From an uncultured virus (IMG/VR IMGVR_UViG_3300030102_006999) (lineage: Duplodnaviria > Heunggongvirae > Uroviricota > Caudoviricetes): 64,000 nucleotides of DNA. Numbering within the stretch: position 1 is the stretch's first letter; every line of letters begins with the position of its first letter. The notes under the pieces are model-generated. The model worked only from the letters and a program-made list of their open reading frames with translations, did no database searches and had not been told where the DNA came from. Where the stretch lies: IMG/VR virus record IMGVR_UViG_3300030102_006999; one strand, 5' to 3'. Of this stretch, positions 1 to 64,000 are shown one piece after another. A program made the position numbers and the translations under genes.

Positions 1-876
1 TTTCATTTAGCTGGCATCATTCCCGTAGCGGGCCAGCCCCTTGATTTTAAAATGGACTGGCATGATTCACTTATGCCCATCGCACCAGACTACCTTGCAG
101 TTGAGAGAGCAGTCTTTGAATGCGCTTGGGCTGGATGCGAAACAATCTGGATTGTAGCCAACGATGATATGGCACCGCTTATCCGACATAGACTAGGAGA
201 GTGGGTACAAGATCCTGTATGGATTGGTCGCAGCATGGACCCTTACCCATCACAGACAAGAAAAAGAATCCCAATTTATTATGTTCCGGTAAGAGCAAAA
301 GACATCGGCAAGCGTGATTGTTTGGCGTGGTCTGTCTTACATGGCGCTGTGACAGCATTCGAAGTATCTGCAAGGTTAAGTAAGTGGATTATTCCAAAGA
401 GAAATTATGTAGCTTTTCCTTATGGAATATATGATCCAGAGATTTTAAGAGAACATAGAAAAAATATTTCCCTTGACAAACCTTTCATGTTGAGCTATAA
501 TAATAAGACAGTCCAAGATGGAGAATATCTTGGATTTACTTTTGATAAAGAAGATTTTATCAACGCGCGCCGCGAGATTAGAAAAGGCACAGGAGAATAC
601 AATTCAGACATCCTCGAAGACGGATTATATCCCAGAGACAAGCTACCAAAAGAAGAAAGATGGTCTGCACGTTATTTTTCTCTTGACAAAATCTTCAAAC
701 CTGTTATAATATATAAAGAAAACAAAGTAGAAGTCCCATGGTATCACAACATAGATTCTTGGGATGGCTATTGTAAATATCTGGGGTCAGAACATAGAGA
801 GCTAGTTGAGAGGCCTCACCCAATCTTTATGAAATACCACGAGTGGAACGAAATAGGAGTAGATGATGAAGAGTAA
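1..876 (+). CDS. 5'-truncated sugar-phosphate nucleotidyltransferase-like (GT-A/NTP_transferase) protein
   Basis: Frame is open from base 1 (FHLAGIIPVAGQPLDFKMDW...). AGIIPVAG resembles the N-terminal strand of NTP-transferases; ETIWIV and C-terminal WYHNIDSW also fit. The GxGTRL loop is degenerate. Confidence 0.55.
   Translation, partial: FHLAGIIPVAGQPLDFKMDWHDSLMPIAPDYLAVERAVFECAWAGCETIWIVANDDMAPLIRHRLGEWVQDPVWIGRSMDPYPSQTRKRIPIYYVPVRAKDIGKRDCLAWSVLHGAVTAFEVSARLSKWIIPKRNYVAFPYGIYDPEILREHRKNISLDKPFMLSYNNKTVQDGEYLGFTFDKEDFINARREIRKGTGEYNSDILEDGLYPRDKLPKEERWSARYFSLDKIFKPVIIYKENKVEVPWYHNIDSWDGYCKYLGSEHRELVERPHPIFMKYHEWNEIGVDDEE
473..501 (+). promoter_or_regulatory. sigma70-type promoter inside ORF1
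   Basis: TTGACA(473-478)-17 bp-TATAAT(496-501). Confidence 0.65.
683..710 (+). promoter_or_regulatory. sigma70-type promoter inside ORF1, upstream of dnaE
   Basis: TTGACA(683-688)-16 bp-TATAAT(705-710) with TGn extended -10. Confidence 0.6.
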
Positions 877-1042
877 AACAAAAGCACAATTACAGAAAGA
901 GCTTTCAGAGCTTAATAAAGATGCTGAAAACATTCGCTATGCAGCGGGTCGATTGCGTCGTGATGTATTTGAGCTAGAACTATCGCCACAAGATCGAGGC
1001 GCGGTCATCGCTCTAATCGACACTTTCTTAAACACTCTATAA
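863..1042 (+). CDS. small hypothetical protein, 59 aa (not in ORF track)
   Basis: MMKSKTKAQLQKELSELNKD...FLNTL*; AGGAG RBS at 855-859; fills the gap before dnaE. Confidence 0.7.
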   Translation: MMKSKTKAQLQKELSELNKDAENIRYAAGRLRRDVFELELSPQDRGAVIALIDTFLNTL

Positions 1043-1060
1043 TAAATCGGAGATATATAG

Positions 1061-4000
1061 ATGACAAAGATTCCATTCGTTGGGCTACACGCCCATTCGG
1101 TTGCTGGTTCAATTTTCGATGCACTTGGATATCCACAAGAGCATATGGACTTTGCCTATGAAAATGGCATGGATGCACTCGCACTTACAGACCACGGCAA
1201 CATGAATGGCTTGCCGCATCAAGTTCTGCATGCCAAGAAGATGAAAGAAGCGGGTAAAGAGTTCAAGCCTATCTTTGGTGTTGAAGCCTACTTTCTTCCG
1301 TCAATTGAGGACTGGAAGCAAGATTACGAAGATGCCAAGGCTGATAAGAAACGCAGCAAGACCCTAAGCAAAGACGTTACTGCCACAACAGTTGAGGATG
1401 AGGACGCATCCAAGAAGGCAGTTCGAAACATTCTTAACCGCCGCCGCCACCTTATTCTATTGGCACAAAACCAAGAAGGCCTTAACAACCTGTTCTCTCT
1501 TATCTCCGAATCTTTTGGTCCCGGTAATTATTACCGATATCCGCGAGTAGACTATCGTTTGCTAAAAAAGTATTCTGACGGCGTTATAGCGGCCTCTGCT
1601 TGTCTGGGTGGTGTCTACGCTGGTAACTACTGGGAAAACCGCGAGAACGGCGACGAGGCTGTCTTAAACGCCATGCGTGAAACTACAAAACAAATGGTTG
1701 ATATCTTTGGTGATCGATGGTACGGCGAGCTTCAATGGAACAATGTTCCGGAACAACATATCTTAAACAAATTCATCATTAAGATGCATGAAGAGTTTGA
1801 TATCGGCTTGATTTCCACATCAGACTCACACTATCCAAACCCTACGGCTTGGAAGGATCGAGAGCTATACAAGCGCCTTGGCTGGCTGGGCAAATCAAAG
1901 CCAGCATATGAGAGTTCTGAAATTCCTGACGGTGTTGAGGAGATCGGCTACGAGCTTTATCCTCGTAATGGGAATCAGATGTGGGATGCTTACAAAAAGT
2001 ATTCTACCGAGTGTGGAGTGGAATACGATGACGACTTGGTAATGAAGTCTATTACGAATACTCATCATATTGCACACAATCGGATTGCGAACTTCTTGCC
2101 GGACAACTCCGTACAATTGCCGGACTTTGTTATTCCTGCTGGAGAGACAGCCGACTCTGCTTTGGAAAAGTTCTGTATCGAAGGCTTACGCCTGAAGGGG
2201 CTGCATACGAACTCTGAATACACAGAGCGTCTACGAATGGAGTTGACTGTAATTTCAGACCGAGGTTTCTCTAAGTATTTCTTGACAATGAATGAAATCA
2301 GTAAGAAAGCTAACGAAGTCATGCTTACTGGTCCCGGTCGAGGCTCTGCAGCGGGCTCATTGGTGGCTTACGCCTTAGATATTACTCAGGTTGATCCGCT
2401 CAAGTATGGTCTTCAGTTCTCTCGATTCCTTCGCGCCGATGCCACTGACTATCCTGATATTGACTACGATGTAGCCGACAGCATGGAATTGAAAGAGATG
2501 CTTATTTCGGAATGGGGTGAAGATAAGGTTGCTCCTATTTCGAACTGGAATACTTTACAGTTAAAGTCTTTGATTAAAGACATCTCAAAGTTCTATGGCA
2601 TTGAGTTCCGCGAGGTCAATGAGGTCACCAGTGTTATGATGACCGAAGCTATTGGTCCCGCCAAGAAGAAACACGGCATCAAGACTGGAGTCTATACTCC
2701 CACTTTTGAAGAGGTTATGGAGTTCAGTTCGACTCTACAATCTTTCTTACAGCGATATCCAGAAGTCAAAACACACGTTGAAACTTTGTATGGCCAAGTT
2801 CGTTCATGTTCTCGTCACGCTGGTGGTGTTGTTATTGGAGAAAACCTTAATCAACGTATGCCTTTAATTAACTCTGGTGGCGTACGTCAGACTCCATGGT
2901 CAGAAGGTCAGAACGTTCGACACTTAGAGCCTATGGGCTTTATTAAGTTTGATGTCTTGGGCCTATCAACACTCAAGATGATCGAGGGTGCCATTCGACA
3001 TATCTTAGTTCGACACCACAATATCCCGGAGCCAACTTTTGAGGATATTCAAGCTTTCTACAATAAGAACTTACATCCAGACGTAATTGATTTCGATGAT
3101 CAAGAAGTTTATAAGAACATTTTCCATGCAGGTAAGTGGGCCGGGGTGTTTCAATTTACCGAAACAGGCGCCCAGCGATTCTGCCAGCAAGTAAAGCCGA
3201 ATAACTTGATTGACCTTGCGGCTATTACCTCCATTTATCGCCCCGGCCCACTTGGTGCAGATGTGCACCTTGATTTTGTGGAGGCCAGAGAAAATCCACA
3301 ACGCTTGAAGTTTATCAATCAAGAGCATGAAGACGTGACTTCGGAAACATTTGGATTTCTTATTTTCCAAGAGCAGATTGCATTGTTGGCCCACAAGCTA
3401 GGCGAAGATATTTCTCTAGATGAAGGAAACATGCTTCGGAAAGTTCTAACTAAGAAAGGAACAGGTAAGGAAGCCAAGGTTAAAAACAAATTGCGAGCTA
3501 AATTTGTAAAGGGCTGCGTCAACAAAGGTCTCCGAAAAACAACTGGTGAGCGTTTGTGGGATACTTTTGAGTATTTCTCTGGCTATGGTTTCAATAAATC
3601 GCATGCTGTTTCTTATTGTATTATCTCATACCAGTGTGCTTGGTTACTTAACTATTATCAAGTCGAGTGGCTGGCAGCTTTCCTAGACAAAGAGCCAGAG
3701 TCTCGAAAAGAAAAGGCCATTAATGTTGCAAAGTCTTTCGGCCTTGGTATTAAAGGGTTAGATGTAAATTCTTCTGGTCGAGTTTGGGAAATCTCCAAAG
3801 ACGGATCAATGCTAATTCAGCCCTTATCTTCGATTAAGGGTTTGGGTGACGCTGCTATCGATCAGATTGTCAAACACCGACCTTTCAATCAAGTTGAAGA
3901 CTTCTTATTCAACGATGAAATTATATATTCTAAGCTGAATAAAAAGGCGCTAGATGTGTTATGTCGCTCTGGCGCAATGACAGCTTTGGAAGATAAAAGG

Positions 4001-4480
4001 TTTTCAGGCGGCAAGCACTTTTGGTCGGCAGTCTGCGTTGACCGCCCACGAAAACAAAAGAACCTAGATGAAAACATAGAAGCCTACAAGCCAGAAGGAG
4101 ATTTCTCCGACGAAGAGAAAATCAGTTATCAAGTAGAGTTAACGGGAGTGTTTCCATTCAATCGAGTGATGAAAGAAGATCTATACAAGCAATTGAATGA
4201 TAATCATATTCCAGCGATTGCAAACTATGATCCCCAACTATGTCAGGCAGTCTGGTTTATTCCACGTAATGTTGTCACAAAGAAAACCAAAAATGGTAAA
4301 CCTTATTGGATTCTTGAGGTGATCGACGATACAAACTCTTTGACAAAGATTCGTTGTTGGGGAATCCAAGAGTATGATAGGATTTACGTCAATCGTCCAT
4401 ATATGGCGAAGCTAGACTATAATGATAAGTGGGGCTTCTCGACACGAAGTCTTCGAAGAAATTTTAGGATTTTAGCTTGA
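1061..4480 (+). CDS. dnaE: DNA polymerase III alpha subunit (family C, DnaE)
   Basis: PHP motifs LHAHS/TDHG/GVEAY/SDSH; GPGRGSAAGSLV; PDIDYD; HAGGVV; KFDVLGL; GYGFNKSHA. Confidence 0.97.
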   Translation: MTKIPFVGLHAHSVAGSIFDALGYPQEHMDFAYENGMDALALTDHGNMNGLPHQVLHAKKMKEAGKEFKPIFGVEAYFLPSIEDWKQDYEDAKADKKRSKTLSKDVTATTVEDEDASKKAVRNILNRRRHLILLAQNQEGLNNLFSLISESFGPGNYYRYPRVDYRLLKKYSDGVIAASACLGGVYAGNYWENRENGDEAVLNAMRETTKQMVDIFGDRWYGELQWNNVPEQHILNKFIIKMHEEFDIGLISTSDSHYPNPTAWKDRELYKRLGWLGKSKPAYESSEIPDGVEEIGYELYPRNGNQMWDAYKKYSTECGVEYDDDLVMKSITNTHHIAHNRIANFLPDNSVQLPDFVIPAGETADSALEKFCIEGLRLKGLHTNSEYTERLRMELTVISDRGFSKYFLTMNEISKKANEVMLTGPGRGSAAGSLVAYALDITQVDPLKYGLQFSRFLRADATDYPDIDYDVADSMELKEMLISEWGEDKVAPISNWNTLQLKSLIKDISKFYGIEFREVNEVTSVMMTEAIGPAKKKHGIKTGVYTPTFEEVMEFSSTLQSFLQRYPEVKTHVETLYGQVRSCSRHAGGVVIGENLNQRMPLINSGGVRQTPWSEGQNVRHLEPMGFIKFDVLGLSTLKMIEGAIRHILVRHHNIPEPTFEDIQAFYNKNLHPDVIDFDDQEVYKNIFHAGKWAGVFQFTETGAQRFCQQVKPNNLIDLAAITSIYRPGPLGADVHLDFVEARENPQRLKFINQEHEDVTSETFGFLIFQEQIALLAHKLGEDISLDEGNMLRKVLTKKGTGKEAKVKNKLRAKFVKGCVNKGLRKTTGERLWDTFEYFSGYGFNKSHAVSYCIISYQCAWLLNYYQVEWLAAFLDKEPESRKEKAINVAKSFGLGIKGLDVNSSGRVWEISKDGSMLIQPLSSIKGLGDAAIDQIVKHRPFNQVEDFLFNDEIIYSKLNKKALDVLCRSGAMTALEDKRFSGGKHFWSAVCVDRPRKQKNLDENIEAYKPEGDFSDEEKISYQVELTGVFPFNRVMKEDLYKQLNDNHIPAIANYDPQLCQAVWFIPRNVVTKKTKNGKPYWILEVIDDTNSLTKIRCWGIQEYDRIYVNRPYMAKLDYNDKWGFSTRSLRRNFRILA

Positions 4481-4505
4481 CATGGGGCTATTCATAGGCT
4501 ATAAT
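4477..4505 (+). promoter_or_regulatory. sigma70-type promoter for purA
   Basis: TTGACA-17-TATAAT; the -35 contains the dnaE TGA stop; GGAGG RBS follows. Confidence 0.8.
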
Positions 4506-4533
4506 ATATAATAGATAACAGGAGGTAGTATAA

Positions 4534-5535
4534 ATGTTAAACGTTGATGTTATTATTGGCATCCAGCATGGAGATGAAGGTAAAGGAAAAGTTACACACT
4601 CATTATTAGAATCTGGAAAATATACACACTGTATACGATATAATGGTGGTTGCAATGCCGGTCACACAATATATCACAAAGGCACAAAGTTTGTAACACA
4701 TCATATCCCCGCCGGCGTATTTTTCGGAATCAAGAGTATCATTGGTCCCGGATGTGTCGTTGATGTTGATAAATTCAAAGAAGAGATCAAAATGCTCAAC
4801 GATGGGGGTATAAATACTGAAGGACTGGTATTTATCGCGGAGAATGCCCATATTATCACCGAGCGTCATCGCTGGAGTGACTCTGGAGAAATCAAGATTG
4901 GCACTACTCGAACAGGCAACGGCCCTTGTTATTCATCTAAGTACGCCAGAGAAGGATGGCCGGCCAACACCGTTAATGAGCTTGCGCCTTACCTGATCGA
5001 TATGTACGAAGAATTCTACTACAATCATCCTCAAGCAGAAGTACTGTGTGAGGGCGCGCAGGGTTTTGCACTAGACATTGATTGGGGCGACTATCCTTAT
5101 GTCACTAGTAGTCATTGTACTACAGCCGGCGCCTTACTAAATGGCTTCCCGCCTAGTTCGATTAGGAAAGTTTATGGCGTTGCCAAAGCTTACGAGACCT
5201 ATGTTGGGTCAAAAAAGTTTCAACCTAAAGGTCGAACTTTCGAAGTGATTCAGGAATTAGGAAAAGAGTTTGGTGCAACTACGGGCCGGCCCCGTCAATG
5301 TAACTGGGCAAATTTGGTTCATATGCAAAAGGCCTGTCGCATTAATGGAGTTACTGATTTAATTATTAATAAAGTTGATATTTTGGAGCAGGTCAATCGC
5401 TGGACAGTCTATGTCGGCTCTAAAGACGAAGCAAGCATGATGACATTCATGAATAAAGAGCAATTTTGCGACTACATTGAATACTACTTTGATGGCATTA
5501 AAGTTATTTTTTCTGGAAGTCCAGAGAGAATCTGA
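4534..5535 (+). CDS. purA: adenylosuccinate synthetase (short form)
   Basis: GIQHGDEGKGK, GGCNAGHT, EGAQG, YPYVTSS, EFGATTGRPR, NKVD. Confidence 0.92.
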   Translation: MLNVDVIIGIQHGDEGKGKVTHSLLESGKYTHCIRYNGGCNAGHTIYHKGTKFVTHHIPAGVFFGIKSIIGPGCVVDVDKFKEEIKMLNDGGINTEGLVFIAENAHIITERHRWSDSGEIKIGTTRTGNGPCYSSKYAREGWPANTVNELAPYLIDMYEEFYYNHPQAEVLCEGAQGFALDIDWGDYPYVTSSHCTTAGALLNGFPPSSIRKVYGVAKAYETYVGSKKFQPKGRTFEVIQELGKEFGATTGRPRQCNWANLVHMQKACRINGVTDLIINKVDILEQVNRWTVYVGSKDEASMMTFMNKEQFCDYIEYYFDGIKVIFSGSPERI

Positions 5536-5786
5536 TGCAAGATCGCTACCCTATCTTAGATTTACACGGCGAGAAACATGAAGCAGCAGATTATCTTATT
5601 GAAAAGTTTATAACTGATAATTTTGATAACCTGCCGGTTCTTGTGATTACTGGGTATTCTGACTTTTTTGTTGGCAAGACAAAAGAAATTGTGGAAAAGC
5701 ACAAGCTTTTTTGCTATAAACAACACCATCAGAACAATGGATGTTATGTTGTTTTAAACAGCCCTTGGTTTAATAAGAAGAGATAA
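5535..5786 (+). CDS. stand-alone Smr-domain protein
   Basis: LDLHG near N-terminus, VLVITG, C-terminal NNGCYVV; 83 aa. Confidence 0.8.
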   Translation: MQDRYPILDLHGEKHEAADYLIEKFITDNFDNLPVLVITGYSDFFVGKTKEIVEKHKLFCYKQHHQNNGCYVVLNSPWFNKKR

Positions 5787-5788
5787 AT

Positions 5789-6163
5789 ATGAAAAACCGT
5801 AATATTTTAATTGCAGCATTAGCCCTTGGCTGCTATACACCACAGTCTCCAGATATATATCACACCCAAGTATCTTGTCACTGGAATCAAAGCTTGCAGG
5901 GTTATATCTGGGTACTACAAGCGTGGGTCTACCACCCCGCCCCCGGAGGATACATTACTGACGTCGGCGCGCATCTTTCAGATATGGATCAATCCGCGCT
6001 ATTGACACTGGAAAATCAAGACGGGCCTTATTGGGAGTCTGTTTATACAGAGAACTCTACTGGCTTGGTCTGTGGACGTAGCTATTCTGTTTCTTTCATC
6101 GCTTTCGACGAACTTAGTAACTCCGATGCAGAAACATTTTACTATCAGCAAAATAACCCTTGA
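5789..6163 (+). CDS. putative lipoprotein
   Basis: MKNRNILIAALALGC lipobox-like signal. Confidence 0.6.
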   Translation: MKNRNILIAALALGCYTPQSPDIYHTQVSCHWNQSLQGYIWVLQAWVYHPAPGGYITDVGAHLSDMDQSALLTLENQDGPYWESVYTENSTGLVCGRSYSVSFIAFDELSNSDAETFYYQQNNP

Positions 6164-6188
6164 CACAAAGATTAATACGTGTTATATT
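6160..6188 (+). promoter_or_regulatory. sigma70-type promoter
   Basis: TTGACA-17-TATATT; overlaps upstream TGA stop. Confidence 0.7.
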
Positions 6189-6207
6189 TAATAGATTGGA
6201 GAAATAG

Positions 6208-7230
6208 ATGAAATCTTTGTTTATGTGGGCTGGTGGAAAGAAAAAGCTCCTAAAGAAATATGAACCTCATTTGCCTGACAACTTCACATCGTACCACGAA
6301 CCTTTCTTCGGTGGCGGAGCGATGTTTGTTTGGGCATATAATAAAAATCCTAATGCTACCTTTTATATCAATGACATAAATGAGCACATAATTGGAATAT
6401 ACAAAGCAATAAGAGATGATGTAGATAGCTTCTGTGCTAACGTAGATAAGTTGCAATCTATTTATTTAATGCTTCCGGGTCCGAAAGATGAGGGCGGCGA
6501 AACTAATAAAGAGTTAGAGAAGAAACATTCTTTAGGAAAAGGTCGCCGAGACTGGGAAAAGATATATAATGAACAAAAGTCTCGAAGACATTTTTATTTT
6601 GCAGTGCGCGATTTCTATGCTTGGGACTACGAAAAGTTCTCTGAAACTAGAGAAGCTGCAACTTTATATTTTCTAATGAAAACTGGCTTCAACGGAGTCT
6701 GGCAATTAAACAACAATACGAATGGAAGATTTGGTACTCCATGCGGATTGATGAATCATACAGATAAAGTTTATGATAAAGATAACGTAATGGAATGGCA
6801 CGAGGCCTTACAAAACTGTAAGATTACATCAGGAGACTATAAACAAACTTTGGGCGATATTGGTAAAGGCTCCTACGTTTTTCTGGATCCTCCTTATCGT
6901 GGAGGCTTTGCTGATTATGGTACAGAGAAAGACGACAACTTTCAAGAAGGAGTTATTGAATACTTAAACAGCNNNNNNNNNNAATACTTTGATGTAACAT
7001 ATACTGTCGGTCGTAGGAAGAAAAAACTTGATGAACAAGGTAACGTAATAACAAAGCCAAAGCTTGATAAGCAAGGGAATCCAGAGCTAGATGAGCAAGG
7101 TGAAGCAATCTATGAAGTGCAATTTCAAGAAGCAGTAAAAGCTAGAGAAATTTTAATGATTGGGCTTGACAGCGAGAACAAATCATGCTATATTAATAAT
7201 ACAAACAAACAGGAGTGTAACACACAATGA
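6208..7230 (+). CDS. Dam-like (D12 class) N6-adenine DNA methyltransferase; contains an assembly gap
   Basis: FMWAGGK, EPFFGGGA (SAM motif I), FLDPPY (motif IV); Ns at 6973-6982. Confidence 0.88.
   Translation: MKSLFMWAGGKKKLLKKYEPHLPDNFTSYHEPFFGGGAMFVWAYNKNPNATFYINDINEHIIGIYKAIRDDVDSFCANVDKLQSIYLMLPGPKDEGGETNKELEKKHSLGKGRRDWEKIYNEQKSRRHFYFAVRDFYAWDYEKFSETREAATLYFLMKTGFNGVWQLNNNTNGRFGTPCGLMNHTDKVYDKDNVMEWHEALQNCKITSGDYKQTLGDIGKGSYVFLDPPYRGGFADYGTEKDDNFQEGVIEYLNSXXXXYFDVTYTVGRRKKKLDEQGNVITKPKLDKQGNPELDEQGEAIYEVQFQEAVKAREILMIGLDSENKSCYINNTNKQECNTQ
7166..7194 (+). promoter_or_regulatory. sigma70-type promoter inside the MTase 3' end
   Basis: TTGACA-17-TATATT with TG extension. Confidence 0.65.
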
Positions 7231-7538
7231 TGAGTGGTTTTGAGATTTTTGAAAACGTAGTTGAAATTCATGCAGAAGAAAATGAAGTTGAGGCTACATC
7301 GAAAGAAGAAAAGATGGTTGAGTATGTTCGGAGCTTGAAGGCTCTTGAAGATGCTATGGAACCATACAAAGAACAAAAGCGAGAACTAAAGCAAGAGTTC
7401 AAAGAGCAAGGCTGGTTGACAGGAGATGAAATCTCCATGACAGTCAAAGCATATCGCATGATGAAATCAGAGAACTTTGACTTTGATGAGTTCACGAAGA
7501 TTTATGAATCTCTTGCTAAACTTACAGGACGTGCATAA
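7227..7538 (+). CDS. GapR/T4 DsbA-like dsDNA-binding protein
   Basis: Helical pattern YVRSLKALEDAM...KRELKQEFKEQG...KAYRMMK resembles the GapR/DUF2312 family. Confidence 0.5.
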   Translation: MMSGFEIFENVVEIHAEENEVEATSKEEKMVEYVRSLKALEDAMEPYKEQKRELKQEFKEQGWLTGDEISMTVKAYRMMKSENFDFDEFTKIYESLAKLTGRA

Positions 7539-8083
7539 TGATTTTGGAATATTATCGAACACGGCATGATGCTGTCCCGCCAACACGAGCAAATCCATCA
7601 GATGCTGGATTGGACGTACACTTTAATCCAGACGATGCATCAATCGAAGGAGTTAATCTTCAGCCGGGAGAAAGTAAACTATTTTCTACTGGATTAAAGT
7701 TTGGAATCCCTCATGGATACATGCTGGAAGTCAAGAACCGCAGTGGCAACGCATCGAAGCGAAGCCTTCTTGTAGGTGCATGCGTCGTTGATTCTGGGTA
7801 TGATGGAGAGGTGTTTGTAAATCTCCACAATGTTGGAACAGAGACGCAGTTCATTCCACGAGGAATGAAGATTGCTCAAGTGGTAATGGTGCCGGTTGTT
7901 CATTTTCGCGCTCTTGAAACTACAAGTGACAATCTTTATAACTGGTATCCAATTACTATGTCAGGCCGAGGCGCCGGCGCACTGGGTTCTACTGATAAAC
8001 TAAACAAAGCAACGCAGCATGTCGATCCATTTGACATGCCAAAGAGCCCCAGTCATTGGGAGTTAGGAGACCCACAAGGATGA
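7538..8083 (+). CDS. dut: trimeric dUTPase
   Basis: DAGLD, RSG, VVDSGYDGE, IAQ, RGAGALGST. Confidence 0.95.
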   Translation: MILEYYRTRHDAVPPTRANPSDAGLDVHFNPDDASIEGVNLQPGESKLFSTGLKFGIPHGYMLEVKNRSGNASKRSLLVGACVVDSGYDGEVFVNLHNVGTETQFIPRGMKIAQVVMVPVVHFRALETTSDNLYNWYPITMSGRGAGALGSTDKLNKATQHVDPFDMPKSPSHWELGDPQG

Positions 8084-9105
8084 AACTAGATAAGTGTTTG
8101 TCGTATGACGATGTTCTGCTTGTGCCACAATATTCGGACATCAAGACTAGAAAAGAAGTTGACCTGTCATCTAAGTTAGATGATAGCTTAACCTTCAGTC
8201 TACCTGTTATATCCTCTCCTATGGATACAGTTACCGAATCACACATGGCTGCTGCCATGTTTCGACACGGAGGTTTTGGCGTTGTTCATCGATACAACAC
8301 TATTGAAGAGCAAGTAAAACTTCTACAAACTTTAGACAAATTGGAGCCTTCCTCGATAAAAGCAGCCGCCGTTGGTATCAGCGGAGATTATTTCGAGCGC
8401 GCTTCAGAATTAGTAAATGCGGGCGCACAAATCTTGTGCTTAGATGTTGCCCATGGCCATCACGTTATGATGAAGTCAGCACTCAAGGCTCTCCGCCAAA
8501 ATTTTTCTGTGCACTTGATGGCTGGCAACGTAGCCACAAAAGAAGGTTTTGAAGACCTCGCCGCATGGGGAGCTAATTCTGTAAGATGTAATATCGGGGG
8601 AGGCTCCATTTGCTCCACTAGAGTCCAAACAGGACATGGCATGCCCGGCCTACAAACAATTCTTGATTGTGCTGATTCACCTTTGGCTCAAGATGTCAAA
8701 GTGATTGCCGATGGAGGTTTAAAGAGCAGTGGAGACATTGTTAAAGCCCTTGGCGCCGGCGCAGACTTTGTGATGGTTGGTTCGCTATTGGCAGGATCGA
8801 TTGAGACTCCGGGTAGAATTATTGTCACCAAGGATGGTAGCAGTCATAAAATCTATAGGGGAATGGCCAGCAAGTCTGCCCAAAACTCTTGGAGAAACAA
8901 GACGAGTTCTATTGAAGGGGTATCAACCACCGTACCATTTAAAGGACCAGTGGGAGATATACTAGAAGAGTTGGCAGTAGGTGTTCGTTCCGGATTATCT
9001 TACTCTGGCAGCCGCTCCATAACGGAGTTTCAATCAAAGGCTAAGTTTGTTATACAAACGTCTGCCGGCCAATTTGAGAGCGCCGCTCACATTTTAAGGA
9101 GGTAG
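8080..9105 (+). CDS. guaB: IMP dehydrogenase/GMP reductase family, CBS-less (GuaB-like)
   Basis: YDDVLLVP, SSPMDTVT, DVAHGH, GSICSTR (catalytic Cys), IADGG, YRGMAS; start at ATGA overlap with dut. Confidence 0.85.
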   Translation: MKLDKCLSYDDVLLVPQYSDIKTRKEVDLSSKLDDSLTFSLPVISSPMDTVTESHMAAAMFRHGGFGVVHRYNTIEEQVKLLQTLDKLEPSSIKAAAVGISGDYFERASELVNAGAQILCLDVAHGHHVMMKSALKALRQNFSVHLMAGNVATKEGFEDLAAWGANSVRCNIGGGSICSTRVQTGHGMPGLQTILDCADSPLAQDVKVIADGGLKSSGDIVKALGAGADFVMVGSLLAGSIETPGRIIVTKDGSSHKIYRGMASKSAQNSWRNKTSSIEGVSTTVPFKGPVGDILEELAVGVRSGLSYSGSRSITEFQSKAKFVIQTSAGQFESAAHILRR

Positions 9106-9106
9106 T

Positions 9107-9430
9107 ATGGAGAATTACGGGAAACTTGATAAGCGAATATCTTTTATGGATACCGACAAAAGAAACGCAGATTTTTTGATCAGACTAAAACACGATGGTT
9201 TGACAAAGACAAAGTTCTTCCGTATGATTTTAACAGGGTATCTAACAAGAGACGAGGACTTGCTAAACTTTATGAAAAAGCAAGACGCGTCTTCTAACAG
9301 CGAAAATAAAAATAAAGTTATAGAAAAATTAGAAGAAAAAGGTAAAGAAACAAAAAAGAAGTTTGGATTGGATAATAAAGATATCGAAAGTATTTTTGAT
9401 TTATTAGAAAAAGAGAATCCAGATTTATAA
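9107..9430 (+). CDS. hypothetical protein (possible ribbon-helix-helix)
   Basis: GGAGG RBS; KRISF strand followed by two helices. Confidence 0.55.
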   Translation: MENYGKLDKRISFMDTDKRNADFLIRLKHDGLTKTKFFRMILTGYLTRDEDLLNFMKKQDASSNSENKNKVIEKLEEKGKETKKKFGLDNKDIESIFDLLEKENPDL

Positions 9431-9455
9431 ACTTTGGCGTTTTTAAAAAAACAGA

Positions 9456-9463
9456 ACTATTTA
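9456..9463 (+). promoter_or_regulatory. candidate phage late-promoter motif ACTATTTA
   Basis: Recurs before many virion-like genes (see findings). Confidence 0.55.
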
Positions 9464-9512
9464 TTAAGTGAAAAACTACCATTTTGTACAAATGGTTGCG
9501 GGAGATAATATT

Positions 9513-10166
9513 ATGAGCAAGAAGCTTTTAAACGAGACTACTATTCGACGATTTGCGGCGCTGTCCGGAATCAGAGCTGATGTTGTATCTAACTTCATTA
9601 ATGAAGAATGGCAGCAGACTGGTGAAGAGGCCGTAAACGAGGAAGAAGAAGCAGAGATGGAAGAGAAAGAAGGCGCCGATGAAATGGACGCAGAAATGGA
9701 CATGATGGACGACGATGAATCTGACGAAGAAGCTGGCGAAGAAGAAATGGACATGGACACGGACATGGACCTCGATACCGAAGATGCTGGCGAAGAAGGC
9801 GATGCCCAAGGCTTGGTTCAGGCAATCGTTGACCAATTGCAACAGTTAGCTCAAATGGCTGGCGTTGAGATGGACGTTGAAGAGCCGGAAGCTGGAGACA
9901 TGGACATGGATCTTGGCGGAGAAGAAGAGACTCTAGAAGAAATTCTTGATGCAATCTTGGCTGAAGACGCGGAAGAAGAAACTTTGGAAGAAGCCGAAGA
10001 GGAAGAACTAGAAGAAATGCACTGCTCTTCTTCAAAGCGAGATGACAAAGACAAAGATAAAGCCCCAGCCAAGCGCGACGGTTCCTACATGCAAGAAGAT
10101 CTTGTTCAAGAAGTTCTTAAAAGAGTTAAAGCCCGCTTAACTCAGCTTTCTCAAACTCAAGAGTAA
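9513..10166 (+). CDS. highly acidic low-complexity protein, scaffold/prohead-core-like
   Basis: MSKKLLNETTIRRFAALSGI; E/D-rich with repeated LEE sites; GGAG RBS. Confidence 0.55.
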   Translation: MSKKLLNETTIRRFAALSGIRADVVSNFINEEWQQTGEEAVNEEEEAEMEEKEGADEMDAEMDMMDDDESDEEAGEEEMDMDTDMDLDTEDAGEEGDAQGLVQAIVDQLQQLAQMAGVEMDVEEPEAGDMDMDLGGEEETLEEILDAILAEDAEEETLEEAEEEELEEMHCSSSKRDDKDKDKAPAKRDGSYMQEDLVQEVLKRVKARLTQLSQTQE

Positions 10167-10186
10167 AACATAACTCACCCCCCAAA

Positions 10187-10223
10187 AAATACCTCGACCA
10201 ACTTTTAAGTTATCGGGGTATTT
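10187..10223 (+). terminator. hairpin, probable terminator
   Basis: AAATACCTCGA...TCGGGGTATTT inverted repeat after the acidic protein. Confidence 0.5.
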
Positions 10224-10241
10224 GCATTTATAGGATAGATA

Positions 10242-10655
10242 ATGACATCGTGGATAATATTTGTTTTAGGAACCCTGTGTGGGTATATGTTCAGTCGAGC
10301 ATATACAGTTCTTAGAGGCGCCTCTTTGGACATGAAGATGTTTCGAGTAGCGGAACTATATTGTCTACAGATGCTGACTACTTGTCTGGAAGATAGAGTA
10401 TTTATAAAAGAAGTTAAATACAGGGTAATGCGATCAAATCCAGAGTTTGGAGAAAATAAAGCTAAAATATCTAAAAACGAAGATGAGTACTCTCTTTCTT
10501 TGTGGAAAGATAATGTCATTAGGCATATGATTTCTGTGTATCCTCCACACTACAAAGGAATTATCAGATATAATGATTGGAAGGGTGCAATGGCGTGGTT
10601 GAACTATTTTACACAAAAAAAAGTTGACAACGATTCCATAATCCGTTATAATTAA
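10242..10655 (+). CDS. hypothetical protein with N-terminal TM helix
   Basis: Hydrophobic N-terminus; packs between neighbours. Confidence 0.6.
   Translation: MTSWIIFVLGTLCGYMFSRAYTVLRGASLDMKMFRVAELYCLQMLTTCLEDRVFIKEVKYRVMRSNPEFGENKAKISKNEDEYSLSLWKDNVIRHMISVYPPHYKGIIRYNDWKGAMAWLNYFTQKKVDNDSIIRYN
10624..10652 (+). promoter_or_regulatory. sigma70-type promoter
   Basis: TTGACA-17-TATAAT. Confidence 0.78.
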
Positions 10656-10675
10656 TAATATAGTCGGAGAAGATT

Positions 10676-10996
10676 ATGAAAGCAGTAGCATGGAAAGAAA
10701 GAAAAACAAACAACAAACTAATGTACATCCTTCAAATTGACGGGATTAAGGGGGTTAGAAGTGAAAATAGGGTCACAAAAGATCTGTCAGGATGGCAAGC
10801 ATATGCCGAAGGGTACGATGCTGTAAATAAAGCCAAGACAATTATATTTAAAAACTATTTCGACACGGAAGACGATTGGAAGAAATGGGCTAGAGAGTTT
10901 CCTTACTCGCTAACAGAGATCGGCAAGAGCGGAAAGGAAAAGCCTTATAAACTGGGTCTTGACTATATTAATTCACCCCGAAGGAGAGCATCGTAA
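10676..10996 (+). CDS. hypothetical protein
   Basis: GGAG RBS; coupled to clpP (TAATG). Confidence 0.7.
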   Translation: MKAVAWKERKTNNKLMYILQIDGIKGVRSENRVTKDLSGWQAYAEGYDAVNKAKTIIFKNYFDTEDDWKKWAREFPYSLTEIGKSGKEKPYKLGLDYINSPRRRAS

Positions 10997-11595
10997 TGTC
11001 TAAAGAAAATCAAACAGAAGAAAATCAAACAGAAGAAAATCAAACAGAAGGGTTGGGGCAAGAAGATCTATTACAAAAAATACCCCAAGAGCCTAGAGCA
11101 ATTGGAATCTTTCAAGACATTGACGAGAAAAAGGCAGAAGAACTTATATACGCTCTCACTTTATACGCGGCAGATAATAAAGATCCGGTAGAGTTTTACA
11201 TTTCCACCAATGGCGGATCTGCAACTGACATGTTTGCTGTATATGATTATGTTCGCACTCTGCGAGATGATATAGATATTTGCACTTATGGTCTTGGGAA
11301 AGTAATGTCTGCTGGCGTTTTGCTTTTAGCGTGCGGTACGCCGGGAAAGAGAAAGATTGGTAAATATTGCAGAGTTATGATTCATTCTGTTATTGGCTTA
11401 AACTCAGGCGCCCTACACGACTTAGAAAATGAAATGCAGGAAATACACAAGATTCAAGAAATATATATTGAGGCTCTGTGTGCAGAAACTAAATTTACAA
11501 AAAAGAAACTAAAAGATTTGATTTCAAAGAATGTCAATGTTTATTTATCGGCAGAGGAGGCAGTAAGTTACGGTATTGCTGACATTATAGTCTAG
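10996..11595 (+). CDS. clpP: ClpP-family protease subunit
   Basis: YISTNGGS, GKVMSAG (Ser), RVMIH (His), YLSAEEAVSYGIAD; the catalytic Asp position reads Asn. Confidence 0.88.
   Translation: MSKENQTEENQTEENQTEGLGQEDLLQKIPQEPRAIGIFQDIDEKKAEELIYALTLYAADNKDPVEFYISTNGGSATDMFAVYDYVRTLRDDIDICTYGLGKVMSAGVLLLACGTPGKRKIGKYCRVMIHSVIGLNSGALHDLENEMQEIHKIQEIYIEALCAETKFTKKKLKDLISKNVNVYLSAEEAVSYGIADIIV
11005..11049 (+). repeat. 3x15-bp tandem repeat (ENQTE x3) at the ClpP N-terminus
   Basis: GAAAATCAAACAGAA x3. Confidence 0.9.
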
Positions 11596-11609
11596 GAGGT
11601 AAATGGATC

Positions 11610-12248
11610 ATGTCTACTATTAAAGGTTTGCACGCCAAAATGATTGCAGAACAAGTAAAGCAAGTAATGGATAAGAAAGGTTATGTTTTCTTTGAGAAGG
11701 GCAAATTTAATGTCAATATAATTGGTGTTAGAAGTTCTTCTAAAAAATCTAATCTATTCGATGATTACATGCTTTTAATCTATAAGAACAAAAAGGATCA
11801 GTGGGAAGTTCAATCTTCAGTTATAACGACGGATCCCGGAGAAAAGTATTTAGTCAACCCTATTAACGATAAAGGTGCGGCTATTTTGGTACCAAACCAA
11901 TATAGGGGAGTCTATCGGCTAGACATACATGCCAGAAGCAATAGCAGATTCGCTCACGAAGCCCTTTGTCAACGTGGAGCACCACTGCAAGTGTGGAGAG
12001 ACAATAATAAAGATAAGGTTCTGGACCACGACCCAGAAACGACAGATGAGGGATGGTTTGGGATTAACATCCATCGCAGTAAATCATCAGGAGAAGCAGA
12101 TTACGTCGGATCTTACTCAGCCGGCTGCCAAGTTTTTAAAAACAGTACAGACTTCAAGATATTTTTAGATGTTATCAAGAGAGCTAAGAGTTTGTACGGA
12201 AATAGTTTTAGCTATACTCTCTTGGAAGAAACTGATTTCGAGGACTAA
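11610..12248 (+). CDS. L,D-transpeptidase/YkuD-like cysteine peptidase, possible lysin
   Basis: GINIH...SAGCQ matches the His...SxGC catalytic motif. Confidence 0.55.
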   Translation: MSTIKGLHAKMIAEQVKQVMDKKGYVFFEKGKFNVNIIGVRSSSKKSNLFDDYMLLIYKNKKDQWEVQSSVITTDPGEKYLVNPINDKGAAILVPNQYRGVYRLDIHARSNSRFAHEALCQRGAPLQVWRDNNKDKVLDHDPETTDEGWFGINIHRSKSSGEADYVGSYSAGCQVFKNSTDFKIFLDVIKRAKSLYGNSFSYTLLEETDFED

Positions 12249-12256
12249 TTAGTATT

Positions 12257-13939
12257 ATGAATGAACTAGAAAACTTAATAGAAGAACACTATTCAAAAAA
12301 ACAAAATAATAAGTTTGCATTTCAAGACCTAATTGATTTGGTTGAATCATTATATGATGACTTCGCCCCGGTGCTAAATGAGAGAAAGTCTCCCCCAAGA
12401 ACTGCACAAAGTATGAACGTCGAAATGTCCTTCATTCCCGAAATCAATGTCAGTGAATTGGGCTGGTCAGATGTCTCTACGAACGAAGCCGGGGAAACCA
12501 TCAAAGGACCACAACGCCGCTTGCTAGAGGATTATTTAAATAATATCGCCGGTAGCACCTTGTCAGAAAAAATCGCCAGCCTAGAGGCCTTTTACGAAGA
12601 TGGTGATCAAACTCTCTTAGACGACGCAGAGAATCGTTCAGAAGTAATCAAGAAGGTCATGTCTTACTTGGTTTTCTATAAAACTTTGACAAAGGTTATT
12701 ACTAACTTCAACGCATCTTCAGCTGGATTTAGTTTTGAATCGTTTCTTGCAACGCTGTTAGATGGAAAACAGATCCCTGCTTCTGGCGCAAATACAATTG
12801 CCGACTTCACTACAGGAGATAATATCCCAATCAGTCTCAAGCTGTACGCCGAGAAATCTCTTCAAGTAGGTGGCAGTTATGTTGCCTTGGTAGATGACTT
12901 GGTTGAACCTAAATTCAATCACCCCGGTATGAGATATGTCGTTTGCACCAAGAACCTGCAAGGTAAAGGCTTGGAGCAAAATGGATCTATTAAATTTTAT
13001 GAGTTTGATATTGATATAAACAATGTTGCTAATATTATTGGCGTAAGCAGCGACAAATCAGCAAAATGTATTAGACTTCCTCGTGCAATTGAGACGGCTG
13101 ATGCTGATTACGACATTAACGCTACACTGCCATCAGCTAGAAATATGCCTAGTATCGAAGATCTGAAGAAGATTTATGAAGACAATGTTCGAAAAAACTT
13201 GAAGGATAATGGGTCAACTATCTCTGAAGAAGAACTTAGGGCCCTTTTGGATAAAATTGGCTGGGGCACAAAAGAGGATGTATTCAAGCCCGCCAATCCT
13301 GACCGTTTTGGTGGTGTGGAACAAGGCGTTGTTTTCGGAATCTCCAAGACAGATAGAACAAAGTTGGGTAACCTTCTTATGCCCGATACCCAAGCCGAGA
13401 ATGACGTTAGAAAAGCTATTGGCTTTAATGACAAAAGAGCGATTATTTCAGTCTTTACAAAAGCTAATGATGATCTTGTTTCTCAATTCACAAGAGCAAA
13501 ACTTAGTGGAGAAAGGGGAAAGCAATTGGCAGCTATGGCCAAGTCTGGAGAGTTTTTGTCCCCGGAAGATTCAGTGAAGTTATACAATACATTGTCTGAA
13601 GATATGAAAAGGGTTGCTCTCAAAAACTCTCTAGGATATTTAGAAACTTACCAGTGGCACCTAAACAGAACACAGGCTACAAACACTTCTGCACCACTAA
13701 ACGCAGAATACCAAGGCGAAATCCAAGTAGGTGCTCAAGCCGTAGTAAAGTTGTTGAACGATGTTAGAGACCTACTAAACCAACAGGTATTTCAGATTTT
13801 CAGTTCTTTGAAATCTTTATCTGATAATCTTAACTCTTATTTTGCTGGCGGTCTCGCTGATGATAGACGAGCAGCTGGCGCAATTGATGACGCGCAACAG
13901 ATCGAAGCAAACACTATTGAAATAAAAGATCAAAAATAA
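12257..13939 (+). CDS. 560-aa protein with PD-(D/E)xK-like nuclease motif
   Basis: AGFSFESFL...IADF...ISLKLY; ATG lies 5 nt after ACTAATTA. Confidence 0.5.
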   Translation: MNELENLIEEHYSKKQNNKFAFQDLIDLVESLYDDFAPVLNERKSPPRTAQSMNVEMSFIPEINVSELGWSDVSTNEAGETIKGPQRRLLEDYLNNIAGSTLSEKIASLEAFYEDGDQTLLDDAENRSEVIKKVMSYLVFYKTLTKVITNFNASSAGFSFESFLATLLDGKQIPASGANTIADFTTGDNIPISLKLYAEKSLQVGGSYVALVDDLVEPKFNHPGMRYVVCTKNLQGKGLEQNGSIKFYEFDIDINNVANIIGVSSDKSAKCIRLPRAIETADADYDINATLPSARNMPSIEDLKKIYEDNVRKNLKDNGSTISEEELRALLDKIGWGTKEDVFKPANPDRFGGVEQGVVFGISKTDRTKLGNLLMPDTQAENDVRKAIGFNDKRAIISVFTKANDDLVSQFTRAKLSGERGKQLAAMAKSGEFLSPEDSVKLYNTLSEDMKRVALKNSLGYLETYQWHLNRTQATNTSAPLNAEYQGEIQVGAQAVVKLLNDVRDLLNQQVFQIFSSLKSLSDNLNSYFAGGLADDRRAAGAIDDAQQIEANTIEIKDQK

Positions 13940-13942
13940 TAC

Positions 13943-13971
13943 TTGACACATAGTACAAATGTGGTTATAAT
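13943..13971 (+). promoter_or_regulatory. sigma70-type promoter for groEL
   Basis: TTGACA-17-TATAAT. Confidence 0.8.
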
Positions 13972-14001
13972 ATAATATAGTCAAAAAGAAAGAGGTGTAA
14001 T

Positions 14002-15573
14002 TTGACAAAGCATTATGATTCTGGTTCTAGCATGAATCAAAAGATTTTATCTGGTGTTAATATTCTTGCGGATAATGTAGCATCTACACTAGGCCCTCGC
14101 GGCCGAAACGTGATCCTGCAAGAGAAAGGTAAACGACCTATTATCACTAAGGACGGAGTAACTGTGGCGGAGTTTGTGGATCTTGAAGATCCATTCGAGA
14201 ACGCCGGAGTTCAGATTATTAAACAAGCAGCAGCACAAACTAATCTCGATGCTGGTGATGGAACAACAACTTCCACAGTATTATCTCGCGCCATCTTAAA
14301 CGAGGCTCAAAAGTATATTTCATCCGGTATCCCACCAATTGAACTTCAGCGAGGCATTGAACTAGCCGTTGATGCAATCACTGAAGAGCTAAAGTCAGTC
14401 GCTCGCCCTGTGATGTCCGAAGAGGATATCAGCCACGTAGCAACCATTTCAGCTAATAACGACAAGACCATTGGATTCTTGATTGGCAAGGCCGTCGCAG
14501 CCGCTGGCAAGGATGGTGCAATTACTGTAGAAGAAGCTCGGTCTATGAAAACAAGTCTTGACCTAGTAGAAGGTTTCCGAATGGATGCTGGCTATGCTGC
14601 TTCTGCTTTTATCACCGACGAGCGCCGGCGCGCCGCAACTTATGATGACCCTCTCTTGCTTGTGACGGATGAGAAGATCGACCGCGTTCAAGATATTATG
14701 CACATCTTAGAACTTGCTGCTAGAGAGTCTCGCCCTCTTATCTTTATTGCAACAGAGATTGAAGGTCAAGCATTGGCCGCTATGATTATGAACGCTATCA
14801 AAGGAACTCTAAAAGTAGCAGCTATCAAGGCTCCACGATACGGCGAAGAGCGTAAGAATATCTTGCAAGACTTGGCAACTTCCACTGGAGCGACTTTTAT
14901 CTCTCGCTCTCAAGGTAAGAAGCTCCAAGACGTAAAACTCGTTGACTTGGGAACTTCAGACCGAATTGATATCACCCGATACCAAACTACGATTGTTGGA
15001 GGTAACGGAGATCAAGACGAGATCGAAGTACGATTAGACAACCTGCGAGAAGATTTAACTAGAGAAGATAATCTAAACGAGTGTGAAAAGATTCAAGACC
15101 GAATCGCACGTTTGTCTAGCGGTATCGCAATCATTCGCGTAGGTGCCTCAACTGAAGTAGAAATGATTGAAAAGAAGCACAGGATCGAAGATGCCCTTGA
15201 AGCAGTGAAGTCGGCACAATTAGAAGGCATCGTACCCGGTGGTGGCTGTGCTCTCTTGTCAGCAGTAAGAGTGTTAGATAATGTTTCTTGTCCAAATAGC
15301 GACCAAGTATTGGGTGTAGAGATTATCAGGCAAGCAGCCTCGGCACCTCTTCGTCAGATGGCAATCAACGCCGGCGAATCTCCAGATATTATTTGTGCCA
15401 AAGTATGTGAAACTGATTCCGATACAGGATATGATTTTGTAACAGGACAAGTAGTTAACATGTGGGATAAAGGTATCCTTGACCCCGTTAAAGTTACTCG
15501 CACAGCTTTGCAGAACGCTGCTTCTGTTTCTGGCACATTATTAACTACAAATTGTGCAGTCATTCAAAAGTGA
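14002..15573 (+). CDS. groEL: chaperonin GroEL (TTG start)
   Basis: TLGPRGRNV, ITKDGVTVA, AGDGTTT, RIEDAL, GIVPGGG, ILDPVKV; GAGGTG RBS. Confidence 0.96.
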   Translation: MTKHYDSGSSMNQKILSGVNILADNVASTLGPRGRNVILQEKGKRPIITKDGVTVAEFVDLEDPFENAGVQIIKQAAAQTNLDAGDGTTTSTVLSRAILNEAQKYISSGIPPIELQRGIELAVDAITEELKSVARPVMSEEDISHVATISANNDKTIGFLIGKAVAAAGKDGAITVEEARSMKTSLDLVEGFRMDAGYAASAFITDERRRAATYDDPLLLVTDEKIDRVQDIMHILELAARESRPLIFIATEIEGQALAAMIMNAIKGTLKVAAIKAPRYGEERKNILQDLATSTGATFISRSQGKKLQDVKLVDLGTSDRIDITRYQTTIVGGNGDQDEIEVRLDNLREDLTREDNLNECEKIQDRIARLSSGIAIIRVGASTEVEMIEKKHRIEDALEAVKSAQLEGIVPGGGCALLSAVRVLDNVSCPNSDQVLGVEIIRQAASAPLRQMAINAGESPDIICAKVCETDSDTGYDFVTGQVVNMWDKGILDPVKVTRTALQNAASVSGTLLTTNCAVIQK

Positions 15574-15638
15574 GCTACTACTTAGGAAGTGATATGAGAA
15601 ACTTAACTTTCATAAATCAGCAGGAGGAGGTGGCTTTT

Positions 15639-15917
15639 ATGTCTGAAGATGATGTAAAGATGACTGACATTGTTGAGATTGACGGTAAGCTCGATAGGCT
15701 AGTAGACAATCTCGATGTGATGCGCCAGTGCCAATTTAGAATGACCGAGGACATTTCTAAGATTAAAGAGGCCGTGTACAACCCAGACCAAGGTTTATAT
15801 GCTAGATTAAAAGCAATTGAACAATGGAAAGAACAAACTTCAAAAGTTGTGTGGGTGATAATGACTAGTGTTATTGGCTTGGCATGTGCAACAATGTGGC
15901 AAACTTTTTTTAACTAG
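15639..15917 (+). CDS. coiled-coil protein with C-terminal TM helix (XhlA/holin-like)
   Basis: GGAGGAGG RBS; RLKAIEQW followed by hydrophobic tail. Confidence 0.55.
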   Translation: MSEDDVKMTDIVEIDGKLDRLVDNLDVMRQCQFRMTEDISKIKEAVYNPDQGLYARLKAIEQWKEQTSKVVWVIMTSVIGLACATMWQTFFN

Positions 15918-15928
15918 AGAGGTGCGCT

Positions 15929-16210
15929 TTGCGCGTAAATATATCTTATTCAATAGACGTAGAAGAAATCCCTACTGAAGTAGACAGAATGCTCGAAGAA
16001 TCCAAAGAGATTTTTTTGTCTGCTACAAATGACCTTGAGCGTACTATCGGAAGAAATCCGTTAGAAGTTATAGAAAACATTCAAGACATTAGAAAGTTCT
16101 TAGTTAATATAGATCAGAGATTAGCAGACTGTTCAGCAATTCTATCTGGCTATATAGACATAATTAAACCCTCGGCCCAACCGCAAGTGCCAGAGAATAC
16201 GGATGAATAG
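15929..16210 (+). CDS. hypothetical protein
   Basis: GAGGTG RBS, TTG start, operonic packing. Confidence 0.65.
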   Translation: MRVNISYSIDVEEIPTEVDRMLEESKEIFLSATNDLERTIGRNPLEVIENIQDIRKFLVNIDQRLADCSAILSGYIDIIKPSAQPQVPENTDE

Positions 16211-16424
16211 TTTTAGTAAAGGTGACTACGTGCATGTTCCCGGCGGAACAAACATCTTTCAATTTGATATAGGCGGAAGTGTAAAAATGTTTCGGCATAT
16301 ATCAAAACCTTCGGCTTTAATGTTCTTAGGAGAATCAGGAGAATATTATAAAGTATTCTATACTGGAGAAGTTTACTTAATAAACAAGAAAAATGTTTAT
16401 AACTTAGGAGATGATGATGAATAA
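16203..16424 (+). CDS. small KOW/SH3-like protein
   Basis: FSKGDYVHV start motif. Confidence 0.55.
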   Translation: MNSFSKGDYVHVPGGTNIFQFDIGGSVKMFRHISKPSALMFLGESGEYYKVFYTGEVYLINKKNVYNLGDDDE

Positions 16425-16710
16425 TATCAGGTTTGTAGAGATTTACAATAAGTCAGGAACTCCAGCTTTTAAGGAGTATTCTTTAAGAGAGGTTTATATT
16501 AACCCAGATCATGTGGTGTGTTTGCGAGAAAATAATGATGTAACACGGTTACTAATCGAAGGCTCACTCCCAGATGAGCTAGACCCACGACAGCAATTTA
16601 CAACAGTGAGTTTAAATAAGGGAACATATGGTCAAGATATCATCGTAATCGGCCCAGTTCGAGAGACTCACGAAAAACTATATGCCCAAAAAACATTATT
16701 GCAAGGTTGA
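16411..16710 (+). CDS. FlbD-like small protein
   Basis: VYINPDHVVCL...IIVIGPVRETHEKL pattern. Confidence 0.45.
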   Translation: MMMNNIRFVEIYNKSGTPAFKEYSLREVYINPDHVVCLRENNDVTRLLIEGSLPDELDPRQQFTTVSLNKGTYGQDIIVIGPVRETHEKLYAQKTLLQG

Positions 16711-16714
16711 TGAT

Positions 16715-17146
16715 ATGAAAGAGATTGAATGTGTATTTGAAGAAGTCGATGAATGGAATGGCCTTTTGGACTCAAAAACAGACAAGACAAAATTTGGCAG
16801 ATATGATGGGTCTAATATTAAGGCTGAAGGTGTGGGTGTGACATGTTGGCCAATTGTGGCTAATATATTGCCAGAGAATAGCATTAGAGAGATGCTAGAG
16901 TCTGGTATGTCAGAAAGTGACATCGTACATATGTGTGTTAAGTTTCTGAATAAAAAACCTTATCGGGCACGCAAGTTGCGCTACGGTGAGTTAAAGGTTA
17001 AGCACTTTATTATAAACGTAGATAAAAATAAGATTAGTGCGTCTTTGACAACTACCGAGAGAAATAGTAAATTCTTCTGGGGTCGCGGCTCTTTTAAAAA
17101 AATGGGCAAGCTATCAAAACGAGGCCGCCCCCGTAAGAGCGCATAG
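16715..17146 (+). CDS. hypothetical protein, basic C-terminus
   Basis: ORF track; KRGRPRK AT-hook-like tail. Confidence 0.6.
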   Translation: MKEIECVFEEVDEWNGLLDSKTDKTKFGRYDGSNIKAEGVGVTCWPIVANILPENSIREMLESGMSESDIVHMCVKFLNKKPYRARKLRYGELKVKHFIINVDKNKISASLTTTERNSKFFWGRGSFKKMGKLSKRGRPRKSA

Positions 17147-17149
17147 AAA

Positions 17150-17614
17150 ATGGAATACGAAGATAAAATCTCTCAAGATATAAACTGCATAGAGTTTATG
17201 CTCCTAGATAAATACGGAGTATCTGTAGACTTTGACGAGAACGGGGAAAATGAATATTGGTTCGATCCAGATGATCGAGAAGATATGGGTCTGATTACAA
17301 TCGACTCTTCTATGGAACTCTTAGAGCAGCTTTTTGTCTTGTTGCACGAGGCTGGCCACGTTGTTTTGAGAAGTAATAAGGAAGACTTCTTAAAAAGGTT
17401 TCCTAATTTGGACCGAAATACTTTATCAGGCCGCGTGGAGATACTTAGAGAAGAAGTTATGGCTTGGGACGAGGCCGCAAACCTAATCAAAAAGTATGGA
17501 ATAGACCGGTCCGATCACTTTGATTTAAATGCTTGGAGGCAAAACTATAGAAGTGCTCTTGCTATGTATGCGTCTTGGGTAGAAAAAGGAGATTGTCATG
17601 TCAATCCGAGTTGA
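17150..17614 (+). CDS. zincin metallopeptidase (ImmA/IrrE-like)
   Basis: LLHEAGH with downstream EEVMAW. Confidence 0.65.
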   Translation: MEYEDKISQDINCIEFMLLDKYGVSVDFDENGENEYWFDPDDREDMGLITIDSSMELLEQLFVLLHEAGHVVLRSNKEDFLKRFPNLDRNTLSGRVEILREEVMAWDEAANLIKKYGIDRSDHFDLNAWRQNYRSALAMYASWVEKGDCHVNPS

Positions 17615-17930
17615 AAAACCTTGGGGTTTTGAGATTATATGGGCAAAAACAGATGATTATGTAGGCAAGCTGCTTCATATAAATGCAGGACATCGCTTGT
17701 CAAAGCAATATCACGAGCAGAAAGAAGAAACAGTCTACGTCTTATCTGGTATTTTATATAATTACGACAAAGACGACAAGATAGAAAAGGTATTGCCGGG
17801 TAAATCGTTTCACGTTAAGCCGGGACAGATTCATCGTTTTGGCGCAATGGAGTCGGCTGTGGAAGTTATAGAAGTTAGCACAAACTACCTAGAAGATGTT
17901 GTTAGGTTAGAAGACGACTATAGGAGATAG
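17598..17930 (+). CDS. cupin, mannose-6-phosphate isomerase type II C-terminal-like
   Basis: KPWG, LSKQYH..KEET, IHRF, IEVST..EDVVRLEDDY. Confidence 0.8.
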   Translation: MSIRVEKPWGFEIIWAKTDDYVGKLLHINAGHRLSKQYHEQKEETVYVLSGILYNYDKDDKIEKVLPGKSFHVKPGQIHRFGAMESAVEVIEVSTNYLEDVVRLEDDYRR

Positions 17931-17932
17931 GC

Positions 17933-18280
17933 ATGACCTACAAGTTTTATTTAGCATGTTTGCTTATACTAGCAGGACACGTTATGTCTTGGTATGCCAC
18001 TTATTCCCAGTTCCTTTATGATTGGTGTAAACAAAATGTTATTCTTTTGCCTTTGATATTTTCAATCCCTACGGGCTATTTCTTTACCTATGGAATGAGA
18101 TTCGCGGTACAAGAGATGGATGAAGTTTGGGGGCCAAGGCTATTAGGCTTTGGGCTATCTTATTTGGTCTTTCCGGCTTTAACGTATTATTATTTCAACG
18201 AAAGCATGTTTGAACCTAAAACATTAATTTGTATTTTGTTGTCATTTGTGATCGTTGGAATACAGGTATTTTGGAAATAG
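17933..18280 (+). CDS. 4-TM membrane protein (SMR/DMT-like)
   Basis: 115 aa with four hydrophobic segments. Confidence 0.5.
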   Translation: MTYKFYLACLLILAGHVMSWYATYSQFLYDWCKQNVILLPLIFSIPTGYFFTYGMRFAVQEMDEVWGPRLLGFGLSYLVFPALTYYYFNESMFEPKTLICILLSFVIVGIQVFWK

Positions 18281-18311
18281 AACAAACTATTTATATTCAA
18301 GGAAGATTAAA

Positions 18312-18668
18312 ATGAGCCTAGATATTATTATAGACGAAGCTATCGAAAGATTAAAAGAAGAAAAATATAAACTAAGAACTTTCCAAGTAGAGTTACTTTT
18401 GAAGATTGACTCTGAATACGGTGTAGAGGAAACTCTTCAGGATATTCGCTCAATAGGGGGAGTTACTGTGGTCACTGCTCTTGATTCTTTATTTAGAAAA
18501 GATAGTGGAAGTTATTTAAGTCATATTAAAATTAAGTTTCACCCCCAAGAAGACTCGACTACCGCTAAAAAGTTTGTAAAAGACCATCTCCTTCCGATTA
18601 TTAGGTCGACTGAAATACCCGGCACGACTGTCGTGAGAGTAGTCGCATCTGTCCAGCAAATCGCATAA
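18312..18668 (+). CDS. hypothetical protein (putative late/virion)
   Basis: ACTATTTA at 18286-18293 upstream; DIRSIGGVTVV. Confidence 0.6.
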   Translation: MSLDIIIDEAIERLKEEKYKLRTFQVELLLKIDSEYGVEETLQDIRSIGGVTVVTALDSLFRKDSGSYLSHIKIKFHPQEDSTTAKKFVKDHLLPIIRSTEIPGTTVVRVVASVQQIA

Positions 18669-18742
18669 TATAAATATTTTCAACTTTTGATATTTTCTTT
18701 TATATTTACTAACAGGGGGTAAGCCCCAAGAGGTGAGTATGA

Positions 18743-19549
18743 ATGGATTTATTAAAACAGTTTAAAAGATTGCTTTTGTTGTTGATGTCGGTATCTACAG
18801 TAAGTTGCCAAGCGGAGAGTTCTATTGTTGAACTTGCAGCCACAACAGCAAAAGCCGCACAAGAGTATAATACTCTTTCATGGGAAAATAAGTATAATGT
18901 TGCTAAAGATGTATCTTCTTATGATACGATTGCCGCGAAGCTATCTCGCAAATCGGCAGTTAGAGTACAAATTGATTACGGCCAAGCCGTCATTAGCGGT
19001 TCGGGAACATATTTTAAATATAAGGGTGGTCATATAGTTGTCACTGCTGCACACCTGTTCGCACTAGGCGGCGGCCATGTTTTGCACGACAGAGGGATTA
19101 TTACTACTCCTAGTGAGCAAGTTACCGGAAGATTGGTTTATATAGACAGGATCACTGATATTGCTATTTTCGATGTGCCTAAATTGCCAAGTCGAAAAGC
19201 TGCTACGTTCACGAGAGCTAAGAGTTATCCAATCGGATCAAAGGTATACTATTCGGGCTTCCCCGGAGCCAACAATCTTTTAACTTTCACGGGAACTCTG
19301 TCTGGTGAGGGTTTTGGAACAGATATTGCCATGCACTCATTTGCATGGGGTGGCTCTTCTGGTTCGGGTGTATTCGACGAGAACGGACAATTCGTAGGCA
19401 CTCTAGTATCAATAATGGTCGGCAGAGGATTTCAAGGCCCGCAACTGGTAGGCTCTGTAGTTTATATCGCGCCAGCGACTCTGATAGATACAGGGTGGCT
19501 AAAAGATAATATTAGAAAATCTAGGGGAATGAAGAACAATGGTTTTTAG
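18743..19549 (+). CDS. trypsin-like serine protease, putative lipoprotein
   Basis: VTAAH, TDIAI, GSSGSG triad motifs; signal ending TVSC. Confidence 0.85.
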   Translation: MDLLKQFKRLLLLLMSVSTVSCQAESSIVELAATTAKAAQEYNTLSWENKYNVAKDVSSYDTIAAKLSRKSAVRVQIDYGQAVISGSGTYFKYKGGHIVVTAAHLFALGGGHVLHDRGIITTPSEQVTGRLVYIDRITDIAIFDVPKLPSRKAATFTRAKSYPIGSKVYYSGFPGANNLLTFTGTLSGEGFGTDIAMHSFAWGGSSGSGVFDENGQFVGTLVSIMVGRGFQGPQLVGSVVYIAPATLIDTGWLKDNIRKSRGMKNNGF

Positions 19550-20562
19550 ATTATTCTTTATATCTTTTGCTATTTTATTTTCTATATCTTGTACTGATAC
19601 TGATTACGGACTTGTGATCGGCACAACAGAAACAGAGATCGTCACAGAAGTTGTAGAAGTGGAGCCAGAAATTGAAATATGGGTTGAGTCTTTCACGCAG
19701 GTCGGCGCGTTTGATGAAATGGATATTCTGTGGGTCATTGACCAATCTTGCTCAATGGACATACATCATGCCCAGTTATTGAATGGCGTAGAATCTATGA
19801 TGAATAACTTACCCGGTGATGTAAACTGGCGATTAAAGATGATCACAGCAGGAAATCACAGCTGGCTAGTTCAATCAACTATGTTTCCTTTAACGCGAGG
19901 TGATGATATAGACGATGCACTCGATATGCTAAATAATCTACCTTACGACGGCGGTGAAGCCGGCTTTGGCGCGGTACAGAATTATGTCAACAATGACGCA
20001 TATGCAAAGACATGGATGCGCCCTGACGCTGCTTTGTTGACAGTTTTTGTCTCCGATGAGCCAGAGCAAAGCGGTATCGCTCCTTTAGATTTTGTATGGT
20101 GGTACGAGTNNNNNNNNNNACGAATCCCAGAGAGACAGTGTGTTTGCGGCATCTATCGTAAACGTACCGGCATCAGAGTCTGTATGTTCAATTGCGCCGG
20201 GTGGCTTATTGGTTGGCCAACAGTATATTGATGCTACAAATCTTCTGGGCGGAACAGTTGTGGACATCTGTAACCCAGACTGGGCTACAGCAGTGGAGGA
20301 CGCTACGCAAGAGATCGAGCCTTTTGAAGATTGGCAATTGCTACACAAGCCATACGAAAGTACAATAGTTGTGTTTGTAGAGAACGAACCATTTGCCGAT
20401 TGGTATTATAAGAAATCAGAAAATCGTATCTATTTTGACGTAATGCCGATGGAAGGCGAGCTAGTAGAAATAGCTTACGCTATAGAAGAGTATAACCATA
20501 TCACAAACCATGAAGTTACAGTGGATGTGAATTCTTCTCCAAGTAATAATATTTCTCCTTGA
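19539..20562 (+). CDS. VWA-domain lipoprotein; one gene split by the scaffold gap at 20110-20119
   Basis: FSISC lipobox, DILWVIDQSCSM MIDAS, FVSDE; gap flanks overlap (TACGAGT/ACGAAT). Confidence 0.75.
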
Positions 20563-20587
20563 CAACAGGTTAATAATAGGATATATT
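20559..20587 (+). promoter_or_regulatory. sigma70-type promoter, followed by ACTATTTA at 20600-20607
   Basis: TTGACA-17-TATATT. Confidence 0.65.
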
Positions 20588-20631
20588 AGTATACAGAAAA
20601 CTATTTATTATTAACAATATGGAGAAATATT

Positions 20632-20919
20632 ATGTTATATAGATTGTGGGTAAAAGTTTTATCTTTTTTTAGACTTGCTCCGGCAAGAGAAAAAGAAGAA
20701 CTATTACTAGAAGTGTTCAAGCTAGAGAGAGAGGCAGATGCTCTTGTCAAAGAAATTGAACGCCTGACGGACGAGAACAAGTCTGTTTGGGATTTAATAG
20801 ACGAGCTTCAAGAGTCTTCTAAAATCACTCCTGCGACCGTTGATAGCTTTGTAGAGGATGTTAGAGAATCAGTGTTAAACGACATGCTGAAAAACTTTAA
20901 GCCAGCAGGTGAGGCATAA
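20632..20919 (+). CDS. coiled-coil hypothetical protein
   Basis: GGAG RBS; coupled to next gene. Confidence 0.65.
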   Translation: MLYRLWVKVLSFFRLAPAREKEELLLEVFKLEREADALVKEIERLTDENKSVWDLIDELQESSKITPATVDSFVEDVRESVLNDMLKNFKPAGEA

Positions 20920-21647
20920 TGAATCATGGAGATGTGTTTGTTTTCGACATTGACGGAACACTAACGCCTCCCCGACAAACGATGTCAAAAGACTTTGAAG
21001 AAGTCTTTAGCCAATTAGTTTGTAAGGAAGATGTTTATTTGGTTTCTGGAAGTGATATAACTAAGATAAGAGAGCAGGTGCCAGAACACATCTTATTAAA
21101 ATGCAAGGGAGTTTTTGGTAGTTCTGGAAACGAGCTTTGGGTTGATAATACAGAAGTATATAAAAAATCATATAATCCTAAAAAGTCCCTCACAAATAAA
21201 TTAGAAAGTTTTCTAGCAGGATCTCCTTACGAAACTAAAACCGGAAAACACATTGAGCACCGGCCGGGAATGATAAACTTCAGTATTGTCGGAAGAAACG
21301 CCACTTTGAAGCAAAGAAAAGATTATCACAAATGGGATAAGAAAAACCAAGAGAGAAAAAAGATGGCGATACTTTTAATGACTAGCAATCCCGAAGTGAC
21401 AGTCTCCGTTGGCGGCGAAATTTCTATAGATATTTACCCTACAGGGCTTGACAAATCTCAAGCAATAAGTTATATTAAAGAAGAGTACGGTGAAAAGTAT
21501 AGTAAAATAAACTTTTTCGGCGACAAAACAAATCCAGACGGGAATGATTACAGTGCCGTATGTGCCTTATCTGAATCAGATAGTGTATATTCAGTAAACA
21601 ACTGTGACCAAACTTTGGAAATACTGCGAACTTTTTTGGAGAAGTAA
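20919..21647 (+). CDS. HAD-superfamily IIB phosphomannomutase (PMM/Sec53-type)
   Basis: FDIDGTLTPPR, VSGSD, IEHRPGMINFS, GGEISIDIYP, FFGDK...GNDY. Confidence 0.88.
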   Translation: MNHGDVFVFDIDGTLTPPRQTMSKDFEEVFSQLVCKEDVYLVSGSDITKIREQVPEHILLKCKGVFGSSGNELWVDNTEVYKKSYNPKKSLTNKLESFLAGSPYETKTGKHIEHRPGMINFSIVGRNATLKQRKDYHKWDKKNQERKKMAILLMTSNPEVTVSVGGEISIDIYPTGLDKSQAISYIKEEYGEKYSKINFFGDKTNPDGNDYSAVCALSESDSVYSVNNCDQTLEILRTFLEK

Positions 21648-21650
21648 ACA

Positions 21651-21998
21651 ATGAATAATGAAGATGAAGAGTCTATTATAGAAGGGGAGGAAGTCGAGGC
21701 GGAAGCTGAAGACCTCAAACCAAAACCCCCTTCCAAACTAGCCCCGCGAGGTATTCAAACATTTACAGTTTGTCGTCAGCATGACGAGACAGGTGTGTCA
21801 GGCGAGGGTGTTATCATTGAAGGTGTGGTTTTAGGCACTGGCCAGTGTATAGTTCATTGGCTTTATCCTCCACCACGAGGTGGTATCGCAATCTTTGATT
21901 CGATGTCTGATTTTGTCAAAGTCCACATTCAACCCCACCCCGGAAATAAAACGATTATTACCTATCAAGATGGGGAACAAGAGCTTTATGGTGACTAA
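21651..21998 (+). CDS. conserved-looking phage hypothetical protein
   Basis: DETGVSGEGVIIEG motif. Confidence 0.65.
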   Translation: MNNEDEESIIEGEEVEAEAEDLKPKPPSKLAPRGIQTFTVCRQHDETGVSGEGVIIEGVVLGTGQCIVHWLYPPPRGGIAIFDSMSDFVKVHIQPHPGNKTIITYQDGEQELYGD

Positions 21999-22022
21999 TT
22001 ACAATCTAGGAGAAGTTACTAA

Positions 22023-22307
22023 ATGAAACTGACGAGAAAAAGATTGATTGATATTATCAAAGAAGAGATGGACTCATCACTGAAGCCCGTTGCGCTATCT
22101 CCCGATGCATCCAATCCCAAGTTTATAAATCCTTCAGCCCCAAAAACTAAATATGATTCTGACCCTACGGTGCAAGACCTAATGTTCAAGATTGAGAAAT
22201 TGATGACTAGAGTTGAAAAGCTAGAAAGAATGCTACAAACCAAACCATCTCCCTCTCAAGAAGATAACTATGGGGATACAGACTATGCGGAGAAGCCCTT
22301 ACCATGA
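22023..22307 (+). CDS. putative virion-internal protein (MKLTxxxLxxIIxEE N-terminus)
   Basis: ACTAATTA at 21994-22001; AGGAG RBS. Confidence 0.6.
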   Translation: MKLTRKRLIDIIKEEMDSSLKPVALSPDASNPKFINPSAPKTKYDSDPTVQDLMFKIEKLMTRVEKLERMLQTKPSPSQEDNYGDTDYAEKPLP

Positions 22308-23203
22308 CAACAGAATGGGATGAATACAAAAATATTTTAAGCGAACTTGAGCCTTACCAGAAATGGGCTAAAGGGCAAAATCGCCGATTCAAAAAGTGGA
22401 TGAGAACAGGCAAAAAACGACCAGCATCCCCTTATACCAAAGAGCCTGTCCTGCAAGGCAAGTCAGGCTTGGGTCCATTAGAAGAAGTTTCTAACATACC
22501 AGAGATTAAAGAGGAACTTAATACTGACATTTGGACTGCTGACGAAAAACTAAAGCCAGAAATCTCTGAAAAGCTGATGGCAATTGCAGAAGATTTTTAT
22601 GAAAAACTAGATTTACCCGCTCCTATTTTGGACATAACCTTTACAGGCTCTTTGGCAAACTATAACTGGACAGAGATGTCAGATATTGATTTGCACATCC
22701 TCATTGATTATGCAGATGTAAACGAGGATATCGAGCTTGTTAGAAAGTATCTTATGGAAGCCAAGACAAATTGGAACCGTAACCACGAGATTACCATTAA
22801 AGGCCACGAGGTCGAGATATATGTTCAAAACGCAGTAGAACCACATCATTCCACAGGAGTTTACTCTATTATGAATGATGAGTGGGACATCAAGCCGGAG
22901 CCACAAACTTTCAGCGTAAGTGAAGACGCAGTAAATCAGAAGGCAGAAGCGTTAATGTCGTCTGTCGAAATGATTGAGAAACTAAAATCAGAAGGCAAGT
23001 TTGAAGAAGTTTATGGTGAAGCAGATAGGTTGAGAGATAAACTTTCCAAGTATAGGCAGTCCGGTTTGGAAACAGGCGGCGAGTTTTCTGTAGAAAATTT
23101 AGTTTTTAAGGCATTAAGGAACAACGAGTACCTAAGTAGGTTGTCTGATTTAAAGCGCGAAGCATACGACGAATTAATGACAGTCAAAGAAAACGAAAGG
23201 TAA
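22304..23203 (+). CDS. Pol-beta-superfamily nucleotidyltransferase
   Basis: FTGSLANYNW..SDIDLH (GS...DxD) and VEIYVQ. Confidence 0.8.
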   Translation: MTTEWDEYKNILSELEPYQKWAKGQNRRFKKWMRTGKKRPASPYTKEPVLQGKSGLGPLEEVSNIPEIKEELNTDIWTADEKLKPEISEKLMAIAEDFYEKLDLPAPILDITFTGSLANYNWTEMSDIDLHILIDYADVNEDIELVRKYLMEAKTNWNRNHEITIKGHEVEIYVQNAVEPHHSTGVYSIMNDEWDIKPEPQTFSVSEDAVNQKAEALMSSVEMIEKLKSEGKFEEVYGEADRLRDKLSKYRQSGLETGGEFSVENLVFKALRNNEYLSRLSDLKREAYDELMTVKENER

Positions 23204-23212
23204 AAATATGAA

Positions 23213-23512
23213 GTGAGTGAGGAAAAACTATTTCAACTGGGAGATGTTGTCAGGTGGAGACTTCCAAGCAAGTCCGACAAATCATTCAGCTACGGGCTTG
23301 TGATTCAACCCGAAAGTTTCATTCGTCACGGAACATATTCGTTCGCCAGTATTTTAGACACAGAAGCTACTCCTTTGAAACTGGCTAAAGTGCCTATATT
23401 TTCATTAACTGTTTACTCTTTCTCTACCCAGAAGGTTATGACCCTATACCAAAGTCCAGAGGAAGTACCTTTATTTATAGAAAAAGTTGATTTTCCTAAA
23501 AAAAGTGCTTGA
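23213..23512 (+). CDS. small KOW/SH3-like protein
   Basis: FQLGDVVRW...YGLVI. Confidence 0.55.
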   Translation: MSEEKLFQLGDVVRWRLPSKSDKSFSYGLVIQPESFIRHGTYSFASILDTEATPLKLAKVPIFSLTVYSFSTQKVMTLYQSPEEVPLFIEKVDFPKKSA

Positions 23513-23537
23513 CATTTGAAACTCCAGCGTGTATAAT
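23509..23537 (+). promoter_or_regulatory. consensus sigma70 promoter opening the early region
   Basis: TTGACA-17-TATAAT, GTGTATAAT. Confidence 0.85.
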
Positions 23538-23558
23538 TGATGTAACATTGGAGGAAAT

Positions 23559-23957
23559 ATGACAAATGATTTAGAGCCAACAGAAATAGAGCTTTATGCG
23601 ACTCTTGAAATGCTATTAGGCAAACTACAAGAGAAGTTAGATGACTGGGAGCAAAAGAAAGCGCTGCCAAAAAAAATGATTATTGGAAAAACATTCTTAG
23701 AAGATTCTCTAAATCCCGTACTAGAAATTGAGAAAAGAGGCCGAAAGTATTGGAAAATAATCAAGGTTAATAGAAACGATTTTGGTGGTTCTTCCAAGTC
23801 AGTCTATGCTTTTATCAGAAAATCTGATGGAGCTATCCTTAGACCTGCTACATGGTCAAAACCAGAAACTAGAACCCGAACCGCCGTACGAGGACACATC
23901 ACTGATGAATGGGCGGTAGACTATTTTACACCTTTTGGAGTTGTATATGCATTTTGA
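23559..23957 (+). CDS. conserved-looking phage early protein
   Basis: GRKYWKI...SVYAFI...GAILRPATWSKP; GGAGG RBS. Confidence 0.7.
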   Translation: MTNDLEPTEIELYATLEMLLGKLQEKLDDWEQKKALPKKMIIGKTFLEDSLNPVLEIEKRGRKYWKIIKVNRNDFGGSSKSVYAFIRKSDGAILRPATWSKPETRTRTAVRGHITDEWAVDYFTPFGVVYAF

Positions 23958-24099
23958 AACACAGAGACTCATTATCGAGCTTCTGAATCAGGAACTTAAA
24001 AAGGCCAACCGAATCCCCACTTTGGCTTACCATAAAGAAGTCGAGGACGCAAAAAAAGACTTTATAACCTTTATGATCAAAAACAGTTCGAGGATTTAA
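23947..24099 (+). CDS. small hypothetical protein, 50 aa (not in ORF track)
   Basis: MHFETQRLIIELLNQELKK...; GGAG RBS. Confidence 0.55.
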   Translation: MHFETQRLIIELLNQELKKANRIPTLAYHKEVEDAKKDFITFMIKNSSRI

Positions 24100-24100
24100 A

Positions 24101-24307
24101 ATGGGAAATAAAAGAAAACACTTTGGAACTTGCGGGATGGTTTACACGATTGTATATCAAGAGTATAATGGCCAATCCGCCACCGCCTTGGTGTACGGTC
24201 CACCAGACCAAAAAAAGATGATGACTTTGGTAATGAGAGAGTACAAGCGATTGTTGTGTTTGATAAAGGGAAATCAGCAAGTTTTCTTTCCACCTAGTAA
24301 GTCTTGA
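24101..24307 (+). CDS. hypothetical protein
   Basis: GAGG RBS; stop is the TGA of the first repeat hexamer. Confidence 0.6.
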   Translation: MGNKRKHFGTCGMVYTIVYQEYNGQSATALVYGPPDQKKMMTLVMREYKRLLCLIKGNQQVFFPPSKS

Positions 24308-24358
24308 CATTCTCTTGACAACTTTTTTGTTGACGCGAGCCGTCAGCCATGCTAAATT
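24304..24358 (+). promoter_or_regulatory. compound promoter repeat copy 1
   Basis: TTGACA 24304, TTGACA 24315, TTGACG 24330, TAAATT 24353. Confidence 0.85.
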
Positions 24359-24387
24359 ATTATTACAAATCACACAGGAGTCCGTAA

Positions 24388-26313
24388 ATGGAAAACGATT
24401 TATCTTTAAACATTTCAACACACTTTGATATGGATTGTTGGCTTGCAGAAAATGACGGTCAAGATTTAGTAATCCCAATGGGGAAGAGTAAGCGCGACCC
24501 TGATGCGACATATTCTAAATCTGGTTGTTTGCAGGGTTTGAGAAAATATCAAGAAAACTTAGCGGCTGATGCACTAGTTCCAGAAACCTATTACTACGAT
24601 TCTTCTATGGCAGCCGGTATCGATATATATACATATATCGCAGGAAGTGACAATGTTCACATCACTCTGGTAGCCCAAACCCAGAGTGGCAAGACATCTG
24701 TTGCTTTCGCAACTTTTACGATGGTTAAAATTCACCACCCTACTTCGAAGCATATGGTGTATATTTCTATGCCAGCAGACAAAGATTTGGCAAAACAATC
24801 TGGACGAAGGCTAAAGCCGTTATCAAAAGTAGTTGTCGGTAGAGGTTGCTTGAGTAACATTTATTTAAACGCAGTTTATTGGTATGATAAGTGGTCTGCG
24901 TGCAATACTGAAGATGAACGACGGAAGGTGGAGCTAGACGCATTGACAGTGCAAGCAGCCCAAGGTAATGACTGGCTTGCTGCCCCGGTTATTTTCGACA
25001 ATACAGTCCTTTTTCTGGATGAATCTCATTTTGGAGCACAAAACACAAGCCAAATAAACAGAGTGCTTGAGCTTTGGGGTGTTCCTTTAAATAAGGACCC
25101 GGTGACATGGGAACGCTCTAATGTAAAGATTGTTACATCTAGTGCAACCCCTCATGCAGAAGTCGCATCATTGCGTTTGAGGCCTTGGAGCAAGAAAGTT
25201 ATTATGCGTCCGGGTAAAGGTTACATTGGACTACCAGAAATGCTGGCGGCAAACAAAATCATGGAAAGCTGGACTCTAAAGACTGAAAAAGACGTAGAGA
25301 GGCTAGTAGGCGAAGTAATTGAGCCACATTTGCTTACGCTCGGCACTGGCTATGGCTTAATCCGCCGAAGGACTCGACGACGCGGCTTGAATTTGCCATT
25401 ATCTCTTGAGAGGAAATTAAAATCTAAAGGATTTAGGGTGAAAAAAGGTATTCCAAAGTCAGGTGATGAACGACAATATGATGTAGCAATCATTGAATAT
25501 GACCAAGCAAGCAGGGATCAAAAAATGGATGATTTTCTTACAACCCCGGCGGCAAAAGTAGTGTCGAATGGAAAGTGGTTATCAAATCAGCCCCCTATAC
25601 CAACTATTATTTTAGTGAAGGAGAAGTGTAAACTAGGCGATACTGTGTCGAACCAGCATGTTAAGTTTGTTTTTGAGCGTATTAGCGTTAAGAAAAACGA
25701 CCCTGCTTTTCACGAGCAGTCATTAGCGGGCCGAATGACAGGATATGAAACTCATATACCAATGATTTATTCGCATACGCCATCAATTGTCCATTCCTGT
25801 TTTCACATTATTAGCGGATACCAGCCGGAAACAACTCCAAACGGTGCAAAATATGTAAAAACTAAGTCAAAAAGAGGATATCCGGCTATGTCTTTGACTT
25901 TGGACTTGAGCAAGATGTCAGATGAAGAACTTTCGGAAGTTCTTTGCAAGGGGAGGGCACAAAGTTTGCAAGGTAAAGCTATGGCATACAAGGCAATTTA
26001 TCGAGAATCTTTAGAGGCATCATCTGGGAGTTTAAAAGAGAAACTGAAAAGCATTAAAGATAAAAGAGGTAGAAGATATTCAATGTGGAACTGGGATGAC
26101 GCTGACAGCCGCTCCTATGTACACCCAGAAAAAGGCGAAGAGATTCAGCAAAATAGCAAATATATGTCGCATGGAAATCCGGCTTGTGTTTTTGTTGACA
26201 AAGAAGGGGACAGCAATACTTTGAAAGTTAGTTGGTATTTTGCTAAAGATGAAGTCACTGTCAAAGAAACATCATTGAATAATAAGAGCATGTATGCTAT
26301 TGCGGCAAAGTAG
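24388..26313 (+). CDS. SF2 (DExH) helicase-like protein
   Basis: AQTQSGKT Walker A, FLDESH, SAT motif III, EQSLAGRMTG motif VI-like. Confidence 0.75.
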   Translation: MENDLSLNISTHFDMDCWLAENDGQDLVIPMGKSKRDPDATYSKSGCLQGLRKYQENLAADALVPETYYYDSSMAAGIDIYTYIAGSDNVHITLVAQTQSGKTSVAFATFTMVKIHHPTSKHMVYISMPADKDLAKQSGRRLKPLSKVVVGRGCLSNIYLNAVYWYDKWSACNTEDERRKVELDALTVQAAQGNDWLAAPVIFDNTVLFLDESHFGAQNTSQINRVLELWGVPLNKDPVTWERSNVKIVTSSATPHAEVASLRLRPWSKKVIMRPGKGYIGLPEMLAANKIMESWTLKTEKDVERLVGEVIEPHLLTLGTGYGLIRRRTRRRGLNLPLSLERKLKSKGFRVKKGIPKSGDERQYDVAIIEYDQASRDQKMDDFLTTPAAKVVSNGKWLSNQPPIPTIILVKEKCKLGDTVSNQHVKFVFERISVKKNDPAFHEQSLAGRMTGYETHIPMIYSHTPSIVHSCFHIISGYQPETTPNGAKYVKTKSKRGYPAMSLTLDLSKMSDEELSEVLCKGRAQSLQGKAMAYKAIYRESLEASSGSLKEKLKSIKDKRGRRYSMWNWDDADSRSYVHPEKGEEIQQNSKYMSHGNPACVFVDKEGDSNTLKVSWYFAKDEVTVKETSLNNKSMYAIAAK

Positions 26314-26336
26314 CTAGTCGTATAGTATATTGTCTC

Positions 26337-26391
26337 TTGACATTTTCTTGACAACTTTTTTGTTGACAGTCAGAACAGGACGTGCTAAATT
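26337..26391 (+). promoter_or_regulatory. compound promoter repeat copy 2
   Basis: hexamers at 26337, 26348, 26363; TAAATT 26386. Confidence 0.85.
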
Positions 26392-26414
26392 TACATTACA
26401 AAACGAGGTGACTT

Positions 26415-26600
26415 ATGTCTAAAAACTTGGAGAGATATTGGCAGCTAGAATATCAGTTGCAGCTTTTGTGGGAAATGCCCCGCGACTGCCGCGACCATAA
26501 GCATATTGAAAAGCTGACAAATGAACAAAAAACCATTATCAATAATCTTCGAGATGACGAACGTCGCCTGTTTGAAGATTCGTTTTTATCCCATCACTAG
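26415..26600 (+). CDS. hypothetical protein
   Basis: GAGGTG RBS after repeat. Confidence 0.7.
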   Translation: MSKNLERYWQLEYQLQLLWEMPRDCRDHKHIEKLTNEQKTIINNLRDDERRLFEDSFLSHH

Positions 26601-26610
26601 AGAGAAAACC

Positions 26611-26841
26611 ATGAAAGATGCTGTAGCACACATAAATGATAACCTGTCTGTAGATATTGAGCTTCTACGCACACAACGTAATACCCTTCTGGAGATTCTG
26701 GAATGTGTCGATGGTTCAAAGCCTGACTTGTTAGAGGACTTTTTCGGTCTGGATAAACAACGGGCTTTCGACGCACTAAACGGAGTGACAAACTTTCTCG
26801 ATGCTGTCTTGGATGATGTCGAGCTTGGCCACACATTATAA
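26611..26841 (+). CDS. hypothetical protein
   Basis: Internal ATG start MKDAVAH. Confidence 0.6.
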   Translation: MKDAVAHINDNLSVDIELLRTQRNTLLEILECVDGSKPDLLEDFFGLDKQRAFDALNGVTNFLDAVLDDVELGHTL

Positions 26842-26863
26842 ATTTAACTAAGGAACAAACTAA

Positions 26864-27220
26864 ATGATTAAAGAATGTAAACACTGTCAAATCGAATTCG
26901 ACCTTTACTCACGTCGCAAAAAGCACGTCGGCGGCTATATTAACGAGTGTCCTGATTGTGTAGAAGAAAACGGAGGTGACCAATCACCACCGCGATATCT
27001 CGGTGTCACCGCTGGTAATGGCAAAATGTGCGATGTTACTATTCTAAAGTTTGAAGACCAAGCATCTCGCAACTCATTTCAGAAAGCATGGCGCAATAAT
27101 TCAGGACAAAACTTAGGAAAGGAGTGCCAGCTAGGCGAACATATTTCATCAACCGCTGGATTAAAGTTCAGTATTGTATCAGAAAATCGAGGTAATGATA
27201 ATCACAAAGGAAAGTTCTAA
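26864..27220 (+). CDS. Zn-ribbon protein
   Basis: CKHC...CPDC; AAGGA RBS. Confidence 0.65.
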   Translation: MIKECKHCQIEFDLYSRRKKHVGGYINECPDCVEENGGDQSPPRYLGVTAGNGKMCDVTILKFEDQASRNSFQKAWRNNSGQNLGKECQLGEHISSTAGLKFSIVSENRGNDNHKGKF

Positions 27221-27342
27221 TGGAGCATTTAACTAACTGTCATGGCGAGTGGACGATACTTGCCGCCTCAATGGGCTATTTCTCGTTTGTTATTTTGTGG
27301 ATAAGATTAAGATGGCAGACGTTCAAAGGAGATAGAGGATGA
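27220..27342 (+). CDS. small membrane peptide, 40 aa (not in ORF track)
   Basis: MEHLTNCHGEWTILAASMGYFSFVILWIRLRW...; TAATG coupling. Confidence 0.55.
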   Translation: MEHLTNCHGEWTILAASMGYFSFVILWIRLRWQTFKGDRG

Positions 27343-27482
27343 AAAAGAAAGCAAAAAAGCGAAATATCGTAGCCCTACAGATGCAACACCGACACAAAAA
27401 TGGAGGGTCTGCGGGCTTTCACAGTAAGAAAGGTTACTCTCGAAAGGAGAAACATAAAAAATGCGTTTTGACATTCTCTTGA
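27339..27482 (+). CDS. ArfA-like basic peptide, 47 aa (not in ORF track)
   Basis: MKKKAKKRNIVALQMQHRHKNGGSAGFHSKKGYSRKEKHKKCVLTFS; AAGGAG/GAGG RBS. Confidence 0.55.
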   Translation: MKKKAKKRNIVALQMQHRHKNGGSAGFHSKKGYSRKEKHKKCVLTFS

Positions 27483-27522
27483 CAAAATAACTGTTGACTT
27501 ACCACAAAATAATCTGTATAAT
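27468..27522 (+). promoter_or_regulatory. compound promoter repeat copy 3
   Basis: hexamers at 27468, 27479, 27494; TATAAT 27517. Confidence 0.85.
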
Positions 27523-27552
27523 TACTTCATAAACCAACACAGGAGCAACCAA

Positions 27553-27711
27553 ATGCCATTCGACCCAAACTATAAGCACATCGTAAGTTCAGAAGAATAC
27601 TATGAAAATATGTACGACTTCGGCGGAGACTATGATTCAATGCCGGAAGATATGGAGGATGAATGTCCAGAATGGATTCAAGAGCAGCTTGATGAAGAAC
27701 TGCCATTCTAA
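27553..27711 (+). CDS. acidic 52-aa peptide ending DEELPF, SSB-tail-like (not in ORF track)
   Basis: AGGAG RBS; first gene after repeat 3. Confidence 0.7.
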   Translation: MPFDPNYKHIVSSEEYYENMYDFGGDYDSMPEDMEDECPEWIQEQLDEELPF

Positions 27712-27715
27712 ATAA

Positions 27716-27961
27716 ATGCAGATAGAACCGGGCCAAATCCTCGACGAATATGATGTCTTGACAAATGAGCTTCTAGCTAGGTATATTGTTGTTGATACTA
27801 CAGATACATTTTCGTCGAATCGTATCAATGTTTTATGCGTGTACGATTCTCAAGAGTTTGATGTGCCCGGTTCTATCACATGCTTAGATGATAGTAGTAT
27901 ATTGGGAAATATCACTATTTACTGGAAATTGGATGGAGTGAGGATACTGGATGAAGATTAA
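27716..27961 (+). CDS. small beta-barrel paralogue family member
   Basis: IEPGQIL..ARYIVV..PGS..YWK. Confidence 0.7.
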   Translation: MQIEPGQILDEYDVLTNELLARYIVVDTTDTFSSNRINVLCVYDSQEFDVPGSITCLDDSSILGNITIYWKLDGVRILDED

Positions 27962-28232
27962 AAATGGCCAAATGATTGACCAGATGGCAGACTTCACTGC
28001 CCATAGTCAGGCTGTAGACGAAGCCCCATATATAATGTCTCGATATATTGTTATAGGGCAAGATGAAGAACTAGCCCATTTGTATGTTGTAAAGGGGTAT
28101 ACCGACCAACACGAACGAATTATCAATGACGTATCCGTACCGGGCATGATAGAACATTTATCGAAAAAGTATATTGTATCTAAAGAAGAATCCATAAGCA
28201 ACTTCTACTGGGAAGTGGTTAATGATATTTAG
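27951..28232 (+). CDS. small beta-barrel paralogue family member
   Basis: IKNGQMI..SRYIVI..PGM..YWEVV. Confidence 0.7.
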   Translation: MKIKNGQMIDQMADFTAHSQAVDEAPYIMSRYIVIGQDEELAHLYVVKGYTDQHERIINDVSVPGMIEHLSKKYIVSKEESISNFYWEVVNDI

Positions 28233-28518
28233 ATTTTGGGATACGCTAGACTTGAAAGCTGGCGATGTAATACGAATAAACGGAGATGAAATACATTCTT
28301 CTGTGCATATTGTTACACAAACTTATCGCCGTCCGTATGGTGATGGTAAAGTATTCGGAGCAGATGGGTATACTCTTTTATGTGATGAACCTTATTATGA
28401 CGATGATATGAGAGTTGGAGAGATAAACCCGCTCTACTTAGAAGAATTTTTAAAGCGTTCAGAAAGTAACTCTTTGGAAGTGCTATACCGTGTATATCCC
28501 ACTACTAATAAGCCCTAA
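28222..28518 (+). CDS. small beta-barrel paralogue family member
   Basis: LKAGDVI..VHIVT..VGEI. Confidence 0.65.
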   Translation: MIFRFWDTLDLKAGDVIRINGDEIHSSVHIVTQTYRRPYGDGKVFGADGYTLLCDEPYYDDDMRVGEINPLYLEEFLKRSESNSLEVLYRVYPTTNKP

Positions 28519-28780
28519 TCAGGGTGACATTATAGAAAGATATTGCACTCACAGGCGAGAGCTTGTGGGTGTTTTTCTGGTTATAAATCCTAGAAAGAAA
28601 GGAAGAAAGGACTTAATGGAGGCATGGTGTCTTTATAACTGCTACTATGAAGCTAACTTTAATAGGTTCAAAGGACTAAAGGCGGGGTCAAAAGTATCGA
28701 TTCATAGAATCACGCTACTTAGTGAGCATGAAGCCAAGCAAACAGGGGAGGCGAATTACTACGTTGTAAGGAAACAATAG
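28490..28780 (+). CDS. small beta-barrel paralogue family member
   Basis: PNQGDII..VFLVI..AGSKV. Confidence 0.65.
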   Translation: MYIPLLISPNQGDIIERYCTHRRELVGVFLVINPRKKGRKDLMEAWCLYNCYYEANFNRFKGLKAGSKVSIHRITLLSEHEAKQTGEANYYVVRKQ

Positions 28781-28784
28781 ACTC

Positions 28785-28839
28785 TTGACATTTACTTGAC
28801 AACTTTTCTATAGACAAGCCCATCTCAAACGTGTATAAT
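28785..28839 (+). promoter_or_regulatory. compound promoter repeat copy 4
   Basis: 28785, 28796, TAGACA 28811, TATAAT 28834. Confidence 0.85.
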
Positions 28840-28864
28840 GTATATGTAAATCAGGGAGAACTCG

Positions 28865-29104
28865 ATGTCCAACTCAAACAACAATGAAATCGTTAAATTG
28901 TCTACGTTAAACGTAGAATCTATCCAAGACTGGAACCAGATGGTCCCGGTTATTCGAGAGGTTTTCCAAGTTATGAACGGTCATACCGATTGGGCATTTC
29001 ATCACGAAGTGATAATGGACGGCCTTTTGTCTCTTGACCTTTCGGCGACTAAGAAAGCCTGTAGTGCGTTTCTGGAGGTCTTTCGCCCGCAGGAGATTCA
29101 ATAA
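28865..29104 (+). CDS. hypothetical protein
   Basis: GGGAG RBS after repeat. Confidence 0.7.
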   Translation: MSNSNNNEIVKLSTLNVESIQDWNQMVPVIREVFQVMNGHTDWAFHHEVIMDGLLSLDLSATKKACSAFLEVFRPQEIQ

Positions 29105-29105
29105 C

Positions 29106-29306
29106 ATGAACGAACTTGTAGCCACTTATATTATCAATAATTGCCCTTTGGAAGTTTATAAATGCTTTACACATTCTGGTAATGATGCTGAAGCGTTTTA
29201 TGATTTTGAATATCAGGGCCGCTGTATAAACCTTGGAGAACCTTGGTTCGACGACGGAGAAGGTATCCCCTCTAAGGAGGAAATCTGTGAAGTATTTTTC
29301 TCTTGA
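29106..29306 (+). CDS. hypothetical protein
   Basis: AGGAG RBS, MNELVATY; stop inside repeat 5. Confidence 0.6.
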   Translation: MNELVATYIINNCPLEVYKCFTHSGNDAEAFYDFEYQGRCINLGEPWFDDGEGIPSKEEICEVFFS

Positions 29307-29357
29307 CATTCTCTTGACAACTTTTTTGTAGACAAGACTTTTTCAAACGTGTATAAT
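29303..29357 (+). promoter_or_regulatory. compound promoter repeat copy 5
   Basis: 29303, 29314, TAGACA 29329, TATAAT 29352. Confidence 0.85.
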
Positions 29358-29406
29358 GTATATACAAGTTGAGCGATTCACTAACCCAAACAAAGGACTA
29401 TCACAC

Positions 29407-29751
29407 ATGGGAATTAGAAGCGACGTAGCATTAGGAATGACTTTGGAAGTATACCAAGCACTTTCAGATGAAAGTAGAGAAACTATTAGAGAGTGGTGTG
29501 GAGAACACCAAGATATTGGCGACGAAGGTATTTTATTTGTTGCCGATAGTGTGAAATGGTACGCCGATTCATTCGATGATTTAATCGCCTTGTATGAGGA
29601 TTTAGAAGACCAAGACTTCGAGCAGTTTCATGTCATTGTTGCAACACCGGAATACCCCAATAATACAGACTTAGATATCGGCGACTGGTACGATAACCCG
29701 TGGGGAATTTATAAGTATACAAGTTGCGAATTACGATGGGACCACGCATAA
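29407..29751 (+). CDS. acidic phage hypothetical protein
   Basis: MGIRSDVALG...VKWY; AAGGA RBS. Confidence 0.7.
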   Translation: MGIRSDVALGMTLEVYQALSDESRETIREWCGEHQDIGDEGILFVADSVKWYADSFDDLIALYEDLEDQDFEQFHVIVATPEYPNNTDLDIGDWYDNPWGIYKYTSCELRWDHA

Positions 29752-30023
29752 TGCAGGACTTTCCTTATGAAATTGGAGATATTATCTCTACGCCGGATTT
29801 AATCGGCGGAGTAGCTGGAATATTGGTTGAAGTAGAAAAGCTGGATGAGCCTGACGATACCTCGTGTTTGAATGTCACAACGTCTTTTGCGGCTAGGCAT
29901 CACCAGAATACCCGGACGCATCGAATCAAACTGGCTATTATCCAGAGTTGTACCTCTGCCTTCAAACCGGGCGAGGTATGTGACTTTTGGCCGCCACAGG
30001 GGGCGACATGGAAGAAGTGGTAA
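29751..30023 (+). CDS. small beta-barrel paralogue family member
   Basis: YEIGDII..GILV..KPGEV..TWKK. Confidence 0.7.
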   Translation: MQDFPYEIGDIISTPDLIGGVAGILVEVEKLDEPDDTSCLNVTTSFAARHHQNTRTHRIKLAIIQSCTSAFKPGEVCDFWPPQGATWKKW

Positions 30024-30385
30024 CTTCAGAAGATATACAGGTAGGTGATATTATCTCGGAGAGAGGCATAATATCAGAGCGTTGGAATCCAGAATACCGC
30101 GATATGGGCGCATACATGAATGAATTTACTCGCTTCGTCGTATTGTCCAAGGTTAACGTGGAAGATAGGCCAATGCTAATAACAGGCGCACGCCGGTTTT
30201 ATTTCAAAGTAGCTATTCTGTACGCTATTCCAGAAATAAGGGAAGTAATGAATAACGCGCACACTTATAAACTTACTGACTGGGAAGTTGACGATGAAGA
30301 TTACAGCGACGAGGCAACTTATTGGTGCTTAGAAACGGGCGAAGATGCCCCAGTAACACCGAGAGAGTGGGTAAGACTAGGGTGA
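30008..30385 (+). CDS. small beta-barrel paralogue family member
   Basis: IQVGDII..TRFVVL..VAILY..YW. Confidence 0.65.
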   Translation: MEEVVTSEDIQVGDIISERGIISERWNPEYRDMGAYMNEFTRFVVLSKVNVEDRPMLITGARRFYFKVAILYAIPEIREVMNNAHTYKLTDWEVDDEDYSDEATYWCLETGEDAPVTPREWVRLG

Positions 30386-30621
30386 AACTTGAAGATTTAG
30401 AAGTAGGTCATTTGTATAGGTATCAAGTCTTTCCCGGCGCACCCGTAGGGTATTGGATAATATTGGAGGAATTTCCTACCGACTCGCGGAGTGTGCATAG
30501 TAGGGACGGTTCGCCCCACCGAAGGTTCCGCTGGTTTTGCTTACAGGGTCCGGTTCTGAATAGGTACATGATTTTTGATATACCTGAAAGTCAAGTTCAT
30601 GCCTTAACTTTAATCTCTTGA
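30382..30621 (+). CDS. small beta-barrel paralogue family member (GTG start)
   Basis: DLEVGHLY..YWIILEE; stop inside repeat 6. Confidence 0.6.
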   Translation: MKLEDLEVGHLYRYQVFPGAPVGYWIILEEFPTDSRSVHSRDGSPHRRFRWFCLQGPVLNRYMIFDIPESQVHALTLIS

Positions 30622-30672
30622 CATTCTCTTGACAACTTTTTTGTAGACAAGACTCAAAATAACGTGTATAAT
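30618..30672 (+). promoter_or_regulatory. compound promoter repeat copy 6
   Basis: 30618, 30629, TAGACA 30644, TATAAT 30667; 67 bp identical to copy 11. Confidence 0.88.
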
Positions 30673-30699
30673 GTATACATAACTTAAAGGGGTTAATAC

Positions 30700-31296
30700 A
30701 TGAGCGAACAACTTAAACGACTCGAAACTTTCCTAGCGCGTACCGATATCAAGCCTTCGGAGCGCAACTTTGGCGACTCTTTGAAACAATGGTTTGGTGT
30801 GAAAGGCCGCCTGTCTCAAGGCCAGTGGTCTGCATTTCAGAGGATGGAAGCCCGATATGACCCAAAAGTAATTGCCCAGCGTCAAGCATGGTATGACCAG
30901 TGGGATGAAGAAAAGGCAAAAAACATTCGCGTTGCCGCTGAATATTATAAGTCAAACCCTCCTTATTTCGCGGGCGCTTGTCAAACTATCTTAGAAGATG
31001 AGACTTATATTCCTACCGAAAAGCTGTACCGCTCTATGGTAGAGAATAAGTTCGTTCAGAAGGTGCTTAACACTATTAACTCCGAGCCTCAATTTGAAGT
31101 CGGTTCGTTAGTGCAGGTTCGTAAGACTGCATCAAAGTCTGCTTACAAACTCCGCAACCGTGTCGCTATGGTCGTAGCAAACAACGGCCCGGTTCGCAGT
31201 CATGCAAAGGGTGCAAAAGTATATACCATCCTGCCTTTTGGGGAGACCGGGACGGTCCAGATTCAAGAGCGATTTCTAAAGCGGAAGAGAGGTTAA
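30700..31296 (+). CDS. hypothetical protein with C-terminal KOW/SH3-like domain
   Basis: FEVGSLVQVR...AMVV in the C-terminal third. Confidence 0.7.
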   Translation: MSEQLKRLETFLARTDIKPSERNFGDSLKQWFGVKGRLSQGQWSAFQRMEARYDPKVIAQRQAWYDQWDEEKAKNIRVAAEYYKSNPPYFAGACQTILEDETYIPTEKLYRSMVENKFVQKVLNTINSEPQFEVGSLVQVRKTASKSAYKLRNRVAMVVANNGPVRSHAKGAKVYTILPFGETGTVQIQERFLKRKRG

Positions 31297-31297
31297 G

Positions 31298-31576
31298 ATG
31301 TCGTCTATTTATCCAAAGCCCGGTAGCAAACCCCTCTCTCCTTCAGAGGTGAAAGAGGGTGACGTTTTATTCTGTACTTATCATAAGAGTGCCATGGCAG
31401 GTTATAAACCGGCTATTGCGAGAAAGTATCTAGTTTTAAAGGTTGATAAAAGGCCGTGGGCAGGCCCTAAAGTCACTTGTGTTATATTGTACGCCCATCG
31501 ATATAAGAATCCCGGCGAAATAGCTATCTTAGACCTCCCCGCGCTGCCTATCGACGTTTGGGGTATGGAGGCATAA
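31298..31576 (+). CDS. small beta-barrel paralogue family member
   Basis: VKEGDVL..RKYLVL..VILY..PGEI..VW. Confidence 0.7.
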   Translation: MSSIYPKPGSKPLSPSEVKEGDVLFCTYHKSAMAGYKPAIARKYLVLKVDKRPWAGPKVTCVILYAHRYKNPGEIAILDLPALPIDVWGMEA

Positions 31577-31852
31577 TTGGCTTTAGAAGTTGAAAACCCA
31601 CAAGTAGGCGACCTGCTTGACCTATTCTGCGATGGAGAACTTATTTCAAAGTGCCTTGTTGTTGGAAAATCTCCTTCATATGAGTATTATGACGAGGAAC
31701 CCACAGATAAGAATCAGGAGTTTGTACTTACTTTATATAATGTATATAAAAAGTCGCCATCTTCACCAACCTGTCATAAGGTAGGAGAAAGCTGGCCTAT
31801 ATCGAAAAGGATTATGGAGCGTTACGTTTATACTTGGAAGAAGGCCAAATAA
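31577..31852 (+). CDS. small beta-barrel paralogue family member
   Basis: PQVGDLL..KCLVV..VGES..YTWKK. Confidence 0.7.
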   Translation: MALEVENPQVGDLLDLFCDGELISKCLVVGKSPSYEYYDEEPTDKNQEFVLTLYNVYKKSPSSPTCHKVGESWPISKRIMERYVYTWKKAK

Positions 31853-32100
31853 TGGAGGTTTGAACTAGTATCTCAAAGTTAAAACTATATAAAGAGAAAA
31901 CCCAGACCAATATCTGACAGGTCTGGCTTGTCCATTGGCGTACTTAAAACACGATAATGGATAGGGCACCCGCCGAGAGGGTGAATCAATAAAGAAATTG
32001 CAGGTTAGGAAGGCGGGAATCCGAGAAAACCGCTTAGGCTTGTCTACCAATAGTACCAAGCACGCCTTGAGATACTTGTTGAAACCTTGATTATTTACTC

Positions 32101-32155
32101 TTGACATTTACTTGACAACTTTTGTATAGACAGGCCCGCTTCGGACGTGTATAAT
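32101..32155 (+). promoter_or_regulatory. compound promoter repeat copy 7
   Basis: 32101, 32112, TAGACA 32127, TATAAT 32150. Confidence 0.85.
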
Positions 32156-32180
32156 AAACCTATCAAACACGGAGGTTTGA

Positions 32181-33074
32181 ATGTTTTGCGGTGAATCTGT
32201 AACGAATAGAGCTATTAACTTACTTATAGAGAAGCGGGGCCTAAAGGGACACGTTGCTGCTGACAGGTTTGTCTCTGATTTTGTAGCTTATTTGATATCT
32301 ATTGCTCATACGAAAGGTTTTGACCCAAATGAAACTCTTGACTTGCTAGAAAATGATGAAAACTTAACTTGTAACACTATTTTTAGTCAAAACTTTCGTA
32401 AGTCTTTAATGGAGTTAATCTCTCCAAAACTTAGGAACAACGCACTTTTTATGGAAATGTTTCCAGTATTGATGCGAAGCAACGGAAAGGGAATTGGAAT
32501 CGGGGAAATGGTGCTTCCACTTATAATATCTAATTATAGATTCTCTGTAGAGAGCGACGGGGCTTATGGAGAGGGTAAAAAGGCAGAAATAAAAAAGAAC
32601 GGTGCAAGCCTAAAGCCCATGAAAACCGGCGATACCGACAAAGGACTAGTCGATACTCTCAATAGGGAGCTTTGGAAGGGCACAGTTCCCGGCAAAAGAA
32701 GAGAAAAGCTGTTCAGAGCACACTTATCAGCAATTGGCTCAAATCCAGATTATTCCGAATATATCAAAAGACTATATCCCACCGCGAAAGACGAGTATAA
32801 AGCCGAACTTATCGCGGAACTCAATAATAACTATTCCGATAAAGAAGCCGTCTGCAACGCTTTCGGTTTGTTCGCCTTAAAGCAATATAAATCTGTAGAT
32901 GGATGGAGTAATATCTTATACATTGATGACGAAAACGGAAATATCGTAAATATATCTAATATTGATACCTTGAACATCAATGAAATGAAAATAAAGTTTA
33001 CACCCCACTTATATAGAGGTCGAGACACTCAAGCAATTGCAGATGGGTACGTCAATCTCACAATAAAGAAATAG
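32181..33074 (+). CDS. PD-(D/E)xK-like nuclease
   Basis: GIGIGEMVL...SDG...AEIKK; GGAGG RBS. Confidence 0.55.
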   Translation: MFCGESVTNRAINLLIEKRGLKGHVAADRFVSDFVAYLISIAHTKGFDPNETLDLLENDENLTCNTIFSQNFRKSLMELISPKLRNNALFMEMFPVLMRSNGKGIGIGEMVLPLIISNYRFSVESDGAYGEGKKAEIKKNGASLKPMKTGDTDKGLVDTLNRELWKGTVPGKRREKLFRAHLSAIGSNPDYSEYIKRLYPTAKDEYKAELIAELNNNYSDKEAVCNAFGLFALKQYKSVDGWSNILYIDDENGNIVNISNIDTLNINEMKIKFTPHLYRGRDTQAIADGYVNLTIKK

Positions 33075-33084
33075 GAGCTAACCC

Positions 33085-33405
33085 ATGAAGCATTTTGTAG
33101 TCCAGCGAGAAAACCATACTATCCAGCAACGCGATATCGACCTCATATTTGGCCCTGTAGAGGCCCACGAGGATATTTTGGTAGTAGACCATGATGACCT
33201 TGCTGTGATGGCTGTAGAGGCCGGTCTGTTCCCTTCTAGGGGCCAATCAAGGCGCAACGGACTAGGTGGCCCAGCCCCTCACGGTCTGCATCAGATTGGC
33301 ACCAAAAAGAAGCGATTTTGGGTCTGGAATCCAATTGCGGGCGATGAAAAGGTAACTTTAAAGCCTTCTTTTGATAGAACTCAAGGCTGGTTTCGGGGAA
33401 GATAG
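33085..33405 (+). CDS. S4-like RNA-binding protein (TyrRS C-terminal-like)
   Basis: DLAVMAVEAGLFPSRGQSRR...IGTKKKRF. Confidence 0.5.
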   Translation: MKHFVVQRENHTIQQRDIDLIFGPVEAHEDILVVDHDDLAVMAVEAGLFPSRGQSRRNGLGGPAPHGLHQIGTKKKRFWVWNPIAGDEKVTLKPSFDRTQGWFRGR

Positions 33406-33408
33406 GCT

Positions 33409-33606
33409 ATGAAAGTGGAAGATTTAAAGGTGGGCGGTTGTTATAACTTAAAGAAAAGGTCTTTTATCTTGGTCAAAACTAAACAATACAACAATACAGC
33501 TATTACCGGCTATCACGTTTACTGGATTCGTCACCCTAAAAAGCAAGGTGAAACCTCTATTTATTGGCCAATGGAGTTTCAAGAGTTTCTAAATCGATGG
33601 TCTTGA
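33409..33606 (+). CDS. small beta-barrel paralogue family member
   Basis: DLKVGGCY..FILV; stop inside repeat 8. Confidence 0.6.
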   Translation: MKVEDLKVGGCYNLKKRSFILVKTKQYNNTAITGYHVYWIRHPKKQGETSIYWPMEFQEFLNRWS

Positions 33607-33657
33607 CATTTTTTTGACAACTTTTCTATAGACAAATACTTCTCTAGGGTGTATAAT
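33603..33657 (+). promoter_or_regulatory. compound promoter repeat copy 8
   Basis: 33603, 33614, TAGACA 33629, TATAAT 33652. Confidence 0.85.
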
Positions 33658-33689
33658 TACATAGTAACTTAAACAGGAGTCTATCACAC

Positions 33690-34474
33690 ATGGCCTATTC
33701 ATTTAATACATATAAAAGAACTGTTCACTGTTCATATTGTCATCAACCCGGCCACAACCGATCATCTTGCCCGCAATACGCCGCCCGTATCGAGGAGATT
33801 CGCAAAGAATCCGGCGATGATCATTATGCCGTCGTTGCATATGACGCTAAGAAAAGACGTCGAAAAATGTCCGGCAAAGAACGCTCTTGTTCATATTGCG
33901 ATACCAAAGGGCATAATCGCTCGACTTGCCCAGAACTCAAAAATAATATCGCCGAAAGTCAGGTTAAAAGTGCCGCTTTCCGAAAGGTGATTTATGAACG
34001 AATGAAGGCCCATGGTCTTGGCGTGGGTGCCGTTGTATCTTCTGATAGGTTCATGGGCCGCGTCGATTCNNNNNNNNNNATTCTTCTGATACTCAATCGG
34101 ATTTATACCGTGTACCGCAAGTAATCGTGCAAGTGAATTGGAATAATATTTCTCACCACAATCGAGAATATAGTTATTTCGATAAAAATGCGCCATGGCT
34201 AACTAAACCCTTGACTAATATTTCTTATCCATGGTCATCTGATTGCGGGTGGGTTTGGGATAGTGAAGTTATAAAGCATCTTATGGGCGCAGATGTCGCA
34301 GAATCATGGATTGACGGCTCACATTGGCGTGCGGGTAGTAAGATGCAATACTTCTGTGAAGTGACAAGCCCCATTCAAACTGAAGAACCGCCAGAAGGCT
34401 GGTTCGAAGGCGGCGACGTGAAGTATTGGAAGAAAGTCTATAAGAATCGAAAGTCCTACCAAGGTGCTTTGTAA
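33690..34474 (+). CDS. double CCHC zinc-knuckle protein; one gene split by the gap at 34070-34079
   Basis: CSYCHQPGHNRSSC and CSYCDTKGHNRSTC; flanks overlap (GATTC/ATTC), joining into the 34127-34474 frame. Confidence 0.75.
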
Positions 34475-34483
34475 GCACCTTTT
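34461..34483 (+). terminator. hairpin terminator before repeat 9
   Basis: AAGGTGCTT-TGT-AAGCACCTT-TT. Confidence 0.6.
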
Positions 34484-34488
34484 CGCCC

Positions 34489-34543
34489 TTGACATTCTCT
34501 TGACAACTTTCTTATTGACTTAACCTTCCCCGGCGTGTATAAT
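34489..34543 (+). promoter_or_regulatory. compound promoter repeat copy 9
   Basis: 34489, 34500, TTGACT 34515, TATAAT 34538. Confidence 0.85.
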
Positions 34544-34568
34544 TACAGTACAAAACACGGAGAACTCA

Positions 34569-34889
34569 ATGCCGCTTCCTTTCGCCATAGCAGGTAAATC
34601 AGATAAAAAAAGACCTATATATGTAACAAACCCAATGACAGTCCATGATGTCAAGCCGGGCATGCTTTTAACATATCGGCACTATGACTGGTATGATAAT
34701 CCTAAAAATATCACCACCGAAAGTCTCTGGCTGGTTTTGGAGCAGCTTGAATTTCGCAGTAGAGAGGCGACGAAGTTCAGAATAGTTTGCCTTAAATCGG
34801 GACTTCCCGATGCGCCCGATTTAGGTATGACAGTGGATTATCTTTTCGACTATAAAACTATACATAGATTTAGCCCCAGCCAATCTTAA
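34569..34889 (+). CDS. small beta-barrel paralogue family member
   Basis: DVKPGMLL..LWLVLE..IVCL..LGMTV. Confidence 0.7.
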   Translation: MPLPFAIAGKSDKKRPIYVTNPMTVHDVKPGMLLTYRHYDWYDNPKNITTESLWLVLEQLEFRSREATKFRIVCLKSGLPDAPDLGMTVDYLFDYKTIHRFSPSQS

Positions 34890-34899
34890 ATATAATCTC

Positions 34900-34954
34900 T
34901 TGACATTCTCTTGACAACTTTTCTATAGACAAGACCTTTTCAAGCGTGTATAAT
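34900..34954 (+). promoter_or_regulatory. compound promoter repeat copy 10
   Basis: 34900, 34911, TAGACA 34926, TATAAT 34949. Confidence 0.85.
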
Positions 34955-34979
34955 GTATATACAAAACACGGAGAACTTA

Positions 34980-35261
34980 ATGCCTAACACTAATGAGCCA
35001 ACAATGACAGCAGAAGAACGCGACGCAAAAATTAAGCATTACCTTAGACTTATTGAAGAAATGAGCGGCACTTGGCTCGACAGGGACCGATACCGCGATT
35101 GTATCAACAACTTTAGGCGCAATATCCGCGAACTTGAAGGGATGGCAGTCAAAACAAGCTACTCGCATGGAAAATGCAAGGCGGAATTGGCCGATAGCCC
35201 CGACGTTGTTCGTTCTGAAAGCTGGGGCAACGGAACTGTCAGCTTTACAAGCTGGAAATAA
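34980..35261 (+). CDS. hypothetical protein (monocistronic cassette)
   Basis: GGAG RBS; bounded by repeats 10 and 11. Confidence 0.7.
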   Translation: MPNTNEPTMTAEERDAKIKHYLRLIEEMSGTWLDRDRYRDCINNFRRNIRELEGMAVKTSYSHGKCKAELADSPDVVRSESWGNGTVSFTSWK

Positions 35262-35265
35262 TCTC

Positions 35266-35320
35266 TTGACATTCTCTTGACAACTTTTTTGTAGACAAGA
35301 CTCAAAATAACGTGTATAAT
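35266..35320 (+). promoter_or_regulatory. compound promoter repeat copy 11
   Basis: 35266, 35277, TAGACA 35292, TATAAT 35315. Confidence 0.88.
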
Positions 35321-35389
35321 GTATATACATTTTGAGCGATTCACTAACCCACTTACTAACTAAATCACACACTATACTGGAGCTATCAC

Positions 35390-36538
35390 ATGTCAGTTGC
35401 TATCACTTTTGCTAACCTTAAATCTATGATCCCAACCCTTCTTTCAGGCGACGAGCGCGACCTTTATTCCGTTCTTATCCGTGGCCGTCACGGTATCGGC
35501 AAGTCTTGGGTTGCTTATCAGACCGCTTCCGGCCTTGCATGGGACGGCGCAAAGACCCGTCCAATTAAGGACGGCGAAACTTCGCTTCCGGTTGTTGAGA
35601 TTCGTGCATCTCAAATGACCGAGGGTGACTTGCTTGGTCTGCCTTCGCCTCACGATGTAAACGTGAACGGCGAACAAGCGGCTTCCTTACGCCCTTTTGC
35701 TTGGCTTGTCAAAGCCTGTACTGAACCCGTTGTCTTGTTCCTCGACGAAGTTGACCGAGCGACAACCGAGGTTCGTCAAGGGTTTTTCCAATTGGGTGAC
35801 TCTCGCCAGATTAACGGATGGAAACTTCATCCCGGCACCGTTGTATTCGGTGCGGTCAATGGCGGCGTTCATGCTGCACAATACCAAGTCGCTGATATGG
35901 ACCCTGCTGAACTTGACCGCTGGGTTACGTTCGACGTTGAGCCTTCCGTTGAAGATTGGCTTGACTGGGGCAAAACCGAGATTCATGCTATTGTTTGGGA
36001 CTTTATCAACCAGAACCGCGAACACTTAGAGCACAAGGGTGAATTTGAACCGGGTACTGTGTATCCTTCACGCCGCTCATGGCACCGTTTGAATAATACG
36101 CTTGCGAAGGTCAATATGCTCGACGACGAGAAAGCTGACCTTGGTTTGCTTTTCAACCTTTCTCACGGTTTTGTTGGCTTTGAAGCTGCTGTATCTCTAC
36201 GTGACTTCGTTGAAAACTACGAGCGACAAGTAACGATTGAAGATATTCTGGATGCTGGAAAGCTAGATAAGACCAAGGATTTCGGCCTTGTGGACCATGT
36301 AGCCCTTATTGAGAAGATGGATGCTGCTGGCGTATTTACCGCCTCCATCCCCAATTCTCGCTTAATCAATCTTGTCAACTACTTCGACACCCTTCCGTCA
36401 GAAGCTAGGATGAAACTCTTTACTACTCTGACCGCTGCAAACAGTCAGATATCCGCCGAGAATGGCTCGAACTTCCATAAGGAGCTTGCAAACCAAGGTA
36501 AGGTCGAGGCGTTCATTAAGCTACTAGGTGGAAACTAG
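35390..36538 (+). CDS. MoxR-type AAA+ ATPase
   Basis: GRHGIGKS Walker A, LFLDEVDR Walker B, GAVN sensor I, MDPAELDRW, PSRRSW. Confidence 0.88.
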   Translation: MSVAITFANLKSMIPTLLSGDERDLYSVLIRGRHGIGKSWVAYQTASGLAWDGAKTRPIKDGETSLPVVEIRASQMTEGDLLGLPSPHDVNVNGEQAASLRPFAWLVKACTEPVVLFLDEVDRATTEVRQGFFQLGDSRQINGWKLHPGTVVFGAVNGGVHAAQYQVADMDPAELDRWVTFDVEPSVEDWLDWGKTEIHAIVWDFINQNREHLEHKGEFEPGTVYPSRRSWHRLNNTLAKVNMLDDEKADLGLLFNLSHGFVGFEAAVSLRDFVENYERQVTIEDILDAGKLDKTKDFGLVDHVALIEKMDAAGVFTASIPNSRLINLVNYFDTLPSEARMKLFTTLTAANSQISAENGSNFHKELANQGKVEAFIKLLGGN

Positions 36539-36564
36539 TACCCGCGTGTGATAGCAAAGGTTGA

Positions 36565-36590
36565 AGGGGGCGAAAGCCCCCTCCCTTTTC
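36565..36590 (+). terminator. GNRA-tetraloop hairpin terminator
   Basis: AGGGGGC-GAAA-GCCCCCT then CCCTTTTC. Confidence 0.7.
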
Positions 36591-36592
36591 TC

Positions 36593-36647
36593 TTGACATT
36601 TTTTTGACAACTTTTTTGTAGACTTTTGTGCTGCCAGCGTGTATAAT
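36593..36647 (+). promoter_or_regulatory. compound promoter repeat copy 12
   Basis: 36593, 36604, TAGACT 36619, TATAAT 36642. Confidence 0.85.
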
Positions 36648-36672
36648 TATATCATAACTTGGAGCTATTCAC

Positions 36673-37965
36673 ATGACAACTACCGAAACCAAGCCTTTCA
36701 ATCTTGACGAGCACATTGTGTCACTTCTGCGAGATGAGCCTTTCTTCGCCGCTTTATCGCGACGACTCGAAAAGGTTGCTTCTAACTCGGTTCCTACCGC
36801 TGGCGTTCGATTCAATAAGGACCGTTGCCGGTTTGAACTTTACTATAATCCTGCTTTTATGGCAGATATCCACGAGCAAGACCCCAAATTTGTTAAGGGT
36901 GTCTTGTTACATGAGTTTTATCATATCATACTTTTGCACGTAACTTCTCGCATGCCAGAGGGTAAAATGTCACGTAAGTGGAACTTTGCGACCGACTTGG
37001 CGATTAACAGTGAGCTAACTGTCTTTTCGCGAGATGGGTCTACTCCTACTGGCTACGCCGTCGAAAGTTCTCTTTTACCACTTGATAAGGCTCTTATTCC
37101 TACGGTCGGCCAATTTGCTAACTTTGACCCTCACTTATCCGCTGAAGAATATATGAAGCTGCTTCCCGATGGCGAATCAGAAGAAACCCAAGACCAAGCT
37201 GGACAATCAGGCGAACCCGGCGAGGGCGAAGGTCAGCCCGGTCAAGGTGGTGGCAGCGAAAGAGGCCCTAGTTCCAATGGTTTCGACGATCATTCAGACT
37301 GGGGTGACTCCGATGGTACGGATGAAACTCGCAAAATTGCAGAAGAACGCTTAAAAGACGCTATCAAAGAGGCTTATGTCGAGGCCCAAACTCGTGGCTT
37401 TGGGTCTGTATCTTCTGCTATGAAACGAACGATTAAAGAGGTTATAACTCCAAAAGTCAACTGGCGTTCTATCCTTCGTTCTTTCGTCAAAGCTAGTCAA
37501 CGCGCCGACCGTTCTTCCACAATCAAGAGGTTAAACCGTCGCTATGCTTATATCCATCCCGGTAAGAAAGCCAAGCGTCAGGCGAAAATCGCGGTTTCTA
37601 TTGACCAATCGGGCAGTGTCTCCGATAGTATGCTTGCAGCCTTCTATTCGGAGCTTGAGAAGCTGGCTCAACTTGCAGAGTTTACGATTGTTCCCTTCGA
37701 TACTGAAGTATCAACCGAGCATGTTCATGTGTGGAAGAAGGGCGAGCGTCACAACAAAACTCGCTATATGCATGGAGGAACCTGCTTTAACGCCCCAACT
37801 AAATGGGTAAACGAAAACAGCTTTGACGGTCACATCGTATTGACCGATATGGAGGCTCCAAAGCCAATTCCTAGCAAGTGCCAGCGTATGTGGATGACAA
37901 CTAAAGAGTGTGCAGAACGCCCTTACTTCCAGACTAATGAAAGGATTATCGCAATCAATGACTGA
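36673..37965 (+). CDS. zincin peptidase plus VWA-like domain (DUF2201-type), MoxR partner
   Basis: LLHEFYH, WNFATDLAIN, G/E-rich linker, IDQSGS MIDAS, GGT, LTD. Confidence 0.85.
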   Translation: MTTTETKPFNLDEHIVSLLRDEPFFAALSRRLEKVASNSVPTAGVRFNKDRCRFELYYNPAFMADIHEQDPKFVKGVLLHEFYHIILLHVTSRMPEGKMSRKWNFATDLAINSELTVFSRDGSTPTGYAVESSLLPLDKALIPTVGQFANFDPHLSAEEYMKLLPDGESEETQDQAGQSGEPGEGEGQPGQGGGSERGPSSNGFDDHSDWGDSDGTDETRKIAEERLKDAIKEAYVEAQTRGFGSVSSAMKRTIKEVITPKVNWRSILRSFVKASQRADRSSTIKRLNRRYAYIHPGKKAKRQAKIAVSIDQSGSVSDSMLAAFYSELEKLAQLAEFTIVPFDTEVSTEHVHVWKKGERHNKTRYMHGGTCFNAPTKWVNENSFDGHIVLTDMEAPKPIPSKCQRMWMTTKECAERPYFQTNERIIAIND

Positions 37966-38230
37966 TGCAGGATATATGCAAGTACCAGAAGATGTCAAAT
38001 TAGTCAAGTTTGAGACTTATGAATTAGAAAAGGGTGATGTTATCACCCTTTACCGCGCTACGATAGGCGAGGTTGCAAGGTACTTAATCACTAGCGCAGA
38101 CCATTCTATAGTTGGCTGCATCGTTTTGCTCGATAGGACAGGAAACAACTGGACGGGCAACTATATGCACTTTGCGAAATGCGAGTTAGATACTGATAGA
38201 TGGAGGAAACTTGTCAGCACCGCAGCCTAA
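37958..38230 (+). CDS. small beta-barrel paralogue family member
   Basis: LEKGDVI..ARYLIT..CIVL..RWRKL. Confidence 0.7.
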   Translation: MTDAGYMQVPEDVKLVKFETYELEKGDVITLYRATIGEVARYLITSADHSIVGCIVLLDRTGNNWTGNYMHFAKCELDTDRWRKLVSTAA

Positions 38231-38480
38231 CATCGGTGATTTCTTAGTTTGCTACGATCCTTTGAAGGCGCGTGAGATCTTTCGTTGTATCGTAATCGAA
38301 GAAAAGCCAGATAAATACGAGACAATCGTGCTATTACATAATGAAGATGGTGAAGAAAACGGCTTCCGTCCCGGCGATAAGTTCAGCATGGGAAAACCAG
38401 ACTACAAAGAGCTTTTTCGAGCACCGTGTGATATTGACGGTACTTACTGGCGAATCGAGGAAATGATAGATGGGACTTAG
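38211..38480 (+). CDS. small beta-barrel paralogue family member
   Basis: PNIGDFL..FRCIVI..RPGDK..YWRI. Confidence 0.7.
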   Translation: MSAPQPNIGDFLVCYDPLKAREIFRCIVIEEKPDKYETIVLLHNEDGEENGFRPGDKFSMGKPDYKELFRAPCDIDGTYWRIEEMIDGT

Positions 38481-38664
38481 AAGGGGAGATATGATTAAGT
38501 CTAAGATAAACGGCATTGAAGGTATACTATTGAATATTCTAACATCGAAATACAATAGCTATTTTCATAAGGTCGAGATATTTTGTACTTACTCCCCCCA
38601 CAATCCCCAGTTTACTGGTAAAGTAATCGCAATAGACCAGAATAACCTAGTAAGGAAGCACTAA
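38470..38664 (+). CDS. small beta-barrel paralogue family member
   Basis: LRRGDMI..GILL..IFCTY..TGKV. Confidence 0.65.
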   Translation: MGLRRGDMIKSKINGIEGILLNILTSKYNSYFHKVEIFCTYSPHNPQFTGKVIAIDQNNLVRKH

Positions 38665-38889
38665 ATGAAGTTCAAAGCAGGTCAAGTTATTAAAAACTCC
38701 CATTCAACCTTCATTGTGGTGGATATAATACCAGAGGACCGCAACCGCAAATCGCAGTTATTAAAGGTTATTCCTTTACAATCGACTCTTTTGCCCATAG
38801 GCGAAGCAAACCCTTTCCGAATTGCTTATCCCGGTGCATGGGAGGTTGTAAGTGATTTATCGCCGGAGGCGAAAGAGCAAACTATCTAA
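38665..38889 (+). CDS. small beta-barrel paralogue family member
   Basis: FKAGQVI..FIVVD..IGE..AWEVV. Confidence 0.7.
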   Translation: MKFKAGQVIKNSHSTFIVVDIIPEDRNRKSQLLKVIPLQSTLLPIGEANPFRIAYPGAWEVVSDLSPEAKEQTI

Positions 38890-38892
38890 TAT

Positions 38893-39123
38893 GTGGAGAA
38901 AGTATACTTACCGGGCCAATTAATCTTATATCTTCGTACAGGAGCTATATACTTGCTTTTGGAAGAATGTGAGATGACCCGACTAAATCCTGCTTGGAAA
39001 GCAGAAAATGGATGGGCCTTCAGAGCATACGTTGTATATACAGGTCGCTCTTGGTCAAAAGTCGGTTCGGAAGTCGATTTATTTATATTAAAGAAATCTA
39101 TACATTACGAGGTATTGAGTTAA
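38893..39123 (+). CDS. small beta-barrel paralogue family member
   Basis: YLPGQLI..IYLLLEE..AYVVY..VGSE..YEVL. Confidence 0.7.
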   Translation: MEKVYLPGQLILYLRTGAIYLLLEECEMTRLNPAWKAENGWAFRAYVVYTGRSWSKVGSEVDLFILKKSIHYEVLS

Positions 39124-39230
39124 TGCAGGAAGAAGGCGGGCAACCGGCGGCCCCCTTAAAAAGTGATGAGCGTGATTCGCGGATTTTTTTTCGCCCAAAT
39201 TTTTTCAAAACGCCCTTAGAAAGTGATTAA

Positions 39231-39512
39231 ATGACAACAGACGAGAAACCAAAGTTAGACCCTACCGAATACTCAATCGGTGATATGATAGGTATGAAGT
39301 TCCAATATTTCAATCAGGTAACTCAGACCATGGATAATCGAGAGATAAGGGGTATTATTATGGAAAAAGATAATAGTGAAGGTTGGAAGCTACTTTTGAC
39401 CTATGATACACACAAAGGAACATCTTTGTTATCCCCAGTCCAATATTCGATTAGTTGGCTTCGAAACCGCAATAAGAGCGATTCTCTATGGAGGGTTACA
39501 GATGAGCCATAA
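39231..39512 (+). CDS. small beta-barrel paralogue family member
   Basis: YSIGDMI..RGIIM..LLLTY..LWRV. Confidence 0.65.
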   Translation: MTTDEKPKLDPTEYSIGDMIGMKFQYFNQVTQTMDNREIRGIIMEKDNSEGWKLLLTYDTHKGTSLLSPVQYSISWLRNRNKSDSLWRVTDEP

Positions 39513-39789
39513 GCAAATAAACAAGTTTCAACCGGGAAACTTTGTATATCATGTACCAACAAAGTCAAATTGGATAATACTTACTTTTAAGTTGAGCGAT
39601 AGTTATTCAGCTTCAAACTCTTATATCGCCACGGCTTATTGTGTAAACACAGGGTCTAAACAAAAGACTACCGGAAAAGACGGGATTGTCCGAGGTTATT
39701 GGAATCAGGGAGAAATTGATACTTGGAACCTAACCAATCGTGATGTGGACCTAAAAGATAAAATATGGATTGTTAAAAGTCAAGTTTGA
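39502..39789 (+). CDS. small beta-barrel paralogue family member
   Basis: FQPGNFV..NWIIL..AYCV..QGEI..IWIV. Confidence 0.7.
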   Translation: MSHKQINKFQPGNFVYHVPTKSNWIILTFKLSDSYSASNSYIATAYCVNTGSKQKTTGKDGIVRGYWNQGEIDTWNLTNRDVDLKDKIWIVKSQV

Positions 39790-39798
39790 ACGTGACAA

Positions 39799-40089
39799 AT
39801 GGTGCTTAACATGTGTGAGGATAGAAAAAAAAATATATTCCAGCCGGGCGATATTGTAGTTGAAACCCTCGATAACACGCCAATAGGCAAATACATAATA
39901 ACAAGTATCGAAATGAATGATAAGAAAAAAGGTAAGAGCAAACTTAATTATTCTCTCTATGTATTATGGACTAATGGTCATTGGCCCGAAAGCCAAGGTT
40001 CAATCTTCGTAATAACGAATTTACATAACCTGACGAATCGTCGCGACAGACACGGTGACCCATATACATGGAAGAAACTCGATAACTAA
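39799..40089 (+). CDS. small beta-barrel paralogue family member
   Basis: FQPGDIV..GKYIIT..LYVLW..QGSI..YTWKKL. Confidence 0.7.
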   Translation: MVLNMCEDRKKNIFQPGDIVVETLDNTPIGKYIITSIEMNDKKKGKSKLNYSLYVLWTNGHWPESQGSIFVITNLHNLTNRRDRHGDPYTWKKLDN

Positions 40090-40102
40090 AGAAATAAATA
40101 AT

Positions 40103-40483
40103 ATGATAAACTCCAGCAAAATAGGATATGGCGATATAATACTTGAAAGCACACAAATCGATGCTAGAGACGATAAAAAAGAAATATTAGAGGTTGCAAG
40201 GTATATAATCGTTGGTAAGTACATAGAGGAGGTTTATGACAAACCGTTCCAATTAAAGGAGTATGAAACTGAATACTTCAAGGTTATTATGTTATATATA
40301 AATAAACAGAATCAGAGCACATGGGCACAACAGAAAAAGCCCGGTTCAAGGTATCTTTTGAGCGAACACGAAATAACGAACTACCATGACTGGTCATTCA
40401 TAAATAAGCTAGATTTAAACTGGCCTTCTGGTAGTATAGAAGTGGGGGAAAATGGAACAAAGTGGGATGAAGGGGATTGGTAG
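40103..40483 (+). CDS. small beta-barrel paralogue family member
   Basis: IGYGDII..ARYIIV..VIMLY..KPGSR..DWSF. Confidence 0.7.
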   Translation: MINSSKIGYGDIILESTQIDARDDKKEILEVARYIIVGKYIEEVYDKPFQLKEYETEYFKVIMLYINKQNQSTWAQQKKPGSRYLLSEHEITNYHDWSFINKLDLNWPSGSIEVGENGTKWDEGDW

Positions 40484-40652
40484 AAAACGTAGTTATAACT
40501 TAGTGTATTAAAGGATTGTTAATAGATAAGGGAGAAAGGGAGGAGTTTACTGTCTGATATAGTACATTCTAACTAGATAATCAAGTAATAATATGTAATA
40601 ATAAAATGACAATAAAACACTTGACAACAATAAAGGATAATCGAGGATAAAA

Positions 40653-40754
40653 GTGAATAATATGGAACCGCCTCGCATTGTGGAGTTTCTTATTGCGGGA
40701 TCACTAGTCTATATGTCAACTTTGGCATTATGCTATTACATCCTACTATATTAA
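40653..40754 (+). CDS. possible small membrane peptide (not in ORF track)
   Basis: (V)NNMEPPRIVEFLIAGSLVYMSTLALCYYILLY*; GAGG upstream. Confidence 0.35.
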   Translation: MNNMEPPRIVEFLIAGSLVYMSTLALCYYILLY

Positions 40755-40858
40755 GGAACACAACAAAGCGCCCCGCGTGAATAAAATACAAAAGGGCAAC
40801 GTGAAAAAAGTTTAAAAACTTGCATCTTATTGTGCAGGTTTAAACTTGCTTATTCGAC

Positions 40859-40913
40859 TTGACATCTTTTTGACAAGTTTGTTATAGACAAGTGCGTCCA
40901 AAACGAGTATAAT
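40859..40913 (+). promoter_or_regulatory. compound promoter repeat copy 13
   Basis: 40859, 40870, TAGACA 40885, TATAAT 40908. Confidence 0.85.
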
Positions 40914-40993
40914 TACAGTATGAAAACGAGCGATACACACATTTTCACCCTAGCCACGCGGCGCGCCCCTGCGCTCGCGATATTGGAGTTTCT

Positions 40994-41122
40994 ATGCGCC
41001 TTATATGGTATTCTGTCACTTGCCCGAAAGGGTTCACTCGAAAACGCGGTTTCTTCCCCGACAATCTCCCTTTCAAGATTCAGCTTCTGCGCGACGCGGG
41101 CTATACCTGCCATGCTATCTGA
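40994..41122 (+). CDS. possible 42-aa peptide (not in ORF track)
   Basis: GGAG RBS; MRLIWYSVTCPKGFTRKRGFFPDNLPFKIQLLRDAGYTCHAI*. Confidence 0.45.
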   Translation: MRLIWYSVTCPKGFTRKRGFFPDNLPFKIQLLRDAGYTCHAI

Positions 41123-41268
41123 TATTCGCCTTTCAACCCTCACTATGGAGGATTCACCGTCGATGACATTTATTTAAGCGCGTTATGCTCGGAAGTCGCG
41201 CCCCCGTTCGATTGTTCACTTTAAACCTTAACTATCCTTAATCACACAATTTCGAGAGCTATCACAAT

Positions 41269-41691
41269 ATGTCACTTTCTAACGACCAAATCATCCACAT
41301 CGAAAACATCCTTAAAACCGCCATTAACGCCGCTATTGAAGAAACAATTGAGCACGAACTATCAGAGCTTGATAGTGACCTTGATGGCTGGGATATCGCC
41401 GACGACATAAAAACTAAGTTCGAAGCCGATATTGACGAACTCTGTGATAATGCAGGTAATATGCTTATTATGGCGTGCGGTGAGGAACTGGCAAAGGCTA
41501 CAAGTCGAGCCGTTGCAGAATATGAGGATTTCGTATTGCCCAGTATCCAAGCCCGTTATGAGCGGGATGGCGTCGTCGATGGCCCTGCTCGCCGAGAAGC
41601 ATGGTGCAACCTTATTGATTCGCTAAACAAAAATGGAGTTTTCAACGACACTATCGCGGCCCAAATTGACTTTGACGTGGAGGCATTATAA
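41269..41691 (+). CDS. acidic phage early protein
   Basis: C-terminal YERDGVVDGPARREAWCNLIDSL; GAGCTATCACA leader. Confidence 0.7.
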   Translation: MSLSNDQIIHIENILKTAINAAIEETIEHELSELDSDLDGWDIADDIKTKFEADIDELCDNAGNMLIMACGEELAKATSRAVAEYEDFVLPSIQARYERDGVVDGPARREAWCNLIDSLNKNGVFNDTIAAQIDFDVEAL

Positions 41692-41954
41692 TGTTAAATA
41701 CAGTTTCAAACTTAACTTTCGAGACCACAGGCCAATTCCGTCATTGGCTTAAAAAACAGGTTGGAACCTCTTTTTCAGTACCTGTACAAACAAGCGGCTC
41801 TGACTGGGCATTCCAGTATATTGAGGTTACAAAGCGCGCTTTGAGCACCCTGCATATCGATGATAATGAAGTTATTAACGTAGAAATCAACAAGGCGAAA
41901 AGGTCAGGTAGATACTACGCTTTCGTTGAACCTAAAAGAGTAGAGAATATATAA
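41691..41954 (+). CDS. hypothetical protein, paralogue of 42502-42828
   Basis: F..WLKKQVGTSFSVPV..YIEV. Confidence 0.7.
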   Translation: MLNTVSNLTFETTGQFRHWLKKQVGTSFSVPVQTSGSDWAFQYIEVTKRALSTLHIDDNEVINVEINKAKRSGRYYAFVEPKRVENI

Positions 41955-42214
41955 TGACTAAAACCCCCTTTGAAACTGCACAATACAACGCTATGGCCTT
42001 TGGTACTAACCTTATCTATAATGCAGCTTGCAGCGAAACAATTAAGGCCCTAGAGGAAATGCGAGCTGAATCCTCCGCTTTGCTCAAAGACTTTCGAAAC
42101 CTTAAAACTTCTGAACAGCGAATCGCCAATAAAGAAGCTGTAAAGTCCAATGTCGCAGACCGCAAATTCCTACTTGAAACCTTATTTATTAATCCACTTG
42201 AAAAGGACGTTTAA
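41954..42214 (+). CDS. hypothetical protein
   Basis: TAATG coupling. Confidence 0.65.
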   Translation: MTKTPFETAQYNAMAFGTNLIYNAACSETIKALEEMRAESSALLKDFRNLKTSEQRIANKEAVKSNVADRKFLLETLFINPLEKDV

Positions 42215-42217
42215 ACC

Positions 42218-42472
42218 ATGAAAATCACTAATATCGCATCTAACCAAACCCTCGTTGAAACCCCAGTTTTTAAGGCTCTTTTGAGCTATGGCGTCCCACA
42301 AGTCGTTGTCCTGCATAATGAAGGTTTAACCTTGGTTAACAATAAGAAGTATTCAAACACTACCTCAAAGCACCGTAATGCTGCAAAGCGTAATTACCAC
42401 CCTGCAAACTTCACAATGGTCCCTGCCTCTCCTGCAGAGATTCAGGAAGTAACCGGCTTGGAATGCCGATAA
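42218..42472 (+). CDS. phage early hypothetical protein
   Basis: IASNQTLV..LLSY..KYSNTTSKH. Confidence 0.7.
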   Translation: MKITNIASNQTLVETPVFKALLSYGVPQVVVLHNEGLTLVNNKKYSNTTSKHRNAAKRNYHPANFTMVPASPAEIQEVTGLECR

Positions 42473-42501
42473 TCATTAATAGACAATAGGAGAAAATAAT
42501 T

Positions 42502-42828
42502 ATGTTAAAAACTGAACTATACTTCCATAACAAAGCATCATTCCAATCCTTCCTTAAAAAACAGGTTCGTACTAAGTTTTACCTGCCTGTGTCACAATCC
42601 TATACCGACCTGCACAATGACCGGCACTCTTATATCAGTGTAGGTAAAAAACAAATGATTGATTGGGCAGGTTCTAACTGGTTATCTAGTGACCGCATGA
42701 AAGTTAGCATTGAACCTGCTAAATACGAAGGTGGATATACATATGCGTTCTGTTATGTCACCACTAAGGAACTGTTTGATAATCATGGTATAACGCCGGA
42801 TATCACGCAAAACGATTTGTCAGAATAG
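42502..42828 (+). CDS. hypothetical protein, paralogue of 41691-41954
   Basis: F..FLKKQVRTKFYLPV..YISV; AGGAG RBS. Confidence 0.7.
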   Translation: MLKTELYFHNKASFQSFLKKQVRTKFYLPVSQSYTDLHNDRHSYISVGKKQMIDWAGSNWLSSDRMKVSIEPAKYEGGYTYAFCYVTTKELFDNHGITPDITQNDLSE

Positions 42829-42844
42829 GCAAACGATTTGTCAG
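42810..42844 (+). repeat. 14-bp direct repeat with 21-bp period
   Basis: AAACGATTTGTCAG at 42810 and 42831. Confidence 0.8.
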
Positions 42845-43018
42845 GTTAGAAGGGTAAAATGGGGGGGGTCCCCCCCTCCCCCTCCTCTCCGGAAACTAGC
42901 CTCCATACTGGACTATGGGCGGCTCGGTCAGATACACGCGCGATACACACCCCGAAATTTTGCCAAATTAGAAACGCCTTTCAGAGAAGAGACCCCCTAA
43001 AAAACCCGCAGAAAAAAA

Positions 43019-43048
43019 TTGACAGATTTATGCGTTATGTGTTATAAT
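43019..43048 (+). promoter_or_regulatory. sigma70-type promoter
   Basis: TTGACA-18-TATAAT with TG extension. Confidence 0.7.
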
Positions 43049-43069
43049 GGTTATATAAAGGAGAGAGCA

Positions 43070-43483
43070 ATGAGAGTACAAAATATCGAGTGGAACTATT
43101 GGAAAAAGCAAATGGTCGCAGCTACATGTGTTCAATTTGCAAGAGACAGGGGAATAACATCAAAACATGCCTTAAAGCTTCGCTACAAAGATGAAATCGT
43201 GGATGCCTTAGTAGACCTTTTCACTGCTTGTTGCCGCCTTGAGGGAGATGAGGAGTATTGGGAGGCCAAAAGAGTTGCGATTGGGAATCAAGTCGCTTCA
43301 GCCCTTTGTACACGCACAGATGCAGACCTAAGAAGGTCAGCCAGAACCAATGGCCAAACATATAAGCATGAATATAAAACGCTCTTTTACATGTTTGGCT
43401 TTACATTTGATGAAGATTTAACGTTAACAGAGAGAAGAACAAGGGAGATGTATAACAATGTTCGAAATATTTCAGCAAGATGA
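43070..43483 (+). CDS. hypothetical protein
   Basis: AAGGAG RBS; MRVQNIEW. Confidence 0.7.
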   Translation: MRVQNIEWNYWKKQMVAATCVQFARDRGITSKHALKLRYKDEIVDALVDLFTACCRLEGDEEYWEAKRVAIGNQVASALCTRTDADLRRSARTNGQTYKHEYKTLFYMFGFTFDEDLTLTERRTREMYNNVRNISAR

Positions 43484-43613
43484 TGGATTGGTACACCGAC
43501 TTAAGGAGCTAAGAGAGTTCTATAAGAAAGCCGATGAGAAAGAGAAGAGTAAACAGCTTAAAACCAAAGATTCTATATTGAGAAAAGTACTAAAAATCTA
43601 CCCCGGAATGTAG
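43458..43613 (+). CDS. small hypothetical protein, 51 aa (not in ORF track)
   Basis: MFEIFQQDDGLVHRLKELREF...; fills the gap before the uvsE promoter. Confidence 0.5.
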   Translation: MFEIFQQDDGLVHRLKELREFYKKADEKEKSKQLKTKDSILRKVLKIYPGM

Positions 43614-43621
43614 AAAAACCC

Positions 43622-43650
43622 TTGACAGAGACGCGATAATGTGTTAAATT
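43622..43650 (+). promoter_or_regulatory. sigma70-type promoter for uvsE
   Basis: TTGACA-17-TAAATT. Confidence 0.7.
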
Positions 43651-43672
43651 AATAGTATACCAAGGAGCAAAC

Positions 43673-44620
43673 ATGTCAGAACAAGTATTAGGCTACGCAT
43701 GCATCAATATGGGCTTATCCGAGCGACCCAAGAAGCAACGCATTACCACAAATCGCTCTATGATCAAGCGCACATTCAAGGAACGAGGGCCAAAATACGC
43801 TTCAGAACTTGCTTTGCAGAACTCCAAGGACCTAATTAAGATCCTTAAATGGAATACAGAGAATGGAATCAACTTCTTTCGCATGAGTTCAGAGATCTTT
43901 CCATGGGCTTCAGAGTATGATATTAAAGATTTACCTGACTATGACGCCATTGCAGAAGCACTAGGGCAAGCCGGCGCTTACGCGCGGTCAGTAGGTCAAC
44001 GCTTGACAACTCACCCCGGGCCGTTCAACAAGCTCACAAGCCCTAAAGAACATGTTATTCGCAATACAGTACGTGATTTAGAAGTTCATGGTGAACTTAT
44101 GGACCTTCTTGGACAACCACGTACCCCATGGGCAAAGATTAATATTCATGTTGGCGCAACATATGGCGACAAACCCATGGCGATTGGCAACTTTTGCAAG
44201 AACTTCCATCTTCTGTCAGATGCTGTTAAGACCCGTTTGACTGTGGAAAATGACGATAAAGACTCGCTGTACTCGACAGCTGAACTTGTGGAGGAGATTC
44301 ACTCACGAATTGGTATTCCAGTGGTTCACGACTTCCATCATCATCTGTTTACACACCGTGGTATGTCCCAGAAAGAGGCCTTGGGCCTTGCTGTAGGCAC
44401 TTGGGGTGATGTTATTCCTGTTGTCCACTACTCTGAATCCCGCGCAAAAGAACACAACAACCCGAAGATTCGACCCCAAGCTCACTCCGACCGCATCAAA
44501 GATTATATTGATACGTTTGGATACAACGTTCATATTATGATTGAGGCGAAACACAAAGAACTTGCACTTCTTGAATATCGGGAACGGCACAATCGCGAAG
44601 TCTTAACAGAAGCGGCGTAA
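43673..44620 (+). CDS. uvsE: UV DNA damage endonuclease
   Basis: LGYACIN, FFRMSS, HPGPF, INIHVG, LTVENDD, DFHHH, HYSE, AHSD, MIEAKHKE. Confidence 0.93.
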   Translation: MSEQVLGYACINMGLSERPKKQRITTNRSMIKRTFKERGPKYASELALQNSKDLIKILKWNTENGINFFRMSSEIFPWASEYDIKDLPDYDAIAEALGQAGAYARSVGQRLTTHPGPFNKLTSPKEHVIRNTVRDLEVHGELMDLLGQPRTPWAKINIHVGATYGDKPMAIGNFCKNFHLLSDAVKTRLTVENDDKDSLYSTAELVEEIHSRIGIPVVHDFHHHLFTHRGMSQKEALGLAVGTWGDVIPVVHYSESRAKEHNNPKIRPQAHSDRIKDYIDTFGYNVHIMIEAKHKELALLEYRERHNREVLTEAA

Positions 44621-44635
44621 AAAAACCGCTTTTTT
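44610..44635 (+). terminator. intrinsic terminator after uvsE
   Basis: AAGCGG-N10-CCGCTT-TTTT. Confidence 0.55.
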
Positions 44636-44683
44636 AAAAATAAAAAGACTAATTAATACCGTTAATATTAAGGAGAACTCAAA

Positions 44684-45160
44684 ATGAAGTTCACATTAGA
44701 CCAAATTAAGACGATTATTGCTGAAGAAGTAGCAAATGTAACCAAAGAAGCGTATGGAGACGAAGATCCAAACTTACGCATGGGATATGCAAACAAGGGA
44801 CGCTATGAAGACCCCGAAGACACTCAACGACGATGGGATGACAATGCTGATTTGCCTCCCAAAGAAAGATCTGGTGGATCTGAAGTTGGTGGTGAATCAA
44901 AGGCTAGACCTTTAGCTGACACTATTGAACATTTCTTTCGTAAAGCGCTAAAAGACGAAGATTTCGTTGCTGCTGACTTTGACGTAATGAACTCAAAGCA
45001 TTATTCTCAACTAAAAAGTGCTGTTAAAGATGAAAATGACGAAAACCGAGCGCACTTAATGGCTGCATTTGAGGCTAACGGAACAAATAAAAACGACATT
45101 CTCATGTTTTTGGACTGGGTTGGTAGAGGATACGGCCTTCCTATGTCGTTTACAAAGTAA
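44684..45160 (+). CDS. putative virion-internal protein
   Basis: MKFTLDQIKTIIAEE; ACTAATTA at 44648. Confidence 0.6.
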   Translation: MKFTLDQIKTIIAEEVANVTKEAYGDEDPNLRMGYANKGRYEDPEDTQRRWDDNADLPPKERSGGSEVGGESKARPLADTIEHFFRKALKDEDFVAADFDVMNSKHYSQLKSAVKDENDENRAHLMAAFEANGTNKNDILMFLDWVGRGYGLPMSFTK

Positions 45161-45197
45161 TTTTAAAAAAAATTTTAGGGAAAAGGAACTTAATCAC

Positions 45198-45518
45198 ATG
45201 GAAATCACAAGAGAGCGACTCAAGCGCATCATCGCGGAAGAAATCGACCTTATGGGCGCCGAAGAAGGCGAAAAAGAAGAAAAAACAGAAAAATTTAGTC
45301 TTGATGCGACCATCGGTGAAGTTTCTGAAGGTGTTGAGAATATTACTCCTGAAAATATCGCCATTATTATGAAAGCTTTGGGTATTATTGTTGGTAATTT
45401 GTCGCCGGCCTTACTTATTGGGCTACTTGGCAAGACAGCTTACGACGCAATTAAGGCTGCAACTGGTGAAATGCCTCCGGAATCTAGCGAAGAAGAGACT
45501 TTGGTCTATAAAAAATAA
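45198..45518 (+). CDS. putative virion-internal protein with hydrophobic segment
   Basis: MEITRERLKRIIAEE. Confidence 0.6.
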   Translation: MEITRERLKRIIAEEIDLMGAEEGEKEEKTEKFSLDATIGEVSEGVENITPENIAIIMKALGIIVGNLSPALLIGLLGKTAYDAIKAATGEMPPESSEEETLVYKK

Positions 45519-45578
45519 AAATTTAGCGAAAAAAAATAATAAAAATTTTTCGTTTCAAAAAACAAGGAAGAATCTTTA

Positions 45579-45851
45579 ATGAAACTCACAAAAGAGTCAC
45601 TAATCAAGTTAATCAAGGAAAGCTGGGAAGAAATGTTGTCTGCCCAAGCCCAAATTGATGCTGAAAGTGACTCTGGTGATGAAGAAATCCTTGAAAGAAT
45701 ATTCGATTTAGCTCAAGATATGAGCACACAACTCACCGCTATGCAAAATAAGCCCGGACAAGCAGCAATTATGGCTAAAGTTAACGGAATACTTGATATT
45801 ATTCAAGAGATGATGCTTGAACAAGAAGAAAATGAAAGAGAAAACCGATAA
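45579..45851 (+). CDS. putative virion-internal protein
   Basis: MKLTKESLIKLIKES. Confidence 0.6.
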   Translation: MKLTKESLIKLIKESWEEMLSAQAQIDAESDSGDEEILERIFDLAQDMSTQLTAMQNKPGQAAIMAKVNGILDIIQEMMLEQEENERENR

Positions 45852-45902
45852 AATAAAAATAAAATATTTGGTTTTTTAAAAAACGCTCTCATAGTTACTA
45901 TT

Positions 45903-46370
45903 ATGAGGGCATTCTTTTTATTCCTATTAACAATACCGTTGGTCTGCTTTCTGGTTTGCTGTAAAGACGAGGGCCCAACTGGCTATAAAGCTGGTGTTAC
46001 GGGCCCCGATGACAGTTATATTGTAGAAACTTGTAAAGAAGAAGAATTTTTGCAAAAATGGTGGAGCATTGAGACTGATAATGTCATTGCAAACACCCTT
46101 GTTCCTTCTTATAAAGATTATTGCACCTATATTGACGAGAGTCTGGTGTTCTTTTGGCACCTTGAAGAGCAATATGGTTACTATAACTACGATTTTTACT
46201 GGAAGTGTGCCAACGAAAACACAATGTATATCACAAATGAGTCAACTGGTGATGAAATTGAGATGAGAATATATGGCCAAACCGCGCCGGGCTGCTATGA
46301 TGTTAAAATTACCTACGGTGTAAACATTATTAACGCAGATCTTTGCAGCTGTGAGTACAACGGACCATAA
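45903..46370 (+). CDS. Cys-containing putative lipoprotein
   Basis: Hydrophobic signal ending LVCC. Confidence 0.6.
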   Translation: MRAFFLFLLTIPLVCFLVCCKDEGPTGYKAGVTGPDDSYIVETCKEEEFLQKWWSIETDNVIANTLVPSYKDYCTYIDESLVFFWHLEEQYGYYNYDFYWKCANENTMYITNESTGDEIEMRIYGQTAPGCYDVKITYGVNIINADLCSCEYNGP

Positions 46371-46430
46371 ACTTTTGATTTTATCATTAAAATAGACTAT
46401 TTATGTTATATGCATATGGAGTACTTTGCT

Positions 46431-47174
46431 ATGAAAGTTCTAAAAAACAAAAGAAGAATCGATCCAAGATATCATTTGGACGAAAAAAGAGAGCATTCAG
46501 CTCAAAAATCTAACTCTGAAATCGCAGAAGAGATTCAAAAGTCCTTTAGTGGACAGTTTTCCTTTGATTCTTGGCTTAATGAGTCAGATAAAGATTGTAA
46601 ACCCGACTATCCTGATTTAGATAAAGATGGAGACGAGGATGAGTGCATCTCTGATGCTGCAAAAGATGCAGAAAAAGTTGATGAAATTGTAGGACCTCAA
46701 GGCCCAGAGCCAAGATTATCTATGATGATAGACGATGAAGAAGAGTTTCCCGGAGGAACAATCGCCGATATGCCGGCTGAAGTTCCAGAAAGTCCTTGCG
46801 CTGCAAAAGAAAAAGGCTCTTTTGAAGTTGCTTCTAGGTTTGGCATACTTACAACCCCTGACAAATCAGCAGATTCTCTCAAAGCAGCCTCTAACTTTGC
46901 GATGCACTTACTGCATAACATGGGCTTAAGTCCAGAAGAGGTCCAAATGAGTCCAGAAATTTCTGCAGTCGTTACCGAATCTGATACTCCAGAGAGTGTT
47001 GAAGAAGAGTTGGAGACTGCTTCAAGCGATCCTCGTACTGTCGCCCTTAATGCCGCTTTAAAAGTATCGTATAATACAGACCTCGATCCAGAAGAAGCAG
47101 CGGCTGATATATTAACAGTGGTTGAGGAATTCCTGTCTAAAAAGCTCGGTATGCCCATAGAATTGAGATATTAG
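46431..47174 (+). CDS. acidic hypothetical protein with DxDxDG motif (putative virion)
   Basis: PDYPDLDKDGDEDE; ACTATTTA at 46396. Confidence 0.6.
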   Translation: MKVLKNKRRIDPRYHLDEKREHSAQKSNSEIAEEIQKSFSGQFSFDSWLNESDKDCKPDYPDLDKDGDEDECISDAAKDAEKVDEIVGPQGPEPRLSMMIDDEEEFPGGTIADMPAEVPESPCAAKEKGSFEVASRFGILTTPDKSADSLKAASNFAMHLLHNMGLSPEEVQMSPEISAVVTESDTPESVEEELETASSDPRTVALNAALKVSYNTDLDPEEAAADILTVVEEFLSKKLGMPIELRY

Positions 47175-47331
47175 TATGAAAAAGGTTGAAAGAAGAGAGA
47201 CGATCAGTCTAATCGTTAATTATCATGGTTTTCGCATTTATTGACATTCTTACACTGCCACAACTTATATTTGTAGCGTTTATTATGTTTATTTTAATAT
47301 CTATTTGCCTCTGGAATGACAGGGATTTATA

Positions 47332-47556
47332 ATGGACAATAATCAATTAATAAAAGACATATTAGAAGCCATTAAAGTCAATGTTGAAGCATACGAAGAG
47401 AATGAGAAATCAATACTTAAATGGTTAAATGCTTATAAAAAATCAAAAAACATCAGAATAGACTTAGAATTTCAAAAAAGAGTATTAGAAGAAGCTATCG
47501 AAGCATTAAAATATAGGGAAAGATTTCCAAATGACGCTAAGAATCGTGAAGAATGA
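47332..47556 (+). CDS. hypothetical protein
   Basis: ORF track; packing. Confidence 0.55.
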   Translation: MDNNQLIKDILEAIKVNVEAYEENEKSILKWLNAYKKSKNIRIDLEFQKRVLEEAIEALKYRERFPNDAKNREE

Positions 47557-47695
47557 TGAGGTTCCAGAACCGGAACCAGAAAAAATTAAAATTCCTATAA
47601 AAGATTACTTGACTTTTGCTGTATCTAGTGTTATAATGTTAGTATTCTTTGTTGCTCTATTGTGGCTAGCTCTATCAATGAATGGTTATTTATAA
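47531..47695 (+). CDS. small membrane protein, 54 aa (not in ORF track)
   Basis: ...DYLTFAVSSVIMLVFFVALLWLALSMNGYL*. Confidence 0.5.
   Translation: MTLRIVKNDEVPEPEPEKIKIPIKDYLTFAVSSVIMLVFFVALLWLALSMNGYL
47609..47637 (+). promoter_or_regulatory. sigma70-type promoter upstream of the Cys-rich peptide and tmRNA
   Basis: TTGACT-17-TATAAT. Confidence 0.7.
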
Positions 47696-47753
47696 TTACT
47701 TAACTGTTAAGTTATGAAGAGACTATCTATTTCATCATCAAAGGAGACTTATC

Positions 47754-47828
47754 ATGAAATTTACTGAAGAAACATGTAAGTGTTGCGATTGCTGCGAATG
47801 TGATTGTGACAAGTGTAAGTGCTGTTAA
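47754..47828 (+). CDS. metallothionein-like 24-aa peptide with 10 Cys (not in ORF track)
   Basis: AAGGAG RBS; MKFTEETCKCCDCCECDCDKCKCC*. Confidence 0.65.
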   Translation: MKFTEETCKCCDCCECDCDKCKCC

Positions 47829-47836
47829 ACTTACCG

Positions 47837-48180
<344 letters not shown>

Positions 48181-48219
48181 TTTATTTTGTTTTAGTCAAA
48201 AAGCAAACTATTTATACAC

Positions 48220-49521
48220 ATGAGCATAAAAGTATTTATAAAAGCAAAAAAACAAATTAAAAAGTTAATTTGCCCACCGGCAACCCAAGATTTAGAACTT
48301 AACACAAAAAATAGAAATTCTGCAATTAAATCTGAACATATTCAGTATGGTCCACTAAACTTAAACGACGAATCTTACTGGGTCAGGGTAGCAGAACACT
48401 GGAAGACAACTCCAGAAGTAGCTAAGGAATCAAATTGTTCTAATTGTGCAGCTTTTGACATCTCTCCTAGAATGGAAGAATGTATGCCCGGATCTTTACA
48501 GGAAGATGGTAGGCTAGGTTATTGTTGGATGCATCACTTCAAATGCCACTCTGCTCGTACTTGCTATACTTGGGCAGCAGGTGGACCAATCAATAAGGAT
48601 GCTGTTTCAGCTGAATGGCAGGAGAGAAACATGAAAAACTTACAAGAATCTGAAGATAGAATTAGAAAACTCGAAGACATGGTTATAGATGCCGCCTTGA
48701 AAGGAAGACATAATCCCACTGCTATAGGCGAACTAACGAAAATGTCCAAGAGAGGCCAATATGATATGGAAAGACTAAAGAAAAAAGTTAAAGATGCGAA
48801 AAAATCTAAAACTAATGAAGAATTGGAATCCGTCATTGACGAGAAAAAGAAAAAAAGAAAAAAGAAGAAATCTAAAAAGAAAAAAGGTGACCGCTGTACA
48901 AGGATAGCTAAGAGAAAATATGATGTTTGGCCTTCAGCTTACGCTTCTGGGGCCGTCGTCCGATGTCGACAGGGTAAAATTTGGAAAGGTCTAAGTGAAC
49001 AAGAGTTCGATTCAATCGTAGCTGAAGTTGTCGCTGAAACTCTTGAAGAAGCCCTAGTACAAAAAATAACCAAAGCTTTAAAAGATGAAGGTGGCGCTGC
49101 AGGTATGAAAGCTCTCATGGATCATACTAAAGCCAAAAAAGCGGAAATTGAAAAAGCGATTAAAAACACAGAAAAGTTTGTAAAGCACACCAATGGCGAT
49201 ATCATTCTAAAAGATAAAAGTTTGGACGAAAAAAAAAAGAAAAAGTCTAAAAAGAAAAAAGCTGGTACCGAATCTAGCAAAGAGTCGTCTTTGAGAGATT
49301 GGTTTGGCAGAAAAGGCGCAAAAGGTAAAAAAGGTGGATGGGTAGACTGCAACACTTGTCGTAAAGACAAGAAAACTGGTCGTAAGACTTGTAAGTCTTG
49401 TGGCCGGCAAAAAGGTGAAAAAAGATCTAAATATCCATCTTGCAGACCTACGCCGGGAGCTTGCGGAGAAAAGGGTAGAGGAAAAAGCTGGGGCAAAAAA
49501 TCAGCTAAAGGAAAAAAATAA
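48220..49521 (+). CDS. Lys-rich multidomain Cys-containing protein (putative virion)
   Basis: CSNC..CWMHHFKC, WPSAYASGAVVRCR, SLRDWF..WVDC; ATG 5 nt after ACTATTTA. Confidence 0.65.
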   Translation: MSIKVFIKAKKQIKKLICPPATQDLELNTKNRNSAIKSEHIQYGPLNLNDESYWVRVAEHWKTTPEVAKESNCSNCAAFDISPRMEECMPGSLQEDGRLGYCWMHHFKCHSARTCYTWAAGGPINKDAVSAEWQERNMKNLQESEDRIRKLEDMVIDAALKGRHNPTAIGELTKMSKRGQYDMERLKKKVKDAKKSKTNEELESVIDEKKKKRKKKKSKKKKGDRCTRIAKRKYDVWPSAYASGAVVRCRQGKIWKGLSEQEFDSIVAEVVAETLEEALVQKITKALKDEGGAAGMKALMDHTKAKKAEIEKAIKNTEKFVKHTNGDIILKDKSLDEKKKKKSKKKKAGTESSKESSLRDWFGRKGAKGKKGGWVDCNTCRKDKKTGRKTCKSCGRQKGEKRSKYPSCRPTPGACGEKGRGKSWGKKSAKGKK

Positions 49522-49937
49522 TGTTATTAACTAAAAAATATCTTGTTGAACTCATTAGGGAACAAGTTGAAGATTTAACTCTTGAATATACTTCCCATAC
49601 ACATATTTCTATTGGTGACGCAACATTTGACGATGGAACTATTGCCGAAGACCTTGGATTCTGGGACGATGATTTAATGGAAGCGTATTATCAGGGACGT
49701 AAAGTTACCTTAAATAAACCAACTCGCGGGGATGTTAAGAAATTTAAAGTTTATGTTAACTCTGGTAAGAAAGATAGTAAAGGTAGAATCAAGGCTAAAA
49801 AAGTAAACTTTGGCGATAAAAATATGAAAATTAAAAAATCCAACCCGAAAAGAAGAAAATCTTTTAGAGCCAGACACAACTGTGATAATCCGGGACCAAA
49901 AACGAAAGCACGTTACTGGTCTTGTAAAAAGTGGTAA
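49521..49937 (+). CDS. basic phage protein (putative virion)
   Basis: MLLTKKYLVELIRE; KKVNFGD..RRKSFRARHNC..ARYWSC. Confidence 0.7.
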   Translation: MLLTKKYLVELIREQVEDLTLEYTSHTHISIGDATFDDGTIAEDLGFWDDDLMEAYYQGRKVTLNKPTRGDVKKFKVYVNSGKKDSKGRIKAKKVNFGDKNMKIKKSNPKRRKSFRARHNCDNPGPKTKARYWSCKKW

Positions 49938-50269
49938 TGTATGAATATAGCGCAAAATTAATCCGAGTTATCGATGGAGACACAGTAGATGCCATGATCG
50001 ACCTCGGATTTAGTGTATGGGTAGAAAAGAGGATTAGATTATACGGCATTGACGCGCCGGAAACCCGTACTAGGAACCTTGAAGAGAAAAAGAAAGGTAT
50101 CGAGACGAAAAAAAGGCTCCAAGAGCTTCTCGAAGCTAACAGAAACGTTTTTATTGTTAAATCTCACGGTGTAGGAAAATATGGTAGATGTTTGGGAACC
50201 TTGATTATTGATGACGTCAATTTAAATGAAAGATTACTTAGAGAAGGATATGCCAAGGAGTATAAATAA
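49937..50269 (+). CDS. thermonuclease (SNase-like)
   Basis: RVIDGDT, IRLYGIDAPE, GKYGRCL, LLREGYA. Confidence 0.9.
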   Translation: MYEYSAKLIRVIDGDTVDAMIDLGFSVWVEKRIRLYGIDAPETRTRNLEEKKKGIETKKRLQELLEANRNVFIVKSHGVGKYGRCLGTLIIDDVNLNERLLREGYAKEYK

Positions 50270-50404
50270 TCATGAATGTTTTAAAAGCATTTCTTACTTT
50301 TTTCATTATTCTTCCCGGATACAGCAAGAAAAAAGAAATATTATCGCCTGACTCATCTGTTAATCGTCAAACTTTAGATTTATCAAAATCAAATATAAAA
50401 AAGC

Positions 50405-50433
50405 TTGACAAATAGTACTAAACGTGCTATTAT
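50405..50433 (+). promoter_or_regulatory. sigma70-type promoter
   Basis: TTGACA-17-TATTAT with TG extension. Confidence 0.7.
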
Positions 50434-50451
50434 ATAAAGTGAGGAAAAAAA

Positions 50452-50802
50452 ATGAAAGTATTTGTATATGGAACATTAAGAAAAGACGAATATAATCACA
50501 TATTTGTAGAAAACAGCAAGTTCATAAAAAATACCTACACAAAACCAGAGTGGATTTTTTATGATTTAGGAGGCTTTCCAGCTGCGTGTCCCAATGGCTC
50601 GACTGCCATATTTGGCGAAGTTTATGAAGTTGACCAAGATACTTTAGACAGGCTAGATGTTTTAGAGTCTCACCCAGAATTTTATGTTCGCAAAACTATC
50701 ACTTTAGAAGATGATGAAAAAGTATTTGCTTATATTTTAAGGGATGCACACTGCAGTGGTTGTAGAGTTATTGAATCCGGAGATTGGAAAAATAAAAAAT
50801 AG
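50452..50802 (+). CDS. gamma-glutamylcyclotransferase (GGCT/AIG2-like)
   Basis: VFVYGTLR, GEVYEV, LDVLE..Y.R. Confidence 0.9.
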   Translation: MKVFVYGTLRKDEYNHIFVENSKFIKNTYTKPEWIFYDLGGFPAACPNGSTAIFGEVYEVDQDTLDRLDVLESHPEFYVRKTITLEDDEKVFAYILRDAHCSGCRVIESGDWKNKK

Positions 50803-50819
50803 GAGCTATTTTGTACAAT

Positions 50820-51468
50820 ATGGAATCTAACATGGAAATCGAATATAAGTTTTGGGCTGGCAACGTCAGCAAAGAACAATTTCATTCTATCTTGGAGACA
50901 GCTATAGAGANNNNNNNNNNCTAAGCAAGATTTTCATAATACTCTAGAAGAGGCTATAGGAAGAAGATTCGAGCCGATGTATGTTTGTTCTTGCGATGAT
51001 TATTATACAAATCAAGATACTGATTCTTTTTTAAGATATCGAAAAGGCGGAAATTGCACAGAAATAACATTAAAACAAAAAAGAAATGGAAATGTTGTTA
51101 GGAAAGAAATCAATTTAGATGTAGCAAATAATGACGATTCCTCTATTGTAGAGTTCCTTGATTTAAGTGGTTACGAAAAAGTATTTTCTGTTTTTAAAGA
51201 AGCTTGGATCTGGGACTTTGAAGATTGTGATGTGTCATATTATACATTATCCGATGGAAGAAGCGTAGTAGAACTCGAAGCTAAACATGGCTACTTCAAA
51301 GAAACACAAGAAGGAATAGATATTATTGATAAATGGTCTGAAAAGTTAAACTGCGATATCTTAACAAGAGAGAGTAGGTCGCTGTTTGAGATTTTCACCG
51401 AAGAAGCCAACACCATATGTTCACAGAGAAGGTGCGAAGTATCTAGTGAAAATGATGTTTGTTGTTAA
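50820..51468 (+). CDS. CYTH-domain triphosphate tunnel metalloenzyme; spans the gap at 50911-50920
   Basis: MEIEYKF (ExExK) before the gap; DDYY, FLRYR, EITLK, KEIN, VELE after it. Confidence 0.75.
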
Positions 51469-51504
51469 AAATAGATAAACTATTTAGTATAAAGGAGAAG
51501 AACA

Positions 51505-51636
51505 ATGCTTGAACGTATTTCCGATTTCAAGGATCTCTGTAGAGATCTTTTGATGCTACAAGCACCAGCGCAATTGTACTGGCTCGTGGCATTAGTTTGG
51601 ATTTCTGGCGCTTTTTTTGGTCGCTGGTTTTTATAA
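51505..51636 (+). CDS. small membrane protein, 43 aa (not in ORF track)
   Basis: ACTATTTA at 51479; AAGGAG RBS; C-terminal TM helix; hairpin after. Confidence 0.65.
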   Translation: MLERISDFKDLCRDLLMLQAPAQLYWLVALVWISGAFFGRWFL

Positions 51637-51644
51637 AACTATTG

Positions 51645-51673
51645 CACCCTTTGGCAAAAAATGCCAAAGGGTG
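51645..51673. terminator. perfect 12-bp stem hairpin
   Basis: CACCCTTTGGCA-AAAAA-TGCCAAAGGGTG. Confidence 0.65.
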
Positions 51674-51771
51674 TTGTCATAATATATTTAAAAAATAATA
51701 AACTCTATTTTTGAAATTGTTTGAGACTAATTAGAACAAAATATTTATGATTTCAAAAAGGATTTATAAAC

Positions 51772-54357
51772 ATGAAAAAATGGAATACTTTTTTACAAGA
51801 ACAAAAAAGTGAAATAATCACGGAGTTCAATAGAAAAGACGAAGAGTCTATTATGGCAGTCGAAGATCGATTTTCTGTTGCTTTTGAGATTGAACTCGAA
51901 ACAGAAGGTGACCCATCCAATAGCGGCGACTGGGAATATGACATGGAAGACGCCATGGACAGGGCGCGCCGAGAAAGTGCACTGAATTATATTCACGATA
52001 CTGACGAATGGTTTCGGCAAGGTGCACGAGATTATGATGTAGAATACTACATAGAAAATCTACCAGAGGATGGTACCGAGTTTTTCGAGTGGTATTATGA
52101 TAATATTAAGCCAATGACTTATGCTAACCTCGATATGATAAGATTAGCAATTGCTTTGGACACAGAATATTCAGATGATTATAGCGAAGCACGAGAAGAA
52201 ATAGATAAAGTTTGGATGGGAGTAATGGAAGATCCCATGAAACTTTTGAGAGCGATAAATCAAAATGGTGCTAGAAGAAACGAACTTCAGGATCTTTTAG
52301 GGTGGAGTGACCAACAAATGACCCTGCCTTTTGAAAAAGAAGGTGGAAAAGCTTTCCACCCCGGATATGAATCTATTGTTAAAGATCCTAAAATCATGAT
52401 GAAAATATTAGAATATTTCGTTGGAGATATCGGAAGCTTGCCGAATGAAAAAGAAATCTTTTCCAAAGCAAAGCATCCTAAAGCAATCATAGATATAGAA
52501 AGTCTTTTTCTATTATATGGCGCTGATTGGGATAAAATTATGGATATCTCAAACAATGTAGTAGAAGAACATATCACAGACTCATTAGGAGGTACATTCG
52601 AAGATACCTTCAATAATCTCCCGACTTTCACTAGGGCTGGCACATGGACAGAGCGCGTTTCCGACAAGATGTTTGCATATGTGGAATCTGCCCTTGATGA
52701 ATTAGTTGATTCACAAATTTTAGAGTTCGAAAATGATCCTGTGGAATATTTGGATCAAATGGGCATTGAAGATTATTTCGATGAATGGAGTTTCCGAGAT
52801 GACTATGAGATGGAATACGGCAGAGGGGGCGACTGCGATGTGGATTCTCTCGAAAGCCTTATGTATGACTATTTTCCAAGATTTATGAGGAAATATGACA
52901 GTACTCTAGACTTTACAGAAGATGGATCTTTAACATGTGGTATAGAATTTAAACAAGACAATCCTCCTTACATGACAGGATTAGAGGAAGCCATCGAATA
53001 TCTTACAGATTTTTTTGATGAATATGATGACCAAGAATATTTCCAGATGACGGAAGCCACCGGCCTTCACACTAACATTGGGTGGCTTGGAGAAGATGGC
53101 GAACCTGTCGATAATTATAATCTTTTCAAAGGTTTGATGTTCATTAATCACACTTACGCAACAAAGGGTGTTGGATTTCCTAGTAGAGAATATAGCCAGT
53201 GGTCAGGGGATTTAAAAGAGCCAGCCATTAGAAATATCAAAGCATTTATTATGAAACTTCAAGACGAATCCGAGCATGAACGTGTTTTAACAAAGAAAAG
53301 TTTTATGAAAAAATATCTTTCACGGAACTTTGATGAGCTTGGAGAAATATTATCAAACCGTGTATTGGACGCTGCTCGGCAACAGGGTTCAAAACGTATT
53401 GGTTTTAATGTAAATTATACTCCAAGTAGAAATTATATTGAGTATAGATACCCGGGTGAAGATGATCCAAATCTAGAAAATATGACAAAGGCGCTGAAGT
53501 ATTATGCTTTTGTAACAAGAGCGGCGGGCGAACCTGACTATAAAAAGAAAGAGTACATTAAAGATCTTATTGGATTTATTAATAACTTAGAAGGTGAAAA
53601 ACTTAGAGTCAGTGACTTAAAATTTCTTAAAGGGCAGGATAAGCTTAAAAAAGGAGATCTACTTCTAAAATCTGGATATAGTAATAGTTTATTCCGAGCA
53701 ATTGAAAAGGCATACGAACAATCATTGGAATCTACTCGTGATAATAAAGCAATGGGTGAGCTAGACATAGGAAGAGCATCTTATTCCTATTCTAACGACG
53801 GCATATGGACTTACGCTAGAGCAAAGGATATCCCGGCTTCATTCTTTTCTAGAATTATGAGAGATCAATATCCTGTATATTATCGAGGTCTCCAAGGAGG
53901 AAAAGTTGTCCTTGACACAATTAAAACTAGCGAAGTGTCCGAGGGTAGAAGAGTCGTAGTCAAAAGGGAATATGTAGATCCCAAAATATTTCAAGAAGAG
54001 ATGAGTTCAGGCTTGTACGAAAAGACTAAGCATTTTGGAGAGAAAGCTCTTGGTGCTTATACAGATCTTATTAGACTAATGGTTAAAAATAAAGATTCTT
54101 ATTTAGATTTAGCAAAAGCATTTCATAAAGTTGTAGAAGATATAACACCAGATAATGAGACAAATTCCTTAGAACTTTATAATATGGTGTGGAAAGAAAA
54201 AGAAAGTGAGAATACCAAAAGTACCAAAAAAATGAGAAAAGGTAGCGAAGAGGCCGAAAATGAAGCCGAAGCGGAGAAACTTACTGATTGGCTCATTAAT
54301 GACATATTGGGTGAATCTGTTCTTTATGGTAAGTTCGAGATAAATAAAACTACTTAA
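51772..54357 (+). CDS. putative amidoligase (COOH-NH2 ligase type 2) with large acidic insert
   Basis: AFEIELE, EDGSL..GIEF, TGLHTNIG, YIEYRYPG. Confidence 0.7.
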   Translation: MKKWNTFLQEQKSEIITEFNRKDEESIMAVEDRFSVAFEIELETEGDPSNSGDWEYDMEDAMDRARRESALNYIHDTDEWFRQGARDYDVEYYIENLPEDGTEFFEWYYDNIKPMTYANLDMIRLAIALDTEYSDDYSEAREEIDKVWMGVMEDPMKLLRAINQNGARRNELQDLLGWSDQQMTLPFEKEGGKAFHPGYESIVKDPKIMMKILEYFVGDIGSLPNEKEIFSKAKHPKAIIDIESLFLLYGADWDKIMDISNNVVEEHITDSLGGTFEDTFNNLPTFTRAGTWTERVSDKMFAYVESALDELVDSQILEFENDPVEYLDQMGIEDYFDEWSFRDDYEMEYGRGGDCDVDSLESLMYDYFPRFMRKYDSTLDFTEDGSLTCGIEFKQDNPPYMTGLEEAIEYLTDFFDEYDDQEYFQMTEATGLHTNIGWLGEDGEPVDNYNLFKGLMFINHTYATKGVGFPSREYSQWSGDLKEPAIRNIKAFIMKLQDESEHERVLTKKSFMKKYLSRNFDELGEILSNRVLDAARQQGSKRIGFNVNYTPSRNYIEYRYPGEDDPNLENMTKALKYYAFVTRAAGEPDYKKKEYIKDLIGFINNLEGEKLRVSDLKFLKGQDKLKKGDLLLKSGYSNSLFRAIEKAYEQSLESTRDNKAMGELDIGRASYSYSNDGIWTYARAKDIPASFFSRIMRDQYPVYYRGLQGGKVVLDTIKTSEVSEGRRVVVKREYVDPKIFQEEMSSGLYEKTKHFGEKALGAYTDLIRLMVKNKDSYLDLAKAFHKVVEDITPDNETNSLELYNMVWKEKESENTKSTKKMRKGSEEAENEAEAEKLTDWLINDILGESVLYGKFEINKTT

Positions 54358-54365
54358 GTGCAAGT

Positions 54366-54441
54366 GGGGGTGTAGCTCAACTGGGAGAGCGTCAGATTTG
54401 CATTCTGAAGGTCGCAGGTTCGATCCCTGTCACCTCCACCA
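54366..54441 (+). tRNA. tRNA-Ala(UGC), CCA encoded
   Basis: GGGGGTG/CACCTCC acceptor with G3:U70; TCAGA-TTTGCAT-TCTGA anticodon arm; GGTTCGATCCC T-arm; 76 nt. Confidence 0.97.
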
Positions 54442-54458
54442 CTTTTCAAAGGCCATTC

Positions 54459-55007
54459 ATGAGATTAGATCATATAGCTTACAGAGTTGCAGATAAAGAA
54501 AAAACAGCTCAATTTTTTATTGATTTTATGGGATACAAAAAGCCCGAAGATCTTCAAGAGGGATTTGATATTCAATTTGAAGATGGTACGTGGGCCAAAT
54601 GCTTGGTTTTGGAACCTAGCGAAAAAACTTCTAACAATAATTCGTGGACCATTGGTGCGCCTCATTCCGGTGTTGAGTATCATATGGCTCCAGAAATCTT
54701 TATTTCAAACGGGAGTCCGGGCTCTATAGTCGAACAGTGGGTCCAAAACAAAGGGGGCATAGGTGGTATTCATCACATTGCATATCAAGTTACTTCGGTC
54801 GAAGCTGTAGTTGAAGAATGGAGATCTAAGGGCTTTGCGGAATTCGCCTCTGAAGAGCCTCTGACCTGTCCGGGGCTTGTTCAAATATTTACTAAGCCCT
54901 TGGCTCACACCGGAGTTATTTACGAGTTTATAGAGCGAACTACGCAAGGTTTTTGTGCTAAGAATGTTAAAAACCTGATGAATAGTACAAAAGACAATAA
55001 ATTTTAA
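54459..55007 (+). CDS. VOC/glyoxalase family protein (HPPD-like)
   Basis: LDHIAYRV, GGIHHIAYQV, LVQIFTKP, YEFIER..GF. Confidence 0.8.
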   Translation: MRLDHIAYRVADKEKTAQFFIDFMGYKKPEDLQEGFDIQFEDGTWAKCLVLEPSEKTSNNNSWTIGAPHSGVEYHMAPEIFISNGSPGSIVEQWVQNKGGIGGIHHIAYQVTSVEAVVEEWRSKGFAEFASEEPLTCPGLVQIFTKPLAHTGVIYEFIERTTQGFCAKNVKNLMNSTKDNKF

Positions 55008-55144
55008 TCGTTGCATTGGCATTTTTCTAATGATTCCGTAATTTGTTGAACGCCTTGCTGCGCTAAATAGTGAACGTAGTAAAATAACCCGATGGCCATT
55101 GACAGTGAGATAATATAAACTAAAGATTTACTTTTGAAAACCAT
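55004..55144 (-). CDS. leaderless 46-aa membrane peptide, the only credible minus-strand gene (not in ORF track)
   Basis: MVFKSKSLVYIISLSMAIGLFYYVHYLAQQGVQQITESLEKCQCND*; ATG at the predicted +1 of a minus-strand promoter. Confidence 0.6.
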   Translation of the reverse strand: MVFKSKSLVYIISLSMAIGLFYYVHYLAQQGVQQITESLEKCQCND

Positions 55145-55150
55145 ATTATT

Positions 55151-55179
55151 AATATAACAGGTTAAATGCCTGTTGTCAA
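55151..55179 (-). promoter_or_regulatory. minus-strand sigma70 promoter with palindromic spacer
   Basis: TTGACA-17-TATATT on the minus strand; AACAGG-N7-CCTGTT at 55156-55174. Confidence 0.7.
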
Positions 55180-55239
55180 GAAAAAAAACATTTTTATAAT
55201 ATTTTATTGATAGTTATTATAGACGGAGGTGTTTATGAA

Positions 55240-55812
55240 ATGAAAACACAAAGAATATTAAGATTTTTAGCAATATTTGCTATTACATGGCTTGTTTTGA
55301 CGTGGCTGATGGGGTGTTCCGGGTGTCTTTCGAATATTGATCAGTCGATTGATAAAGATGGCTGTGAAAATTCTCTTGGTAATGTGGCATGCAACTTTGC
55401 TATGATGAACCAAGACGGCACAACAGAAAGATTATATGATCACTACGGAAAGATAATTATTTTAGATTTTAGTGCAATGTGGTGCGGCCCTTGCCAGCTA
55501 GCTGGGCTAGATGCTGATGGGCTTGTTGAGAAATATGGTGAAGAAAACGTTGTTTATATCACGGTCCTTATCGAAAATTCAAGTGGTCACGACCCTAGGT
55601 TAAGAGACTTACAAACTTGGTCTGAAGGTTTGGGTATTCATAATAATCCAGTTTTAGGTACTAACAGAGAATGGCTGCGTGATAGTGGGTATTTTTTAGA
55701 AGCATGGCCTACTTTTTATGTTATTACTCCGACTATGGTGGTCAAAGAGTATCAAAGAGGCTATAGGAAGCATGATTTGGAAGATGCTATTGAGAATTTA
55801 TTAAATGAATGA
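55240..55812 (+). CDS. TlpA/redoxin-family thiol-disulfide oxidoreductase, putative lipoprotein
   Basis: DFSAMWCGPC, cis-Pro WPT, signal LMGC. Confidence 0.85.
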   Translation: MKTQRILRFLAIFAITWLVLTWLMGCSGCLSNIDQSIDKDGCENSLGNVACNFAMMNQDGTTERLYDHYGKIIILDFSAMWCGPCQLAGLDADGLVEKYGEENVVYITVLIENSSGHDPRLRDLQTWSEGLGIHNNPVLGTNREWLRDSGYFLEAWPTFYVITPTMVVKEYQRGYRKHDLEDAIENLLNE

Positions 55813-55987
55813 TAAAAAGTTTAATGGCTGGTTTGTTTATTGGTCAGCACTTGTACTAATAAATTTCATAGTTTTTCTACTCTCGGTGATGAATAGTGAT
55901 TTTTTTTCTTGCACTATTAGTGGAATCATGTTAATATTTTGTATTATAGCTTTAAACGAAAACTACATTAAGTCCAACGAGGAATAA
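55805..55987 (+). CDS. 2-TM small membrane protein
   Basis: Two hydrophobic segments. Confidence 0.55.
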   Translation: MNDKKFNGWFVYWSALVLINFIVFLLSVMNSDFFSCTISGIMLIFCIIALNENYIKSNEE

Positions 55988-56328
55988 TGAAAGGGTCTTT
56001 AGTAAAATATAATTTGCCTTATTCTGGGGTTGATTATATTGGTGTTGTTATCGACTATATGGAAGGCTACAATCTTCGTAAAACTTGGTCTGAAAAGTGT
56101 GAGTTTATTGAAGACCCTTTAATAAAAATATTTTGGTTTGCATGCCCAAATCCCAAGCCGCCAAGCGCCACTAGGGAAATCGGAGCTAATTGGAATATCT
56201 CTCCGCAGTTAACTTTTGGTTTTGCACAGAATATGAATAATTATACAATAGATGAGTGGGGAAGATTGCTTGCAGAACCTGATTGGTATTCTATTGTTCA
56301 TTTTTCTATTATTAAGGAGGCCGAATAA
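55987..56328 (+). CDS. KOW/SH3-like hypothetical protein
   Basis: MKGSLVKY..IGVVI..IKIFW. Confidence 0.6.
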   Translation: MKGSLVKYNLPYSGVDYIGVVIDYMEGYNLRKTWSEKCEFIEDPLIKIFWFACPNPKPPSATREIGANWNISPQLTFGFAQNMNNYTIDEWGRLLAEPDWYSIVHFSIIKEAE

Positions 56329-56329
56329 T

Positions 56330-56578
56330 ATGGCATGGACAATGCCAGATACTCCACATTTTGATTCCGGAGATCTTGTAAAATATTGCAGAATTGAGTA
56401 TTTTGCAACAGATACCGATTCTATCGATTCCTATTCCGAAGAAAAAATAGGAATGTTTTTAGATTTTTGGGACATGGATTCTTTCGATGCTTGTCGCGTT
56501 TATATTTTTAGTGATCAAAAAACGATAACAGTGTCAGTTAGAGATCTTTCTTTATTGTCCAAAAACAAAAAGTCTTAG
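56330..56578 (+). CDS. KOW/SH3-like hypothetical protein
   Basis: FDSGDLVKY..IGMFL; AAGGAGG RBS. Confidence 0.65.
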   Translation: MAWTMPDTPHFDSGDLVKYCRIEYFATDTDSIDSYSEEKIGMFLDFWDMDSFDACRVYIFSDQKTITVSVRDLSLLSKNKKS

Positions 56579-56603
56579 CTATTTATATAAGAGTGGAGGA
56601 TAT

Positions 56604-56912
56604 ATGTCTTTGAGTGATGATAAGGCCGACAAAATATTAGAAATGGTAGAATCGTTGTTGGGGCCGGGCAGTGGATTTGATGATACAGATAATAAGGTAA
56701 GTCTACCGTATGAACTTTTAATATTTCCACAAGATATGGGAATGTATGGATGGTTCTTAGATCCAGTTTCCAAGAAAATGGTAAGATTACCAAATAATAG
56801 TGAAGTTGTTAGAATAACTGATCCAGATTCGAGTGAAAAAGTCATAATAAAATATCCAGATGGATATGCTCTTGTTCCTCAAAAATATGTAGTAGAAATA
56901 GGATTTAACTAA
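56604..56912 (+). CDS. hypothetical protein
   Basis: GCTATTTA at 56578; GGAGG RBS. Confidence 0.65.
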   Translation: MSLSDDKADKILEMVESLLGPGSGFDDTDNKVSLPYELLIFPQDMGMYGWFLDPVSKKMVRLPNNSEVVRITDPDSSEKVIIKYPDGYALVPQKYVVEIGFN

Positions 56913-56913
56913 A

Positions 56914-57282
56914 ATGAAAGATATAACAAAAAAAGAAATTCTAGATATTGTAAAAGAATCCAACAAAAAAGAACTAGAAGAGTACTCGCAAACTTACGCT
57001 GATGAATTGGGTTCGGCTCGGGCAGAAATCTTAAAAAGATACAGTAATTTTGTGGAGAGTGCACAAAAGTTTCTCCAACAAATGGTTGAAAAAGCAAGAA
57101 TGGATTACCAAGAAGGAGTGATTCAAGATGCTGATATAGACCATTTGATTAATAATCAATTGCAAGATAACATGCGCTATGCAGTTGATTATGCTATTTC
57201 TAGCCTCGATGCAATAACCAAAGGCGGCATCAAGGATCAAGAAAAAGGACCGTGGTACCCCACTGATGGATATGGAGAATAA
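56914..57282 (+). CDS. putative virion-internal protein
   Basis: MKDITKKEILDIVKES. Confidence 0.6.
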   Translation: MKDITKKEILDIVKESNKKELEEYSQTYADELGSARAEILKRYSNFVESAQKFLQQMVEKARMDYQEGVIQDADIDHLINNQLQDNMRYAVDYAISSLDAITKGGIKDQEKGPWYPTDGYGE

Positions 57283-57285
57283 ATT

Positions 57286-57747
57286 ATGTGGTTCTCTGGT
57301 TCTGGTGTTGAGACAGAAATAGAAGAAATAATGAATCACATCAAGAAACACAGTAGAAAAAACGGCTGTGTTTTTATCGGTTGTGACAGTCAAATAACAA
57401 GAGATAAGTGTACTTTTTCAACTGTAATATGTTTACATGGTGCTGATAGACAGAAAGGTGGATATTATTTTTTCAAAAGAGAAAAAACAGAAAGAAAATC
57501 GTATCCAACAATGATTGCGAGACTACTTAGAGAAGTCGAGTTATCCATACAAATGGGTTATGAAATTACAGAAAGATTTCCAGAAGCAAGCATAGAAATA
57601 CACATTGATGCAAATTCTAAGAAAGAGGCTTCAACAACTAGATTTGCGGATATGTTAATGGGGTATGCTAAAGGCGCTGGATTCAGATGTAAGGTCAAGC
57701 CTGAAGCGTGGGCCTCTAATTCAATAGCGGATAAACATTCTAAGTAA
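57286..57747 (+). CDS. RNase H-like YkuK/DUF458 family protein
   Basis: FIGCDSQ, RLLREVELS, IEIHID, KPEAWAS..AD. Confidence 0.85.
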   Translation: MWFSGSGVETEIEEIMNHIKKHSRKNGCVFIGCDSQITRDKCTFSTVICLHGADRQKGGYYFFKREKTERKSYPTMIARLLREVELSIQMGYEITERFPEASIEIHIDANSKKEASTTRFADMLMGYAKGAGFRCKVKPEAWASNSIADKHSK

Positions 57748-57751
57748 AATA

Positions 57752-57994
57752 ATGAGTCATAGAGATTTACCAGTCATAGGAGAAGGCCTCCTAGATATTT
57801 TTGGAAAAGGTGATTTAGTAAAATACTGCGCCGACGATATGGTTAAAATGAAAACTGGTATTATTTTGGATGTATATAATATTGCACTTTCCGAAAGAAA
57901 ATTTCCGCATGCAGACGTATACGTGATGGGTGAGCATAAGACTGAAACTGTTCTGCTTGGAAATTTAACTATGCTTTCTAAAGTTTCTGACTAA
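57752..57994 (+). CDS. KOW/SH3-like hypothetical protein
   Basis: FGKGDLVKY..TGIIL. Confidence 0.6.
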   Translation: MSHRDLPVIGEGLLDIFGKGDLVKYCADDMVKMKTGIILDVYNIALSERKFPHADVYVMGEHKTETVLLGNLTMLSKVSD

Positions 57995-58049
57995 TTATAA
58001 AACGATAAAATATATTTTTTACGTCATTTTACAATTGGAGAAACAAAAA

Positions 58050-60077
58050 ATGAGTAAGTTTGATTTTAAGTCTTTCATTAAAGACGCATATTTAGAAAAA
58101 CTAGGAAACCAGAAAGTACATATTCTTAAAGAATCTTATCAGCGCAATCTTTTAAATAAAGCCTCTAAAGATTATGTACTAGATGAAGGCTTATTGTTCG
58201 AACAAGTCATGTTATCTGAAGATATCTTAGAAGAAGGCCTTTGGTCAAAAATTAAACATTTTGGCGCCAAAGTTGTTGGATCTGCCGAAAAGGGCGGAAA
58301 ACTATTCGGGCGAAAAGAACAGGAAAGAAAAGCCATAGCTCAATATGAAAAAATGCTTGAAAAAACCGTCGATGGTTTGCTAAAAAAGTTTATGGATACT
58401 ATAGAAAAGGAATATCCGGGTTTTCCCAATATGGAAAGCGAGGAAGAATTTAACACGGCTGTAGGTGAAATTTACACGTTCTACGATGCAATCTCTCAAG
58501 CTGCTTTATCTCCTGAAGATATGAAAAATAATGAGAAGGCTATCAAAGCTGCTCTTGATGTAGGAAAGATGGACCCAGCTACAGCGAATGCTATTATTAG
58601 AGATATGAGAGTGATGATGTCAAAAGTCTTAGATTATGACTTGGCAGATGTATATAAACACTTTGATGAGTCCTTAGAGCAAGATGGTGAGCAGCTAGAA
58701 GAAATTTTTGGAAAAAGAGGATGGGAGAAAGAAGCCGAAAAGCAAGAGAAAGAAGCCGCAGCTGCAGCCGGGGAAGAAGAGGAAGAAGCCGATGAAGACG
58801 AAAATGTATTGTCTGGTGACGAGGGCGGCGACTCTGCTTCTATGAAAAGTATGAAATCAAATGTACTACCATTAGCCCTAGGTCTTGTGGGCGCCTCTGG
58901 CGTGCTTGGTGCTCTCCTTATGAAAGCCGGATGGTTTACTGCAGCAGTACCAAAACCGGGAACTCCTCCAGCTGCAGTTAAGACTGCAGCCGCAAAAATT
59001 GTTAATACTCTATCTCCTGATCCGGGTGAAGGCGTTACACAAATGCTCGGTAGAATTATTAACGGCGATCCTGCAAGTTTATCCCCCACCGCAACTTGGG
59101 GAGATCTTACAAAGGCTATGAATGCAGCAGGAATCAAAGATGCCACCAACCCCACAGAACTTGTCGACCTAGCAATGGATCCCAAAGGATTCCTACCAGA
59201 TTGGACTGCTTCTATAAAAAGTGCTGTGGGCGGTGCAGGTCCGTTGGATCCAAATACTCCTCTTGGAGATATATTTCCGGGTAATGGATTAGGACCGAAG
59301 GGTGCACTTGGGCTAAAGCTAGGTCAAAAAGTAGTTATTCCTATTATTACGGCAGCTTCAAAATCAGCTGTTGGAGGCGGCGCGGGAGCGGCGGCGGGGG
59401 CTGCCGTCACTAAGGGCGCTGCTGCCACAGGGCTTGGATGGCTTGGTCTCGCTGCTGGTAGTGTTGCGGCCGCAATTAAACTTTTAAGAATTAAGGGTCA
59501 AAAATCCTCAAGACTAGAAAAACTACAAAAGTTAAGAAATGCTATGAAAGATATTCAAGGCGTGCCAGAGATTGTTGATAATAAGCCTGAAGAAAAGGGT
59601 GATCCTCCGAATGATAATCCGGGCGATGACGATGAATTTGAAAGACAAGACACAGAAGAAATCCCAAGAGACGACGATGGTGGAGGCGAAGAAGATGACG
59701 GAGACGAAGATTTTTTCAACATTGTTTTAACAAAAGACGGAACAATAAAGATCACTGCTTTGAATAAAAAATCTCTAAGAGAAGAGATTCAAATGAGGCT
59801 TTTGGAAAAGAAAAATAAAATGAAAGCAAAGGATTTAAGATATAAAAAAGGTGGTAAAGATTTTAAAAAGGGTAAGAAAAGATACTCTATACAGCTAAAA
59901 AAACCAATGGTCAAAAAATTAAAGAAGATGGATTCAAGCAAGAGAAGAAAGCTTATTCTTAAATATATTGAAAGATTAGCTGATAAAGGTAAACTTGGAA
60001 AATTCAAAGCCAAACACATTATGCAGGCCTTGAATGGTAAAAAAGGCAAGTCATTTAGATTTAAAGATAAAATGTAA
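58050..60077 (+). CDS. large putative virion/ejection protein with Gly/Ala-rich hydrophobic segments
   Basis: ACTAATTA at 57990; LxE-rich N-terminus; two hydrophobic G/A-rich stretches; acidic then basic C-terminus. Confidence 0.55.
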   Translation: MSKFDFKSFIKDAYLEKLGNQKVHILKESYQRNLLNKASKDYVLDEGLLFEQVMLSEDILEEGLWSKIKHFGAKVVGSAEKGGKLFGRKEQERKAIAQYEKMLEKTVDGLLKKFMDTIEKEYPGFPNMESEEEFNTAVGEIYTFYDAISQAALSPEDMKNNEKAIKAALDVGKMDPATANAIIRDMRVMMSKVLDYDLADVYKHFDESLEQDGEQLEEIFGKRGWEKEAEKQEKEAAAAAGEEEEEADEDENVLSGDEGGDSASMKSMKSNVLPLALGLVGASGVLGALLMKAGWFTAAVPKPGTPPAAVKTAAAKIVNTLSPDPGEGVTQMLGRIINGDPASLSPTATWGDLTKAMNAAGIKDATNPTELVDLAMDPKGFLPDWTASIKSAVGGAGPLDPNTPLGDIFPGNGLGPKGALGLKLGQKVVIPIITAASKSAVGGGAGAAAGAAVTKGAAATGLGWLGLAAGSVAAAIKLLRIKGQKSSRLEKLQKLRNAMKDIQGVPEIVDNKPEEKGDPPNDNPGDDDEFERQDTEEIPRDDDGGGEEDDGDEDFFNIVLTKDGTIKITALNKKSLREEIQMRLLEKKNKMKAKDLRYKKGGKDFKKGKKRYSIQLKKPMVKKLKKMDSSKRRKLILKYIERLADKGKLGKFKAKHIMQALNGKKGKSFRFKDKM

Positions 60078-60078
60078 T

Positions 60079-60561
60079 ATGAAAATAACGAATAACTCAA
60101 ATCGTGATATAAAAGAGATTTCTGAAATGATGGAATCTTTCTACCCTTTTGCAAAAAAGCGTTTAGATTTTGACCAAGAACCTACAGCTGTTTTTGAGTC
60201 AGATCCCCAAAATGCAGAAAATGCATTAGGCAAAACAGCGCATTATGAGCCGGCCTCGATGACTATCACTGTATATGTTGATGGCCGACATCCAAAAGAT
60301 ATTATGAGATCCTTCTCTCACGAGTTAGTTCATCATGCACAAAACTGTGCTGGTGAATTCGATAACATGGGAGAGGTTGGCGAAGGTTATGCTCAAGCAG
60401 ATGAGCACCTTAGAAATATGGAAAAAGACGCATACCTAAGAGGAAATATGTGCTTTAGAGACTGGGAAGACAATTATAAAAACAATAACTGGTCTTTTCA
60501 TAAATCTTTAAATGAAAGAAAAGAAAGGCTTTTTTATAAATTAACAAAAAAGCTATGGTAA
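60079..60561 (+). CDS. zincin metallopeptidase-like protein
   Basis: RSFSHELVHH, MEKDAY. Confidence 0.7.
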   Translation: MKITNNSNRDIKEISEMMESFYPFAKKRLDFDQEPTAVFESDPQNAENALGKTAHYEPASMTITVYVDGRHPKDIMRSFSHELVHHAQNCAGEFDNMGEVGEGYAQADEHLRNMEKDAYLRGNMCFRDWEDNYKNNNWSFHKSLNERKERLFYKLTKKLW

Positions 60562-60579
60562 TATAAAAGGAGACTAGTC

Positions 60580-61713
60580 ATGCCCATTTCTACTGATTTA
60601 GTATCTCATTATAAGTGTGCAAATGAGTTTGACGATATACGAGGTACTCCTGCAGGCGATGCTACTCTTCACAATGCCTTAGTCGTTTCTCAAGTAGGCG
60701 ATACTAAATGTGGCTCATATTTAGATTTCGCAAACGGTTTGGGAATAGGAAACACTTTTGAAATACCAGTCATTTCATACAGTCCTACCACACAAACTCT
60801 ATTTACTTTTGCTGCTTGGGTAAAAGACCCATACACAGGGGCTAATCCAACGTTTTTTTTAAATGGTTCGGGTCACTCTCCCTTGGCTTTGAATGCCTCT
60901 GGTGATGTCGCCTTTTTACAAGATTGCTTTGGTACTAAAACTCGTCTTGCAAATTTTAATTTAAGAAATTTAACCAATGACGGTCAGTGGCACAGACTTG
61001 TTGTTACCATTTTTAGTGACCCGGGTGGAAGTATCCATGAGGCGCGCTATTATGTTGATGGCTCTGAAGTTGGAAATGCAAACCTTTTAACGGGACCATG
61101 CGTCCCGTTAAGTCAAGGATTAAAATGGATAAACGGAGGTGATCCTTCCTCTTTTAATAATTCTCCATTTGGACAGGTAACTGATATTGCAGTTTGGCAA
61201 AGAATATTAAGTGCTGGTGAGATCTCTGATATTTCAACCGCCTGTATTGAAGATCTTTTACCTTCTGCTAATGTAGGGAATATATCAGGCACAGTGGGAA
61301 CACCGGCAACATTTGATGGCTCTCCAAGCGTGTCGGCCGCTTTTTATAAATGGACATTTCAATCAGTTCCGGTTGGAAGCTCTATTACTACTGGCTCTAC
61401 TGTTAACACTACCCCGATAAGTTCTTTTACTTTCACTCCAGATATCGAAGGTTTGTATGAAATTGAATTAGAAGTAGATACAGGCGTTTCCAAACTTGCA
61501 GACGCTACTATTTCTTTACCACCACCACCGCCGCCACCGCCAACTCCGGCAACTCCACCAGAAAAATTAGTATCATCTGACTACAGTTTAAAATATTCTT
61601 CTGGCGCCACCCGGCAGCGCGCGAAAAACGTAGGCCAAGTTCCTTTTTCAGTCGCCACTAAGTCACCATTATCTATCAGAAAAAGCTCTGATTCAGATTT
61701 TGAAGATTCTTAA
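60580..61713 (+). CDS. LamG/concanavalin-like plus PKD/Ig-like protein (putative virion surface)
   Basis: FTFAAWV, DGQWHRLVVT, YVDG, DIAVWQRILS; WTFQSVP..FTPDIEGLYEIEL; poly-Pro linker. Confidence 0.75.
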   Translation: MPISTDLVSHYKCANEFDDIRGTPAGDATLHNALVVSQVGDTKCGSYLDFANGLGIGNTFEIPVISYSPTTQTLFTFAAWVKDPYTGANPTFFLNGSGHSPLALNASGDVAFLQDCFGTKTRLANFNLRNLTNDGQWHRLVVTIFSDPGGSIHEARYYVDGSEVGNANLLTGPCVPLSQGLKWINGGDPSSFNNSPFGQVTDIAVWQRILSAGEISDISTACIEDLLPSANVGNISGTVGTPATFDGSPSVSAAFYKWTFQSVPVGSSITTGSTVNTTPISSFTFTPDIEGLYEIELEVDTGVSKLADATISLPPPPPPPPTPATPPEKLVSSDYSLKYSSGATRQRAKNVGQVPFSVATKSPLSIRKSSDSDFEDS

Positions 61714-61753
61714 TAAAAAATAAACTATTTATTACATATAAGGAGATTTTACC

Positions 61754-61984
61754 ATGAATCCTAGAAAGAGAAAATTAATTAAACGACACCTAGCTGGTTT
61801 AAAAGCAAAAAAAGAAGCTGAAGCGGCTGCAAAAGTTAAAGCAGCAGCAGAAGCTAAAGCTGCAGCTGAAGCAAAAGCTAAGGCAGAGGCGAAGGCTGCA
61901 GCTGAAGCAAAAGCTGAAGCAAAAGCCGAAGCAAAAGCCGAATCAAAATCTAAAAAAAGAAAATCGTCTAAAAAGGAAGAATAA
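61754..61984 (+). CDS. Ala/Glu/Lys-repeat low-complexity basic protein
   Basis: (AEAK)n repeats; ACTATTTA at 61724; AAGGAG RBS. Confidence 0.65.
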   Translation: MNPRKRKLIKRHLAGLKAKKEAEAAAKVKAAAEAKAAAEAKAKAEAKAAAEAKAEAKAEAKAESKSKKRKSSKKEE

Positions 61985-61987
61985 GTT

Positions 61988-62260
61988 ATGAACTGGGACA
62001 AAATGACTCGTAATTTTCTATCAGAAAATTGGAATAAAGGCGCTTCTATTATGTCAAGAGCAAGAGCTATAAAAGAAGCTTTAGAGAGTTTGAAACCTAG
62101 AACTATTAAGGAAAGACAAAGAGTGGAGTTGGCTCTTGAAAATCTAACACACCTTCGAAGAGGTTACAGAAAGTTAGAAGAAAAAAATAGACTTTTAGAA
62201 GAAGAAAACAACTCTCTTAATGAAAGACTCTCTTTATTAGAAGAGAGCAAGGGAGAATAA
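61988..62260 (+). CDS. coiled-coil hypothetical protein
   Basis: MNWDKMTRNFLSE N-terminus; heptad C-terminus. Confidence 0.65.
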   Translation: MNWDKMTRNFLSENWNKGASIMSRARAIKEALESLKPRTIKERQRVELALENLTHLRRGYRKLEEKNRLLEEENNSLNERLSLLEESKGE

Positions 62261-62263
62261 TAG

Positions 62264-64000
62264 ATGATTTTATTAGAGGGAGGGGTAGGTGGACATATGT
62301 CTCACCTCTATGATAACCCACGATTAACATTTGCGACCATTAAAAAAATAATGCAAGCAGCGGCCGATGGAGAACTTCAAGGCACAGAAAAAACAGATGG
62401 GCAAAATTTATTTATTTCGTTTTCGGTTCCGGAACAAAAAGCTAAAGGTGCAAGAAATAAGTCAAATATTAAAGCAGGTGGTCTAGATGTTAAGGGGCTT
62501 GCCGCCAAATTTAAAGGCAAAGGACAACTAGAAAAAACGTTTTCAGAATCTCTTGCAGCGTTTGAAGATGTTGTAAAATCAATGCCAAAGGATCAGCAAG
62601 TAGAAATATTTGGACCAGATACTAATATATATTATAGTGCAGAAATCATTGACCCTAGATCTCAAAATGTTATCAGTTATGATACAAAAACTTTAGCTAT
62701 TCACAGAAACGGAGCCGAGTTTGACAAAGAAACCGGTGTTCCTGTAACGGTCGATATTGAAGATCCCAACTATCCGGGAAGTATTATACAGGCCCCTAAA
62801 GATGTAAGCAAAAATGCCGAACTTCTAGATAACTTATTGTCTGACAGACAAGACCAAATAAAAGAGAAAAATTATGGTGTTCAAATGGACGCCATTAAGA
62901 CTTTGCAAGCACTTGAAGACAAGACAGCTCTAAATACTGCACTTTCTGAACTGGAAAAAGAAATTAGTTCCGAGGGGATCTCTGATAATCAAACCGTGAT
63001 TAATTACGTCATGGCCAAACTGTCAAACTTTTTTACAGAAGAAGGCCTTCAGCTGCCAGTAGAACTTGAGAAAAAAGTTTTGGAAAAGATTTTATTAACA
63101 AATCCTTCTTATCGTTATGCCTATGGTTACCCGGAAAAGCTAGATAAAGAGTGGAATCTTGGTACAATGGCAAAAGGGCTACCAGCAGATCAAAAAGCTA
63201 AATTAAGAGATGTTATTGGTAGGTCAAAAGAAATTTTAGCCACGGCTATCCGCCCTATTGAAGAAATCATTCATGATTTCTCTGTTGAGATGATCCGAGG
63301 TTTGGAAAGTGTTTTTATTCTTGATAACCAACAAGAATTAGATAGACAAATCAATGATTTAAGAAAAGCAATCGATGCGATTGAGAAAACAGAACACCCA
63401 GTTGCTCTTGAATTTCTAAATAAACAAATGGAAAAATTAAAAAAAGTTGAAAATATTTCTTCCGCAGCAGAAGGATTTGTTTTTGATTATGATGGACACA
63501 CATATAAATTTACAGGAAACTTTGCTCCGATGAATCAATTGATGGGGCTTTTCAAATACGGCAGAAAAGATATTCCTGCTATGGAAAAAATAGAGGAAGA
63601 AGAAGAAGAAGTCAATGAGATTTTCGGAAATCGCACTAAAAAAGAAGCGGATATTAGTGTTGGAGATCTGGCTGGTTTTTCTTTTAATATAGAGCGTATT
63701 GGCGAATACATCGAAACCATAGAAAAAACATCCGGTGAGTTTGCAAAAATGCATCTTGAAGCTCTAATAAAAGTTTACGAAGAAAATATAGACCCAATGA
63801 TTTCTAGATTAATGATCGCGCAAAGCCAAATGGAGAAAGGTACTCACACCTTAAATCCTTCAGTTATTGAAAAAGTGGGAACTTATAAAAACTTATACAT
63901 AGTTTCATGGGATAGCGAAGCCGATTTGGTTAGGCAACTTTTGGAAACGGCCCATAACCTTAGAAACAAAGCCTTGGGAGCTTACAAAAAATACAGAAAT
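62264..64000 (+). CDS. 3'-truncated ligase-type covalent nucleotidyltransferase-like protein (absent from ORF track, runs off window)
   Basis: MILLEGGVGGHMSH..., EKTDGQN (KxDG motif I), AEII, AEGFVF (motif IV), YKFTG; GGGAG RBS. Confidence 0.7.
   Translation, partial: MILLEGGVGGHMSHLYDNPRLTFATIKKIMQAAADGELQGTEKTDGQNLFISFSVPEQKAKGARNKSNIKAGGLDVKGLAAKFKGKGQLEKTFSESLAAFEDVVKSMPKDQQVEIFGPDTNIYYSAEIIDPRSQNVISYDTKTLAIHRNGAEFDKETGVPVTVDIEDPNYPGSIIQAPKDVSKNAELLDNLLSDRQDQIKEKNYGVQMDAIKTLQALEDKTALNTALSELEKEISSEGISDNQTVINYVMAKLSNFFTEEGLQLPVELEKKVLEKILLTNPSYRYAYGYPEKLDKEWNLGTMAKGLPADQKAKLRDVIGRSKEILATAIRPIEEIIHDFSVEMIRGLESVFILDNQQELDRQINDLRKAIDAIEKTEHPVALEFLNKQMEKLKKVENISSAAEGFVFDYDGHTYKFTGNFAPMNQLMGLFKYGRKDIPAMEKIEEEEEEVNEIFGNRTKKEADISVGDLAGFSFNIERIGEYIETIEKTSGEFAKMHLEALIKVYEENIDPMISRLMIAQSQMEKGTHTLNPSVIEKVGTYKNLYIVSWDSEADLVRQLLETAHNLRNKALGAYKKYRN

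Follow-up and report, generated by a model that had tools for sequence, protein, structure and literature searches.

The stretch of DNA analyzed here (64,000 nucleotides; hereafter ‘the window’) carries every long ORF on its + strand, and its genes include those for a DnaE-type DNA polymerase, a PurZ-like adenylosuccinate synthetase, GroEL, ClpP, UvdE, and AhpC. No cultured phage has a DNA polymerase more than 30% identical to that of the window. A search of GenBank phages with positions 47300–48600 returned only 34–37-nt matches to the tmRNA T-arm and no further DNA relative, and no relatives of a 254-aa upstream protein were found in IMG/VR viral contigs. Five marine metagenome runs from four studies contain at least half of the sampled words of positions 47300–48500, so we regard the window as part of an uncultured marine phage. 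The closest relative that we found, G001, is an IMG/VR contig of 193,157 nt (CheckV 100% complete) that is syntenic with the window and has ORFs 26–91% identical to its counterparts at the amino acid level.

Around the tmRNA gene of the window we identified the following features:

47531..47695, + strand: 54-aa ORF for a small hydrophobic, putative membrane-spanning protein (hydrophobic stretch)
47609..47637, + strand: sigma-70-type promoter-like site, TTGACT, 17-nt spacer with TG extension, TATAAT (11 of 12 matches)
47741..47746, + strand: Shine-Dalgarno sequence AAGGAG, 7 nt 5′ of the ATG
47754..47828, + strand: polycysteine micro-gene of 24 codons (10 cysteines)
47829..47836, + strand: 8-nt spacer separating the stop codon from tmRNA nucleotide 1, at which RNase P is expected to cleave
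47837..48178, + strand: one-piece tmRNA (ssrA), tag ANNNNQFKQIALAA (ARAGORN; Rfam RF00023)
48179..48193, + strand: T-rich run directly 3′ of the tmRNA CCA (read from the sequence)

A cysteine-dense ORF in front of a phage tmRNA

The ORF at 47754–47828 consists of 24 codons and a TAA stop (47826–47828) and translates to MKFTEETCKCCDCCECDCDKCKCC, in which 10 of 24 residues (42%) are cysteine. All 10 cysteine codons fall within 17 codons that encode the core C-x-C-C-x-C-C-x-C-x-C-x-x-C-x-C-C, and the sole aromatic residue, Phe3, lies outside it. The cysteine codons are a mixture of TGT and TGC, which rules out a simple repeat. An earlier note on this DNA had described a 24-aa, 10-cysteine ORF with an AAGGAG ribosome-binding site, located 8 nt before a tmRNA; coordinates, translation, and spacer all agree with that description, and AAGGAG is present at 47741–47746. 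The spacer measures 8 nt because the tmRNA called by ARAGORN spans 47837–48178. As the note also anticipated, standard gene callers miss such an ORF: its 24 aa fall below the 40-aa minimum query for a protein search.

The consensus promoter that had been proposed upstream corresponds to a near-consensus promoter-like site (11/12 matches plus the TG extension) that scored best among the 15 sites a consensus scan found between 46000 and 49000. The site sits within the 54-aa ORF, and its -10 element ends 116 nt 5′ of the ATG. We infer from these sequence features that the site is used as a promoter. A consensus scan of the + strand from 47637 to 47837 found no terminator-like site. The product of the 54-aa ORF probably spans the membrane, as judged solely from its hydrophobic stretch; in another contig, G003, the polycysteine ORF likewise comes after a similar hydrophobic ORF (51 aa).

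The tmRNA assignment is supported by a full-length match to Rfam RF00023 (123.6 bits against a threshold of 47; E 1.4e-48; model positions 1–374). The encoded tag ends in ALAA, and the tmRNA is 86% identical to that of G001. The T-rich run that follows is a possible end of the transcription unit; the consensus scan made no terminator call at 48179–48193, and similar T runs come after the tmRNA in G003, G008, and G010. Farther 3′ lies the gene for a 433-aa protein without a Pfam family.

RNA-library data, which consist of assembled contigs throughout, include a 485-nt contig (metatranscriptome run X17; depth 5.7; DNA carry-over possible) that spans 47750–48053 and thus contains the complete ORF and 217 nt of tmRNA. 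The X17 ORF differs from that of the window at one position (47780 G>A, AAG to AAA, synonymous), as compared with 12 in the tmRNA part, and spacer base 47836 is missing. Sequence 5′ of 47750 is unrelated to the window and ends in TATAAT-like and AGGAGG-like motifs. By its sequence, X17 is a related phage variant with the same ORF–tmRNA block behind a different upstream region. Contigs from two further RNA runs (X14, 47917–48167; X16, 47917–48067) cover tmRNA and are uninformative about the ORF. The promoter-like site, the terminator-free gap, and the bridging X17 contig together support the proposal that ORF and tmRNA share a transcript.

To put the cysteine content in context, we counted ORFs of 12–80 aa with at least 6 cysteines and at least 25% cysteine in 654,746 nt of DNA (the window and 80 related loci). 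Four such ORFs were present, and none occurred in any of 10 order-2 Markov simulations. Judged by its sequence, the window ORF looks like a real gene and not a chance ORF, and one that would be translated.

A family of polycysteine ORFs in marine phages and bacteria

Among 80 IMG/VR loci with homologues of the 433-aa protein, three contain similar Shine-Dalgarno-led ORFs (23–35 aa, 9–13 cysteines), each on the coding strand between genes. Two degenerate DNA pattern scans of IMG/VR viral contigs returned at least 119 and at least 117 stretches. Most matches were TGY simple repeats or off-frame runs (130 and 84 frames) and were discarded by eye. The scans yielded at least 22 further ORFs of 13–25 aa that contain the core C-x-C-C-x-C-C-x-C-x-C(C) and for the most part have a clear Shine-Dalgarno sequence; these members were chosen by eye for a Shine-Dalgarno site, hydrophilic character, and shortness. 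In this unbiased scan for the peptide, two of them (L372 and L444) lie directly before a tmRNA 5′ end, and 20 of 22, among the matches listed, precede ordinary protein genes. In total we collected at least 32 Shine-Dalgarno-led ORFs in uncultured marine phage contigs, the window included, with 13–35 aa and 7–13 cysteines.

A stricter pattern applied to bacteria and archaea (185,579 species genomes, scanned completely) gave 42 stretches, of which 11 represent the same kind of ORF. These come from SAR86 (3), Porticoccaceae/Cellvibrionales (6), Oligoflexia (1), and Woesearchaeota (1). At four of the Porticoccaceae/Cellvibrionales loci we recognized by eye a GC-rich hairpin and a T run after the ORF. 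Some members carry additional parts: a conserved N-terminal amphipathic stretch in L031, L459, and L461, a conserved C-terminal tail in the Porticoccaceae members, and in L336 a membrane helix to which the polycysteine tail is fused.

Family ORFs away from tmRNA mostly end -8 to 12 nt before the next gene. At the 22 non-tmRNA loci, the downstream gene encodes a cytidylyltransferase-like protein in three cases, IscU in one, a PD-(D/E)XK nuclease in one, a protein with a sub-threshold DUF3721 match in one, and a protein without a Pfam family in 16.

Profile and sequence searches returned little for the peptides themselves. None of 10 family peptides matched Pfam at E<=10, a result in which HMMER composition filters may hide weak matches, and none of the 10 matched PHROGs at E<=10. 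The window peptide had no match among PDB sequences at E<=10, a 31-aa family member had no usable match in the ESM Atlas, and tblastn of the window peptide against GenBank phages gave no match at E<=10 in what was a weak search, with the low-complexity filter on. Membership in a known metallothionein family is thus unsupported by Pfam or PDB. ORFs shorter than 30 codons drop out of protein databases, and the family can be found only via DNA pattern scans. As defined by sequence, it is a widespread, unannotated group of polycysteine peptides of marine phages and marine bacteria, and the window ORF is likewise, on these grounds, an unannotated micro-gene.

Several features of the collected phage ORFs point to selection on the peptide. 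The non-cysteine positions of the core are occupied mainly by K, E, T, D, N, G, and S, and only 2 of 177 are L, I, V, F, M, W, or Y; 44 of the 177 were set to K/N/D/E by the search pattern, and at the free positions the count is 2 of 133. The hydrophilic-residue result is in part shaped by how the family was found. Both cysteine codons are in use (TGT 166, TGC 112). Six close ORF pairs differ by 14 synonymous and 9 non-synonymous codons in sum, and aligned homologous ORFs have indels whose lengths are multiples of three. This keeping of the frame and the scarcity of hydrophobic core residues argue for a selected peptide. The earlier note had named a frame and cysteines that are not conserved as evidence against its proposal; we found instead that the cysteines are kept in relatives and that the indels are in frame. 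The peptides do change quickly: G003 and G010 have tmRNAs that are 96% identical and peptides that are clearly different. Such fast turnover fits a looser constraint than a defined fold would be expected to impose.

Recurrence and rarity of the ORF–tmRNA order

We scanned the IMG/VR viral contigs completely for two cysteine codons 3–20 nt 5′ of a tmRNA 5′ motif. Of the 18 stretches returned, eight are polycysteine ORFs of 18–31 aa that end just before a tmRNA called by ARAGORN (the RF00023 check was also applied to three of the records). Cysteine-conserving homologues beside phage ssrA, which the earlier note had suggested looking for, are thus present in eight further contigs. All eight of these ORFs have a GGAG/GGGGG-type Shine-Dalgarno sequence 5–9 nt before the ATG. 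Their stop-to-tmRNA spacers measure -1, 0, 2, 4, 5, 5, 5, and 6 nt, as compared with 8 nt in the window (the L471 spacer was taken from an alignment); in G002 the final base of the TAG stop is tmRNA nucleotide 1.

The surroundings of these ORFs vary. Upstream neighbors include a phosphomannomutase, a cupin, small hydrophobic ORFs, AhpC, and an Ig-like protein, and downstream neighbors include IscA-IscU, IscU with a PALP enzyme, an amidohydrolase, and ORFs of unassigned function. In G003, G010, and L471, DNA similarity runs from the Shine-Dalgarno site of the ORF into the tmRNA, and the sequences farther upstream cannot be aligned. The order is also dispensable among close relatives. G001 encodes a 39-aa homologue of the window 54-aa ORF, followed by 13 nt and then the tmRNA; it is without the ~128 nt that in the window contain the Shine-Dalgarno site and the polycysteine ORF, and where the window promoter would align, its hexamers are not conserved. 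No hydrophilic polycysteine ORF was found anywhere in the 193 kb of G001. Similarly, the L581 and L592 tmRNAs are almost identical to that of G006, yet lack the ORF.

For a census, we used a pattern for the 3′ part of the tmRNAs of this phage group, which gave at least 120 stretches and 92 called tmRNAs. Among the matches listed, 69 have at least 130 nt of upstream sequence; the ORF precedes two of them, both already known, and 67 are without it. A scan with a general tmRNA 5′ motif gave at least 119 stretches and 79 tmRNAs, mostly unrelated, and none of these has an upstream polycysteine ORF. On a quick maximum-likelihood tree of 78 distinct tmRNAs, nine of which are preceded by the ORF, at least six gains or losses of the trait are required, at least five of them forced by well-supported branches. 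Shuffling the labels on the tree required a mean of 8.7 changes, and 2 of 500 shuffles gave a value no higher than the one observed. The census (2/69) and the tree changes indicate that the ORF–tmRNA order is a minority arrangement that has been repeatedly gained or lost.

The order is nevertheless commoner than random placement would give: about 1 in a few hundred would be expected, as compared with 2 of 22 pattern-scan ORFs and 2 of 69 census tmRNAs. We attach no formal probability to this comparison because the loci are non-independent. The link to tmRNA is real, recurrent, and optional. Of the earlier proposal of a tmRNA-linked peptide, the linkage itself stands and recurs in eight contigs; it does not extend to the tmRNAs of this phage group in general. 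We also considered the tight stop-to-tmRNA spacing as a special property of the ORF and rejected it, as relatives without the ORF place other genes ~10–16 nt from the tmRNA.

Candidate functions of the peptide and of its placement

The reading we favor, in which we place about even confidence, is that the ORF is a translated micro-gene for a metallothionein-like thiol peptide that would be co-transcribed with the tmRNA. The peptide itself would be what selection keeps: a short hydrophilic N-terminus and a 17-residue core whose 10 cysteines, arranged in CC and CxC motifs, would fold around metal ions or another thiol-bound cluster in the manner of a one-domain miniature metallothionein. The window gene would be located in the 5′ leader of the tmRNA precursor, with transcription starting from the promoter-like site at 47609–47637, ribosomes translating the ORF via AAGGAG, and RNase P cutting 8 nt past the stop codon to free the tmRNA. 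Placement before the tmRNA would be recurrent and optional: the ORF would be an accessory cassette carried along by an RNA gene with strong expression, one that tmRNA function does not require. Each of these steps, from promoter use through translation to RNase P cleavage, is inferred, as is metal binding. The cysteine spacing kept across phages and bacteria, the extra peptide parts, and the varied downstream genes all favor a functional peptide, and metal binding, as the earlier note proposed, is plausible for such a sequence. A simple metal-binding role leaves the placement before tmRNA and near IscU unexplained.

Metallothioneins are commonly recognized by low molecular weight, a cysteine content of ~15–30% or more, CC/CxC/CxxC motifs, and few or no aromatic residues. 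The window peptide agrees with this description in size and cysteine content (24 aa, 42%) and in its motifs, the core having CC and CxC pairs and no aromatic residue. By the standard of a curated metallothionein profile the family falls short, as none of the 10 peptides compared with Pfam matched at E<=10, where composition filters may suppress matches. Short single-domain metallothioneins are known; fungal Cu-thioneins have ~25 residues and 7 cysteines, and animal beta domains have 9 cysteines. The window peptide resembles them in size, cysteine share, CC/CxC spacing, hydrophilic or small spacer residues, and an aromatic-free core. It differs in being denser in cysteines and CC pairs, in belonging to a family encoded by phages and bacteria, and in having no Pfam profile match. 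The bacterial metallothioneins SmtA and BmtA use His as well as Cys ligands in a zinc-finger-like fold. They share with the window peptide the putative role of a small, Cys-rich prokaryotic metal binder, but are about twice as long, and the window peptide has no profile match.

Alternatively, the codons and not the peptide may be functional. When charged Cys-tRNA is scarce, ribosomes would pause in the cysteine tract, and the pausing would alter the downstream RNA, through tmRNA folding or RNase P maturation or, in relatives, through translation of IscU or another gene. We consider both the sensing and its proposed effect unlikely, although this is the leading rival to the favored reading. The position of the ORF is suggestive, as it always ends close to whatever follows (at nine loci, -1 to 8 nt before the tmRNA). 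A ribosome positioned at the stop codon would, given its footprint size, extend over the start of the tmRNA. In L399, IscU follows the ORF directly after an 8-nt gap, and within 2 kb past the tmRNA lie IscA-IscU in G002, IscU and a PALP enzyme in G007, and IscU in G008. The peptides change fast as cysteine richness and position stay, as would be expected if codons mattered. A precedent is available in the polycysteine leaderless short ORFs of mycobacteria (the ‘Cys ribulon’), which the accessible part of the preprint describes as Cys-responsive attenuators that act via ribosome stalling (Canestrari et al., bioRxiv 10.1101/834739). Like those ORFs, as far as this part of the preprint covers them, the window ORF is tiny, dense in cysteine codons (10 in 17), and placed right before another gene, which in L399 is that for IscU, whose function depends on cysteine. 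Unlike them, on the same partial account, it is led by a Shine-Dalgarno sequence ~116 nt past a promoter-like site and is not leaderless, its downstream feature is an RNA gene to which no RBS-sequestering duplex applies, its non-cysteine residues are constrained, and it is optional among close relatives.

Other observations also argue against a sensing leader. The ORF is absent from 67 of the 69 group tmRNAs among the matches listed, and near-identical tmRNA pairs differ in having it (L581/L592 and G006; likewise G001 and the window). The terminator and antiterminator of a classical leader-peptide attenuator have no counterpart here, as the 8-nt spacer is too short for them and no terminator-like site is present. 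Minimum free energy folds of eight loci gave a mixed picture and no consistent ORF–tmRNA pairing: tmRNA 5′ bases pair with the ORF in G003, G006, G007, G009, and G010 and not in the window, with no common structure. Where a sulfur operon might be expected, the window ORF heads a tmRNA and then the 433-aa protein, with L399 and its IscU offering a partial resemblance, and most downstream genes are unconnected to sulfur. The IscA-IscU genes of G002 have their own 12/12 consensus promoter past the tmRNA, on which ground we rejected the ORF as their leader. Lastly, a codon-only role does not account for the scarcity of hydrophobic residues.

Metal binding is one of several uses to which such a thiol-rich peptide could be put. 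It could instead serve as a carrier of iron, Fe-S clusters, or persulfide that works with IscU/IscA, as a redox buffer, or as the precursor of a modified peptide; we regard this group of roles as somewhat less likely again than the sensing leader. In their favor, IscU or IscA lies within 2 kb at 4 of the 31 non-window phage loci (G002, G007, G008, and L399), G003, G010, G008, and G009 have a gene for glutaredoxin, thioredoxin, or AhpC within 2.5 kb, and the window has AhpC and gamma-glutamyl cyclotransferase genes within 8 kb. These redox-gene tallies cover the locus neighborhoods, and any enrichment is putative; a search of the window for Isc genes found none, and no maturase-type gene (radical SAM, cyclodehydratase) is next to any examined locus. 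A different possibility links the peptide to the tmRNA as its substrate: the RNase P cut would leave a leader mRNA that ends 0–8 nt past the stop codon, ribosomes completing the peptide would have a nearly empty mRNA channel, and the phage tmRNA could tag the peptide. The spacers of -1 to 8 nt at nine of nine loci, the stop-less mRNA that the cut would yield in G002, the phage ClpP, and the ALAA end of the tag are all consistent with this. We nevertheless judge it highly improbable. Relatives without the ORF pack protein genes ~10–16 nt from the tmRNA, which points to general packing, most family members are away from tmRNA, and the stop codon is intact at eight of the nine loci. At an intact stop codon, release factors should win over tagging. 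It is equally hard to credit that the ORF arose by chance and is not translated, or that it is a leader element acting at the RNA level alone. The ORF is indeed missing from the closest relative found, G001, but the simulations produced no such ORF in 10 of 10 runs, all nine tmRNA-adjacent copies have a Shine-Dalgarno site, indels are in frame, and family members turn up in bacteria and in many unrelated settings.

A more speculative scheme, to which we assign a slim chance, couples ORF and tmRNA into one functional unit, with mutual effects between translation and tmRNA maturation, the leader gating the tmRNA. A ribosome finishing the ORF would occupy the RNase P site together with the start of the acceptor stem. 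Pausing at cysteine codons (through low Cys-tRNA, sulfur shortage, or tRNA damage) would free the tmRNA 5′ end for faster maturation, and the phage would gain more ribosome rescue when translation is in trouble. With the leader mRNA ending at or inside the stop codon, as in G002, the peptide may itself become a tagged substrate. If true, this tmRNA would be the first one known to be gated by a protein-coding leader. A related arrangement is that of the OM43 phage Melnitz, in which, according to the accessible part of its description, a glutamine riboswitch occurs with a two-piece tmRNA that lies right after an early promoter; the same source gives 2.3% as the share of phage genomes that have a tmRNA (Buchholz et al., PMC9004378). 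Within the limits of that text, both cases are marine phage tmRNAs that share, or in the window would share, a transcript with a second functional element (PMC9004378); there the element is a riboswitch RNA on a permuted two-piece tmRNA, whereas in the window it is a coding ORF before a one-piece tmRNA. PMC9004378 nowhere uses the term cysteine, and its accessible part mentions no upstream ORF. Among listings and abstracts of literature outside subscription journals, we found no description of phage polycysteine ORFs or of any tmRNA precursor with a coding leader.

If the peptides do bind metals, as in the reading we favor, ocean phages and bacteria that rank among the most abundant in the sea (SAR86, Porticoccaceae) would carry metal or thiol ligands that are invisible to annotation, and this could bear on the handling of trace metals and sulfur in infection. 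The locus also places a natural mRNA and a tmRNA on what would be a single precursor, with the expected RNase P site 0–8 nt from a stop codon; once cloned, it would permit a direct test of interference between translation and stable-RNA processing.

Surroundings of the polycysteine ORFs

We observed that Fe-S assembly genes lie near the cysteine-packed small ORFs of several related phage contigs (L480, which is G002; L483, which is G007; L484, which is G008; and L399). The genes concerned encode IscU (NifU_N), IscA (Fe-S_biosyn) and a cysteine-synthase-like enzyme of the PALP type. IscA and IscU are located just 3' of the tmRNA in G002, with a 12/12 consensus promoter between the tmRNA and IscA. 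In L399 (2551-3280) the polycysteine ORF is followed after 8 nt by IscU.

Putative membrane-associated features were also identified. In the IMG/VR phage locus L336, a predicted membrane helix and a polycysteine tail are fused within a single 42-aa ORF, and in both the window and the related contig G003 the polycysteine ORF has small hydrophobic ORFs as its neighbours.

Polycysteine ORFs of 22-25 aa with a conserved C-terminal tail are present in Porticoccaceae/Cellvibrionales genomes (L500, L507, L514 and L520). At each of these loci a GC-rich hairpin followed by a T run lies ~25 nt 3' of the ORF – an arrangement that would fit a small gene standing on its own or, alternatively, a classical attenuator.

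Many otherwise unrelated ORFs of the window and its relatives open with a similar N-terminal motif, MK-L/I/F-T-K..L..II.E, which takes the form MKLIMENWRKF in relatives. In the window they include:

44684-45160, ORF with the shared motif
45579-45848, ORF with the shared motif
49521-49937, ORF with the shared motif

Motif-bearing ORFs also occur in the relatives G002, G003 and G008, and in three further phage loci (L058, L079 and L343) a gene with the motif sits directly 3' of the polycysteine ORF. This recurrence suggests a common N-terminal signal or a paralogous family.

The tmRNA, ribosome rescue and flanking genes

The large marine phages of this group commonly carry one-piece tmRNAs whose tags belong to the ANNN.. 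and ANDN.. types (at least 92 among IMG/VR loci L529-L648). Since the gene directly upstream differs even between near-identical tmRNAs, the tmRNA 5' flank looks like a recombination hot spot.

In the window, the tmRNA, whose tag ends in ALAA, shares the genome with two chaperone and protease genes:

10996-11595, ClpP
14002-15573, GroEL

This combination suggests that the phage may itself supply some components of the chain of ribosome rescue and proteolysis; we found no SmpB within the 64,000-nt window.

Within 8 kb 3' of the window tmRNA, we noted three further genes:

50452-50802, gamma-glutamyl cyclotransferase
54366-54441, tRNA-Ala(TGC)
55207-55812, AhpC-type peroxiredoxin

Nucleotide metabolism and replication

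The window additionally encodes a PurZ-like adenylosuccinate synthetase and associated genes:

4534-5535, PurZ-like adenylosuccinate synthetase (phrog_1211, E 4.6e-68; PF00709)
1061-4480, 7538-8083 and 8056-9105, its neighbours: a DnaE-type polymerase, a dUTPase/dCTP-deaminase-like gene and a GMP reductase/IMPDH-type gene

Based on this gene neighbourhood, the phage may synthesize 2-aminoadenine (Z) DNA.
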